From Eledone cirrhosa (Eukaryota), in NCBI GenBank assembly GCA_964016885.1, contig OZ024744.1, positions 92,132,001 to 92,196,000 on the forward strand: DNA of 64,000 bases, in the 5' to 3' direction. Positions within the stretch are counted from its first letter, which is position 1, and the number at the start of each line of letters is the position of its first letter. Under the pieces are notes generated by a model, which saw nothing but the letters and a program-made list of their open reading frames with translations, did not search any database and was not told where the DNA came from. Positions 1-64,000 of this stretch are shown in pieces. The position numbers and the translations under genes are program-made.

Positions 1-2035
1 GTTAGTCAAAGGTAGTATAATAAGTAAGGCAATCAAAGATATGAAGACGGGTAAGGCAGCTGGGCCTTCGGAAATAGTGGCTGAAATGCTGAAAGCATCT
101 GGAACGGTGGGACACACTATGGTCACCCGGATAGTAAACCAAGTCATACAGAATGGGGTCGTTCCGAAGGACTGGCGTAGCAGCATCATCATTAACTGTT
201 ACAAGGGTAAAGTGATGCCCTAGATAGGGGGAACTATAAAGGCATTAAATTAATTGACCAGGTCATGAAGGTCTCAGAAAAAGTAATAGCGCAACTAATC
301 AGAGAGCGAATTGATCTAGATAAAATGCAGTTCGGGTTTGTGTCAGGTAAAAGTACCACAGTCGCTCTTTTCATTGTACGACAACTACAGGAGAAGTACC
401 TAGCTAAAAGTAAACCCCTATATTTAGCTTTTGTTGACTTGGAGAAAGCCTTTGACAGAGTCCCCCGCTCCATTATCTGGTGAGCTCTTAGAAAACTAGG
501 TGTTGATGAATGGCTTGTGAGAGCTATACAAGCCATGTATAAAGAAACAGTCAGCAAAGTTAGAATTAACAACGAATATAGTGAAGAGTTTAGCGTAAAA
601 GTTGGTGTTCATCAGGGCTCCGTTCTCAGCCCCCTACTATTTATTATTGCCCTTCAGGCTATAACAGAGGAGTTCAAGACCGGCTGTCCATGGGAACTCC
701 GATACGCAGATGATCTAACGCTCATAGCTGAATCAATGGCTGAACTAGAGAAGAAATTCCAAACCTGGAAGCATGGCCTAGAATCAAAAGGCCTTAAAAT
801 TAACCTGTCTAAGACTAAAGTTCTAGTTTGTAGGAAGGAAAATAGGGCACTCATCCCATCTGGGAAATGGCCATGCTCAGTGTGTAGGAAAGGAGTAGGC
901 AGAAACTCCATTTTATGTCCCAAATGCAAAGTATGGGTGCATAAAAGATGTAGTGGGATCACAGGTAAGCTAACTAAGAATATAGATTTTATATGTGGCC
1001 GGTGCTCTGGTGCAATAAGTAGCAGCAAGTGCCCGCAGAAAACTAGCTCATTCCATTGCACAGATGGTTCTATAGAAATAGTGGACACCTTCCGTTACCT
1101 GGGTGACAAAATCAGCAGTGATGGAGGGTGCTCTGAAAGTACAGTAGCTAGAGTCAGAACGGGATGGAAAAAGTTCAGAGAGCTTATACCACTATTGGTC
1201 GCTAAAGGGTTCTCTCTAAAAATGAAAGGCAGGTTGTATGATGCCTGCATACGAACAGCAATGTTACATGGCAGTGAGACTTGGGCATTGTGTGCAGAGG
1301 ATATACGCAGACTGGAGAGGACCGAAGCTTGCATGCTCCGCTGGATGTGTAATAGTAATATACGTGAACGGCAAAGCATAAATGAACTAAGGGAGAAATT
1401 AGGAATAAGAGGGATCAGATGTGGTTTACTCGAGAGAAGACTATGTTGGTATGGTCCCGTGATGCGCATGAAAGACGACAGCTGTATAACAAAGTGCAGG
1501 GCGATAAAAATAGACGGTAGCCACGGAGTAGGCAGACCCATAAAAACCTGGGACGACTTGATAAATTCCGACCTCACACACTTACACCTCTCCAAGACAA
1601 TATCACTGGACCGAGATCTTTGGCGCTACACAGTAATACAGAAGACCCACCTTGCCTAAGTACAAAGCGAAACCTACAGTCAGTAGGCACCTCTTAACAA
1701 AAATACACCCCATTCCACTATCCCCACCCCATCCACACCACCCCTTTCGATGTAAAGTTAAAGTTAGTACCACAACATCCAGTTCGAAATAAATGAGGTC
1801 GTGTAGGTGTCACGACAAAAAAAAACACACAGTCCACACTGTAATGTGGCCGTGTATGTAACACGGTAAAAACCTCCAAGTCCACACTGTAAACGTGGTT
1901 GGTGTTAGGAAGGGCATCCAGCCGTAGAAAACCCGCCAGACAGTCCTATACGAGGAAGACAACCAATCTTGCCTCAAGTGGGAAAATGCTAGCGTGGAAG
2001 ATGGACGTTAAACGATGATGATGATGATGATGATA
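1..2035 (+). mobile_element. RTE-clade LINE (5' cut by window edge), RT with PHD-like finger, 3' UTR and (GAT)n tail
   Basis: ORFs 41-223, 265-483, 517-1659 give KAAGPS, QFGF..GKST, FVDLEKAFD, GVHQGSVLSP, YADD, CSVC..C..C..WVH..C..C..C, LHGSETW, GRPxKTW; frameshift near 220 and stop at 481-483; ends ggacgttaaac(gat)n. Confidence 0.95.
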
Positions 2036-2447
2036 ATATATATATCCCAAGCGTGAAATTAATACACTTAATTTTATTGATATATATGAATCCTTGTTCC
2101 TTATCCTTATAGTATATATATTATATATATACCATATATATATCTCCCAAGCGTGAAATTAATACACTTAATTTTATTGCATCCTTTCGTTCGTTCATTT
2201 CATGTTTCGTTGATTTACGTATACATATACATACATACGTATACACACCACACACACACACGTATCTATATATATATATATATATATATTAGTCTTCAAA
2301 TTTATTATTATTACTATTATTATTACTATATATATATATATATATATATTGTAATAATAATAGTAATAATAATAAATTTGAAGACTAAAATTCAAAGAGG
2401 GGTCGATAAGGATAAATATATATCAAATATAAAAGAACCGCAGAGCA

Positions 2448-2570
<123 letters not shown>

Positions 2571-2737
2571 TATATGTGTGTGTGTGTGTAGGAGGTGAGT
2601 TTTATTGTAGTACAATAAAGCAATGCAAATATCGGATAAGTAGCACTCTACAGTTTGTAGGACTGGAGTATAAATAATATAAGATCAAAAGATGGTTAAA
2701 AGAGTTCTCTTTTAACCATCTTTTGATTTTATATTAG

Positions 2738-2917
2738 GGTGGATTGGCAGTATCGGTAGCGAGTCGGACGCCATGCTTTCCAGTATAGTTACGTCCCTTT
2801 ACGGTCTGAGTTCAAATCCCGCCGAGGTTTACTTTGCCTTTCATCCTTACGGAGTCGATAAAAGAAAGTACCAGTAATGCACTGGGTACTTGCTGGCCTT
2901 GTGCCTAAAGTAGAAAC

Positions 2918-2922
<5 letters not shown>
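2738..2922 (+). mobile_element. tRNA-derived SINE, family A (octopus OK-like)
   Basis: A-box-like ttggcagtatcggtag, B-box gagttcaaatcc, body gtcgataaaa..aagtaccagta, end agtagaaacaattat; about 20 copies in window. Confidence 0.85.
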
Positions 2923-2966
<44 letters not shown>

Positions 2967-3035
2967 CATATATATATATGTATATATAATATATATATAT
3001 GTATGTATATATAATATACATTATTAAGTCAACGA

Positions 3036-3212
3036 CGGTGGATTGGCAGAGGGTCGGACGCCATGCTTTGACGCATAGAGTTACGGTCCTTTATGATCTG
3101 AGTTCAAATCCCGCCGAGGTTAACTTTGCCTTTCATCCTTACGGGGTCGATAAAATAAAGTACCAGTAATGTACTGCGTAATTGCTGGCCTTGTGCCAAA
3201 AGTAGAAAAAAT
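3036..3212 (+). mobile_element. SINE family A copy
   Basis: Same body as 2738-2922. Confidence 0.85.
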
Positions 3213-3334
3213 TATTAAGTCAACGACCTTTCATGCTCAATGTTCTTCGAACTATTCGTCTCTAATGTAAAAAGATTTTCTCTCCTTGCTGCACCAAATT
3301 TATTTTTTACACTCTCCCCACCTCCGCCTCTTAG

Positions 3335-3396
<62 letters not shown>

Positions 3397-3627
3397 TGTC
3401 TGTCTATATGTGTGTGTGTGTGTGCGCGCGTGTGTTTGTGTGTGTGTGTATGTATATACATATACATGTATATATATATATGCATATATATGTATATCTA
3501 TATATGTATTTACATACATATATATATATAAATGAAGTAATTCCGTCGGAAAGGTACAGGAAAAAAGAGTGCTCTATGTAGGTTACAGCGCTTATTAGTT
3601 ATGTAATAAACAACATAAGATAATTAT

Positions 3628-3685
3628 TTCATTTACCAGTGGTTTCTTGAAAGCAGATAAATCTGCTTTCAGTCGTCAGAATGAA
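3628..3685 (-). ncRNA. Type I hammerhead ribozyme motif
   Basis: Minus strand: ttcatt-CTGACGA-c tgaaagcaga ttta tctgctttca a-GAAA-cca c tgg-TA-aatgaa; 6-bp stem I, 10-bp stem II (first pair C.A), GUA cleavage triplet. Confidence 0.8.
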
Positions 3686-3806
3686 TAGAACATGGTGTAT
3701 TTATTAAATACGCTTATGTGACAGCTTTTGTCTACGTACTTTTTAAGTATATGCGCGTGGTTGAGTGTGTGTATGTTTGTTTATTTATTTATTTTATATA
3801 TATGTG

Positions 3807-4381
<575 letters not shown>

Positions 4382-4499
4382 TATATATATATATATATAT
4401 ATATTCCCTTTCTTTTTCGCCCGTTGTTTCCTCAGCCTCATTTTCATATTTCTTATATTTTGTTTTCAAATCCACATTTAATAAAAACAGCATGTTTTA

Positions 4500-4533
4500 T
4501 TCATTCTGACGACTGAAACCACTGGTAAATGAA
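4500..4533 (+). ncRNA. HHR motif with stem II deleted (inverted partner of 3628-3685)
   Basis: ttcatt CTGACGA ct GAAA ccactgg TA aatgaa; 4477-4565 is the reverse complement of ~3597-3710. Confidence 0.65.
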
Positions 4534-4559
4534 ATAATTATCTTATGTTGTTTATTACA

Positions 4560-4630
<71 letters not shown>

Positions 4631-4635
4631 TATGT

Positions 4636-5076
4636 ATTTACGATATTAAATAAATGGAAACTATATTTATAAAACCATATTTATTTCATTATATATATTT
4701 CAGGGATATCATATTAAAAATATGTTATGCCTTCTTCAGACAAAATACAATATAAACAGTCTTATAAATAGATCTGACATACCTTTCAACTTCGACTTCT
4801 ATTTGAAAATCAACTTTTCAAATAGAAGTCGAAGTTGAAAGGTATGTCGAATCTATCTATTTATAAGACTGTTTATATTGTATTTTGTCTGAAGAAGGCA
4901 TAACATATTTTTAATATGATATCCCTGAAATATATATAATGAAATAAATATGGTTTTATAAATATAGTTTCCATTTATTTAATATCGTAAATATACTCCA
5001 AATACTTGTTGAGTGCTTTTATATCAGTTATAAATATTTACTCGTTGTTAACCCAACAATTTAAATAAAACTTTGC
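4636..5076. mobile_element. Palindromic mini-element with two opposed HHR motifs
   Basis: Near-perfect palindrome ~4636-4993 centred ~4810; HHR motifs 4682-4747(-) and 4881-4946(+) with CTGAAGA core and GAAA TATATA TA. Confidence 0.75.
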
Positions 5077-5153
5077 ATATATGTATATATATATATATGT
5101 ATATATATATGTATATGTGTGTGTATATGTATATGTGTGTGTATATGTATATG

Positions 5154-5292
<139 letters not shown>

Positions 5293-5354
5293 GTATATAT
5301 ATATATGTATATGTATATATATATATGTATATGTATATGTATATATATATGTAT

Positions 5355-5387
<33 letters not shown>

Positions 5388-5389
5388 CA

Positions 5390-5458
<69 letters not shown>

Positions 5459-5647
5459 TGCATATGTGTGTATTATATATTGTTGAAATAATATCTGTTT
5501 GAACTAAGATTTCCAGTATGAACTAACTACAAATTGTAGATTAAGATACATTTAAAAAAATATATATATACTTTATTTTATTTTATTTCATTTTATTTTA
5601 TTTCTTCTTCTTGGCCCACTTATTCTTTATTTATTTATTTATTTATT

Positions 5648-5682
<35 letters not shown>

Positions 5683-5971
5683 TTCATTTATTTATTTGTT
5701 TTATTTATTTTATTTATATATTTTATTTATATATTTTATTTTATTTCATATTTTTTATTTACCTATTTTATTTTATACATTTTATTTATTTTATTGATTT
5801 ATTAGTTTATTTTATTTCTTTCTTTATTTACTTATTTGTTTATTTGTTTGTTTGTTTGTTTATTTGTTTGTTCATTTGTTCGTTTCTTTACTTTATTTTC
5901 ATAACGTACGCCTCTGGCTACTTTGAAAGTTACTTAAAAATTAGGAGACGGGAAGAAGCTACTATCCATCC

Positions 5972-6065
<94 letters not shown>

Positions 6066-6067
<2 letters not shown>

Positions 6068-6515
6068 GTGGCTAATAAAGAAATATATCTATCTATCAAT
6101 CTATCTATTGGAGAAAATCGACTAACTTTTTTAATTGCATTTGTGATAACATTTTACACGTTTTTATTGTATGTAAACTTCCCCCTTTGTATTTGTCCCC
6201 TTTTTTGTGCCCCTGTGGCTAATAAAGAAACATATCTATCTGCCTTCTCTCTATGTCAGCCTGTAGGTTGAGGAAAAGGAAGAGGAGAGGAAAGGAGTAC
6301 AAACTCTTCGTACTCCTGGAGAACTGAGGGTTGCACATTTTTTCGGGGGTATGTGTTACCCACATGAACTGTCTCCCCCTATTGGGGAAAATCGACTAAT
6401 TTTTAAATTGCATTTGTGATAATATTTTACACGTTTTTATTGTATGTAAACTTCCCCCTTTGTATTTGTCCCCTTATTTTGTGCCCCTGTGGCTAATAAA
6501 GAAACATATTTATCT
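6066..6515 (+). mobile_element. Stacked 3' ends of a Tx1/L1-like LINE in (TATC)n
   Basis: Three copies of tgtggctaataaagaaa..tatcta (ending ~6090, ~6240, ~6515); two carry the 3' UTR also seen at 61190-61430. Confidence 0.75.
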
Positions 6516-6532
6516 ATCTCTCTGTCTGTCTC

Positions 6533-8012
6533 CCTGGCGTCCACGAAGCGGTCTACTGCAACTGGCAGCAGAACGGGAGGATTCCCAGTTCTGTAGGCGG
6601 AGGCGTAGTAACGCTGATCAGGAACAAGGGGGATGAGATAAGCAATTTCAGGCCCATAACTCTGCTCAACACAGAGTTAAAGATTTTGGCCAAGTGTTAG
6701 CAACGAGACTGGCGCTTGTCGTCGAAAACCTGTTGGGCAGAGTGCAAACTCTCTTTGAAAGGTCGAGCGGAGGTGGCGAACACTTACATAGCGCCCGTCA
6801 TCTACTACCGCTTGACAGTCGTGCCTTGTCCCCGCGAATACCTTACCAAAATGGAACGCCTACTCTTCAAGTTCCTCTGGAAGAAACAGGCTCCATTGGT
6901 GAGGAGATCCATCTGCTATCAACACCCTTCTAACGGAGGGCTGGGCATGCCGTGGCTGATGATTCGCAAACACGTGCTGGGGGTGCGCCATCTCCAGGTA
7001 TTCCTGACGGGTGAACCGGTGTGGCTGTCGTTTGTGAGACAAGCTCTTCCACAACTCGTCTCACTAACAGAGACCTGGGTCAAGCGAAAATGGAAGTCTG
7101 GCATCTCGAGTGCCTTCAGGCGCTCACAGCCCTCTACCAAACGGAAACGGCAATCAGTGGAGACTCCACTTTGACATTCTATATGGGATTAGTGGAGGAT
7201 AAGTGCGACGACGTTCTCGGGGAAACTAGGCATCGAGGAGGACGAACTGACCAGTCTGTTCGGGAGGACTTTCCGTCCAGGGCCTGGCAGTGCTACCGAG
7301 GAGCTCTACCAGTTCGAGACAAAATCTACAGGCACGGAGATCCTGCCAAAAGGACCTGTCCAAGATGCGAGCAGGACATCGAAACCGTTCCTAACGCAAT
7401 TGTTCAGTGCCCAGGGGTGACCGGCCTGTGGAATTATGTCGAACAGCTACTGTCACGTGTGGGACGCATCCAGTTGTCAGCCGAGTCCATCATGAGGATC
7501 AACCCGCCGCCTTCATTTAAGAATGAAGGAGAGGCGGTTTTCCTCTGTCTGGTGGCTATGGCGAAAGAGGTAATATGGTGGACGAGGTTAAAAGGACTGA
7601 GGGCAAACACCTTTCTCTCCAGACAACAACTTATCCCCTTCTTTAAGTACCACTCCAGAAAGAAGATGAGAGTGGAGAGAGAGGTGCTACACCCCAGTAA
7701 ATTCGCTGAAAAGTGGGTGAATGTGGCAAAAATGGCCCGGGTGAATGGGCCTTCTCTGTATATAAACCTGTAGGTTGAGGAAGATAAACAGAGGGAAGAC
7801 AGGAACACCTACAAAACATGCTCCTGGTGTTGAGGGCTGTTCTATCCACGGGGTGTAAAACAACCCTGCAGTAACGTTCCCCCCTACTGGGGATTTCAAT
7901 TGTTATTTTATTATATATAGTTTATTGTTATTTATTAATGTTAAAGTTATATGTTTTTATGTAAAAAAACCCATTTTTGTACGCCCCTGTGGCAAATAAA
8001 GAAAAATATCTA
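6533..8012 (+). mobile_element. Tx1/L1-clade LINE fragment (internally deleted RT, zf-RVT C-terminus, 3' UTR)
   Basis: NFRPITLLNTELKILAK at ~6643-6693, LSLKGRAEVAN, GGLGMP, ALPVRDK..CPRC..ET..C in ORFs 6716-7174 and 7021-7773; aataaa then tatc/(ttc)n. Confidence 0.85.
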
Positions 8013-8332
8013 TCTTCTTCTTCTTCTTCTTCTTCTTCTTCTTCTTCTTCTTCTTCTTCTTCTTCTTCTTCTTCTTCTTCTTCTATTTCTCGCACTTATT
8101 CCTAAGAGGGTTGTGGGGGTAGAGTCCTTAAACACTCCTTTCAGCAGGTCCTGTCAGAAGCAACTGTCTGCAATTGATCCAACTGGATCCCCAAGCGAAA
8201 CCAGCCAAGCTCATGGTAGTTATCCAACCATCTTGCTCTGGGTCTCTTGTCGGTTGGTTTTTGTCTGTTTTATTTAAAAACTAAGTATTAATAGAATTAG
8301 GATTTAGCTTCAGGCATATTTGTATACAGACA

Positions 8333-8815
8333 TGTATTGAAATTTCGTATTTCTAAAGAAATACGATATGTTTATAGATAAATATTTAGAAAGCCGAAGC
8401 TATGCAAAACACCGGGGTTATCGCCCTCTGGCGGTCTCCAGTAGAAGCAAGGGGGACAATCGTCGATGCATTTCAAACTTAACTGGTTCTCATTGGGACG
8501 ATCCCTCCCACTCTTGCGACTGCTGGACTTGAAAACAGTCGAGAATATATAGTTTTCTCGTCTGTGTAAATGAGGTGATTAATCTCATTTGCATATGAAG
8601 CTGCATGTCCAGCAGTCGCAAGAGTGTGTGTGTGTGTGTGGGGGTTGTCCTGATGAGTACCAGTTCAGTTCGAAATGCATTGACGATTGTCTCCCTTGCT
8701 TCTGCTGGACACCACCAGGTGGCGATAGCCGCCGGTGTTTTGAATAGCTACGGCTTTCTAAATGTTTATCAATAAACATAGCGTATTTCTTTAGAAATAC
8801 GAAATTTCAATACAT
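8333..8815. mobile_element. Foldback/MITE-like element with ~190-bp imperfect terminal inverted repeats
   Basis: atgtattgaaatttcgtatttctaaagaaatacg at 8333 mirrored by cgtatttctttagaaatacgaaatttcaatacat ending ~8815. Confidence 0.75.
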
Positions 8816-8934
8816 AAAAATTAATACTTTTAGGCCAATCAGAAAATAATATAAAGAAATTGAAAAGTTATAAAGTTTGTTAACTCAAGAATATTTGGTT
8901 GATATTTCTAGCAGATCAAGCTAAGACACACGTA

Positions 8935-8975
8935 TATGAGGGTTGGCTGAAAAGTTCATAGGCTGATTATGAAGG
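8935..8975 (+). mobile_element. mariner left TIR fragment
   Basis: gagggttggctgaaaagttcataggct matches the reverse complement of TIRs at ~22228-22255 and ~38760-38788. Confidence 0.65.
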
Positions 8976-9411
8976 TTGCCTACATTAATTTCAACTCCTT
9001 TTATTATTTAATGGTTTAGTAGAAAATATCTAAAAACACGTTTGTTAATTCAAATGTTTACAGCATCTATACTAGTGGACAGATTGTTGTGATGGTTTGT
9101 AGTATTAGGGTAAAAACATTAATATTTAATATTATGCAGTCATAGTGCAGTTTTATACTTTCTAAATATGTCTTGCTAATGTGGTTCCATGTGGTTTATT
9201 AATTCAAAAATTTTCAGTAAATTAAAGTAAAGAAAATTTGCAGTATTAGAGTAAAGACATTTATTTTTAATGTGATACCATCATAATCCTGTTTTGCAGG
9301 CATGTCAAACTGAGGGTGTCCCTAGGGCCACATAGGTCACATATGTGTTGTCAGAGGGCCACAAATGACAACTAATTGCGCACATTACAACTAATTTTTT
9401 AAAATTTTATA

Positions 9412-10359
9412 CTAGCCGAATTACCCGCGCCTTGCTGCGTTTCACACATTTTGTAAGAAAATGATGATTGATTTTAAATCAGTGATATAATTTATTGAGA
9501 AAAACTCTGCTTTTCAATATTACTCAATGTAAAATGTAATGCATGAAAAATTGGAAAACATTATTTTTTGTAATATATCAAATCAAAATTACATTATTAA
9601 ATCTTATTCTTATTTTGTTTCTTGTAAATAATTTTTTTCAAAATATCAATTCAAAACGTTTGTGAATAGGCATCATATCTTGTCATTTACCTATGGTTTA
9701 AATTTCATATAAATCGAAGGGAAACAATTTTCAGCGGGGGTTTGTGTCCCCCGGGAACCCTAATAGGGGGTTGAACCCCCTATTAGGGTGTCTTAATATT
9801 ATTGAAATTTGCTGGAATTTTGTGAATAGGCATCATATCTTGTCATTTACCTATAGTTTAAATTTCATCTAAATCGAAGGGAAAACATTTTCAGCGGGGC
9901 TTTTGTGCCCCCGGGGAACCCTTTGATTAAAATGAAATATACTTATGCAAGTATCATGGGCAATGTAGTTTCAGAATATATATATGGTTATGGGGGTCTA
10001 TCCTCATAGGAGGAGTTCATGAAATCTTGTTCCATTTATTGGCCAACATTTTCACTATAGGGGTTTAACCCCCATTAGGGTGTCTTACTATTATTGAAAT
10101 TTGCTGAAATGTTGTGAATAGGCATCATATCTTGTCATTTACCTATGGTTTAAATTTCATATAAATCGAAGAGAAAGAATTAAGCGGGGGGTTTAAGCGG
10201 GGGTTTCAGCCCCAGGGAACCATTTGATTAAAATGAAATATACGTAAGAAATCAAATGGGCATGTGTCAAGTTTCATCAAGATCTTTTTTGTAGTTTTTA
10301 AGTTTTAGGTTCACAAACAAATCCACAAACAGACAGAAATTGCCATTTATGTATATAGA
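9412..10359 (-). mobile_element. Non-autonomous Helitron-like element
   Basis: Minus strand starts A|TC(tatatac), ends with a GC-rich imperfect hairpin and CTAG|T; three internal copies of tgtgaataggcatcatatcttgtc. Confidence 0.7.
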
Positions 10360-10446
10360 TAACTACAATGTTTCTTTCCAGCTAAACTGACATCTGACTG
10401 TTCAAAGAAGACTTCTGAAGTAACTAGTAGCGACGTTTTTTTGAAA

Positions 10447-11023
10447 ATGGACAAAATTTGGCATCGTGGTTTTATCAAGTACTTGCAGAAAAAGGGTTAA
10501 GTCTCCCACCCCACCACTAAAGACATTCATGCTGACATGGTTGCTGCATTAGGGCAGTGGTTCTCAACCTTTTTTTTGACAACGGCACACCTTGTAACAC
10601 ATGAAAAAATAGCGACACACCTGGTTAAATATATATGAAAAATAATATTTTTCTTATATATTTATTAACTGTTTCATATATAATATTTTTGTTCTTAGTC
10701 GGTGGATTGGCAGTATCGGTGGAGGGTCGGACGCCATGCTTTCCAGCATAGTTACGTCCCTTTACGATCTGAGTTCAAATCCCGCCGAGGTTGACTTTGC
10801 CTTTCATCCTTACGGGGTCGATAAAATAAAGTACCAGTAATGCACTGGGTAATTGCTGGCCTTGTGCCTAAAGTAGAAACAATATTTTTGTTCTTAGTGT
10901 GCCGTTCAAAATTTCGCGGCACACTTGGGAAGACCTCGCGGCACATCTGTGTGTCGCGGCACACCGGTTGAGAATCACTGCATTAAGGGATGACGCTCCT
11001 GCTGTATAAACAGTGCAAAAGTG
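10447..11023 (+). pseudogene. mariner transposase N-terminus, interrupted by hAT MITE
   Basis: MDKIWHRGFIKYLQKKG*..KDIHADMVAALG / DDAPAV*TVQK resembles the mariner HTH region; stops and insertion. Confidence 0.75.
10555..10980. mobile_element. hAT-type MITE containing a SINE A insertion (10700-10880)
   Basis: TIRs cagtggttctcaacc / ggttgagaatcactg; 8-bp TSD cattaggg/cattaagg; SINE has 18-bp TSD aatatttttgttcttagt. Confidence 0.85.
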
Positions 11024-11085
11024 ATCAATTCAATATATCTATTGATATAAAAGCTTTGTGTGTTTGTCCGTAACGCAGTAGAGAG

Positions 11086-12922
11086 GACTGAGGAAGGAAG
11101 GGGTGATTATGTCGACTGAGGAAGGAAGGGGTGATAACGTCGACTGAGGAAGGAAGGGGTGATTATGTCGACTGAGGAAGGAAGGGGTGATTATGTCGAC
11201 TGAGGAAGGAAGGGGTGATTATGTCTACTGAGGAAGGAAGGGGTGATTATGTAGACTGAGGAAGGAAGGGGTGATGATGTCGACTGAGGAAGGAAGGGAT
11301 GATTATGTCGACTGAGGGGGGAGGGGTGATTATGTCGACTGAGGAAGGAAGGGGTGATTATGTCGACTGAGGAAGGATGGGGTGATTATGTCGACTGAGG
11401 AAGGAAGGGGTGATAACGTCGACTGAGGAAGGAAGGGGTGATTATGTCGACTGAGGAAGGAAGGGGTGATTATGTCGACTGAGGAAGGAAGGGGTGATTA
11501 TGTCGACTGAGGAAGGAAGAGGTGATTATGTCTACTGAGGAAGGAAGGGGTGATTATGTAGACTGAGGAAGGAAGGGGTGATGATGTCGACTGAGGAAGG
11601 AAGGGATGATTATGTCGACTGAGGGGGGAGGGGTGATTATGTCGACTGAGGAAGGAAGGGGTGATTATGTCGACTGAGGAAGGATGGGGTGATTATGTCG
11701 ACTGAGGAAGGAAGGGGTGATTTCGTCGACTGAGGAAGGAAGGGGTGATTATGTCGACTGAGGAAGGAAGGGGTGATTATGTCGACTGAGGAAGGAAGGG
11801 GTGATTATGTCGACTGAGGAAGGAAGGGGTGATTTCGTCGACTGAGGAAGGAAGGGGTGATTATGTCGACTGAGGAAGGAAGGGGTGATTATGTCGACTG
11901 AGGAAGGAAGGGGTGATTATGTCGACTGAGGAAGGAAGGGGTGATTATGTCTACTGAGGAAGGAAGGGGTGATTATGTAGACTGAGGAAGGAAGGGGTGA
12001 TGATGTCGACTGAGGAAGGAAGGGATGATTATGTCGACTGAGGGGGGAGGGGTGATTATGTCGACTGAGGAAGGAAGGGGTGATTATGTCGACTGAGGAA
12101 GGATGGGGTGATTATGTCGACTGAGGAAGGAAGGGGTGATAACGTCGACTGAGGAAGGAAGGGGTGATTATGTCGACTGAGGAAGGAAGGGGTGATTATG
12201 TCGACTGAGGAAGGAAGGGGTGATTATGTCGACTGAGGAAGGAAGAGGTGATTATGTCTACTGAGGAAGGAAGGGGTGATTATGTAGACTGAGGAAGGAA
12301 GGGGTGATGATGTCGACTGAGGAAGGAAGGGATGATTATGTCGACTGAGGGGGGAGGGGTGATTATGTCGACTGAGGAAGGAAGGGGTGATTATGTCGAC
12401 TGAGGAAGGATGGGGTGATTATGTCGACTGAGGAAGGAAGGGGTGATTTCGTCGACTGAGGAAGGAAGGGGTGATTATGTCGACTGAGGAAGGAAGGGGT
12501 GATTATGTCGACTGAGGAAGGAAGGGGTGATTATGTCGACTGAGGAAGGAAGGGGTGATTTCGTCGACTGAGGAAGGAAGGGGTGATTTCGTCGACTGAG
12601 GAAGGAAAGAGGGGTGATCATATCGACTGAGGAAGGAAGGGGTGATTATGTTGATTGAGGAAGGAAGGGGTGATAACGTCGACTGAGGAAGGAAGGGGTG
12701 ATTACGTTGACTGAGGAAGGAAGGGGTGATTTCGTCGACTGAGGAAGGAAGGGGTGATTACGTTGACTGAGGAAGGAAGGGGTGGTTATGTCGACTGAGG
12801 AAGGAAGGGGTGATTATGTTGATTGAGGAAGGAAGGGGTGATAACGTCGACTGAGGAAGGAAGGGGTGATTATGTTGATTGAGGAAGGAAGGGGTGATAA
12901 CGTCGACTGAGGAAGGAAGGGT
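11086..12922 (+). repeat. 28-bp tandem repeat, ~65 copies
   Basis: Unit gactgaggaaggaaggggtgattatgtc. Confidence 0.95.
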
Positions 12923-13008
12923 GAGAAACTATAGCAGTCCAGCGTTCTAATATTTGTCACAGCTGTGTGTTTGTATGTTTGTATCACTTGTGTGAGTGAG
13001 CGCAAAGG

Positions 13009-13160
13009 AACCAACCAATCAACCAACCAACCAACCAACCAACCAACCAACCAACCAACCAACCAACCAACCAACCAACCAACCAACCAACCAACCAACC
13101 AACCAACTAACCAACCAACCAACCAACTAACCAACCAACCAACCAGCCAACCAACCAACA
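13009..13160 (+). repeat. (AACC)n microsatellite
   Basis: Direct observation. Confidence 0.95.
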
Positions 13161-14160
13161 AACAAACATCTTTTTTTTAAATATTATGTATAGATATTAA
13201 AATGAGCCATCATTTTTTACGGCACGGAGCCAGCTAGTAATATAAGAACGCTGTCTATCTGTCCATCACACTCACTATTGCCAATCTAACAAATCGTAAT
13301 TTTGAAATTCACAACAGGCTATATAAAAACAAATATATATATAGTTATATACAAGCAGAATTTTCTTGAATGAAAGAGAAAATGTGATAAAAACTGTATG
13401 ACCGGTAGTTAGTATTGTAGCGGCATTACTTCATACCTCGCAATAACAATATTTCATGCGCGATTTGGTTAGGTAGACCAATCGTGTAATCGCGCATGAA
13501 TATACTGTTACTTCCGGTCTAGTAAACTGGGTTCACCAGGGAGAATTTCTGACCACCAACATGAGAAGACGTACTACTGAATAGTTCCTACCATGTTCTT
13601 CATATTTCCTATGAAGAAGTACCACTGGATATTTTCTACCATGTTCTTCATATTTTACTCTGAAGAGGTACTGAATATTGTCAACAGAGATATATTCAAC
13701 ATTTCCTGTATTGTTCTAGGAAGTTTCTTTCTAGCCTTGACTGATTTAGCAAATGTATGGCTAGTTACTACTTTTTGTATTAATATCCGCGTGTGTATAT
13801 ATATTTGGCCTACGAGCAATAAATGTTTATATAACGTATCGAGTGTTGAAGGCATAATTATTTATATATGGATATTAGAAGCCCGTTGATGCAAGTATTA
13901 AGAACGAATCACCACGGACAAAGGTCTTTCCTCGAAGCCTTATCTTCCAATGATTAAATCATACTTTTATATGTGATAGAACAAGTGTCGGTAAATGTTC
14001 CAACTCATATGTAATTACTGAAAAGTATAAATATGCATTTCACACTCCTTCTGTTATAATATCAGAAATAGAAAGACCAATGGGAACATCATTTTCTTGG
14101 TTCGATTTGGTTCGATTTGACGAGGTCCATCGCACTCAATAAATGAATGAGATCTCGGAT

Positions 14161-14825
14161 CAGTTTGGGGACTGAGAATACCTGAGAGTTCAACGACAGT
14201 TTGGGAACTGGGAATACCTGAGACTTCAACGACAGTTTGGGAACTTGGAATACCTGAGACTTCAAGAACAGTTTGCGGACTGGGAATACCTGACACTTCA
14301 ACGACAGTTTGGGAACTTGGAATACCTGAGACTTCAACGACAGTTTGGGAACTTGGAATACCTGAGACTTCAACGACAGTTTGGGAGCTGGGAATACCTG
14401 AGACTTCAACGACAGTTTGGGGACTGGGAATACCTGAGACTTCAACGATAGTTTGGGGACTGCGAATACCTGAGACGTCAACGACAGTTTGGGAACTGGG
14501 AATACCTGAGACTTCAACGACAGTTTGGGAACTGGGAATACCTGAGACTTCAACGACAGTTTGGGGACTGGGAATACCTGAGACTTCAACGACAGTTTGA
14601 GAACTGGGAATACCTGAGACTTCAACGACAGTTTGGGGACTGGGAATACCTGAGACTTCAACGACAGTTTGGGGACTGGCAATACCTGAGACGTCAACGA
14701 CAGTTTGGTAACTGGGAATACCTGAGACTTCAACGACAGTTTGGGAACTGGGAATACCTGAGACTTCAACGAGAGTTTGGGGACTTGGAATACCTCAGAC
14801 TTCAACCAGAGTTTGGGAACTGGGT
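14161..14825 (+). repeat. 36-bp tandem repeat, ~18 copies
   Basis: Unit cagtttgggaactgggaatacctgagacttcaacga. Confidence 0.95.
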
Positions 14826-14906
14826 ATGTATGTGTGCATATACGTTTATATCAGTGTGTGTATGTGTGCGCGTATGTGTGTATTTATGTGTGTGTATTTA
14901 TGTACG

Positions 14907-15230
14907 TGAAGGCGCATGGCTTTGTGGTTAGAGCATTGGGCTTGCAATCGGAAGGATGTGAGTTCGATTCTCAGACCGGGTGATACGTTGTGTCCTTGAG
15001 CAAGGCACTTTATTTCACATTGCTCCAGTTTACTCAGCTGTAGGAATGAGCTGCGACATCACTGGTGCCAAGCTGTATCAGCCATTACCTGTCCCTTGGA
15101 CATCATCGGTGGTGTGGAGAGGAGAGGCTGGTATGTATGAGTGACTGCTGGTCTTCCACAAACAACCTTAGCCTCGGACTTGTGCTTTGGAGGGGGGACT
15201 TTCTAGGTGCAAATCCCATTCGTGATCGGG
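14907..15230 (+). mobile_element. tRNA-derived SINE family B (CORE-like domain)
   Basis: tggctttgtggttagagc, gagttcgattctc, CORE-like tgtgtccttgagcaaggcactt. Confidence 0.7.
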
Positions 15231-15249
15231 AGGGGGGGGGGTCAAAAAA

Positions 15250-15922
15250 GTATGGGTATGTGTGTGCATGTGTGCGTGTATGTGTATGTATGTGTGTGTG
15301 TATGTATATGTGTGTATAGCTATGTGTATGAGTGTCTGTATGTGTATATGTATATGCGCGTTTGGGCATGTGTGCGTGTATGTGTATGTATGTGTGTGTG
15401 TGTGTCTATGTATATGTGTGTATAGCTATGTGTATGTGTGTCTATGTGTATATGTATATGCGCGTGTGTGCATGTGTGGGTGTATGGGCGTGTGTGTATG
15501 TGTGTGTATGTATGTGTATGTGTGTTTGAAATGTGTATTTGTATATGCGTGTATGTGCATGTGTGCGTGTATGTGTATGTATGTGTGTGTGTGTGTATGT
15601 GTGTGTATGTATATGTGTGTATAGCTATGTGTATGTGTGTCTGTATGTGTATATGTATATGCGCGTGTGTGCATGTGTGCGTGATTGTGTATGTGTGTGT
15701 GTATGTGTGTTTATGTATGTGTGTATAGCTATGTGTATGTGTGTCTGTATGTGTATTTGTATATGTGTGTGTGTGTGCATGTGTGCGTGTATGTGTATGT
15801 ATGTGTGTGTGTGTGTGTGTATGTGTGTGTATGTGTGTATGTGTGTATGTGTGTGTATGTGCATGTGTGTGTGTGTGCGTGCGTGTGTGTGTGTATGTGT
15901 GTGTATGTGCATGTGTGTGTGT
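15250..15922 (+). repeat. Degenerate (TG/TA) compound microsatellite
   Basis: Direct observation. Confidence 0.9.
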
Positions 15923-17007
15923 ACAATAAATGACAATAAATCACTGTATGACAGCTTTTCATGTTAATTCATATTGCAACAAAAACTACTGCAAAGCTAT
16001 GTATTCTAAGATTGTTACAATCGTCACATACCTAGCTTCAGCGGAAACAGGGGGAAGTAATCAACGATCTCACCGTTTCTAATTTATTAGTGGTTATCAT
16101 AATTACACATCCTCTCGCTTTTGCTGAAGTTAAACTAAGCTTGATTCTGATAGAATTCTGCATATGTTTAAGAGCTGAAGAACGTCATTTGCATGCGGAG
16201 CGGTATCCGGTCTGGCATAAAATAAAAAATTGTATTGGTGTTCCAACATATATACATATATGAATGTATGTATTTTATATTTAATTATATACGGGATATC
16301 TACGAAAAACATGTTGAATGCCTTTCGCTATGGATTCTAAGATTGTGACGATCGTCACAAACCTAGCTTCAACATAAACAGGAGGAAGAAATATATGATG
16401 TCACTGTTTCTCACATATTAGTGGTTATCATGACTACACATCCTCCCTCCCGTTTTTGCAGAATCTAAACTAAGCTGGATGGCAGCGAATTGGCAGAGTC
16501 GTTAGAATGTCGGATAGAATGCTTTATGATATTCCTTCCGCCTCTCTACTCAAATCCCACCGAAATCAACTTTGCCTTTCATCTTTTTGAGGTCGATAAA
16601 AAAAAGTACCAGTTTAGTACTGGGGTGGATTCTTCCTTTATATCTCTTTCTCATTTCCTTACACTCTAACGTTCTATCTTTCTCTGGAAGAAATCTGCTG
16701 TATTCAGACCTGAGAGAACGATGGGCTCTGCTTAGCTTAAAATCCCCCAAGATACACCGTATGTCAATACAGCCCCCCAACGACTCTCAGGAATTACGGA
16801 TCCATACATACAAACAAAGGTGGATTCTTATAGAATTTCTGCTTATGTTTATGAGCTGATGAAACACATTTGAATACGGAGCGGTATACGGAAAGGCCTT
16901 CCAAATGTCTTTCATAAACATCCTGTATATTATTCAACATACAATACGTATTTCGCTATGTAGGAGCACCAATACAAATTTCAATTGTTAAACTGACGTG
17001 GTGTGAG

Positions 17008-17029
<22 letters not shown>

Positions 17030-17039
<10 letters not shown>

Positions 17040-17239
17040 TCATCGCCATCATCATTATCATTATTGTCATCATCATCATCAACACCATCGTCACTATCAT
17101 CATCATCTTCGTCATCATAATCGTCATCGTCATTACCATCACCATATCATATAATTATCAGCAGCAACAGCAGCAGCATTTTCATTGTCATCGTCTTCAT
17201 CCCACCACCATCACCATCACCACCACCACCACCACCACC

Positions 17240-17270
<31 letters not shown>

Positions 17271-17361
17271 CCACCATCAGCACCACCATCACCACCATCA
17301 CCACCACTACCACCACCATCACCACCACCATCAGCACCACCACCACCACCACCATCATCAT

Positions 17362-17392
<31 letters not shown>

Positions 17393-17466
17393 ATCATCAT
17401 CACCACCACCACCACCACCACCACCATCATCATCATCACCACCACCACCACCACCACCATCATCAT

Positions 17467-17497
<31 letters not shown>

Positions 17498-17829
17498 ATC
17501 ATCATCACCACCACCACCACCACCACCACCACCACCATCACCACCACCACCACCACCATCAGCACCACCACCACCACCACCACCACCACCACCACCATCA
17601 CCACCACCATCAGCAGCACCACCACCACCACCACCACCACCACCACCACCACCACTACCACCACTACCACCACCACCACCACCATCACCACCACCACCAC
17701 CACCACTACCATCAGCACCATCACCACCACCACCACCACCACCACCACCACCACCACCACCACCACCACCACCACCACCACCATCACCACCACCATCACC
17801 ACCACCACCACCACCACCACCATCATCAT

Positions 17830-17860
<31 letters not shown>

Positions 17861-19100
17861 ATCATCATCACCACCACCACCACCACCACCACCATCATCA
17901 TCATCACCACCACCACCACCACCACCACCATCATCATCATCAGCACCACCACCACCATCATCATCATCACCACCACCACCACCACCACCACCACCACCAT
18001 CACCACCACCACCACCACCATCAGCACCACCACCACCACCACCACCACCACCACCACCACCATCACCACCACCATCAGCAGCAGCACCACCACCACCACC
18101 ACCACCACCACCACCACCACTACCACCATCACCACCACCACCACCACCATCACCACCACCACCACCACCACTACCATCAGCACCATCACCACCACCACCA
18201 CCACCACCACCACCACCACCACCACCACCACCACCACCATCACCACCACCATCACCACCACCACCACCACCACCACTACCATCAGCACCACCACCACCAC
18301 CACCACCACCACCATCACCACTACCATCAGCACCACCACCACCACCACCACCACCACCACCGCCGCCACCACCACCACCACCACCACCACCACCACCACC
18401 ACCACCATCACCACCACCACCACCATCACCACCACCACCACCATCACCACCATCACCACCACTATCACCACCACCACCATCACCATCACCACCACCACCA
18501 CCATCACCACCACCACCATCACCAGCACCACCACCACCACCATCACCAGCACCACCACCACCACCATCACCACCACCACCACCACCCACCATCACCACCA
18601 TCACCACCATCACCACCGCCATCACCACTACCACCACCACCACCACCACCACCACCACCACCATCACCACCACCACCATCACCAGCACCACCACCACCAC
18701 CATCACCACCACCACCACCACCCACCATCACCACCATCACCACCGCCATCACCACTACCACCACCACCACCACCACCACCACCACCATCATCATCAGCAC
18801 CACCACCTCCACCACCCACCATCACCACCATCACCACCGCCATCAGCACCACCACCACCACCACCACCACCACCACCACCACCACCACCACCACCACCAC
18901 CCACCATTACCACCATCACCACCGCCATCAGCACCACCATCACCATCACCACCGCCACCACCACCACCACCACCACCACCACCACCACCACCACCACCGC
19001 CACCGCCACCACCACCACCACCACCACCACCACCCACCATTACCACCATCACCACCGCCATCAGCACCACCGCTACAACACCTATCATCATCATCATCAA
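17030..19100 (+). repeat. ~2.1-kb (CAC/CAT)n trinucleotide tract
   Basis: Direct observation; abuts an RTE-like 3' UTR (ggctggatgc..cctaac) on the minus strand at ~19100-19290. Confidence 0.95.
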
Positions 19101-19279
19101 CAACATTTTATGTTTACTTTCCATATTGGCATGATTTAGACAGGTTGTGATGGTCTGAGGCCAAATAGATCGGAATAACGCCATCTTGTTCACACCTTCT
19201 ACATTTGGCATGGTATTTAATGGCTGGATGCTGTTCCTAACGCCTACCATCTTACACGATATGCAGGGCCCACTTTATT

Positions 19280-20350
19280 TCGTGGAATCACTACTACCAT
19301 TTTACAGAGTGTACTGGGTGTGTATTTATATTTTCGTGGCACCACTACAACCACTTTACAGAGTGTACTGGGTGTATATTTTTCATGGCACCACCACCAC
19401 TACCTCTTTACAGTGTGTACTGGGTGTATATTTTTCATGGCACCACCAACACTACCACTTCACAGAGTGTACTGGGTGTATTTTTTCGTGGCATCACCTA
19501 TACCACTTTACAGAGTGCACTGGGTGTATATTTATGTTTTCGTGGCACCACTACTACCACTTTACAGAATGTACTGGTGTGTATTTTGTCGTGGCACCAA
19601 CACTACCACTTTATAGAGTGTACTGGGAGGATTTTGTCGTGGCACCACTACTACATTAGAGAGTATACTGGGTGTATAATTTTGTGGCACCAACACTACC
19701 ACTTTACAGAGTGTTCTGGATGTATTTTTCGTGTCACCAACACTACCAGTGTACAGAGTGTACTGGGTGTATTTTGTCGTGGCACCACTACTACATTACA
19801 GAGTGTACTGGGTGTATAATTTTGTGGCACCAACACTACCACTTTACAGAGTGTTCTGGATGTATTTTGTCGTGGCACCAACACTACCACTTTACAGAGT
19901 GTACTGGGTGTATTTTGTCGTGGCACCAACACTACCATTTTACAGAGTGTACTGGGAGTATTTTGTCGTGGCACCACCACTACCACTGTACAGAGTGTAC
20001 TGGGTGTATTTTGTCGTGGCACCACCACTACTACTTTACAGAGTGTACTGGGTGTATTTTGTCGTTACACCAACACTACCACTTTACAGAGTGTACTGGA
20101 TGTATTTTGTCGTGGCACCAACACTACCACTTTATAGAGTGTACTGGGAGTATTTTGTCGTGGCACCACCTCTACCACTTTACAGAGTGTACTGGGTGTA
20201 TTTTGTCGTGGCACCAACACTACCACTTTACAGAGTGTACTGGCTGTATTTTGTCGTGACACCTCTACTACCACTTTACAGAGTGTACTGGATGTATTTT
20301 GTCGTGGCACCACCTCTACCACTTTACAGAGTGTACTGGGTGTATATTTT
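19280..20350 (+). repeat. 48-bp tandem repeat related to the RTE 3' UTR
   Basis: Unit actaccactttacagagtgtactgggtgtattttgtcgtggcaccaac; similar single-copy segment at ~38328-38372. Confidence 0.9.
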
Positions 20351-20457
20351 CATGAGACTAACACTAGAAAGGGTTGTCACTAGTTTGTTTAAACTGAAGA
20401 GTTCATTTAGACCCTATACAGTCTTCGTTCAATCGCCCGTCTGATACTCTCACCATG

Positions 20458-21652
20458 GTTTATTTTAGTGTTGCAGTGAATGTACCGGGTGGAGAGAACT
20501 ATAGCAACTTGCCGAGACAATTACGAAATACTATCAAGACCACACACCCAGGACACGTTTTATTTTAGTGTCGCAATGAATGTACCGGGTGGAGAGAACT
20601 ATACCAACTTGCCGAGACAATTACGAAATACTATCAAGATCACACACCCAGGACACGTTTTATTTTAGTGTCGCAGTGAATGTACCGGGTGGAGAGAACT
20701 ATACCAACTTGCCGAGACAATTACGAAATACTATCAAGATCACACACCCAGGACACGTTTTATTTTAGTGTCGCAGTGAATGTACCGGGTGGAGAGAACT
20801 ATACCAACTTGCCGAGACAATTACGAAATACTATCAAGACCACACACCCAGGACACGTTTTATTTTAGTGTCGCAGTGAATGTACCGGGTGGAGAGAACT
20901 ATACCAACTTGCTGAGACAATTACGAAATACTATCAAGATCACACACCCAGGACACGTTTTATTTTAGTGTCGCAGTGAATGTACCGGGTGGAGAGAACT
21001 ATACCAACTTGCCGAGACAATTACGAAATACTATCAAGATCACACACCCAGGACACGTTTTATTTTAGTGTCGCAGTGAATGTACCGGGTGGAGAGAACT
21101 ATAGCAACTTGCTGAGACAATTACGAAATACTATCAAGACCACACACCCAGGACACGTTTTATTTTAGTGTCGCAGTGAATGTACCGGGTGGAGAGTACT
21201 ATAGCAACTTGCTGAGACAATTACGAAATACTATCAAGACCACACACCCAGGACACGTTTTATTTTAGTGTCGCAGTGAATGTACCGGGTGGAGAGTACT
21301 ATAGCAACTTGCTGAGACAATTACGAAATACTATCAAGACCACACACCCAGGACACATTTTATTTTAGCGTCGCAGTGAATGTACCGGGTGCAGAGTACT
21401 ATAGCAACTTGCTGAGACAATTACGAAATACTATCAAGACCAAACACCCAGGACACGTTTTATTTTAGTGTCGCAGTGAATGTACCGGGTGGAGAGTACT
21501 ATACCAACTTGCTGAGACAATTACGAAATACTATTAAGACCAAACACCCAGGACACGTTTTATTTTAGTGTCGCAGTGAATGTACCGGGTGGAGAGTACT
21601 ATACCAACTTGCTGAGACAATTACGAAATACTATTAAGACCAAACACTCAGG
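20458..21652 (+). repeat. 100-bp tandem repeat, ~12 copies, containing mariner transposase sequence
   Basis: Exact 100-bp period; unit encodes GENYTNLLRQLRNTIKTTHPG and runs into the transposase. Confidence 0.9.
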
Positions 21653-21967
21653 AAAACTGATGAAAAAGGTGTTGTTTCATCAGGACAATGTTCCAGCACC
21701 CAGTTCCTTGGTCTCAATGGCTGCTGTACACGTCTTTATCTATGAACTGGCTGATTACCCTTTCTATTTTCCTGGTCCGTCCTTATCTGACTATTATCTG
21801 TTCCCCAACATAGAAAAAACGCTCGGCTCCTAACCATTATCGCAATCATGATGATGTTTTATCTGCTGTTGATGATTAACAGGATGAAAGCCTCTTCATC
21901 AATGGGATCCAACCGCTGCAACACTGATGGAAAAAGTGTCTGGACCGCAGGAGGGAACTATGTTGAA
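21589..21967 (+). pseudogene. mariner transposase catalytic (D,D34D) C-terminal fragment
   Basis: GEYYTNLLRQLR..VLFHQDNVPA..YPFYFPGPSLSDYYLFPN (cf. HxDNAPxH, YSPDLAPSDY) and later GNYVE. Confidence 0.85.
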
Positions 21968-21977
21968 CCCCCCCTCC

Positions 21978-22162
21978 ATAATTGTTTCTATTTTTGGCAC
22001 AAGGCCAGCAAGTTACATTACTGGTACTTTATTTTATCGACCCCCGTAAGGATGAAAGGCAAAGTTAACCTCGACGGGATTTGAACTCAGAACATAAAGA
22101 GACGTAACTCTATGCTGTAAAGCATGGCATCCGACCCTCTACCGATACTGCCAATCCACCGC
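21978..22162 (-). mobile_element. SINE family A copy inserted in the mariner 3' end
   Basis: Reverse complement of SINE A. Confidence 0.8.
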
Positions 22163-22189
22163 GATTGAAAAAAAAAACCCCAAAATAAT

Positions 22190-22587
22190 AAACCTCATAT
22201 GGTCACATTCCATGAGAGTATCTTAATCCGCCTATGAACCTTTCAGTTGACCCTCATGTTATGTCAATCAGCTTGGCCTTGTGTCCTTTCTGTCATTTTA
22301 TTTAAGATGGACAATGTTGAAAAAAAACCCTTAAATGATTGCTTCTACTTTTGGCACAAGGCCAGCAATTAGTCAGTACATTACTGGTACTTTATTTTAT
22401 CGACCCCATAAGGATTAAAGGCAAAGTTAACCTCGGCGGGATTTGAACTCAGGACATAAAGGGACGTAACTCTATGCTGTAAAGCATGGCGTCCGTTCCT
22501 CTACTTGAAACTGCCAAAAACCTCATTTGGTCACATTCCATGAGAGTATCTTAATCAGCCTATGAACCTTTCAGTTGACCCTCATGT
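22190..22587 (+). mobile_element. mariner right end duplicated (22190-22257, 22518-22587) with a SINE A copy (22338-22516, -) between
   Basis: ggtcacattccatgagagtatcttaatc.gcctatgaacctttcagttgaccctcat occurs twice. Confidence 0.7.
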
Positions 22588-22710
22588 TATGTCATTTTAT
22601 TTAAGAGGTTCAGTTTCTTGAGGTCATTATTCATGAATATTTAAAACAATAAAAATGTTTTGCTATTATTACAAAGGACATTAGCTTCAAACCTTTTATT
22701 TCAGACGTTG

Positions 22711-22823
<113 letters not shown>

Positions 22824-22850
22824 TTATATATCTTCCTCCTTCTCTCTCTC

Positions 22851-22885
<35 letters not shown>

Positions 22886-22990
22886 GCCTCTCTCTCTCTG
22901 TGCCTCCCTCTCTCTCTGACCCTCTCTCTCTCTCCATGAAAATGAAGTTAAATAATCCAAAACTTGATTCTTATAAAATGTATTTGCCTT

Positions 22991-23021
<31 letters not shown>

Positions 23022-23258
23022 AACACATCTCTCTCTCTCTTACCCTGTCTCTCTCCCTTTCTCTCCCTTTCTCTCTCTCTCTCTCTCTCTATCTATCTCG
23101 CTGTATATATATATATATATATATATATTTATCTAACGTCCTCACTTGGTTGTTAAAGAGTTGTTACGTTTTAACATCAGCCCCTCTCCTCAATATCTCA
23201 CGCTTTCACACCTACCCTCTCACTCACACAGTCTCCTTCTCCCCCCCCCTCTCTCTCT

Positions 23259-23313
<55 letters not shown>

Positions 23314-23463
23314 TCTCTCTCTCCCACGCACGAACGCACACACACACACACTCGCTTTTTTACATACTCTCTCTCTCACTACCCCCCCCTCACAAACACA
23401 CTCTTTCTGTGTCTCTCTATTTACTATACATGTTTTTGAAGATTTACTTTCTAACAAAAACAT

Positions 23464-23533
<70 letters not shown>

Positions 23534-23569
23534 AGGAGGTTATAGTTCACATGAAGCATTGTGTAATGA

Positions 23570-26500
23570 GGTATAAACGTTTGTGTAAGTATAATAAAGC
23601 CAAAACAATGCAAGTATGGACATAGAATAAAGAATGCAAATGCAAAAGATATTGTTGACAATTAGTCTTTTATCTTAGATTTATTTAAATGTCCTTATTT
23701 TCGAGATAATATCTCTTCTTTGGAGGGAAGTAAAGCGGTTGAACCAGTGTTCTAAATAGCTTGCCAAGTCATGCTGACAGGAAATGGTATAGAGTATCTG
23801 TTCTATCTCTCATGTCAAAGAGTTAAGGTTAAGTGGATAAACAGTAGTCTCCCTTTAAAAGGTTTTTTTTTTGTACATGCCTGTTTAAGTGTGTGGGAGA
23901 ATGCATGAAAGTGTAAGTATGTGAGTGTGTGTGTGTGAGAGTGAGAAGATATGTCTATACGTAAATGTGGGGGATAGATGTTATCTCGTGTTAGAACTGG
24001 TCTTTGTGTGTGTATGTGTGTGTGTGAGAGAGAATAAGTGGAGGTGTAAGCGTGTGTGTGTGTGTGTGTGTGTGTAAATATGGGGTTAGAAGCTCTATCA
24101 AGTTATAAATTGGGTGTTGAGTTCTAGTCTATTATTGATTGGTGGTTGTGTTTTGTCTATAATTACTGCTTCCTTAATTCTAAGATTGCCGAGGTTTCTT
24201 TCCTTAGTTTCTATCCTAACTGTTATGGTTTTGTCGGTGTTTTTGCATTTAACTAAGTTAAATTAGGAAGCGTTAGTATTGAGGTGTTCTTTCATTCTTA
24301 TGTGGAGTGGTCTGGTGGTGCTACCTACGTAGAAGTTGTTGCATTTGTCACACTCTAGTCTGTATACGACGTAAGCCTGGTGGCATAGGTCTGTGTCGTT
24401 GATGGAGCAGTTGGCTAGCCTGCAGCAGTTGTCTTGTCTCGTGGAGTGTCTTTTGGTTAGATGTCCGCGTAGAGAAGAACCTGAGTGGGCCAGTTGGATA
24501 TCTAGTCCCTCTCGTCTGATAGATCTGCGGATGGCTGTTGTTGTTTCGTCACTGAAGTGTGGGAGCTTCAGGAAGTAAGTGTTAGTGCCTCGGGTGTGGT
24601 GTCCTCTGTTCTTTCTGGCACGGTTTGTGGTGGATGTCGTGTATCCATTCAGTTTGAGTACTTCCAGGAAATGTGTGGTGTGTGTGTCTCGGCCTCTAGC
24701 GTCGGTGCATTTGTTCCGGATACGTGTAGTTCGTTCCTTATGTATCCGAACTTAGCGCCGGCTGGGAGGGCCGATCTGAAATGTACGAACAGGTCCCTGC
24801 TGGTGGCGTTTTTATAGAAGCAGGTGTGGATGTTGCCTTCCTCTGTTACCCTGAGTTTGAAGTTCTGTAGGGATAGGGATCCGCGGTCATCGGGGTGTTC
24901 CATGCTGAACTTTATACTGGCGTCCATGCTGGAGAATGTTGTGTATATTTTATCTGCCTCCTCACGGGATGATGTAAGGATGAGTATGACATCTACATAT
25001 CGGGTGAATAAGGTATGGGAATGGCAGGTGTTGAGGGCTCGGCATTCTAGCTGGTTCATATAGGTGATGGCCAGCAGGCCCGATAGGCTGGATTCCATGG
25101 GTAATCCTGTTGTCTGTCTGTATGTGTGGTGGTGGAAGGTGAAGGAGGCAGATAAAATATACACAACATTCTCCAGCATGGACGCCAGTATAAAGTTCAG
25201 CATGGAACACCCCAATGACCGCGGATCCCTATCCCTACTGGACTTAAACTCAGGGTAACAGAGGAAGGCAACATCCACACCCGCTTCTATAAAAACGCCA
25301 CCAGCAGGGACCTGTTCGTACATTTCAGATTGGCCCTCCCAGCCGGCGCTAAGTTCGGATACATAAGGAACGAACTAACACGTATCCGGAACAAATGCAC
25401 CGACGCTAGAGGCCGAGACACACACACCACACATTTCCTGGAAGTACTCAAACTGAATGGATACACGACATCCACCACAAACCATGCCAGAAAGAACAGA
25501 GGACACCACACCTGAGGCACTAACACTTGCTTCCTGAAGCTCCCACACTTCAGTGACGAAACAACAACAGCCATCCGCAGATCTATCAGACGAGAGGGAC
25601 TAGATATCCAACTGGCCCACTCAGGTTCTTCTCTACGCGGACAGCTAACCAAAAGACACTCCACGAGACAAGACAACTGCTGCAGGCTAGCCAACTGCTC
25701 CATCAACGACACAGACCTATGCCACCAGGCACACGTCGTATACAGACTAGAGTGTGACAAATGCAGCAACTTATACATAGGTAGCACCACCAGACCACTC
25801 CACATAAGAATAAAAAAACACCTCAAGACTAACGCTTCCTAATTTAAGAAACACTTAGTTAAATGCAAAAACACCGACAAAACCATAACAGTTAGAATAG
25901 AAACCAAGGAAAGAAACCTCGGCAATCTTAGAATTAAGGAAGCAGTAATTATAGACAAAACACAACCACCAATCAATAATAGACTAGAACTCAACACCCA
26001 ATTTATAACTTGATAGAGCTTCTAGCCCCATATTTAACCCCCCCCCCCACACACACGCACGCACATACGCACACACACACGCACGCACACACACACACAC
26101 ACGCGCTTACACCTCCACTTATTCTCTCACACACACACACATACACACACAAAGACCAGTTCTAACACGAGATAACATCTATCCCCCACATTTATGTAGA
26201 GGCATATCTTCTCACACTCTCACACACACACACTCACATACTTACATCTTCATGCATTCTTCCACACACTTAAACAGGCATGTACAAATAAAAAACCCTT
26301 TTAAAGGAAACTACTTAACCTTAACTCTTTGACATTAGAGATAGAACAGATACTCTATACCATTTCCTGTCAGCATGACTTGGCAAGCTATTTTGAACAC
26401 TGGTTCAACCGCTTTACTTCCCTCCGAAGAAGAGATATTATCTCGAAAATTAAGGACATTTAAATAAATATAAGGTAAAAGACTAATTGTCAACAATATC

Positions 26501-26575
26501 TTTTGCATTTGCATTCTTTATTCTATGTCCATACCAGCATTGTTTTGGCTTTATTATACATATACAAACGTTTAT
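23570..26575. mobile_element. Penelope-like element as a ~3-kb inverted duplication
   Basis: Arms ~23570-24961 and ~25144-26575; RT motifs QTTGLPMESSLSGLLA, TRYVDV (minus); GIY-YIG VVYRLECDKCSNLYIGSTTRPLHIRIKKH..KEAVII..IN (plus ~25735-26013). Confidence 0.92.
26419..26456 (+). ncRNA. Minimal HHR-like motif in the PLE 3' terminus
   Basis: cct-CCGAAGA-a gagat att atctc-GAAA-at-TA-agg; mirrored at ~23692-23727 and ~27352-27388. Confidence 0.55.
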
Positions 26576-26602
26576 ATATATATATATATATATATACGTT
26601 TG

Positions 26603-26655
<53 letters not shown>

Positions 26656-26675
26656 GTATATATATATATACAAAC

Positions 26676-26709
<34 letters not shown>

Positions 26710-27111
26710 AAAGTTATATTTAAAATTGTTGGGTTACAACTAGTAAATATTTATAACTGATATAAAAGCACTCGACAAATATTTGGAGTATATTTACAAT
26801 ATTAAATAAATGGAAACTATATTTTCTATATATATATGTATCTATCTCTATTTCCTCTCTCTCTCTATATATATATCTCTTTCTGTTTCTTTACATGAAG
26901 TTCTTCGCTTTATCTATCTTTCCATCTCTCTATTTTGTTCCATGCATTTCTTTTTTTTCTTCCTTTTCTTCGTTTTCTGTCTTTCTTTCTTTTTTCTCTC
27001 TTCCTTTCTCTCTGTGTAAAATTTTTTCACTGCCAGCTTAAACCTCTTCAAATGGAAGTCGGTGTTATAACGGTATGTCGAATCTATTTATCTATAAAAC
27101 TGTTTATATTG

Positions 27112-27177
27112 TATTTTGTCTGAGGAAGGCATAGCATATTGTTAATATGATATCCCCGAAATATATATAATGAAATA
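27112..27177 (+). ncRNA. HHR motif (mini-palindrome family)
   Basis: tattttgt-CTGAGGA-..-GAAA TATATA TA-atgaaata. Confidence 0.65.
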
Positions 27178-27229
27178 AATATGGTTTTATAAATATAGTT
27201 TCCATTTATTTAATATTGTATATATATAT

Positions 27230-27660
27230 ATATAAACGTTTGTATATGTATAATAAAGCCAAAACAATGCTGGTATGGACATAGAATAAAGAATGCAAAT
27301 GCAAAAGATATTGTTGACAATTAGTCTTTTACCTTAGATTTATTTAAATGTCCTTAATTTTCGAGATAATATCTCTTCTTCGGAGGGAAGTAAAGCGGTT
27401 AAACCAGTGTTCTAAATAGCTTGCCAAGTCACGCCGATAGGAAATGGTATATAGTATCTGTTCTATCTCTAATGTCAAAGAGTTAAGGTTAGGTGGATAA
27501 AGAGTAGTCTCCATTTAAAAGGTTTTTTTTTTGTACATGCCTGTTTAAGTGTGTGGGAGAATGCATGAAGGTGTAAGTATGTGAGTGTGTGTGTGTGTGT
27601 GTGAGAGTGAGAAGATATGTCTATACGTAAATGTGGGGGATAGATGTTATCTCGTGTTAG

Positions 27661-27663
<3 letters not shown>
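27230..27663 (-). mobile_element. Third copy of the PLE 3' terminal region
   Basis: Near-identical to 23570-23996. Confidence 0.85.
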
Positions 27664-27721
<58 letters not shown>

Positions 27722-27782
27722 TAAAATAATATATATATATATATATATATATACAATGATATATATATATATATATATATAC

Positions 27783-28148
27783 AATGATACTAAATAAATG
27801 GAAAGTATATTTATAAAACCATATTTATTTTATTATATATATTTCAAGGGTAACCAAGACAACATTGGTACACTTTCATCAGATAAAATACAAAGTTTGT
27901 TTTATAAATAGAGACATACCCATGGAAATCATACCTTATCGGTTTGTATTTTATCTGATGAAAGCGTACCAATGTTGTCTTGGTTACCCTTGAAATATAT
28001 ATAATAAAATAAATATGGTTTTATAAATATAGTTTCCATTTATTTAATATCATTGAATATTTACTCCAGTAAACTGTTGAGTGCTCTAAATCAGTTATAA
28101 ACATTTATGTTTGTCGGACTTCCAACAAATTAAATAGCACTTCTACGT
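27783..28148. mobile_element. Palindromic mini-element with two opposed HHRs (27826-27890 -, 27947-28011 +)
   Basis: tattttat-CTGATGA-aag..ccaa/ttgg..ctt-GAAA-TATATA-TA-ataaaata; perfect 8-bp stem I; (TA)n on both sides. Confidence 0.8.
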
Positions 28149-28450
28149 ATATATATATATATATATATATATGAATGAAAAATGGCGTACTGCGTTGTTA
28201 CGAATGTGATATATATGAATTAAAAAATAGTGCAAGAAGCCAGGACTATCCATCATCAGTGATCTTCTGGCCATCATAGGTACTTCTTCGCATTAAAGAT
28301 CAGATACCTCAGGCCAGCGCGATCAATAACTAAAATAAGTTATTGGGATAAAAAGAATTGGGTATGAGTGTGTGTGTGTCTGTGTGTGTGTATGAGTCTC
28401 ACTCTCCCACCGTCCAGCCTCTCCTCTCTCTTTTACCCTCACACTCACTT

Positions 28451-28482
<32 letters not shown>

Positions 28483-28494
28483 TCTCTCTCTCTC

Positions 28495-28600
<106 letters not shown>

Positions 28601-28810
28601 TGTGTGTGTGTGTGTATATATATATATATACAAAACAACACAAAACAATTATTCCATTTACCAAAGGTTTCACGAAAACAGACGAGCTCAACAGATACAT
28701 TTGAAATCGCTTATCAGAATGAAAATTCAATATTGTTTATTACATAAATAAATTAGCTCTGTAGCATACATAGAGCACTCTCCTTTCCTTTACCCTTTCT
28801 ACGGAAATAC

Positions 28811-29605
<795 letters not shown>

Positions 29606-29698
29606 GAAATGCTCGGATCTATTCATTGGAATCTTCGAGCTTATTCTGCAGTGGATATGGCGCATGTCTCTCGGACATGATAACCCTTAATTTAATTT

Positions 29699-29741
<43 letters not shown>

Positions 29742-29910
29742 AGGGAGTGTAACATGCAGTTACTGTAGGTTCACTCAGGTAAGCACTCGATGCGTAGATT
29801 CACGTCTGTAACGAGGTGTAGAGCTAAACATGGTGTATACACACACACTATACACACACACATATATATGAAATACTGTTGGCTTCACGCTCAATAATTT
29901 CTACACTTTC

Positions 29911-29948
<38 letters not shown>

Positions 29949-29949
29949 T

Positions 29950-30137
29950 TATTAAAATAACAGATTAAAGTTTAAGCAAAGAATCGCTGCTTTCCCCCTA
30001 AGATCCCGTTAAGGGTGAAAGCAGCGATTCTTTGCTTAAACTTTAATCTGTTATTTTAATAAATATTTGCTCTACGGTTCTTATATATTTGATATATATT
30101 TATCCTTATCGAGCCCTCTTTGGATTTTAGTCTTCAA

Positions 30138-30140
<3 letters not shown>
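29950..30140. repeat. Short palindrome plus 3' tail; related pieces at 2290-2450 and 42775-42870
   Basis: aacagattaaagtttaagcaaagaatcgctgctttc / gaaagcagcgattctttgcttaaactttaatctgtt. Confidence 0.8.
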
Positions 30141-30234
<94 letters not shown>

Positions 30235-30406
30235 ATCGCTCTTTTTCTCCCTTTTTTAATCTCATTCTGTTTCTTTCTCACACTGTGTCTCTATCTATCT
30301 AATCTATCTTTTTATCTACGCTCTCTTTCTCTCATTCTTTAACCAGATCTCACGAGACTCAAGAATTAACTTTCTGACACCACCAAACTGTTTGCTAAAG
30401 AGAGAG

Positions 30407-30537
30407 TCATAGTCACATAGTCACATAGTCACATAGTCACATAGCTACATAGTTACATAGTTACACAGTCACATAGTCACATAGCTACATAGTTACATAG
30501 TTACATAGTCATATAGCTACAGAGTTACTTAGCTACA
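30407..30537 (+). repeat. 8-bp tandem repeat (atagtcac)n
   Basis: Direct observation. Confidence 0.85.
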
Positions 30538-30742
30538 AGTGGGATCAAACGTAAGCATTGCTAACAGAATCTTAGATGGAGACATACATATTAATCAACG
30601 CCAGTGAGGAACCATTGATAATCATTCTCCTTCCATCCACAACAAGGTTAGAAAAGAAGTAGCTATGTATATATTAAAAAAAAAAAAAAGAAGAATTCTT
30701 AACCAGTGGAATATATTAAAATTACATCACATTTCCAAATAA

Positions 30743-31478
30743 CGATTTCTACTTTAGGCAAAAGACCAGCAATTTTTGGAGGATGATCAAAGGCAAAGCT
30801 GACCTTTGCGGGATTTCAACTCAGAACGTAAAGGGCCATAACTCTATGCTGCTAAGCATGTTGTCTGACGCTCTACCGATTCTGTCAATCCACTGAGCTA
30901 ATAACTGTTTCTACTTTAAGCAAAAAACCAGCGATTTTTGTGGGAAGATAGAAAGCAAAGCTGACCACTGTTTGATTTGAACTCAGAACGTAAATGGCCA
31001 TAACTCTATACCGCTAAGCATGTTGTCCGACGCTCTACCGATTCTGCCAATCTACCGCCCTAATAACTGTCTACTTTAGGCGTCAAGGTCAACAATTTTG
31101 GAGGAAAGGGGCAAGTCGATTAAATCGACACCAGTGCATTACTGGTACTTTATTTTATTGACCCCCGTAAGGATGAAAGGCAAAGTTAACTTTTGCGGGA
31201 TTTGAACTCAGACCGTAAAGGGCCATAACTCTCTGCCGCGAAGCATGGCGTCCAACCCTCTACCGATACTGCCAATCCACCACCCTTACATTATCAAATC
31301 ACTGTTTCTACTTTTGGCACAAGGCCAGCAATTACCCCAGTTTATTACTGGTACTCTATTTTATCGAACCCCGTAAGGATGAAAGGCAAAGCTGACCTTT
31401 GCGGGATTTGAACTCAGATCGTAAAGGGCCGTAACTCTATGCGTCAAAGCATGACGTCCGACCCTCTACCAATACTGA
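30743..31478 (-). mobile_element. Head-to-tail cluster of four SINE A copies
   Basis: Repeated tttctactttaggc..gaactcagaacgtaaaggg..ctctaccga blocks. Confidence 0.8.
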
Positions 31479-31542
31479 ATGTCTCGTGGCAACTAGTTTC
31501 ATGCAAGAGATTTTTACATGTTTTGTACTCCGATGCAGATTA

Positions 31543-32525
31543 AGGCATATTGCTCAGTGGTTAGAGCATTGGGCTTGTAATTTTTTGGGGAGATTGTGAG
31601 TTCAATTCTCAGACAGGGCGGTGCATTGTGTCCTTGAGCAAGACACTTTATTTTCACGTTGTTCCAGTTCACTCATCTGTAGAAATGGTGTCAAGCTGTA
31701 TCAACCATTGCTTTTATCTTGGACATCATTGTATATGGTGTATATATAATATATAGTGTATATATAGTGTATGTATAGTGTATATATAATATACAGTCTA
31801 TACATAGTGTATATATCGTGTATATATAGTGTAAATATAGTGTATATATAATGTCTATGTAGTGCATATATGGTGTATAAAAAATATATAGTGCATATAT
31901 AGTGTGTATGTAGTGTATATATATAATATATAGTGTATATATAGTGTATATATAGTGTATATATAATGTATATATAATGTGTATGTAGTGTATATATGGT
32001 ATATATATATATAATATATAGTGTATATATAGTGTGTATATAGTGTATATATAATATATAGTGTATATTTAGTATGTATATAGTGTATATATAGTGTATA
32101 TATAATATATAGTGTATATATATAGTATGTAAGTCGTGTATATATGATGTATATATAATGATTTCTACTATAGGCACAAGGCCAGTAATTTGGGGCGAAA
32201 GGGAAAGTCGATTAAATCGACCCCAGTGTATTACTGGTACTTTATTTTATCGACCCCGTAAGGATGAAAGGCAAAGTTAACCTCGGCGGGATTTGAACTC
32301 AGAACGCAAAGGGCCATAACTCTATGCTGCAAGACATGGTGTCTGACGCTCTATCGATACTGCCATTATGATGTATATATAATGCATAGTATATACATAG
32401 TGCGTATGTGGTGTATATATAGTATATATATAATATATAGTGTACACATAGTGTGTATATATTAGTTGCGATGTCACTGGTGCCAAGCTGTATCAGCCAT
32501 TCCCTTTCCTTTGGACAATATCATA
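31543..32525 (+). mobile_element. SINE family B pieces split by a (TATATAG)-like tract and a SINE A copy (32160-32365, -)
   Basis: ggttagagcattgggcttg..tgtgtccttgagcaagacactt at 31543-31730; tcactggtgccaagctgtatcagcc again at ~32475. Confidence 0.65.
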
Positions 32526-32574
32526 GGTGGTATGTTGTGTTCTTAAGCAATATACTTTATTTTTGCATTGCTCT

Positions 32575-33570
32575 TTTCATCTGTCAGGAGTTGTGACAAG
32601 CAGATAGTATAAGCAAAGGAAAGATAAATGGAAACATTATTTTCTTGGTTTGATCTGACCAGCTCCTTTCGTCGGCCAGGAGTTGTGACTGATAGATAGT
32701 ATTAGTAATGGAAACATTATTTCATTGGTCTGATCTTTTGGGCAGCTTCTTTTTTAGGTCAGTTGTGACTAGCAGATAGTATCAGCAATGGAAAGACCAA
32801 CGGCAGATGAAAGGAACTGATCTGATGATCAGTTCCTTTCATCTGCCAGGAGATTTGACCAACAGATAATATTAGCAAAAGAAAGACCAATGGAAACATT
32901 GTTTCCTTGGTCTGATCTAATGATCAGCTCCTTTCTTTGGTTAGGTGTTGTGACCAGAAGATAATATTAGCAATGGAAAGACTAATGCAAATATTGCTTC
33001 CTTGGTCTGATTTAATGATGAGCTCCTTTCATCTACCATGAGTTTTGCCCAGCAGATAATATCAGCATGGGAAACACTGTTTCCTTGGTCTGATCTAATG
33101 ATTATCTCTATTCTTCAGCTATGTGTTGTGACCAACAGACAGTATCAGCAATGGAAATACTCAAGGAAACATTGTTTCCTTCGTCTGATCTGATGATCAT
33201 CTCTATTCTTCAGCTATGTGTTGTGACCAACAGACAGTATCAGCAATGGAAATACTCAAGGAAACATTGTTTCCTTCGTCTGATCGGCTCCATTTTCTGT
33301 CAGGAGTTGTGACCAGCAGATAGTATCAGCAAAGGAAAGACTAATGGAAACATTGTTTCTTTGGTCTGATCTGATGATCAGCTCCATCTTTTGCCAGGAG
33401 TTGTGACTCACAGTATCAACAATGGAAAGACCAATGGAAACATTGTTTCCTTGGTCTGATCTGATGATCAGCTCCTTTCTTCGGCTACGTGTTGTGACCA
33501 GCATATAGTATCAACAAAGGAAAGATTAATGGAAACATTGTTTCTTTGTCCGATATAATGATCAGCTCTT
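32575..33570 (+). repeat. Diverged ~90-bp tandem repeat with internal hairpins
   Basis: Unit includes gaccaatggaaacattgtttccttggtc and tgatctgatgatcagctcc..ggagttgtgacc. Confidence 0.85.
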
Positions 33571-34619
33571 TTCCTTTCCCTTTTTTTCCCTCCTTCAAAT
33601 ATTAAATATGAATAATTCTCTTGTCTGAATTCTGGTTGAAAACGTTGTTATTAGATCCAGCTGTTTCATAGCACAGCGGATAATTCCAGAATTTATGGTT
33701 TATGTGTTACATTCGTATTTCTTGCTGTTGTATATCCTAGCATATATCCACTGGAATGTTGTAAGAGAAATGGCAGTGGAATTGGTGCCAAATTATACTG
33801 AAACAAATAGACACAGTCTCCTTGGAATATTCCTTTCAAAAATAATATTTATAGAAATAGAAACAATTTTTTTTTTTTTGGGGGGGGGGGGGTCGGTGAA
33901 GGGAGAGTCTTTTAATTACAAAGGTAGTCATTGTATACTTTTCTATTGCAGTAACTAAAGAAGCAAGTATTTTTTAAGCATATAGTAGTTATTATATCAA
34001 GCATAAAATAAAAATAAAATTGAATACCTTTCTGTAATCAAGTCATGCTGATACACTGCCACAAAGTTTATTCAGTATTTTATTTCTGATAAAACAGTTT
34101 TATTAACTCTTTAATGATTTAGCAGAAAATATCTAAAAACACGTTTGTTAATTCAAATGTTTATAGTATCTTTACTACTGGACAGATTGTTGTGAAAATT
34201 AGTAATATTATTTCGTAACATCCCGCCGAGGTTAACTTTGCCTTTCATCCTTACGGGGTCGATAAAATAAACTACCAGTAATGTACTGGGTAATTGCTGG
34301 CCTTGTGCCAAAAGTAGAAACAATTATTTCGTAACATCCTTTAGCTGAAAAAATATCTAAAAATTGGTTTGTTAATTCAAATGCTTATAGTATCTATACT
34401 AGTGGACAGATTGTTGTGAAGATTTGTAGTATTATCTCTTAACATCTTGTAATAATTTAGCAGAAAATATCTAAAAAATTAGGTTTGTTAATTCAAATGT
34501 TTATAGTATCTTTACTAGTGGACAGATTGTTTTGAAAATTTGCAGTATTATCTCTTAACATCCTTTGGCTGAAAAAAATATCTAAAAACAGGTTTGTTAA
34601 TTCAAATGTTTTTTAGTAT

Positions 34620-35605
34620 TCATAGAAAATGTAGAAATCCTAGATGTAGAAAACCACTGTTAACCACAGTCAATTGCTATAAATAATAGCTTAGAAAATC
34701 AGGTAAAATACCTCTATAGATGGAAAAAGGTGGCCAGTAGCCACTTGAGATATACAGAGTTTGATTCTTCATAGAAGCTGCTTGCTACTTTTTTCTGTCA
34801 GTAGGGATATTTTACCTGATTTTTAAAGATATTCATCATCATTATCATAATCACCAATTAACGTCCATTTTGTCCATGCAAGCATGGGTTAGACGAGTTG
34901 TCCTGTTGTGAGACAAGTTAGATCAGGTGACTGTGTGTTGCTCATACAGAACTGTTTCTGGCTAGGTTTCTACAGCTGGATGCCCTTCCTAATATCAACC
35001 ATATTTACAGTGCAGACAGGGTGCTTTCTGTTGTGTCACCAAAACCACCACTTTACAGTGTGAGCTGGAGCTAGGGTGGGGGAGGTGATTGTATGTAGCA
35101 TGGAGATTAGTGAGGTGGATCTCGGGTGGGGCACTTATCTGATGAAGGGTGGGGTGTAAAGGTGTAGGTGAAGGGTGGGTGTTAGAACATGGGTGGAGGG
35201 TGGTGTGTAAGGATGTGGGTGAAGGGTGGAGTGTTAAGACATAGAAGGTGTATGAAAAGAGGGAGTGGAGGGTAGGGTAGTGGTGCGGAAAGAGGTGCAT
35301 ACTAGATGTATGTTTCAACTGGTACACATGTGAAGGTGGGTCTTCTGTATTACTGCATAACACTAGAGATTTCGAACCTATGTCATTGCCTTTGAGAGAT
35401 ACAATTGTAAGAGGTCAGCTTTTATCACCTCATCCCAGGTCTTCCTAGGTCTTCCTACTCCACAGCTTCCATCAACTTTGATCCTCCTGCACCTTTTTAT
35501 ACAGCTCTCATCAATCATACTCATCACATGTTCAGTTCATTATTTATAGCAATCAACTGTTGTTACAGTTATTTTCTGCCTTTGAGATTTTCTACATTTT
35601 CTACA
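34620..35605. mobile_element. MITE-like inverted repeat interrupted by an RTE 3' fragment (34833-35535, -)
   Basis: tagaaaatgtagaaatc..ttgctataaataat mirrored at ~35540-35604; insert encodes HVMSMIDESCIKRCRRIKVDGSCGVGRPRKTWDEVIKADL. Confidence 0.7.
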
Positions 35606-36872
35606 AGAATTTCAAAGCTTTCCAAACACTCAGATATTTACGAAATGTAATTTATACTATATTTACTAATGGACGGATTGTTGTGAAAATTTGCAGTATT
35701 TAAAGTAAAGACTTTAATCTTTAATGCGATGCTGCCATTTTTCTAAATGTTACGCATGCAAGATTTTGTTAATTAACTCTTAAGAACCTCTAATTATATT
35801 TTTTTTTGTTACACGGTGTTATTCAACAGAAAATATCTAAAATGGGGGCGTTTGTTACTTCAAATAATTTATAGTATCTTTACTGGTAAAGAAATTGTGA
35901 AAATTTCTAGTGTTAACGGTACTAAAGTAAAAACATTAATCTTTAATGAGATACAGTTATAGAGCTTTTCAAGAATGTCTTGTTAATGGGGTTTCTTGTA
36001 GTTTCATGCAGTTTGCTAATTCAAATGTTTATAGTATCTTTACTAGTGGACAGATTGTTGTGAAACTCTGTAATATTAAAGTAAAGACATTAATTTTAAT
36101 GTGATGTAGTTATAGTGCTCTTTTGTGCTTTTCAAGAATGTCTTGTTAATGTGGTTTCATGTGATACTGGATGTTAAGAGTTAATGTGATACAGTCGTAG
36201 TACTGTTTTGTACTTTTCAACAATGTCTTGTTAATGTGGTTTCATATGGTACAGGATGTTAAGAGTTAATGTGATACAGTCATAGTACTGTTTTGTACTT
36301 TTCAAGAATGTCTTGCTTATGTGGTTTTATGTGGTTTGTTAATTTAAATGTTTATAGTATCTTTACTAGTGGACAGATTGTTGTGAAAATTTGTAGGAAC
36401 CAAACTGAAGACTTTAATTTTTGACATGATGCAGTCATTGTGGTGCTTTGTACTTTCAAGAATGTTCTGTTAACGTGGTATCAAGTGGTACAGGACATTA
36501 ACAGTTATTTAAAAGATTTTGGCCACAGTCCCCACCTCCGTTCCCTCAGATTGAAATGGAGAATGATTATTTTAAACATTAGTTATCTCCCTCTGTTAAC
36601 CTTTTTTACGTCGTATTTACTATTCTCCGGCCACTCTCCAAGATAGCTGACTAAATACGCATGTGTGGTTTTTTCTACCCCATTTTTTTTACTCATTTTC
36701 CCCATTCATCACTCTTTACTTTCTATTTATCTTCTACTTTTAACTCTTTCTTCTGATGAATGACTATTGTGCAAAATATTAAGTCTCTCTTCCAGCTATT
36801 TCAAGCGTTAAACCAATATATTTCCTCGATGTACTGTGCCATTTGTTTTGTTATTTTTGTTATTACTTTTAC

Positions 36873-36930
<58 letters not shown>

Positions 36931-36935
<5 letters not shown>

Positions 36936-37125
36936 AACGAGTAGGACCCCGACGGCTGAGCTCAAGCCGTTTCGACGGCTAATTCTGGACTCCAGAATTA
37001 CCCGTCGAAACGGCTTGAGCTCAGCCATCGGGGTCCTACTCGTTCCTATTACCCACTCTACTACCCTAAGTATTGAGTACTTTGGTGCGTTATGGTCCAC
37101 CTGGTTCCTTACCACATTTCTTCCG

Positions 37126-37130
<5 letters not shown>
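36931..37130. mobile_element. Palindromic mini-element with the 3' half of an HHR; relatives at ~39055-39170, ~42880-42915 and 43095-43300
   Basis: Palindrome ~36931-37048; gtc-GAAA-cggct tgagctc agcc-aTC-ggggtcc (GTC in the opposite arm). Confidence 0.7.
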
Positions 37131-37185
<55 letters not shown>

Positions 37186-37278
37186 TGTCAACATGAATGG
37201 ACCTGTTATTTTTATCTAAAGACATTTTTTCCAATTCCATCCTGCCCGACCCCTCAATCTATTTTATTTCTCATTCTT

Positions 37279-37314
37279 TCTTCTGATGAAGGACTAGCGT
37301 CCGAAACATTAAGA
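37279..37314 (+). ncRNA. Minimal HHR motif (degenerate relative at ~36749-36784)
   Basis: CTGATGA a GGAC tagc GTCC GAAA cat TA aga; stem I weak. Confidence 0.65.
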
Positions 37315-37499
37315 CCCTCGTCCTGCAAGCGTTAACCTAATATATACCTTCCATATACTGTACCGATTGTGTTGTCAATTCTGTTTACCTTTTACATACA
37401 TATTGCTTCCACATCATTCATTCTCATCCCGGGAACAATTTTGAATAGCGCCAGTTCGTAATTTGAACTCGGGAATTTTATATTCTCCGAGTGAAAAGA

Positions 37500-37586
37500 A
37501 CCTTCTGACGAGAGTTTATCTTTAAAATGGAAGGCCGCAAGGACTGTCCATTTATTTTTGAGACTCGAAACCGATTCGGTAAAGGT
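37500..37586 (+). ncRNA. Type I hammerhead ribozyme, canonical core
   Basis: acctt-CTGACGA-gagt..actc-GAAA-ccga t tcgg-TA-aaggt; 5-bp stem I, G10.1-C11.1, GUA triplet. Confidence 0.85.
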
Positions 37587-37777
37587 AACCATAGTGAGTA
37601 CAGTGAATTTTTTGAAATTTATTTTGAAACTTTTTCTTATTTGCTAAACCTTGATTATATATGTTCTGGCTTGTTAATTTATTAACTAGCCATTCAACCA
37701 CATTGGCATATGGTTGGACATACATGTGTCCCTGGACGCTTTTTGCGTGTAGGGATATATACTTTATTATTATTATT

Positions 37778-37810
<33 letters not shown>

Positions 37811-37815
<5 letters not shown>

Positions 37816-38012
37816 TAAAACATGTCTATAGAATCACCAGATAAAATATATAGCATTTCCTCTCCCAATTAGCATAATTAACCATATAAAAAATCGAATA
37901 GACCAGGCTATAAGAATGGTCTATTCGATTTTTTATATGGTTAATTATGTTAATTGGGAGAGGAAATGCTATATATTTTATCTGGTGATTCTATAGACAT
38001 GTTTTATGATAT
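37811..38012. repeat. Near-perfect palindrome, ~94-bp arms, next to (TA)n
   Basis: tatcataaaacatgtctatagaatcacc..gaatagacc / ggtctattc..catgttttatgata. Confidence 0.9.
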
Positions 38013-38108
38013 ATAGCTCTGATTATTTAATTTATTAACTTTTCATTGAGCCACAAAGTGACCCGTTGCAAAACACGTATATGTATATATGTATATATAT
38101 ATGTAAAC

Positions 38109-38160
<52 letters not shown>

Positions 38161-38162
<2 letters not shown>

Positions 38163-38395
38163 TCATCATCATCATCATCATCATCGTTTTACGTCGATTC
38201 TTCCACGCTAGCATGGGTTAGACGGGTTGTCCTGTTGTGGGCAATATAGGCCGGCTGACTTTGTCTTGCTCATACAGAACTGATTCTGGTTTGATTTCTA
38301 CAGCTGGATGCCCTTCCTAACACCAACCACATTTACAGTGAGTACTGGGTGCTTTTTTTCCGTGGCGCCTACACGTCCACTTTACCACTTTACAT
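38161..38395 (-). mobile_element. RTE 3' UTR fragment with (GAT)n tail
   Basis: Reverse complement of 1880-2035 motifs (ctggatgcccttcctaacaccaaccac); similar pieces at ~51295-51365 and ~57627-57800. Confidence 0.75.
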
Positions 38396-38588
38396 ATATA
38401 TATGTGTGTGTAGCAAAATCTGTACCAGTACCAGTAACACACTGGGATAATTGCTGGCCTTATGCCAAAAGTAGAAACAATTATTATTGTTATAATCATT
38501 TCTAATAACCACATATAACCATTCTAACTTTTCATTTTTAACCCTTCGTTAAATATATATATATATATATATATATATGCATGCATAC

Positions 38589-38788
38589 ACGAGGTTTGGC
38601 AGAAAAGTTTATAGGCTGACCAAGATACTCTCACGGAATGACCAAATGAAGTTTATTTTTCTACATATTCGCTGGAAAGAAACAATGCAGCTATTGATAA
38701 GAAGAGTTGAAATGGATGTATGCAAGATTTCACAGCTCTAGCATCACTCATTAATAATAAGCCTATGAACTTTTCAGCCTACCGTTGT
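38589..38788. mobile_element. mariner deletion derivative (MITE)
   Basis: TIRs cgaggtttggcagaaaagtttataggct / agcctatgaacttttcagcctaccgttg. Confidence 0.75.
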
Positions 38789-39175
38789 ATCTTAAAAACA
38801 CCCATAGACCAACAACTATATCTAAAACCCTCTCAGTTGGTTGGTAAGGACCCAGTTACCAACATGCTCCCCTCCTTATCTCAGAGAGTGTGCACGTTCC
38901 TCACTTTACCTTTTATACCACTCTATCTCCAATTCCCCATGCATTCTCTCATAAGTCCGCAATCCACACCATAAAACAGCTATCCTGGAGTCACGACGAA
39001 AGGCACCCAACCTACACTGTAAAGTGGCTGTGTAGGTGTCACAATGTTCGGATCTGGCTTTTGAAACGGTCAGAGCTCAGTTGTCGGGGTCCTGGAAACT
39101 TTTCATATTACCCACTCTACTACCCCAAGTATTGAGTACTCTGGTGCGTTATGGTCTACCTGGTATTTTACCACA

Positions 39176-40935
39176 CACTCTGGACATTCCGCACGCCATC
39201 TCACAGTCTGTGGCCTACTCCAATGCCACGGAACACCCGCCAATCGCCTTAGAGTCGAACAAAGAACTATCTTCATCTTACAGACTCACACTCCCCCCCC
39301 CCCCCCCCCGGCCTGAACACACCACCCTTATTCCTTTAGCCTTCGACCGCCCCCCTCCCCCACACTTATCCCCCACTAACACCACTAACACACCCCTCCT
39401 TTTCACCGCCCACCCCACAACAAACAATACTAACACCTCCACTCCACCCCTCATCCGACCACCCTTCCCCAACTAACATACTAACATCCCCCCTTCTTCT
39501 CCTCCTCCCCCCTCCTTATCACACGCACACACCCACCGGCACATATATACACGCGCTCACACTAAACACACACCCTACTACCACCACTAACCCTCACCCC
39601 CACACCTCCATCCCACCACCCCGCAACTAACCTCACTAACACCCCCTGACCCCAAGCACATGAACACACGCACCCACTTACATCACCCACCCCACACGCA
39701 ACTAACATCACTAAAAAAACCCAACCCCACGCACACGTACCCACACACTCTCGTACACCACCAACTCTACACACCCTACCACCACTAACCCCCACTCACA
39801 CCTGCATTCAACCCTTCCCTACCTCCCGTATACTAACACCCACTAACACCCCCTTCATCAAACTACACACACACCAGTACACCACACTCCCTCCATAGAA
39901 CTACACACACCCTTCTCTCCCCGCTCCACCCACACCCTCGCTCCACACTCACTCATCCCACTAACACCTCTACTAATACACATACACACCCTCCTCACTC
40001 CAACTTTCACACCTACCCATCCTCGCCCCTTTATCATTCCACCGACTGCTGCTATGCCCTCTGACCACCTCCCAGCACAAACAGACACACAGCACTCCCA
40101 CCGCTTGACCACTTCCTGTTGCGCGCGCAACCCACATCTCTCCTCTTCCGACCATCTCTTCATGGAATACTCGTATGTGCAACTTGACCACCACGGAATC
40201 TACTAAACATCATAGGAATTTACTAACATTTCAACCATCCTCTTACGGAATCACCTATATAACTCACCCACACACACACCCCAAACATTTTTTAGCTCCC
40301 ACACGCCACCTACACCCACAACACGCTTAAACCTCACACACACGTGCTTTCCACCACATATTTACACCCTCAGCCTCCTGATTCCTCTCCCCCACCCCTC
40401 TATCCACACACGCACAGACATTCTGACCTACAACCCCCCACACACACACCTCTTCCTGAACATGCAACCCCGTTCTTCCCCCAACCCTTACTTTCACATA
40501 CACACACACACACGTACACCTACACACACACACCACCTTCAGCCCTCCCCGCTCGGACACCCCGTCTCCCTCTCCCCACTCCACCCGCCACCACCCCTAC
40601 ACACCCCACACCCTTCCACCACCTGTTTTACCCCTTTTAATTTCAGTTTATTTTGATCATGTTTTATATTTAATTTTATTTCATTCCTTGTATTTTGATC
40701 ATGCTTTATTTTTATTTTTATTTTTAATTTCATTCGCACCGTTTCCTTCCGCTATATGTCTCTCCACCACTCCCCTACACATCCTTTGAACTCTGTTCCC
40801 ACACACTTCTCACCTGAAGAAGGGCTTATGCCCGAAACGTCGTTCCCCACCACCACCCCACTCTCCAGAGCGTGAAATTAATAAACATTCGTTGTACTGC
40901 CTCTCTGTTTTGTTCCTGTTCAAATTTTTCCATTA
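39176..40935 (+). mobile_element. 5'-truncated PLE: GIY-YIG C-terminus, ~1.5-kb C/A-rich 3' region, terminal HHR
   Basis: Frame from 39176 reads HSGHSARHLTVCGLLQCHGTPANRLRVEQRTIFILQTHTP..GLN (Neptune-like endonuclease end); ends in (TA)n. Confidence 0.7.
40812..40843 (+). ncRNA. Minimal HHR motif
   Basis: ac-CTGAAGA-a GGGC ttat GCCC-GAAA-C-GTC-gt; palindromic ACGT stem III, stem I only 2 bp. Confidence 0.7.
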
Positions 40936-41016
40936 TATATATATATATATATATATAATGGAAAAATTTCACCACCATATATATATACATATATATAAGT
41001 GTGTATATATATATAT

Positions 41017-41820
41017 ACTTTGGTATATTATTGTGTATTAGATTTTGCCTACCACAATGTTCAATTTGTCAAGCTATTTAAACGTATGTTATTACTCTAA
41101 GGACTTACCTTATCGAGTGCTTTGCTAACTCATCATTTCATATAAATAGGCCGAATTTGCTTGCAAACTACCAGAGATTCGATTTTACTAAATTTCCAAT
41201 TATATTATTCTCCTAGATTTAATAATTAACTAATTAATTTAATTAGACAATTCTGTTGATTGGTTAATTATTTGTGTTTGTTTTATAACATCTAGTCGAG
41301 AGCTTATCATGATGATTAGCGGAAATTAAAATATTTCCTTTGTCTAACATTTTGAATGACCCGCCAAAAACCAGGGGTTATTTCCTTTGCTGGAATTAAC
41401 ACGTGACAGCTATAGATACGATACGTTGCATCTAGCTGTAACATTTAGCCTATCACCCCTGTTCTGAGTAGAACGAAAAGCCTGTTGAAAAACTGAATCC
41501 TCCGTTCAATCATGAATACCACGAGCTTGCCAGTCACGTAAGTCTGACATTTCATTTCGGATTCAAAGAAACACTTTAAACGTATAACGTTTGATTTGTC
41601 CAGGTGCATTTTTCTCAACCTTTTAGTTCTATCGTTACTTTGGTATATTATTGTGTGTTAGATTTTGCTTACCACAATGTTCAATTTGTCAAGCTATTTA
41701 AACGTATGTTATTATGACCTAACTTATCGAGTGCTTTGCTAACTCATCATTTCATATAAGTAGGCCGAATTTGCTTGCAAACCGCCAGAGATTCGATTTT
41801 ACTAAATTTCCAATTATATA
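41017..41820 (+). mobile_element. Element with ~185-bp direct terminal repeats (period ~620 bp) between (TA)n tracts
   Basis: tactttggtatattattgtgt..aaatttccaattatat at ~41017-41205 and ~41636-41819. Confidence 0.75.
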
Positions 41821-41828
41821 TATACATA

Positions 41829-41926
41829 CAGGGTATCCCAAAAAATGTATACACACTTCAACAGCATTCTAATAAATATTGCCTGTAGAGGTAATCAAAG
41901 TGTGTATACATTTGTTGTGGACACTG
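41829..41926. mobile_element. Tc1/mariner-type MITE
   Basis: TA|cagggtatccca..aaatgtatacacactt / aagtgtgtatacattt..ggacactg|TA. Confidence 0.7.
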
Positions 41927-42193
41927 TATATACACACAGTTTTTGGCTGAGCATATGATAACCTCTCTAGTACTCGTGCCACAATAAAATGCACCCAGTA
42001 CACTCTGACAGGTAACCAGTCTCTGCCAAATATGGAATGAATGAGCAAAAAGATGTCTCTCTGACATGTCTAGTCATAGATCAGGGCTCTGGTCTCAGAT
42101 CGTGGTTACTTGTCCAACTCGTGCCAAAATGGAATGTGGTGTAAAATGATGGCAATGACGCAAAAACGCACACATATACTTATATACACACAC

Positions 42194-42224
<31 letters not shown>

Positions 42225-42420
42225 CATACATACGCACACACACACATATATATATATATATACATACACATAGACGTTCATACACATACACATGCATACA
42301 CTCTCACATGCACACGCATGCACACATACACATGAAAGCATACACATGCACATACTCGTATATATACACACATAGATACGTACACACACACATACACACA
42401 GTTACACAAATATAGCACTG

Positions 42421-42512
<92 letters not shown>

Positions 42513-42627
42513 GAGAGAGACGAGAGAGAGAGAAAGAGAGAGGGAGAGTTTGCTGTGCTGAGACCGTCAATCATTGGAGTACTTGATGCATGGGGAGATG
42601 TAGAGTGGGTATACAGATATGTATATA

Positions 42628-42748
<121 letters not shown>

Positions 42749-42937
42749 ATATATATATACATACACATATATAAATGTACAGATTAAAGTTTAAGTAAAG
42801 AATCGCTGCTTTCACCCTTTTTCGAGATCTTTTGAAACTTCTGATTTTAGTCTTCACATTTATTATTACTATATAGCTGTAGAAACGGCCAGAGCTCAGC
42901 CATGGGGGTCCTGACTCTTTACTTACACCCCCCCCCC

Positions 42938-43013
<76 letters not shown>

Positions 43014-43296
43014 AATCAGTTATAAACATTTATATTTGTCGGACTTCCAACAAATTAAATACCACTTCTACTTATATATATACATATATATATAACGAAG
43101 GAAATGTGGTAAGGAACCAGATGGACCATAACGCACCAAAGTACTCAATACTTAGGGTAGTAGAGTGGGTAATAGGAACGAGTAGGACCCCGACGGCTGA
43201 GCCCAAGCCGTTTCGACGGCTAATTCTGGACTAAAATTTTAGTCCAGAATTAGCCGTCGAAACGGCTTGCGCTCAGCCGTCGGGGTCCTACTCGTT

Positions 43297-43800
<504 letters not shown>

Positions 43801-43807
43801 TATATAT

Positions 43808-45017
43808 ACCAGATAGAAAAATGCGTACAGCAAAAAAAAGTAATATTGTTGGAATATAAACCTTTAAAAATACAGGACAAGAAACTAAGATAAAACTTTA
43901 AAAAATAGGACAAGAAACTAAAATAAAACTTTAAAAGAATAGGACAAGAAACTAAGATAAAACTTTAAAAGAATAGGACAAGAAACTAAGATAAAACTTT
44001 AAAAGAATAGGACAAGAAACTAAGATAAAACTTTAAAAGAATAGGACAAGAAACTAAGATAAAACTTTAAAAGAATAGGACAAGAAACTAAGATAAATCT
44101 TTAAAAGAATAGGACAAGAAACTAAGATAAAACTTTAAAAGAATTGGACAAGAAATAAAAAATTTTACAATATTAGTGGCAAAATTTTTATTGGTAAAAA
44201 ATCGAGTTCCACATTCATAGGCTCTGGGTTCCACATTCAGAGGTCGTCGTCAGACCGGGGGGGGATCATTTGATCCTGGTTTGAACTCCAATTGGGCCAT
44301 AACCATACCCCTATTTCATCATTCGGCGACACGCCTCATGTGTCATGCATAATGTGAATGGACCATGGGCCCATGAGCACAGATCTTGAGCAGCAGCGGA
44401 CGGTCTTGTCGTCCCGCTCATCCTTGATCTTGACCAACTCGTCCATCTTCTCCTTGCATCTTGTCCTTGAGTTCAAGTCCGGCAGTCCAGATGAATGCGT
44501 GCCAGAGCTTTCAGGTACAGGAAGGGGGAGCAGGAGGACTGGAGGGATGACGGGACAGAGGGAGGGAGGACCGGTGGTTGAGGGAGGTGCCGTAGTCGGT
44601 GGTCAGAGTCGACATCTTGTCCCGGTCGTCTTCTCCATCTTCGTCTGGTGTTGCGGGACCAGAAGTGCATTCTTGGAGGAGACCTGCAGCTGCATCGGCC
44701 AATTCTTCTTGCAATGGTCATTCTGACGGAGCAGAACTGCTCAGCCAACCAACTCCAACCAGAACCAACCGCTCAGGGGCAACGCACAATGAGAGCATGA
44801 CAATTATTATGCACTAATCAAGAAGATACTACAAAAAACAATTTTGCCACTAATATTGTTGTAAAATTTTTTATTTCTTGTCCAATTCTTTAAAGTTTTA
44901 TCTTAGTTTCTTGTCCTATTCTTTTAAAGTTTTATTTTAGTTTCTTGTCCTGTATTTTTAAAGGTTTATATTCCAACAATATTACTTTTTTTTGCTGTAC
45001 GCATTTTTCTATCTGGT
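43808..45017. repeat. Inverted repeat (43808-44186 / 44840-45017) containing a 34-bp tandem unit
   Basis: Unit aggacaagaaactaagataaaactttaaaagaat, ~9 copies left and ~3 right. Confidence 0.9.
44336..44714 (-). pseudogene. GC-rich, apparently frameshifted small gene of unknown function
   Basis: MQEELADAAAGLLQECTSGPATPDEDGEDDRDKMST / PPTTAPPSTTGPP..KEKMDELVKIKDERDDK..; AATAAA at 44187-44192(-). Confidence 0.35.
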
Positions 45018-45289
45018 CTACTATTTTTTAAGGCAATGCAAGCAACAACTATCTAATAATTAAATGATCATAGTGAATTACTGACAAGTGATTGACTTTT
45101 AAAGTTCTTTTGAGTATAATTGCAATCTAGTTGAGGCAACTGGCTTAATGACAAAGCTAGTAAATCATGAATGCATTTGAGATGATTAGTGCATAATAGT
45201 GAATTGGTGAAACTTGTACATTTCAATGGTGTTACAACAATAGATGTAAGTTATATAGTAGTAATACTTTATAATTTTAACTTTTTAGA

Positions 45290-45649
45290 ATGGACAAAAA
45301 CCCATGCAAAGAAATGACTTTGACTGCAGTGATTCTCTCCAATTTACTTACAAAGCAAAACGTGGTCAAATACCTTATCATCTCTGATAAAATGCCCATT
45401 GAATCACTGAAAATGGGATGCATGGAATTCCTCATAAAATGCACCTATGAATCGGAAGCCATCACATATATCAATGGATATAGGGAGTTGTTCACACTGG
45501 AAGACCATCACTTCATTTGTGACTTCATCAGTTATCTCCACGATTATCTCAGACACTCAATGCCATTGATGAGAGGTGATCCAATATGTGAGCATGTAAC
45601 TAATCTTATAGAAGTTGTTATCGACCATCTTGCTTTTAGTGACATTTGA
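45290..45649 (+). CDS. 119-aa ORF with BACK/SPOP-C-terminus-like helical motif
   Basis: SNLLTKQNVVKYLIISDKMPIESLKMGCMEFL resembles [31 protein letters not shown] by eye; possible 43-nt GTAAGT..TTTTTAG intron 45246-45288; AATAAA 45735-45740. Confidence 0.5.
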   Translation: MDKNPCKEMTLTAVILSNLLTKQNVVKYLIISDKMPIESLKMGCMEFLIKCTYESEAITYINGYRELFTLEDHHFICDFISYLHDYLRHSMPLMRGDPICEHVTNLIEVVIDHLAFSDI

Positions 45650-45829
45650 CTGATTTGACTGATAATGATGTATTTTTAAAAAGTATGTGTACATTCTTGT
45701 TACTATTTTAAGGCAATGCAAGCAACAACTATTTAATAAAATTTAAATTTAAAAATGACCATTGTGCATTACTAGTATGATGACATTTTATTAAGTCACA
45801 AAATTAGTCAGTCAGCCATAGAACAAGGA

Positions 45830-46501
45830 TCAGGTGGCAAAAACATTGGCAAAAATTTGTGTTAATTTAAGATTTCCAACATTGTTCAAATGAATCATAT
45901 CTGGTTTGAAGTCAGATTTGTCAAATTTTGACCAATTTTCAATGTTGTGAAGATTGGGCAAGTTCAATTTTTGAATCATTTCTTTCATGCAGTAATTAAA
46001 CTTTTCCAAACGAGAATTTCTCTTGCCCAAGTCATTTTTATTTTCAAGTACACTTTGTGGACGTGGAATGACACCACTGTAGAAAATGGGTGTACAGTGG
46101 TGCTTTTCCGCTATTTTCTGTAGCCTTGCAAAGAGACTCTTCCCCTGTTTTTCCGGTTTTGTGCCTCGAGTGGGCACTTTGTCCTTAATTTACAAATAAA
46201 TGATTAATAAAAAATACTTGGGCAAAAATTATTGTATTACTTTGCACAGCTTTGTAGTGCCAACGGTGCGACGAGGATTCAGATCATTAGAGCCGACATG
46301 AACCACCAATACTTTCACAAAAGGACAACAGATAACAATGTTGGCGATTAACATTACCTGGCCCTGACGGGCCCCAGGTATACAAAATATCTAAGTATTT
46401 TTATTGGTATGATAAGTAAATACATTTGAATTAATATTTTTATACCTTCTGGTCATTCGATTTCGCTACATTTCTAATTATGGATTTGTAAAAACTGGCA
46501 T
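45830..46501 (-). pseudogene. SGNH/GDSL hydrolase, three exons (46446-46501, 46241-46390, 45830-46183)
   Basis: Block I remnant xSIIRNV, block II IPGAR, block III VVHVGSND, YSGVIPR, block V DMIHLN; two phase-0 GT-AG introns of 55 and 57 nt; 1-nt frameshift near block I. Confidence 0.8.
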
Positions 46502-47198
46502 GAATGTGAATTTGATCAGACCAATTGCCCGATTTTAGTGAAAAGTTTTGATTCGAAATGGAAATACTCCATTTCCGTGCCATGGAAAAAATGAATAAGC
46601 CGATCAAAAAGCCGATCAAACATCATTTTTAATTAAGCGAAATTAGTGGATGCAAATCTCAGAAAATATTGTACACTATTCGCACCTATCGCACTATTCG
46701 CACCTATCGGTACAAAAATATAGCGCACTATTCGCACCTATCGGTACAAAAAATCGCACGACTGTTAATAATACTAGAAGTGCAAACTATCTGTTGAATA
46801 CCTGGTATATGAAGAGCAACCGATACGATCGGTCGGCGATCGGTCTTGAAGAAGAATGAAGAATGAAGTGAAATTTTGGTCTGGTTGTTGTCATCGGTGT
46901 TTCGCAGAGATGCCGGCACGAACAAAGGTGTCAGTGACACAAAGTTGTCCGCTTGAACAAAGGTGTCGGTCCGACAAAGGTGTCAGTCAGACAGACAATC
47001 AGACAGTGTCACAGTCGGTGCGACAAAGCGATCGATGCGATTAAAAAAAATTTAACTCACATGTTTACCTATATTTTCGCAAACTATTGATAGATTGGTA
47101 CAAAAAATAGCTTTGATAATAAACATAAATTTTTAACGAAGTATTTAAAAAGCATTTTAGCAGTGAAAAGTGAATTAATGTTTCACATTGACGCAAGT

Positions 47199-47322
47199 AG
47201 GGCCGTTCAGAAATGACGTAGTCAATTAGGAGGAGGGGATTCGGAGATTTGACTACATTTGACTAACGTAATCACAATCACAAGAGTTCTGCCGAAAAAA
47301 ATTCGTCGTTTCTGATGACCCC
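47199..47322. mobile_element. Small MITE-like inverted repeat
   Basis: gggccgttcagaaatgacg / cgtcgtttctgatgacccc. Confidence 0.45.
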
Positions 47323-47604
47323 GTAGAGAGAGAGAGACTAGTAATTACCTCCCCTAGCGTCACGCTTACTACTCACTCACTTGAACACAAGATTTATCAG
47401 CAAACTTTGATTATAAACTTTATCCCGCTGGACCAAATTTCTAGATTTTTAAGCCAAAAGATACGTAATGATCTACTGTTCATGCACATATAGGTTTTAT
47501 CTCAGTTAAATAAAGTAGAGCCGCGCTGTACTGTCGTAAACAGACGATTGCCAACGAAAACACGACCATTACAATATTACTAAACGGACTACCGTCCGTT
47601 TAGG

Positions 47605-47667
<63 letters not shown>

Positions 47668-47860
47668 CAAATCTATACTAGATCATATCCAATGTATATA
47701 CATATATACCAGTTCCGTTTCAAAGATTCTACAGTATAAAATATTTACATAAATGATTCCAGCTAAGATTTTCACATTAAAAATAAATTTATTTTCATTG
47801 ATTTTATTGGTCTTTATTTTTACTTTTTTTAATTTTTATTTTTGAATCTTTTGTTGTTAC

Positions 47861-47945
<85 letters not shown>

Positions 47946-48214
47946 ATTGTTGTTGTTGTTACTGTTGTTATTAATTTCAACATTGACACCATGGAAGATT
48001 AGCTATTGTTGTTGTTGTTATTGTTGTTGTTGTTGTTGTTGTTGTTGTTCTTCTTCTTCTTCTTCTTCTTCTTCTTCTTCTTCTTCTTCTTCTTCTTCTT
48101 CTTCTTCTTCTTCTTCTTCTTCTTCTTCTTCTTCTTCTTCTTCTTCTTCTTCTTCTTCTTCTTCTCCTCCTCCTTCTTCTTCTGCTCATTGTTGCTGCTG
48201 TTATTATTCACTTG

Positions 48215-48595
48215 GAAAAGGAAGGTGAGGTGGAGAGAGAAGTGCTTCCCCCCCCCAGTACACTGCTAAAAGGTGGGTGAATGTGGCGAGAATGGCCTGT
48301 GTGAGTGGACCTACTCTGACCATGCGCCTGTAGTTGGGTCAATTTGCGGAGGAGAGGGGGTGCCGTTCCCAGGTGCTCTCGAAGCGTCGGGTCTTTCAGG
48401 ATTGGTGGGGTATCTGAGTGAACCCTAGGTGGTCAGCCCCCCCCCCCCCCCCCGCCATTGGGGAATTTTTCTTGTATTTTTCTTGTTATTTTGTTATTAT
48501 TATTTATATTGTTTACACGTTTATATAAATCCCCACTGTCCCTGTCTTTTGTATTGTCCCCTATATGTCGGCCCTTGTGGCCAATAAATGAAACT
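48215..48595 (+). mobile_element. Tx1/L1-like LINE 3' fragment (second subfamily)
   Basis: RKVRWRE..KRWVNVARMACVSGPTLTMRL*; ends gcccttgtggccaataaatgaaac. Confidence 0.7.
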
Positions 48596-48721
48596 ATTAT
48601 TCTTATTGTTGATGTTGTTGCTGCTGTTTTTTTTCCTGCTGCTGTTCTTGTTGGTGTTATCGTCATTGTCAAGGCCTTTGACTTTATTTAGACTCTCATC
48701 AGCTGTGATTGAGCACACCTA

Positions 48722-50836
48722 TCATCATCATCATCATCATCATCATTTTACGTCCGCTCTTCCCTGCTCGCAATGGGTCTTATTCAGCACAACGTCTCTC
48801 CCTTTGTCATGGTCCTTCGTCCTCTCCGCCGTGAGCTTCAATGATCTGAGGTCTGTTCTCACCACCTCCGCCCATGTTTTTCGTGGTCTACCTCTACCAC
48901 GTCTTCCTTCAACTGGCATTTCCTGGCACTTCTTCACCCATCGGTCATCCTCCATGCGCATCACATGTCCATACCACCTCAGTCTCCTCTCCCGTACACT
49001 ACATTCTATCCCTCTCAGACACAGTTTCTCTCTCAACACATTCATGCTGGGTCGTTCACGCACATTTACATTGCACATCCAACGGAGCATGCTTGCCTCA
49101 TTTCTCTCCAGCCGTCGCATATCCTCTGCAGTTGCTGCTCATGTCTCACTACCATGCAGCATCACGCTCCTCACACAGGCATCATATAACCGGCCTTTTG
49201 TACGCAGTGAGAAACCCTTCTTCGTCAGCAGAGGAAGCAGCTCCCTAAACTTCTTCCAACCCGTCCTTATTCTAGATACTATGGCCTCGGAACCCCCCCC
49301 TCCCATGCTAATCTGATCTCCTAGGTACCGGAAGCTATCCACCACTTCTATAGCACCCGCCTGCATTTGGAAAATGTGTCTATCAATGCGACTTCTACTA
49401 TCTAATTTCCCTGTACATCTGCATACGTATTTCTCCCTACCTGTTAGTTTGCCTGCTATCCCGCTACATCTCTTGTGCCCCCAGGATCTGCATTGTGTGC
49501 ATTTTATAGAATTTATGCCAGTTCCTTTTCTGCATATCGAACATGGCCATTTCCCTGACGGAATCAACACTTTTGTCTTAGCTAGGTTCACTCTCAGTCC
49601 TCTTGCTTCCAACTGCTGTTTCCATAGCCAGAATTTATTCTCTAGCTCCTCTACTGATTCTACTATAAGAACCAGATCGTCAGCATAGAGAAGTTCTCAT
49701 GGGCAGCCAGTCTTAAACTCCTCTGTTATGGCTTCGAGGACTATAATGAACAAGAGAGGGCTGAGGACCGAACCTTGATGTACTCCTACTTGTACCTGGA
49801 ATTCCTCACTAAACTCCATTCCTACCCTCACTTTACTGACAGCTCCTCTGTACAAAGTTTACACTGTCCTCACAAGCCATTCCCCAACACCTAGTTTCCT
49901 TAGGGACCACCAGATGACAGATCGGGGTACCCTATCAAAGGCCTTCTCTAGATCAACAAAGGCTCAGTATAGTGGCTTATTCTTCTCTAGGAACCTCTCT
50001 TGTAATTGTCTCACTAAGAAGAGGGCATCTGTTGTACTTTTCCCAGGCACAAAACCAAACTGCATCTCATCTAGTTTGACCCTTTCTCTATTTAGTTGTG
50101 CTAATATCCTTTCTGCCACTTTCATACCTGATCCATCAGTTTTATACCCCTATAATTCCTCCTCTCCAGAGCAACCCCTTTACCATTGTAGCAATTTATG
50201 AGAATACTGCTGCACCAGTCTTTGGGTATGACACCACCATATATAGCCTGATTGATGATGCATGCAACCAGTTTAATGCCTACGTCCCCTGATGCCTTCA
50301 GCATCTCAGCAACTATTCCCGATGGTCCAGCAGCCTTACCATTTTTCATTTCCCTAATCGCCGTTTGGACCCTATATTCGTCAATCTCAATAGCTGGTCC
50401 CTCTGTCAGGTCTACTGAGGGTAATTTCTCTCTCTCCCATTCGTTCTCCACATACATCAGTCTCTCATAATGACATTTCCAGGCCTCCTTTTTCTGGTCA
50501 TTCGTGACACTAAGTACACCGGCATCATCCCGGACACACTTATCTCCAACAACATCCTGATTTGCATTGACACACTGCCTTGTAATGTGGAACACCGCAC
50601 GCCTCTGATCTTCCCGTCGCAGAACATTGGCAAACCTCCTACTCTCAGCCTCCCTGCGTGCTAAGTACACCTGACATCTAGCTTCTCTCTTAACAGCTGT
50701 ATATCCTTCTCTACTCCCACCCTTTTTCCAAGCCTTCCATGCTAGTATTTTGTCTCTAATGGCCTTATCTACTGTGCTGTTCCACTACCAGGTCACTCTC
50801 TGTCTGGTTGGAGCTCTGCTCCAACCACAAGTTTAA
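48722..50836 (-). mobile_element. RTE-clade LINE relic (~2.1 kb) with (GAT)n tail
   Basis: ORFs 50122-50670, 49139-49612, 48743-49120 homologous to 41-1659; multiple stops and frameshifts. Confidence 0.95.
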
Positions 50837-50852
50837 TCTATATATATATATA

Positions 50853-51246
50853 TGTCAACTCTGGATGTCGGTGAGCATGTCCAGCTAACTTCAGTCTCCT
50901 CTGTGTCACTTTTGAGCTGACTTTTGGGATGCTCCCATACAGCTCTGAGCTTTTCATCCTCAGTGTATACTGATTAATGTTCAGAGCCATCCTCAGCATT
51001 CTCGTGTAGCACCCATCCACCATCTGAGTGAGTTTCTTGGTCAGTGTCCAAGTCTCAGACCCATACAGCAGCACAGACTCCACTACAGCAATGGACACAC
51101 TAGAAGAGGAAGACCAAGGTTAACGTATGTTGATGCCCTAAGGACAGACACTGGTCTATTGGAGACGCAGGACATGGCAGCGATAATGAGGGACAGAGAC
51201 CGCTGGAGAGAACTCGTCCATGGATCTCGGGAATTTTACCCGCCTT

Positions 51247-51248
<2 letters not shown>
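50853..51248. mobile_element. RTE-like LINE 3' end with inverted 5' part
   Basis: Minus 50853-51098: SVLLYGSETWTLT..RRLKLAGH; plus 51099-51248: TRRGRPRLTYVDALRTDTG..MRDRDRWRELV..*; (AT)n at both ends. Confidence 0.75.
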
Positions 51249-51296
<48 letters not shown>

Positions 51297-52269
51297 TCAT
51301 CATCATCATCACCGTTTTACGTCCATTCTTTCACACTAGCATGGGTTAGACGGGTTGTCCTGTTGTGGGCAGTGGGAAGAGCTGGGGACATATTGTCTAT
51401 ATGCTTTGGCTTCAGCTTGTTTCCGTGGGAAGTCGGGTCTTCTGTATTACTGCGTAACACCAGAGGTCTAGGGCTTGTGTCATATATATATATATATCAA
51501 ACCCATTCCAACCATGACGATCACCATGTGTTTCCTGTAAGCATGAAACCCAGAATAACATTATCAAACTAATCAAACATGATATACATATATTTTTTTA
51601 AAGATGATACTGGTGGAGGTATGATTTGAGAGGGATTTGACTGCTATTTCTAGCAGGTCAAGTAGCCATATGAAGGTCCCACTTCTGGATTCAGAAGATT
51701 GGACTGTGACTCTAGTAGGTAATGGTAGTGATATATATGATTTTGTAAAGTACCTTGTCATTGCCATCACCATCACCACCACCATCACCACCACCACCAC
51801 CACCATCACCATGATCATCATCTTCATCACTGCAACCATCATCATCATCATCATTATTGTCATCATCATCAACATCATCATCAACATCACCACCACCATC
51901 CATATCATCATCATCATCATCATCATCATCATCTATTGTCATCATCATTGTATTATCATTATTACCCTTTTACTCTTTTACCCGTTCCAACCATCCGGTT
52001 GAGGCCATTCTGGGGCACCGCCCTTATTGTCATCATCAACATCATTGTCACCACTTCCATCATCATGATCATCACTATTGTCCCCATCACTGTTACCACC
52101 ACCACCACCACCACCACCCGCTACCATGGGTTGGACAGGTTGTCACACACCAAGTCAGTACTTAGCTGGAACCACTTACTTACTAGACATAGGATGTGGG
52201 TGGGGGAGTAAATATACATCATGTTTACAAATGCACCTGGTGCCCTCTGTAGAGTTCATCTGGAGGTGT

Positions 52270-53220
52270 TTGTGCTCTTGGTATAACAGAAAAGTCCTTT
52301 CTATCCTTTGTCTGGCAAATTTTCTTCAGCTGGATTCACTTCCAATTTCGAACTATTTTACAGAGTGTACTGGGTGTATTTTATTGTGTCACCAACACAA
52401 GAGACGGTGATAGTTTCTTGGCACAATAGAAGAGCCCTCTCCACCCTTTCTTTGGTAACATTTCCACAGCAGGATTCACTTCCTATTACCAACTATTTTA
52501 CAGAGTGTACTGGGTGTATTTTATTGTGTCACCAACACTAGAAACAAAGTTGGCTTCTTGGCACACCAGAAAAGTCCTCTCCGCCCTTTCTTTGGTAACA
52601 TTTTTGCAGGTGGACTCACTTTTTATTACCAACTATTTTACAGAGTGTACTGGGTGTATTTTATTGTGTCACCAACACTAGAAACAAAGTTGGCTTCTTG
52701 GCACAACAGAAAAGTCCTCTCCACCCTTTCTTTGTTAACATTTTTGCAGGTGGACTCACTTTTTATTACCAACTATTTTACAGAGTGTACTGGGTGTATT
52801 TTATTGTGTCACCAACACTAGAAACAAAGTTGGCTTCTTGGCACAACAGAAAAGTCCTCTCCACCCTTTCTTTGGTAACATTTTTGCAGGTGGACTCACT
52901 TTTTATTACCAACTATTTTACAGAGTGTACTGGGTGTCTTTTATTGTGTCACCAACACGAGAGACGATGATAGTTTCTTGGCACAACAGAAGAGTCCTCT
53001 TCAGTCTTCCTTTGGTAAATTTTCTGCCTCAGGATTCACTTCCAATTACTAACTATTTTACAGGGTGTACTAGGTGTATTTTATTGTGTCACCAACACGA
53101 GAGACGATGATAGTTTCTTGGCACAACAGAAGAGCCCTCTCCAGTCTTCCTTTGGTAAAATTTCTACTGCAGGATTCATTTCCTATCACCAACGACTTTC
53201 TTTACTGTGTCACCAACTTT
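52270..53220 (+). repeat. 140-bp tandem repeat, ~7 copies
   Basis: Shares core tttacagagtgtactgggtgtatttt with the 48-bp repeat. Confidence 0.9.
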
Positions 53221-53589
53221 AGAGAGAGCGTTGTCATGTCTTTAACACAACTCAAGAATCCTCTCAACCTGTTTTTTTAGCATAGAAGGAAATTTTCCAA
53301 TAGTTAGCTTTTTCTTTTAAACATTCTCAACAATTTCTTCTCTCTATTTCTATGTCTTTTTCTACATCTATTTTTGTTTTTACATTTGACATCTCTAATT
53401 TTCTTTACGCATTCAACATTTTACATCTATTTTCCATGCAGGAATGGTTCAGGCAGGTTGTCACGTTCTGAGATTTGATATGTCAGATAATCTCAACTTG
53501 CTCCACTATGCATTCCTGATTTAAGGATCAATAGAAGTAGTTGATAGCTTCTGCTATCTAGGTGACTGAATTAGCTGTGGATGAGGGTG

Positions 53590-54095
53590 TACCGAGAGCA
53601 TAATAGCTAGAATAAGGATAGGATGGAAAATATTTTGAGAGTTACTCCCACTGTTGATTATAAAAGGCTTCTCCCTAAGTATAAAAGGACAACTGTATGA
53701 CATCTGTGTGCAAGATAGTAAAACATTGGCAAATGACTACAGTTGACAGGCGTAGGCTGGAGAGAAATGATGCTTCGATGCTTCATTGGATGTGCAATGT
53801 AAATGTGAGAGAAAATCAGAGCTTGGATGAAATGAGGGAGAAGCTGGGTTTAAGAGGAATCCAAAATGGTGTGCAAGAGAGAAGACTGTGTTGGTATGGA
53901 CACGTGATGTGTATGGATGATGATCACTTGGTGAAGAAGTGCCAGGAAATCCCAGTGGAAGGAATTCGCAGTAGAGGACAACCAAGGAAAACCTGGTCAG
54001 AGGTGGTGAGAACTGACCTCAAATCACTGAAAATCAGCAAATGCCGTCCTGAAAAGGACCCGTCCAATCCATGCAAGCGTGGAAAATCTGACATA
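53590..54095 (+). mobile_element. RTE LINE 3' fragment
   Basis: RRRLERNDASMLHWMC..WYGHVM..GQPRKTWSEVVRTDL. Confidence 0.85.
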
Positions 54096-54124
54096 AAGTT
54101 AAGATTTTGTAGTTTGCTTGAAGC

Positions 54125-54520
54125 ATTGTTTCTACTTTTGGCACAATGCCAGCAATTAACCAGTACATTACTGGTACTTTACTTTATCGACCCCGTAAGG
54201 ATGAAAAGCAAAGTTAACCTTGGTGGGATTTGACCACAAACCGTAAAGGTACGTAACTCTATGCTGCAAAGCATGGCGTCAGACCCTCTACCGATACTGC
54301 CAATTCACCGCCCTCAGCATTGTATATAATAATATATAATTGTTTCTATTTTTGCCACAAGGCAAAGCAATTACCTCAGTGTATTACTGGTACTTTATTT
54401 TATCTACCCCGTAAGGATGAAAGGCAAAGTTAACCTCAGCGGGATTTGAACTCAGATCATAAAGGTGTATAACTCTATGCTGCAAAGCATGGCGTCCGAC
54501 CCTCTACCGATTCTGCCAAT
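54125..54520 (-). mobile_element. Two SINE A copies
   Basis: Reverse complement of SINE A at 54125-54313 and 54338-54520. Confidence 0.8.
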
Positions 54521-54877
54521 GGCATATGTAAGAAGGCTAAACAATACAAAATGGATGGTGTGATGAAGGCAAAGAAAAAGTTAGTTACCTGGTACTCTAT
54601 GTTGTTGTTGTTTTTTTTTCGTTTCTTTCTTTCCTCCTAATATTTCAAGACTTGAAATTCCTTTCTTCAGTGAATAAGGAACTCTCAGAGGAAAATGTTC
54701 TGGTTTCTTGTCTTCAGAATTAAATTTAGATTTAAATTTTATAAACCACTTTAAAGTGTTGTTTGATGGTTGTTTTGTTATTTACGAGAAGAATGGCGAC
54801 AATTGCTGATGTAGTATTTAATGGAATCTATTTTTTTTTCTTTTTTTTTTTCTATAAGATGTTGTTTAGGTTGGATG

Positions 54878-54957
<80 letters not shown>

Positions 54958-55199
54958 GATGATGGTGATGATGATGATGATGATGATGATGTAATGTATC
55001 CCTGTGTGTCGTAAGAAGCATTGAAAAGGGTTTGTATAAGGAAAAGGCATCTGGCTTTAAAAGATTGCCATATAAAGTCCTGTCCAACCCATGCTAGCTG
55101 TGAGAAATGAGTGATTGATATGAATAAGATTGTCATGGGGAAGCCACAAACTAATCATTGCTTTAGTGCTAGGAAAAATTGTTTCAAAACACCTGTTAT

Positions 55200-55995
55200 T
55201 TCACGGCATAGTTATGGCCGCATATGTTCTGAGTTCAAATCCCACCAAGATTAGCTCTGCTTTTCAGCCTTACAGGGTTGATAGAATAAAGTACCAGTAA
55301 TGCATTGGTGTTTATTTAATCAACTTTCCCCTTCCACAAAATTATTAACCTTGTGCATAAATCATAAACCATTATTGTTGTTGTCACTGCTGCTTTTGTA
55401 AAGATGGTGGATTGGTAAAAATCGGTAGAGCGTCAGAGAACATGGTTTGCAGCTTATATTGGGTCATCAAGTATGAAATTTGTAGAAAGTTGTAGAAAAA
55501 AGAAACAAATTTCTACAAATTTCATATTTGACGACCCAATTGTTACATCCTTGTACGCCCTGAGTTCAAATCCTGCCGAGGTTAGCTTTGAATTTAATCC
55601 TTACAGAATTGGTAAAATAAAGTACCAGTAATGCACTCGGGTTGATTTAATCAACATTAAACTTCGCCCAAAATTGTTGGCCTTGTGCCTAAATCAGAAA
55701 CCATTATTTTTCTTTCTTACGGGGTCGATAAAATAAAGTACCAGTAATGTACTGGAATATTGCTGGCCTTGTGCCTAAAGTAGAAACAATTATTTTTCTT
55801 TCTTATTGCGATGGATTGGCAGTATCGGTAGAGCGTCGGACAACATGCTTTGTGGCATAGAGTTACGTCCCTTTCTGGTCTGAGTTCAAATCCCGCCGAG
55901 GTTAACTTTGCCTTTCATCCTTACGGGGTCGATAAAATAAAGTACCAGTAATGTACTGGGATAATTGCTGGCCTTGTGCCTAAAGTAGAAACAAC
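55200..55995 (+). mobile_element. Cluster of SINE A copies, one interrupted by a mariner-type MITE (~55457-55540)
   Basis: Repeated aaaataaagtaccagtaatg; MITE attgggtcatcaagtatgaaatttgtagaaa / tttctacaaatttcatatttgacgacccaat. Confidence 0.75.
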
Positions 55996-55997
55996 TA

Positions 55998-56196
55998 TTT
56001 TTCTTATTGTCGTTATCACTGCTGTTATTGTTTTTATTGTTGATATTGCTGTTATTATTGTTGTTGACATTTTTGTTGTTGTTGTTGTTGTCGTTGTTGT
56101 CTCTCTTGTTGTTTTTACTGTTGTTGCTGCTCCTGCTGCTGTTGGTGGTGTTTTTATTGTTGTCGTTGTCGCTGTTGCTGCTGCTGTTGTTGTTGT

Positions 56197-56228
<32 letters not shown>

Positions 56229-56340
56229 TTGCTGTTGTTGTTGATGTTGCTGTTGTTGTTGTTGTTGTTGATGTTGCTGTTATTGTTGTTGTTGCAGCTG
56301 CTGTTGTTGTTGTTGTAGCTGTTGAAGCTGTTGTTGCTGC

Positions 56341-56395
<55 letters not shown>

Positions 56396-56629
56396 GGTGG
56401 TGTTGTTGTTGTTGTTGTTGTTGTTGCTGTTGCTGCTGCTGCTGTTATTGTTGTTGTTGCTGTTGTTGTTGTTGCTGTTGTTTTTGTTGCTGTTGCAGCT
56501 GCTGCTGTTATTGTTGTTGCTGTTGTTGTTGCTGTTGTTGTTGTTGCTGTTGTTGTTTTTGTTGCTGTTGCAGCTGCTGCTGTTATTGTTGCTGTTGGTG
56601 TTGCTGTTGTTCTTGTTGCTGTTGCTGTT

Positions 56630-56660
<31 letters not shown>

Positions 56661-56752
56661 CTGCTGTTATTGTTGTTGCTGTTGTTGTTGCTGCTGCTGC
56701 AATTATTGCAGCTGCTCTTTTTGTTATTGTTGCTGTTGTAGTTGTTGTTGTT
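55998..56752 (+). repeat. (GTT/GCT)n trinucleotide tract at a SINE tail
   Basis: Direct observation. Confidence 0.9.
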
Positions 56753-57989
56753 CCTGTATCTCTTTCTCTATAAATCATCTTTGACTTCACTTTTTACCAA
56801 CCCTCTCCTATCTACCCAACCCATCACACCACCACCCACCTCACCCTACCCCACCTTACCCTCGCCGACAACTCCACTCCACCTACTCCGCCCTACTCCA
56901 CCCTACACTACCCTACAACACCACTCCACCTACCCCACCCTACCCCGCCATACAACAACACCTCACCCAACCCCACCCAACCCCACCTACCCCACCCAAA
57001 CCCACCTACTCCACCCTACACTACCCCACCCAACCCCTCCCTTCTTATTCTCATTACTCCATGCTTTTCTTCCTTTTGTCTTTTATTTATCTCCCCCCTC
57101 CTCCTTCTCTCCATCTATCATCATTCAAATCCCCCCCCCTTTCCTTCGCCATATGGTAATTTCTATATATGCATATCTCTGTGCATATGTGTATGTGTAT
57201 GTGTATGTGTATGTGTGTGTATGTGTATGTATATGTATATGTATGCACATGTATAAATGTATGTACGTATGCGTATATGTATGCATGTATATATATATAT
57301 ATATACGTATGTATGTATGTGTATGTACGTACGTATTTATGAGGGATGTGTATGTGTATGTATGTATATGTTTGAGTATGTATGTGTGTGAGTGTATGTA
57401 TGTTATGCGTATATATGTGCATGTGTATGTATGCATATACACATGTATGTGTATGCATAGGTATGTATATATATATGAGTATGTGTGCTTATGTATGTGT
57501 ATATATGTGCATGTGTATATAAATATATATATATATATATATATAAATGTATGTATATATGTGAATGTATATGTATGCTTTTTCATGTATATGCGTATGT
57601 ATGTGTATACATGTTTATGTGTGTATATCATCATCATCATCATCATCATCATCGTTTAACGTCCATGTTCCACGTTTGCATGGGTTTGGATGGGAGTTTT
57701 CCCACTTGAGGCAAGAGTGGTTGTCTTGCTCGCATAGGAATGTCTGGCGGGTTTTCTATAGCTGGATGCCCTTCCTAACACCAACCACATTTATAGCGTG
57801 GGACTGGGAGGTATATATATATATATACGTGTATTTAATGATAACTATGGTGCTTCCATAGGCGGTATGCCAAAATTAGCACTCAATATTCATACAGAGC
57901 AGTGTGTGGATAGTATAAAAAAAACGAAAAATCAGTGATGCATCTGGACTCAGTTTATTGCGTGTTACAATTGTTTCGCCGGCAGGTAG

Positions 57990-58700
57990 CTCGAGACATG
58001 ATCACTGTATGGATCTGGCTGATTCTACGGCTGTAGGTTCCTTCACTCGAGACATGGTCACTGTATAGATCTGGCTGATTCTACAGCTGCAGGTCCTTCA
58101 CTCGAGACATGGTCACTGTATAGATCTGGCTGATTCTACAGCTGCAGGTTCTTCACTCGAAACATGGTCACTGTATAGATCTGGCTGATTCTACAGCTGC
58201 AGGTTCTTCACTCGAGACATGGTCACTGTATAGATCTGGCTGATTCTACAGCTGCAGGTTCTTCACTCGAGACATGGTCACTGTATAGATCTGGCTGATT
58301 CTACAGCTGCAGGTTCTTCACTCGAGACATGGTCACTGTATAGATCTGGCTGATTCTACAGCTGCAGGTTCTTCACTCGAGACATGGTCACTGTATAGAT
58401 CTGGCTGATTCTACAGCTGCAGGTTCTTCACTCGAGACATGGTCACTGTATAGATCTGGCTGATTCTACAGCTGCAGGTTCTTCACTCGAGACATGGTCA
58501 CTGTATAGATCTGGCTGATTCTACAGCTGCAGGTTCTTCACTCGAGACATGGTCACTGTATAGATCTGGCTGATTCTACAGCTGCAGGTTCTTCACTCGA
58601 GACATGGTCACTGTATAGATCTGGCTGATTCTACGGCTGCAGGTTCTTCACTCGAGACATGGTCACTGTATAGATCTGGCTGATTCTACGGCTGCAGGTT
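57990..58700 (+). repeat. 55-bp tandem repeat, ~13 near-identical copies
   Basis: Unit ctcgagacatggtcactgtatagatctggctgattctacagctgcaggttcttca. Confidence 0.95.
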
Positions 58701-58847
58701 CCTTCGGACACGGGTAGTTCGTTCGGAGCAAATTTTCTCACTGGCGTATTATCATAAAAAAACACCTTCAAAAAACATCTTCCACTCTTGTCATGCCATT
58801 GGCTGTTGTTATTCTACGTCTTCTTAAGTTCTGGTCATTATTTATTG

Positions 58848-59032
58848 CGTGGATTGGCAGTATCGGTAGAGGGTCGGACGCCATGCTTTCCAGCATAGTT
58901 AGGTCCCTTTAGGGTCTGAGTTCAAATCCCGCCGAGGTTGACTTTGCCTTTCATCCTTACGGGGTCGATAAAATAAAGTACCAGTAATGTACTGAGTAAT
59001 TGCTGGCCTTGTGCCTAAAGTTGAAACAATTA
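58848..59032 (+). mobile_element. SINE family A copy
   Basis: Full-length match to 2738-2922. Confidence 0.85.
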
Positions 59033-59139
59033 TTTACTGCTACACGGGTCATCAGCCATTTTCCGTCCGACACTTCAATGGAGTCATGCTGGGTTCGGTA
59101 TCTCATACGTCTGTTCACACTCCCGAGTATGTACCCACG

Positions 59140-59196
<57 letters not shown>

Positions 59197-59269
59197 GCAG
59201 GCACACACACATGCATGCATGCATAGACATAATGTACGCACACATGTGTAGACACACATACCCCCATGC

Positions 59270-59312
<43 letters not shown>

Positions 59313-59363
59313 CTCCCTCTCTTACACATACCCAAGCACACCCACACCCACATACAGACCACC

Positions 59364-59402
<39 letters not shown>

Positions 59403-59710
59403 TATGTGTATATGTATGTGTATATATGTATGTATGTATATGTATATGAATGCATATATGTAGGTATGTGTGTATATGTGTATCTGTCTATTTCCCTCTA
59501 CAATTCAATCCTACTCCCCCCCCCACTCCCTCTGCATATATTCAATCAACACCTCCATGTGTGGTCATTTCCATATATGGATATCTCTGCGTAAGTGCAT
59601 GTATATATATGAATGTGTGTATATATGTATGTATATATGTATGTGTGTATGTATGTACATATGTATGTATGTGAGTATGTATGTATCTATGTGTGTGTAT
59701 ATGTGTACGT

Positions 59711-59756
<46 letters not shown>

Positions 59757-60633
59757 ATATATCCATGTATGTGTGTGTGTATGTATGTATATATGTATGT
59801 ATGTATGTATATACATACATACATACACATATATGTATATATATATATATATGTATGTATGTGTATGTATGTATGTATGCATGCATACATCCTTCTATGT
59901 ATGTATGTATATACATATATATATATAAGTATATATATATGTTTCATTTTTTCCGTTCATATATATATATATAAACGTATGTATGTATATTTGTATGTAT
60001 GTATATTTGTATGCATGTATGTATATATATATATATATATATGCATGATGTTTGTATGCATGTATGTATATATGTATGTATATACCTATGTTTTAGTCAA
60101 TCTCCCTCTATAATTAAATCTCCCTTTTCCTTCTCTTCCCCCTCCTCAGCTCCTCATCAGTTCATTCCTTCTCTTTCTCCTTCCTTCCCTCCCTCTTTCT
60201 TTCCTTTACCCCCCCCCCCGCCTTCCTCTCTGTATGTTTAACATATACTCTCCAGTTTGTTTCCTGGTATCCATTTTTTTTATCAGATCTGCCTTTCCTC
60301 GTTATGGGGTCGATAAAATAAAGTACCAGTAATGCACTGGGGTTGATACAATTGAACCTCCCCTTTCACAAAACTGTTGGCCCTGTGTCTAAATCAAAAA
60401 CCATTATTATTATTGTTTTAAAGATGAAAGGCAAGATTAGCTATGACATTCATCCTAACAGGGTCAATAAAATAAAGTACCAGTAATGCACTGGAGTTGA
60501 TTTAATCAACATTCCACTTCCTTTCCAATAGTTGGCCTTGTGCCAAATGTAAAAACAATTATTATTGTTCCAACAGACCATTTGTCAAGATTGTGTTACA
60601 AGCACATCTGAAAGACTTTAGCAACCCTAGTTA

Positions 60634-60664
<31 letters not shown>

Positions 60665-60769
60665 CACACCCTCATACGTTTCCACCATCACTGTCTATCT
60701 ATCTATCTGTCTATCTATCTGTGGCTAATAAAGAAACATATCTATCTATCTATCTATCTATCTTAAAAG

Positions 60770-61430
60770 ATCTGTCCGAGGTGCGTGCGAGACGAAGAAA
60801 CCGTCGCGCACGCATTCATACACTGCCCGGGCGTTACCGACCTGTGGGGCTATGTAGAACGACTATTGTCACGGGTGGGACCAATCCAGTTGACCACCGA
60901 GTCCATTGTCATGATCAAACCGCCACCCTCCTTCAAAAACGAAGGAGAGGCGGTTTTCCTTTGTGTGATAGCTATGGCGAAAGAGGTTGTATGGTGGACA
61001 AGGTTGAAAGGGCTGAGGTCAGACACCTTTCTCTCCGGCCAACAACTGATTCTTTTTTTCAAATACCACTTTGGAAGAAGAATCAGGATGGAGAGAGAGG
61101 TGCTGTACCCCAGCAAGTTTTATGAAAGGTGGGTGAAAGTGGCGAGAATGGCCCGAGTGAATGGGCCTTCTCTCTATATCAGCCTGTAGGTTGAGGAAAA
61201 AGAGGAAGAGAGGAAAGGGGTACAAACTCTTCATGATGAGGGTTGCACATTTTTTCGGGGGTATGTGTTACCCATATGTACCCATATGTCTCCTCCTATT
61301 GGGGAAAATCGATTAACTTTTAAATTACATTTGTGATAATATTTTACACGTTTTTTATTGTATGTAAACTTCCCCCTTTGTATTTGTCCCCTTCTTTTGT
61401 GCCCCTGTGGCTAATAAAGAAACATATCTA
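60770..61430 (+). mobile_element. Tx1/L1-like LINE 3' fragment flanked by (TATC)n
   Basis: ETVAHAFIHC..KVARMARVNGPSLYISL*; extra tggctaataaagaaacata end at ~60720-60740. Confidence 0.85.
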
Positions 61431-61916
61431 TCTATCTATCTATCTGTCTGTCTATCTATCTATTTAACTATCTATCTATCTATCTATCTATGTGTCTGTC
61501 TATCTGTCTGTCTATCTATCTGTCTGTCTATCTATCTATCTATCTGCATTGATACGTCCCCCCTCCCCCAAATATATAACTCATAACCACATGAAGAAGT
61601 GAAGTAGTTTTCTATTACCATGTGGTAAATGTCTACATGGTGTAGGTTTTTTTTGAAGTTAATGGCTGCAGAGTTTTAACTCATGTAAATACATGCATAT
61701 GGCTATCCCAGTTTTACCACATACATGGTGGATATAGCTGGTATTGAAATAACATATCTCATAGTTAAATAACAATAACAGGAATAACAACAACACATAC
61801 ACACACACACATACACATATATGTTTAATATATATATATGTGTTTATATATATATATATATGTGTGTATATGTATATATGTATATATATTATGTATATAT
61901 ATATGTATATATATAT

Positions 61917-61976
<60 letters not shown>

Positions 61977-62086
61977 GTCTGTGTGTGTGTGTATGTATGT
62001 GTGTGTGTATATACGTGTGTGGGTATATATATATGTGTGTATATGTATATATGTATATATATATATGTATATGTATATATATGTAT

Positions 62087-62143
<57 letters not shown>

Positions 62144-62159
62144 TATACATATATATATA

Positions 62160-62193
<34 letters not shown>

Positions 62194-62203
62194 TTGTTCA
62201 TAT

Positions 62204-62241
<38 letters not shown>

Positions 62242-62569
62242 GTTTAGATGTGTATATATACATATATGTATCACGTCCTCTCTAGATTTGGGTCTTTTGA
62301 TCTTAGTATATATTATTATTGTTATACACACATATATATATATATACACAGCACCCATATATATATATATTATGTATATATATATATATATATACAGCAC
62401 CCATTAACCCCAAATCAAAACAATGACCCAGTGAGCCTCTCCCAGGAAGTCAGCTAAAATAGACCCCTTTTTCTAGCTTCATCCACCCTACTGCAGTAAT
62501 TGAGACTGATAGTTCTGTTGTTTTCTCCACAGGAAGGTCCTCCCATGCCCTCCCCTCCTCATCCTCCAT

Positions 62570-62606
62570 CTCCTCCTCCTCCTCCTCCTCCTCCTCCTCC
62601 TCCTCC

Positions 62607-62642
<36 letters not shown>

Positions 62643-62680
62643 CCATCATCACCGCCATCATCTTTATCACCATCACCATT

Positions 62681-62729
<49 letters not shown>

Positions 62730-62767
62730 CCATCCTCATCATCATACTCGTCATCAGCATCACCATT

Positions 62768-62832
<65 letters not shown>

Positions 62833-62862
62833 TATCACCATCATCATCGTCATCATCACCAC

Positions 62863-62903
<41 letters not shown>

Positions 62904-63000
62904 CAACCATCATGGTCGTCATCATCAACAACACCATCACCATCACTGTCATCATCATTGTCATCATCATCATCATCATCATCACCATCATTGTCATCAA
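62570..63000 (+). repeat. (CCT)n/(CAT)n tract
   Basis: Direct observation. Confidence 0.95.
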
Positions 63001-63194
63001 CTTTTACTTCTTCCTCCTCCCCCCTCAAGCCCTTCCGTCTCCCTAAACCCGCTCCTCTCCTCTCCCTTCCTGCCACCTCCTACTCTCCCTTCTCCTTTGG
63101 TTCCCTCTTTGTTTCTATGTGAGAGGAATAACAGTAGAAGTTTGGTGTAGTCTAGAACACAGCACGTGCCATTGTATGATACCAGAATGCAGTT

Positions 63195-63407
63195 GATTGG
63201 CAGTGGATTTGTAGAGCGTCAGACACCCTGCTTCATGGCATAGAGTTACAGCCCTTTATGTTCAGGTTTCAAATCCTGCCGAGGTTAGCTTTGATTTTCA
63301 TCTGTACAGGGTTGATAAAATAAAGTACCAGTAATGCGCTGGGGTCGTTTCAATCGACTTTTTCCTCTTCTAAAATTGCTGGCCTTGTGCCTATATCAGA
63401 AACCATT
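63195..63407 (+). mobile_element. SINE family A copy (diverged)
   Basis: gattggcag..ttcaaatcctgccgagg..aaagtaccagtaatg. Confidence 0.75.
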
Positions 63408-63409
63408 AT

Positions 63410-64000
63410 ATGACACAACAACTGGTCTAAGACATAGCAACAACTGGTCTAAGACATAGCAACAACAGCTGATTTATGACATAGCAACAACTGGTCTATG
63501 ACATAACAACTGGTCTATGACAAATAACTGGTCTATGATATAACAACAACTGGTCTATGATGTAACAACAGCTGGTCTATGATATAGCAACAACAACTGG
63601 TCTATGACATAGCAACAATTGGTCTATGACATAACAACTGGTCTATGACAAATAACTGGTCTATGATATAACAACAACTGGTCTATGATGTAACAACAGC
63701 TGGTCTATGATATAGCAACAACAACTGGTCTATGACATAGCAACAATTGGTCTATGACATAACAACTGGTCTATGACAAATAACTGGTCTATGATATAAC
63801 AACAACTGGTCTATGATGTAACAACAGCTGGTCTATGACATAACAACAACTGGTCTATGACATAGTAACAACTGGTCTATGACATAGCAACAGTTGGTTT
63901 ATGACATAACAACAACTGGTCTATGACATAGCAACAACAACTGGTCTATGACATAGCAACAACTGGTCTATGACATAGCAACAACAAGTCTATGACATAG
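63410..64000 (+). repeat. ~19-25-bp tandem repeat with a 128-bp higher-order period
   Basis: Unit ~acaactggtctatgacatagca; variant caaataac recurs at 63521, 63649, 63777. Confidence 0.9.

Follow-up and report, generated by a model that had tools for sequence, protein, structure and literature searches.

A 3.8-kb multicopy element of probable Helitron-like origin with predicted SGNH- and BTB/BACK-like cargo genes in Eledone cirrhosa

Within the window (the whole stretch of 64,000 nt that was analysed), the segment in Table 1 is best explained as a 3.8-kb multicopy, non-autonomous transposon of the Helitron-like (rolling-circle) kind, which reads on the minus strand from TC to CTGG, is inserted between A and T, and carries predicted SGNH hydrolase-like and BTB/BACK-like cargo genes. 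A probability of about 0.7 is assigned to this reading. The original prediction had proposed an unrecognised large mobile element that was Helentron-like, giant PLE-like or virus-derived; mobility has been upheld, and the Helentron-like guess was the nearest of the three, but the element is not large, since it spans 3,797 bp and is non-autonomous.

Table 1. Features of the element and its flanks (window positions)
Feature	Position	Strand	Remarks
Left flank: (TA)n run ending a separate palindromic repeat	43800..43808		
Whole element, 3,797 bp	43809..47605	-	termini; joined flanks give a clean CA/TA run
Arm A: 3' end module	43809..44196	-	AATAAA 44192-44187, CTGG 43812-43809, weak palindrome
Segment 1 ('gene 1')	44197..44829	-	53% GC, third-position-GC-rich patches in one minus frame
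16-mer upstream of segment 1	44805..44820	-	exact copy
Arm B: internal inverted second copy of 3' end	44830..45016	+	2.9 x 34-mer; CTGG, then T
48-bp motif, first copy	45017..45065	+	begins TC directly after arm B CTGG
16-mer, 48 nt before gene-2 splice donor	45183..45198	+	exact copy
Gene 2, 119-aa ORF, BTB domain end + BACK-like (predicted)	45290..45649	+	
48-bp motif, second copy	45701..45748	+	ends in AATAAA (45735)
Gene 3, SGNH/GDSL-hydrolase-like, predicted, 213 aa	45830..46583	-	AATAAA 45792-45787
CpG-rich region	46581..47605		CpG o/e 1.40; 12-, 18/34- and 17-nt short repeats
Internal inverted pair, 47208-47218 / 47304-47315	47208..47315		adjoins clustered breakpoint
5' module, about 300 bp	47303..47605	-	retained in every deletion derivative seen
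5' subterminal inverted repeat, 11 nt	47571..47581	-	starts 24 nt from 5' end
5' tip: TC, then 10-bp stem-loop (47580-47603)	47580..47605	-	fold z -4.1
Right flank: TA/(TG)n microsatellite	47606..47665		

At this locus, the minus-strand reading begins with 5'-TC (first letters TCCT) and finishes with CTGG-3', flanked by A and T in a register that is ambiguous by one base. The insertion site is a (TA)/(TG) run, and joining the flanks yields an unbroken CA/TA run with no target duplication, at a single locus where a microsatellite could hide one. The boundaries are likewise defined from this locus, the flanks of other copies and empty sites lying outside the data; four of six other copies of the left-flank repeat enter (TA)n at the same point. 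The chance of meeting A, TC ... CTGG, T without a duplication is about 0.3-1% when both orientations and several registers are allowed. The predicted terminal hairpin was confirmed, as none of 200 shuffles folded equally well, whereas the imperfect palindrome that ends 13 nt before the 3' end is weak (z -1.0, 29 of 200 shuffles as good). The 11-nt inverted repeat is set back from the two ends by 24 and 30 nt, a match equalled in 1 of 3000 random 60-mers, and extends to 13 nt (47569-47581) with the letters common to all four sequencing runs at 47569-47570; its arm A copy is at 43851-43839. The TC and CTGG termini and this repeat did not figure in the original prediction, nor did the derivation of both inverted arms from the 3' end.

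These signals can also be read on the plus strand as an ordinary non-autonomous Helentron (HINE), with a 5' subterminal inverted repeat (subTIR) and tandem array in arm A, a 3' subTIR and stem-loop at 47569-47603, and TC and CTGG present by chance. Canonical Helitron2/HINE 3' ends do consist of a subTIR with a stem-loop directly behind it, some 24 nt from the terminus, and central tandem arrays are present in oyster HINEs. However, neither end of the element has a T-run or a site between two Ts, the left subTIR lies 30 nt inside with A's before it, and CTRR followed by T occurs again in arm B and, as CTAG, in a sister end, so that the plus-strand reading is considered unlikely.

Evidence for a multicopy family comes from contigs of four runs (X1, X4, X5 and X6) from three organisms (A, B and C), out of 16 runs listed; the comparison spanned 44160-47625, with most of arm A and both flanks outside, and six runs from organisms D-I, whose shares were 0.05-0.13, were left out. 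None of the listed runs sharing words with the element was an RNA dataset, and a run of only 88 million assembled letters held 0.59 of the words, equal to runs of 1,400 million. In X1, contig depth, which is not copy number, changes stepwise from about 2,000-2,600 in the outer parts to 1,250-1,310 in gene 2 and 560-630 in gene 3 and the CpG-rich region, returning to 2,324; the same order is seen in X4 (40-56, 12.6, 4-5, then 23 and 25). Across the four runs, internal deletions retain both outer parts, and their breakpoints cluster at about 47302-47308. A joint from 45159 to 47344 was found in three of the four runs (the shorter side in X5 counting 254 letters), while a joint from 45428 to 47344, a loose end at 46012 entering the 5' module, and a joint from 44199 to 44840 that lacks segment 1 were each found in one; several joints have one side of fewer than 30 letters, matched at 82% likeness. 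Four forms occur in one sample. Among the listed contigs, which are cut at 47597, none spans the whole element. The element differs from the eight listed X1 pieces at 17 of 1,867 letters; it is one copy, about 0.9% from the majority letters, of a young multicopy family. The multicopy contigs, stepwise depth and deletion forms bear out the view that this is a mobile element rather than a set of host genes.

The left part of the element is framed by two inverted arms, identical at 94 of their last 95 nt, which are by sequence both copies of the 3' end. Arm A holds 8.9 copies of a 34-mer (43856-44155), and arm B carries its own copy of the inverted repeat at 44974-44986. Behind 45011, an X5 loose end (two records) shows the sister end CTAG followed by T and then unrelated sequence; a second, behind 45007 (two records), does not end in CTRR. 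Of the three small genes originally proposed, genes 2 and 3 look real, but the first, here termed segment 1, has no convincing frame: none exceeds 122 aa (124 aa with majority letters), there was no Pfam hit and no homolog, and a protein search among near lengths gave 15 candidates, none at E 0.1. Segment 1 is likely a decayed captured coding fragment.

Arm A, segment 1 and arm B might alternatively be a foldback/TIR cut-and-paste element in their own right, to which an unrelated repeat with genes has been joined. The long inverted arms with their 34-mer arrays would suit such an element, as would the far greater depth of the arm region, for example 614 vs about 9 for the rest in X5. Nevertheless, there is no target duplication around 43809-45016. 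Arm B, the motif and the far end are united in one contig (X5 record 19), as are segment 1 and arm B in another (X6 record 25); segment 1 has nearly the depth of the far end; and of the two partners of the subterminal repeat, one lies in arm A and the other at the far end. Together, these points make the explanation improbable.

The original prediction had considered that the left part might be an inversion, in which case genes 1 and 2 would once have been co-oriented. An inversion specific to this copy is not supported, as the junction of segment 1 and arm B is identical in the contigs from all three organisms. What looks like an inversion is the 3' end present a second time in inverted orientation, unlike a Penelope-style 5' inversion, although an older inversion may have preceded the spread of the family. 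The alternative of a retroelement copy, Penelope-like or otherwise, whose 5' part is inverted would find some support in the left neighbour, a palindromic repeat of the Penelope-end kind, in RT and GIY-YIG pieces of that type at 24266-25838 of the window, and in the fact that GDSL esterases can occur in giant PLEs. Yet the junction is fixed in three organisms, introns are retained, copies differ by internal deletions instead of 5' truncation, no RT is present inside the element, and there was no Rfam match in the 64,000-nt window; furthermore, no hammerhead-core-like word was found inside 43809-47605. This origin is largely refuted and is regarded as very improbable.

Gene 3 looks real, as an intact three-exon gene predicted to encode an SGNH/GDSL-hydrolase-like protein. 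Its predicted exons (46583-46446, 46390-46241 and 46183-45830) contain no internal stops and are separated by predicted GT-AG introns of 55 and 57 nt, both in phase 0. The S, G, N and H of blocks I, II, III and V are present in order (S-II, PGA, GSND and DMIH); block I reads YKS instead of GDS, and the three differences in the overlying X1 piece fall elsewhere. The Pfam GDSL match was below the cut-off (E 0.003-0.04; 18.2 bits vs 27 on one exon), while in the Atlas comparison the top match scored 0.96 and the best family-bearing matches all fell in one family or clan (10 of 10), the rows shown being GDSL. The single-sequence structure model was poor (pLDDT 42), and neither Foldseek with this model nor PDB sequence searches returned a match at E 0.001. 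A protein search among near lengths, with the second intron retained in the query, gave 27 candidates, none at E 0.01. The sole match of exon 3 in a representative search, a PYRIN/FIIND protein at E 3e-4, was dismissed as chance. Upstream of this gene, the CpG-rich segment with short repeats was found as predicted, with tandem repeats at 46597, 46674 and 46922 and an observed/expected ratio that compares with 0.20-0.68 across the other five parts of the element; it is likely the promoter of the SGNH gene.

Gene 2 also looks real and is predicted to be BTB/BACK-like from Atlas features (scores of 0.91-0.92, with nine of the ten best family-bearing matches in one family or clan). There was no Pfam BTB/BACK hit, the protein search among near lengths gave a single candidate and none at E 0.1, and the poor single-sequence structure model (pLDDT 48) had no Foldseek match. 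A 43-nt GT-AG intron is predicted at 45246-45288, just upstream of the ORF, and the likely start is the ATG at 45290 because the upstream exon contains an in-frame stop. The gene-2 unit is CpG-depleted (o/e 0.21).

The 16-mer shared by segment 1 and gene 2 was confirmed as exact, with only these two exact copies in the 64,000-nt window and one further site with three mismatches. It suggests that the two upstream regions are related, and it contains TTAGT, which we take to be an initiator-like word; gene 3 lacks the 16-mer. Any direct 16-mer repeat was held by 2 of 500 Markov resamples and any inverted one by 25 of 500. The motif of about 40 bp reported at 45019 and 45701 was likewise recovered, its two copies being 88% alike over 50 columns with a core identical at 33 of 34 nt; it forms no hairpin on either strand, and at an X4 loose end behind 45051 it stands before another sequence. 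By contrast, the proposed motif-ORF-AATAAA-motif arrangement did not hold, since the AATAAA of gene 2 is the end of the second motif copy instead of preceding it and that of segment 1 is followed by arm A and not by the motif. The step from the arm B CTGG to the TC of the motif is possibly a head-to-tail junction.

No Rep/helicase, one of the linked genes that the original prediction proposed to look for, was found in 86 of the 240 stop-free frames of at least 75 aa in the 64,000-nt window, the other 154 having been dropped as low-complexity, and the 3,797 bp of the element itself leave no room for one. Nor were the other genes proposed there, for PLE RT, polB or capsid, found inside the element, which speaks against both the giant PLE-like and the virus-derived origin. 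The compact genes, short introns and common 16-mer would accord with the remains of an integrated DNA virus or Polinton-like element whose small accessory genes share a promoter word, and large DNA viruses do have BTB/BACK proteins. However, capsid, polB and integrase were not found in the frames scanned, the termini are of the Helitron type, and long terminal inverted repeats with a target duplication, as expected of an endogenous virus or Polinton, were not seen; hairpin patterns had no match in viral and metagenome contigs, and the SGNH protein was confirmed in 0 of 4 and 0 of 166 stretches in contig searches that included viral contigs, leaving such an origin scarcely credible. A locus of host genes, whether single-copy or segmentally duplicated, to which the CpG depletion of the gene-2 unit might point as it would in a methylated host gene, can be set aside in view of the stepwise depth, the four forms in one sample, the contigs near-identical across three organisms and the microsatellite flanks. 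Cryptons have 4-6-bp terminal direct repeats and a tyrosine recombinase; here, the TATA-type words beside both ends belong to the microsatellite, and no recombinase was seen.

For the Helitron-like element, transposition would depend on a Rep/helicase from an autonomous partner elsewhere, which would nick at TC and peel off the minus strand. The arm A CTGG would end the peeling, probably with guidance from the two inverted repeats as they pair (model of PMC3627910), and the peeled strand would be joined into a circle and then inserted between A and T, a kind of site abundant in (TA)n runs. Arm B, as a 3' end belonging to the other strand, would not bring the peeling to a halt; it likely arose when one copy inserted into another in opposite orientation, following the model in Fig. 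8 of PMC5148889. With segment 1 enclosed, arms A and B of the single strand would form a stem of about 190 bp, and this would account for the form without segment 1. The cargo appears not to be needed in cis, because most copies, judged by contig depth, lack gene 3.

The end layout matches, at the level of sequence, that of proto-Helentron and HLE2-reverse elements, whose transposase belongs to the HLE2 clade, with DUF6570. According to the parts of PMC4067079 and PMC11417382 consulted, proto-Helentron of Phytophthora infestans shares with our element a 3' CTRR (CTAG), insertion between A and T without duplication, inverted repeats of about 12 nt, a 5' stem-loop and extra ORFs. In the same parts, it differs in starting with TT, measuring about 14 kb, encoding a Rep/helicase and having its stem-loop 3.6 kb from the left repeat, whereas the element starts with TC, has no transposase and has a stem-loop that touches the repeat; moreover, it is reported there only in Phytophthora, while the element has an animal host and an inverted duplicate of its 3' end. 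The Fusarium elements FoHeli3-5 (HLE2-reverse), as presented in the sections of PMC5148889 used, also have a 5' hairpin upstream of the left repeat, no strong 3' hairpin and a 13-16-bp asymmetric repeat with its 3' copy 20-40 bp from the end (30 nt here), but they are autonomous fungal elements of 9-11 kb that start with TGCCT (TCCT here), end with CTCCTGT and have no established target preference.

Canonical Helitrons (HLE1) share the 5' TC, 3' CTRR, target between A and T, gene capture and deletion derivatives, but have a strong GC-rich 3' hairpin 10-12 nt before the end, in place of the weak 3' palindrome and strong 5' hairpin seen here, and lack both subterminal inverted repeats and a 5' hairpin. 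Helentron/HINE/Helitron2 elements (DINE-1, Cg_HINE) share subTIRs of 11-13 nt, one beside a stem-loop, and an internal tandem array, and the repeat fits the 8-16 nt of canonical HLE2 asymmetric inverted repeats (11 nt, or 13 by the run letters); however, their 5' subTIR lies 0-4 nt from the end, and 0-2 nt in Helitron2, as against 24 nt here in the minus reading and 30 nt in the plus reading, and they have T-rich ends and insert between two Ts, neither of which applies here.

In the portion of the 404-genome survey used (PMC11417382), no proto-Helentron-like sequences are given among its species, and the reversed layout is described from Fusarium. In the literature examined, mostly openly readable papers and some in part, this end layout is reported only from fungi and oomycetes, and neither the element nor an animal proto-Helentron is described, although Repbase or Dfam may already list the element. 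It is conceivable, albeit doubtful, that the family is the first animal lineage of proto-Helentron/HLE2-reverse-type transposons, combining Helitron1 ends (TC, CTRR, insertion between A and T) with Helitron2 inverted repeats; it would have been active of late in several related species and would carry exchangeable accessory-gene cassettes (SGNH esterase, BTB/BACK protein and others behind the 48-bp motif), one common core-promoter word and head-to-tail junctions of CTGG and TC.

A precedent for such cargo is fish texim, an intron-containing SGNH hydrolase gene in Helitrons (PMC4021074). It has up to 15 exons and stands beside the Helitron coding region, in contrast to the three exons, 213 aa and atypical block I of gene 3, and the likeness is one of gene class and carrier, not established homology. 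A young animal family with this layout and intact accessory genes would inform both the relation of the two Helitron classes and the question of whether SGNH esterases, which fish Helitrons acquired separately, are of help to rolling-circle elements; without a transposase, it is a well-described non-autonomous transposon, mainly for transposon specialists. Because Helitron finders seek either TC/CTRR with a 3' hairpin or short repeats with a site between two Ts, an element that mixes both end types would be missed or mis-oriented.

The element is most probably Helitron-like, young and non-autonomous; it carries two plausible accessory genes and combines end signals in an unusual way (probability about 0.7). 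Confidence in its membership of the Helitron superfamily, in either orientation, is greater still. Its minus strand begins with TC and ends with CTGG, preceded by A and followed by T at this locus. Joining the flanks yields an unbroken microsatellite. The palindromic repeat adjoining the left edge at 43808 enters (TA)n in four of six other copies examined, and the right edge at 47606 is the start of a TA/(TG)n run; the chance of this set of termini is about 0.3–1 %. An 11-nt inverted repeat, whose copies stand 24 nt from the 5' end and 30 nt from the 3' end, was matched by one of 3000 controls and lengthens to 13 nt using the letters common to all four public runs compared (X1, X4, X5 and X6). 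A strong stem-loop (z −4.1) separates TC from the 5' repeat, and the palindrome near the 3' end is weak (z −1.0). Arm B constitutes a second 3' end on the opposite strand, likewise CTGG followed by T. A sister end, CTAG followed by T, occupies arm B's end position in one X5 loose end, and CTRR is absent at another, behind 45007.

Features of the element and neighbouring repeats (window positions)
Feature	Position	Strand	Description
Arm A, 3' end module	43809-44196		inverted copy of arm B; 8.9 units of 34-mer
Arm B, internal second 3' end	44830-45016		inverted copy of arm A; 2.9 units of 34-mer
Segment 1	44197-44829	-	53 % GC
Gene 2	45290-45649	+	119-aa ORF
Gene 3	45830-46583	-	three predicted exons
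16-mer	45183; 44805	+; -	
Motif, ~48 bp	45019; 45701		
Stem-loop	47580-47603		hairpin
First palindromic family	43431-43808; about 3960-5070; about 26700-28140		76-87 % alike
Second palindromic family	42860-43300; 36760-37330		between (TA)n runs
Broken Penelope-like element	24266-25838	-	RT piece (E 2e-5), GIY-YIG-like tail
LINE pieces	211-1659; 48743-51330; 53685-54233		PHD finger inside RT region

According to PMC11417382 (section 4) and PMC3627910, canonical Helitrons (HLE1) are marked by TC, CTRR and A/T insertion, and HLE2 (Helentron/Helitron2/HINE) by short asymmetric repeats. The element differs from the former in its repeats and 5' hairpin, and from the latter in lacking T/T and in the distance of the repeat from the end. 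The best layout fit is provided by proto-Helentrons, with 3' CTAG, A/T, about 12-nt repeats and a 5' stem-loop (PMC4067079 section 11; PMC11417382 section 24; the term also in PMC8788227), and by the HLE2-reverse elements FoHeli3-5 of Fusarium (PMC5148889 section 6), although the first letters differ from both. The element may work like these groups, to which it is likened by end layout, whereas they are defined by transposase. In such a scheme, a Rep/helicase supplied in trans would nick at TC, displacement of the minus strand would halt at CTGG and the resulting circle would insert between A and T. Arm B would have no stopping role because it faces the opposite way; it is probably the product of self-insertion in the reverse orientation, on the model in PMC5148889. 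If arms A and B paired on the displaced strand, segment 1 would be lost more readily.

The original prediction considered that the left part might be an inversion like other palindromic ends in the window. The segment 1/arm B junction is identical in X1 and X4, as it is in X5, where a single loose end shows it with about 20 letters that are absent from the window copy; X6 record 25 reads across it. The junction is therefore a feature fixed in the family across three organisms rather than a 5' inversion that arose with this insertion. An older inversion, preceding the present copies, is possible. The CTGG of arm B (45013-45020) runs straight into TC and the motif, resembling a head-to-tail Helitron junction; TC is missing from the second motif copy, and X4 carries a different 255-letter sequence after the motif (45051). 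Copies of the subterminal repeat, inverted relative to each other (44851-44861/44974-44986), bracket the 34-mer array of arm B. In X5, contigs are about 70-fold deeper over the arm region than over segment 1, and the arm may also occur independently, as a short element. PMC7492417 and PMC4224331 describe tandem arrays in oyster Helentron derivatives and composite bat Helitrons, respectively.

The 16-mer pair, the motif pair, the hairpin and the CpG-rich part (o/e 1.40) noted earlier are all present. The direct motif repeat exceeds chance (2/500 resamples) and the inverted 16-mer is weaker by itself (25/500). The proposed motif-ORF-AATAAA-motif cassette fails as written. Of the three genes proposed, genes 2 and 3 are plausible; segment 1, taken as gene 1, yielded no convincing frame or homolog. 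The Atlas look-alikes of gene 2 belong mostly to BTB/BACK clusters (0.91–0.92), and a sequence search found no homolog. Gene 3 has two predicted GT-AG introns, 55 and 57 nt long, and once these are spliced out its frame runs open through 213 aa; its residues S, G, N and H follow SGNH order, with weak Pfam support for GDSL (E 0.003) and firmer Atlas support. Its first block reads YKS where GDS is usual, which leaves its activity uncertain. Both frames remain open with the runs' majority letters (three residue differences each), although intact frames in a family about 1 % diverged are no proof of selection. The cargo is dispensable in cis. PMC4021074 offers a fish precedent for SGNH cargo; section 22 of PMC11417382, where captured domains are named, mentions neither BTB nor SGNH.

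The evidence for multiple copies is drawn from public runs, of which four were compared, all as contigs, on 44160-47625. Some of the stretch occurs in 12 of the 16 runs listed, and half or more in five, from organisms A and B; the share in organism C is 0.24. X1 depth is about 2,000 in segment 1, 2,600 at 45097, 1,250–1,310 in gene 2, 560–630 in gene 3 and the CpG region and 2,324 in the last 260 bp, contig depth being distinct from copy number. This stepwise drop toward the middle is explained by deletion joints, among those listed: 45159 to 47344 (three of four runs), 45428 to 47344 (one), a loose end at 46012 entering the same right-hand module (one) and 44199 to 44840, which removes segment 1 (one). 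When 28 letters missing from X4 record 15 are allowed for, every breakpoint on the right-hand side maps to about 47302-47308; three different deletions end at most about 6 nt apart, beside an internal inverted pair (47208-47218/47304-47315). Of 1,867 letters compared with the eight listed X1 pieces, 17 are different in the window copy, and no listed contig spans the whole element. Over 45183-47605, contigs of all four runs (organisms A, B and C) mostly agree where the window differs. Near-identical elements under three species labels reflect either close kinship or transfer.

A literature search returned no description of this element (other literature cited: PMC6431247, PMC3212892, PMC12273014). 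Octopus vulgaris is reported to have eight families of recently active Helitrons (PMC13282606), and a similar family may therefore already be in a repeat library.

The surrounding DNA is microsatellite-rich, with retroelement pieces of RTE-, L1/Tx1- and Penelope-like type, the tabulated LINE pieces being RTE-like. Such a repeat content suggests an animal source, perhaps a cephalopod. From their sequence, repeats of the first palindromic family are likely Penelope-type terminal repeats; eight of the window's 24 loose hammerhead-core-like matches, words of 41–42 nt, lie inside these copies.

Follow-up and report, generated by a model that had tools for sequence, protein, structure and literature searches.

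The window, meaning the whole stretch of 64,000 nucleotides that was analysed, carries on its minus strand a putative SGNH esterase gene (45830-46583) composed of three exons, with two AT-rich segments between them that are likely spliceosomal introns. The features of the gene, listed from its 5' end, are as follows:

46481-46591: likely foreign 5' replacement, matched by a diverged 450-nt repeat contig with 18 differences and 3 gaps
46446-46583, minus strand: exon 1, 46 codons from the first in-frame ATG
46391-46445, minus strand: intron 1 (predicted splicing), 55 nt, GTATAA..CTTAG, GT-AG, phase 0, 84% AT
46241-46390, minus strand: exon 2, 50 codons, with the block II Gly (IPGAR) and the block III Asn (HVGSND)
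46184-46240, minus strand: intron 2 (predicted splicing), 57 nt, GTAATA..TTAAG, GT-AG, phase 0, 82% AT
45830-46183, minus strand: exon 3, 117 codons plus stop, with SGVIPR and the block V D-x-x-H (DMIHLN)

Removal of both segments leaves a single frame running from ATG 46583 to the TGA at 45830-45832 (213 aa), passing through SIIRNV (46484-46467), IPGAR (46381-46367), HVGSND (46300-46283), SGVIPR, and DMIHLN (45901-45884). The first-pass annotation had described two phase-0 GT-AG segments of 55 and 57 nt that bring SIIRNV, IPGAR, HVGSND, and DMIHLN into one frame, and both are found as described; its remark that the ORF track displays exon 3 alone is true among ORFs of at least 80 aa. The segments have the sequence attributes of U2 introns, namely GT-AG ends, an AT-rich body, and a frame restored when they are removed, with intron 1 shifting the frame and intron 2 containing two in-frame TAA codons. 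AT content across 45830-46600 peaks twice, once at each segment, exons being 61% AT against 84% and 82% in introns 1 and 2 (Fisher p 0.0007 and 0.0013, respectively).

Enumeration of 220 candidate GT-AG introns produced 7103 pairs, 227 of which gave a frame of at least 170 aa. Scored against two relatives, the pair 46391-46445 and 46184-46240 ranked first by a narrow lead (122.9 bits, runner-up 122.1), with acceptor 46391 and intron 2 common to all of the top six pairs. Against a profile built from four relatives only, without the window sequence, exon 2 alone scores 40.7 bits, and the addition of exon 1 brings 56.5 bits up to 61.2, in favour of intron 1. For intron 2, homology is not decisive (58.0 bits read through, 56.5 spliced), because the loop at this position differs in length between relatives, and its likely intronic reading is based on composition, GT-AG ends, and stops. 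No joint skipping either intron was present in the contigs of the four runs compared (X1, X4, X5, and X6, from two studies with three organism labels; type probable DNA or unstated).

All SGNH residues, S, G, N, and D-x-x-H, are present in the spliced frame. P0001-P0003, comprising the read-through and two relatives, were combined in a profile that matches the ZfL2-1 ORF1p esterase 4C1B with E 1.1e-11, aligning the block II Gly, the block III Asn, and the block V D-x-x-H (IPGAR, HVGSND, DMIH); the same search of 177,635 sequences gave a single further match, which was insignificant. The motifs and this match argue for the earlier assignment to the SGNH esterases of transposable elements, while the Pfam GDSL matches stay below cut-off. 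The Pfam scans covered exon 3 by itself and the read-through: exon 3 matches PF14606 (Lipase_GDSL_3) at 17.9 bits (E 0.004; gathering score 27), and the read-through matches PF13472 at 14.8 bits (E 0.04; gathering score 32.9). NCBIfam contributed nothing further for the esterase. In the ESM Atlas, two eukaryotic clusters rank on top (0.96 and 0.93), followed by GDSL clusters. The structure model of the read-through is of low confidence (pLDDT 52), and Foldseek returned nothing for it at E<=0.001. The esterase domain is basic, with 29 K+R versus 13 D+E.

Among 1.84 billion representatives, phmmer retrieved two proteins at E<=0.001, and a profile search two further. These four proteins (P0002-P0005) are the only sequence relatives found; they are encoded on NCBI contigs of 0.7-2.4 kb, and all of them carry [IV]GDS. 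They share with the gene the signature PGAR..Q..L.A..V...P.V..L..HVGSND, and differ from it in their intact GDS and in a NADAR (YbiA-like) domain N-terminal to SGNH, matched by Pfam in P0003-P0005 and weakly in P0002. Relatives of the esterase were absent from metagenome and viral contigs, and protein searches with exon 3 and alignment A2 gave no longer fused forms, which is weak evidence. The literature search returned no description of a NADAR-SGNH fusion or of this esterase lineage; NADAR itself is reported, in the accessible portion of the source, in oyster Tx1 ORF1 and in an Ectocarpus Gypsy element (PMC12477816).

The 5' end of the gene departs from this pattern. The block I Ser (TCC, 46484-46482) aligns with the Ser of the relatives, and the alignment begins exactly at this codon, so that SGNH homology within exon 1 is confined to 46484-46446 (SIIRNV...QK). 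The residues preceding the Ser are F-Y-K; the expected G-D is absent in all three frames, the in-frame reading being Y-K, and the first beta strand and the GDS motif of SGNH/GDSL proteins are both missing. Position 46501, the end coordinate given in the first-pass annotation, is the ATG of a different frame (MPVFT). Elsewhere in the 64-kb window no match to block I or NADAR occurs, and the sole [IVL]GDS in its six frames, at 40258, has no match to the profile. The idea that a third intron restores GDS was rejected, since none of 429 joins gives GD[ST]; some of these joins score up to 68.9 bits against 60.4, and the best six lose the Ser.

Block I had been described as apparently frameshifted in this copy. 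Three of the four runs cover it, X6 not reaching it, and the contigs listed for them, in X1 (46304-46569), X4 (46118-46496 and 46468-46550), and X5 (46159-46567), cross it with 0 gaps and no indel; the state is therefore shared and not private to the window copy. Both X1 and X4 contain the diverged 450-nt contig, which matches just 46481-46591 and turns to unlike sequence at 46481, where X4 also shows a loose end. Its depth in X4 is 61.5, compared with 4-13 over the esterase exons, and this excess is a weak sign that it represents an independent repeat. Since homology starts at the Ser without G-D and the match of the other repeat ends at the same codon, the family founder probably lost the 5' end of the gene, including the first strand and G-D. 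Some 25 junctions and loose ends are listed in all, and that this repeat junction falls at the Ser codon by coincidence has a small probability by rough estimate.

The in-frame ATG 46583 and the retention of all four catalytic residues mean that the gene could be functional. An intact, expressed esterase in the same carrier would comprise 213 aa from ATG 46583, have a natural Y-K-S block I, and act, as has been suggested for texim, on behalf of the element or the host germ line. It would account for the frame being open from 46622 through to the stop, for the presence of S, G, N, D, and H, for the poly(A) hexamers downstream, and for the absence of stops and indels among the listed majority differences. 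We nevertheless consider it unlikely, though of some weight, given that 4/4 relatives retain [IV]GDS, that the stretch upstream of the Ser matches another repeat, and that the 33 codons preceding the Ser have no homology, an open frame of 32-39 codons arising in 8-13% of shuffles. A one-base frameshift of block I in the family founder, with an ancestral gene beginning near ATG 46501 (MPVFT...SIIRNV) and a family-wide defect, is improbable. Of 112 single frame changes scored, the best one falls at 46484-46487 and does carry the alignment over the first strand (62.9 versus 60.4 bits), but the gain of 2.5 bits follows best-of-112 selection, neither Gly nor Asp is restored, and the diverged repeat has the same upstream sequence with no SGNH behind it. 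Regarding intron 2, the composition of 82% AT, the GT-AG ends lying exactly at an AT peak as in intron 1 and a 43-nt segment described below, the flanking exons without stops, and a hydrophobic translation differing from the loop of the relatives make it very improbable that 46184-46240 is decayed pseudogene coding sequence with two stops and no intron, even though its length is divisible by 3, its read-through has the higher score, and the loops of the relatives are longer at this position. We retain as the preferred reading a two-intron gene whose 5' end was lost in the founder.

The gene lies inside a larger element with candidate ends at 43809 and 47605, the remaining features of which are listed below (a slash marks the candidate border):

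47569-47605, minus strand: right terminal module, with an A/TC start, a perfect 10-bp hairpin (47580-47603), and a subterminal repeat
45650-45829: 3' region common to both genes, with poly(A)-signal hexamers at 45792 and 45737 (minus) and 45735 (plus)
45290-45649, plus strand: second ORF, convergent, 119 aa
45246-45288, plus strand: intron-like segment, 43 nt, GTAAGT..TTTTAG, 84% AT, just upstream of the ATG of the second ORF
44830-45016, plus strand: inverted duplicate of the left module, 2.9 copies of the 34-mer, likewise ending CTGG/T
44200-44800: GC-rich insert between the inverted modules, 51-64% GC, with several open frames of 76-122 codons
43809-44196, minus strand: left terminal module, with a 34-nt array, the inverted partner of the subterminal repeat (43840-43851), and the end CTGG/T at 43809

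The top ESM Atlas match of the second ORF (0.92) has BTB on 27% of its members, and these language-model features offer a lead only towards a BTB/BACK-like protein; Pfam gave no BTB match, the structure model is of low confidence (pLDDT 48), and the fold search was uninformative. Another frame of 45246-45649 contains the motif QRNDFDC, which we take to be reminiscent of Ulp1 proteases; a Ulp1 reading of this plus-strand region was rejected, the main ORF having no Pfam match and the spacing being too short. A segment of the shared 3' region, 45701-45748, is duplicated at 45019-45065 (88%). The GC-rich insert is possibly a captured gene fragment, and the four ORFs scanned within it had no Pfam match.

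The gene had also been called stand-alone, whereas it sits within a repeat family (45030-47600) present in 4/4 runs compared, with variants and deletion derivatives. Words of this stretch occur in 10 of 14 runs listed, from six studies, at least half of them in four runs, and the small shares in runs outside the four compared are not evidence for the family. In X1, 167 contigs fall on 45030-47600 (91/45/27/4 by identity band), and summed depth, which is not copy number, never drops below 490 in any of the 30 bins and rises to peaks at the two ends. A joint of 45159 to 47344 occurs in 3/4 runs and one of 45428 to 47344 in 1/4, as expected of derivatives formed by internal deletion. Few sites distinguish the window copy from the majority, and the 11 tested comprise four silent changes, six residue-changing ones, one intronic change, and no stops. 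One X4 contig continues about 200 nt beyond 47600, so the family may extend further. Contigs of X5 and X6 extend 124 nt left of 45030, and would enter the array of the duplicate if they match the window there. About 28 nt at 47313-47343 of the window copy are missing both in an X4 contig and at the junctions of the deletion derivatives; this segment starts with CTGATGA, presumably hammerhead-like, with no matching GAAA.

On the minus strand the element reads A/TC (47605) to CTGG/T (43809), with no evident target duplication in the one copy available. The hairpin at 47580-47603 is significantly stable (z -4.6; 0/200 shuffles equally stable), while next to CTGG the sequence forms none of significance (z -1.0; 29/200 shuffles fold as well). 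The 12-nt subterminal repeats at 43840-43851 and 47569-47580 are inverted and share nine letters in the window copy and 12 with the majority letters. The 34-nt array at 43856-44155 has 8.9 copies, and the inverted arms formed with the duplicate module measure 99 nt (43805-43903 and 44922-45020). No reading frame for a reverse transcriptase (RT) or transposase was seen inside the element and no Rep-helicase near the gene. The terminal motif had no match in metagenome, viral, or prokaryote collections, and Rfam gave sub-threshold chance matches only, none at gathering score. The hammerhead pattern CTGAnGA..GAAA was absent from 43809-47605, although a deleted derivative could lack it.

Other repeats surround the element in the window. 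A perfect-centre palindrome with 65-nt arms (98%) lies at 43172-43301, with related sequence near 37000, and we take it to be probably tail-to-tail Penelope-type repeat ends. A repeat at 43401-43811, with relatives at about 3960-5100 and 26700-28170, has 56-nt inverted arms (43500-43555 and 43756-43811), the right arm being cut at the element start. Compact matches to the hammerhead pattern CTGAnGA-stem-GAAA, a feature typical of Penelope-like repeats, occur at 8650, 37283, and 40814 on the plus strand, and a tandem array of approximately 140-nt units at 52287-53110 generates repeated ORFs. The ORFs at 48743-50784 (minus) and 53685-54233 (plus) presumably resemble decayed RTE-type LINE reverse transcriptase ends. 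LINE ORF1p is encoded by an intronless ORF1 upstream of an RT-bearing ORF2; the esterase gene has two introns and no long ORF downstream, and the LINE-like ORFs of 48743-50784 lie upstream of it, past microsatellites.

Our preferred interpretation, which we hold at about even confidence, is that approximately 43809-47605 is a non-autonomous Helitron-like rolling-circle transposon carrying a two-intron SGNH esterase whose 5' end was replaced in the founder, so that it likely makes no normal enzyme any more. An unseen autonomous partner would provide the Rep-helicase, recognise the subterminal repeat and the hairpin, and copy the element as DNA, which would explain why the introns persist here, unlike in LINE ORF1 esterases, and deletions within the element would give rise to the shorter derivatives. 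The esterase would be inherited cargo lacking its first strand and G-D. Its intact ancestor, possibly NADAR-fused as in the closest relatives, may have been a lipid esterase or a membrane-binding accessory, and by analogy with the ZfL2-1 enzyme it probably acted on lipids or membranes.

The ends of the element are candidate ends from a single copy, and other carriers were weighed on the same observations. In an improbable alternative, the locus would have arisen by deletion from a large, so far undescribed element, rolling-circle or virus-like, whose hybrid ends combine TC...CTRR with subterminal repeats and a hairpin on the 5' side. That element would bear a spliced cassette with introns of 43-57 nt, convergent genes, and a shared 3' region, which would encode an esterase of the NADAR-SGNH lineage with a working Y-K-S together with a BTB-like protein, and which was possibly imported from a small-intron organism. 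A carrier that is not rolling-circle at all, such as what deletion has left of a larger element with several small-intron genes (Penelope- or Terminon-like, a TIR/foldback transposon, or a virus-like cassette), appears distinctly improbable, because no hammerhead pattern, Rfam family at gathering score, or RT or transposase ORF was seen inside 43809-47605 and no relative in viral contigs; it would nonetheless fit the two convergent genes with their 43-57-nt introns, the 99-nt inverted arms, the candidate status of the ends, and the GDSL esterases encoded by Penelope-related elements in the available parts of two reports (PMC5408684, PMC6431247).

If the rolling-circle interpretation is true, intron-bearing SGNH cargo of such transposons extends beyond fish into a genome that is probably a cephalopod's, its SINE and microsatellite pattern suggesting an octopus, and the locus points to a NADAR-SGNH esterase lineage and a proto-Helentron-like end structure in an animal. 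Its interest lies in this lineage, in the hybrid character of the ends, and in a compact cassette of two genes, the whole being a variant of a known arrangement that touches on the wider question of why an esterase is retained by so many unrelated transposable elements. The window copy is probably damaged, and an autonomous progenitor would be the better object of study.

Comparison of the ends with described rolling-circle groups relies on the accessible sections of the sources. Canonical Helitrons (HLE1) have TC...CTRR termini and A/T sites (PMC11417382); the element has 5' TC, 3' CTRR, and an A/T site, short motifs at candidate ends, and lacks a hairpin just before the 3' CTRR. HINE/DINE-1 elements have subterminal repeats of 11-15 nt, a 3' stem-loop, central tandem repeats, and T/T insertion (PMC4067079, PMC7492417). 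The element likewise has inverted subterminal repeats within 11-17 nt and a stem-loop adjoining one of them, but its site, seen in a single copy, is A/T instead of T/T, and the repeat without a hairpin lies 31 nt, instead of 2-4, from the candidate end. Without a hairpin at CTRR and without T/T, it is filed under neither HLE1 nor HINE. Proto-Helentrons and HLE2-reverse elements have a stem-loop at the 5' end preceding the left repeat (PMC11417382, PMC4067079), an arrangement present here, with 5' TC instead of TT and 3' CTGG instead of CTAG. With HINE/DINE-1, proto-Helentron, and HLE2-reverse alike the element shares subterminal inverted repeats of about 12 nt, a stem-loop at one and an array at the other (PMC4067079, PMC7492417, PMC11417382), deletion derivatives, and no evident target duplication. 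It is set apart from them by the internal inverted duplicate of one end module, and from Helentrons by A/TC...CTGG/T, which is HLE1- or proto-Helentron-like. By analogy, its anatomy is closest to the proto-Helentron.

The best solved relative of the protein is the ZfL2-1 esterase 4C1B, which binds acidic phospholipids and uses S143, G165, N195, D279, and H282, according to the portion of the report available (PMC3905857). Block spacing, S/G/N/D-x-x-H, and basic composition are alike; the ZfL2-1 domain, with GDS, belongs to a LINE ORF1p encoded upstream of RT, whereas the present gene is intron-interrupted and has YKS, and no coiled-coil or RT partner was seen for it. In rotifers, GDSL esterase ORFs are shared among retroelements, and Penelope-related elements encode them; the bdelloid Terminon/Athena and Vesta elements carry such an accessory ORF, exchanged among transposable elements and in some cases catalytically dead, as far as the sections consulted describe (PMC5408684, PMC6431247). 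Being retroelements, these have RT and ends that bear hammerheads, neither of which was found in 43809-47605. Repeat annotation of Octopus vulgaris lists eight recently active Helitron families, and the accessible main text names no SGNH or esterase (PMC13282606). For SGNH domains in Helentrons the literature search gave no primary source, and the one paper naming both cites texim.

The texim genes of fish are the nearest precedent. In the parts of the source available they are multi-copy, intron-bearing SGNH genes mobilised by Helitrons, and like the present gene they are related to CR1 esterases, have no RT linkage, and associate with rolling-circle elements; teximYa and b have 15 exons, adjoin Helitron coding sequence, and are testis-expressed (PMC4021074). 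The present gene differs in having three exons, introns of 55-57 nt, an abnormal block I, and no Rep-helicase nearby. The first-pass annotation had regarded a stand-alone, intron-bearing SGNH copy with 55-57-nt introns as unusual; the texim precedent makes an intron-bearing SGNH gene borne by a Helitron less unusual than was claimed (PMC4021074).
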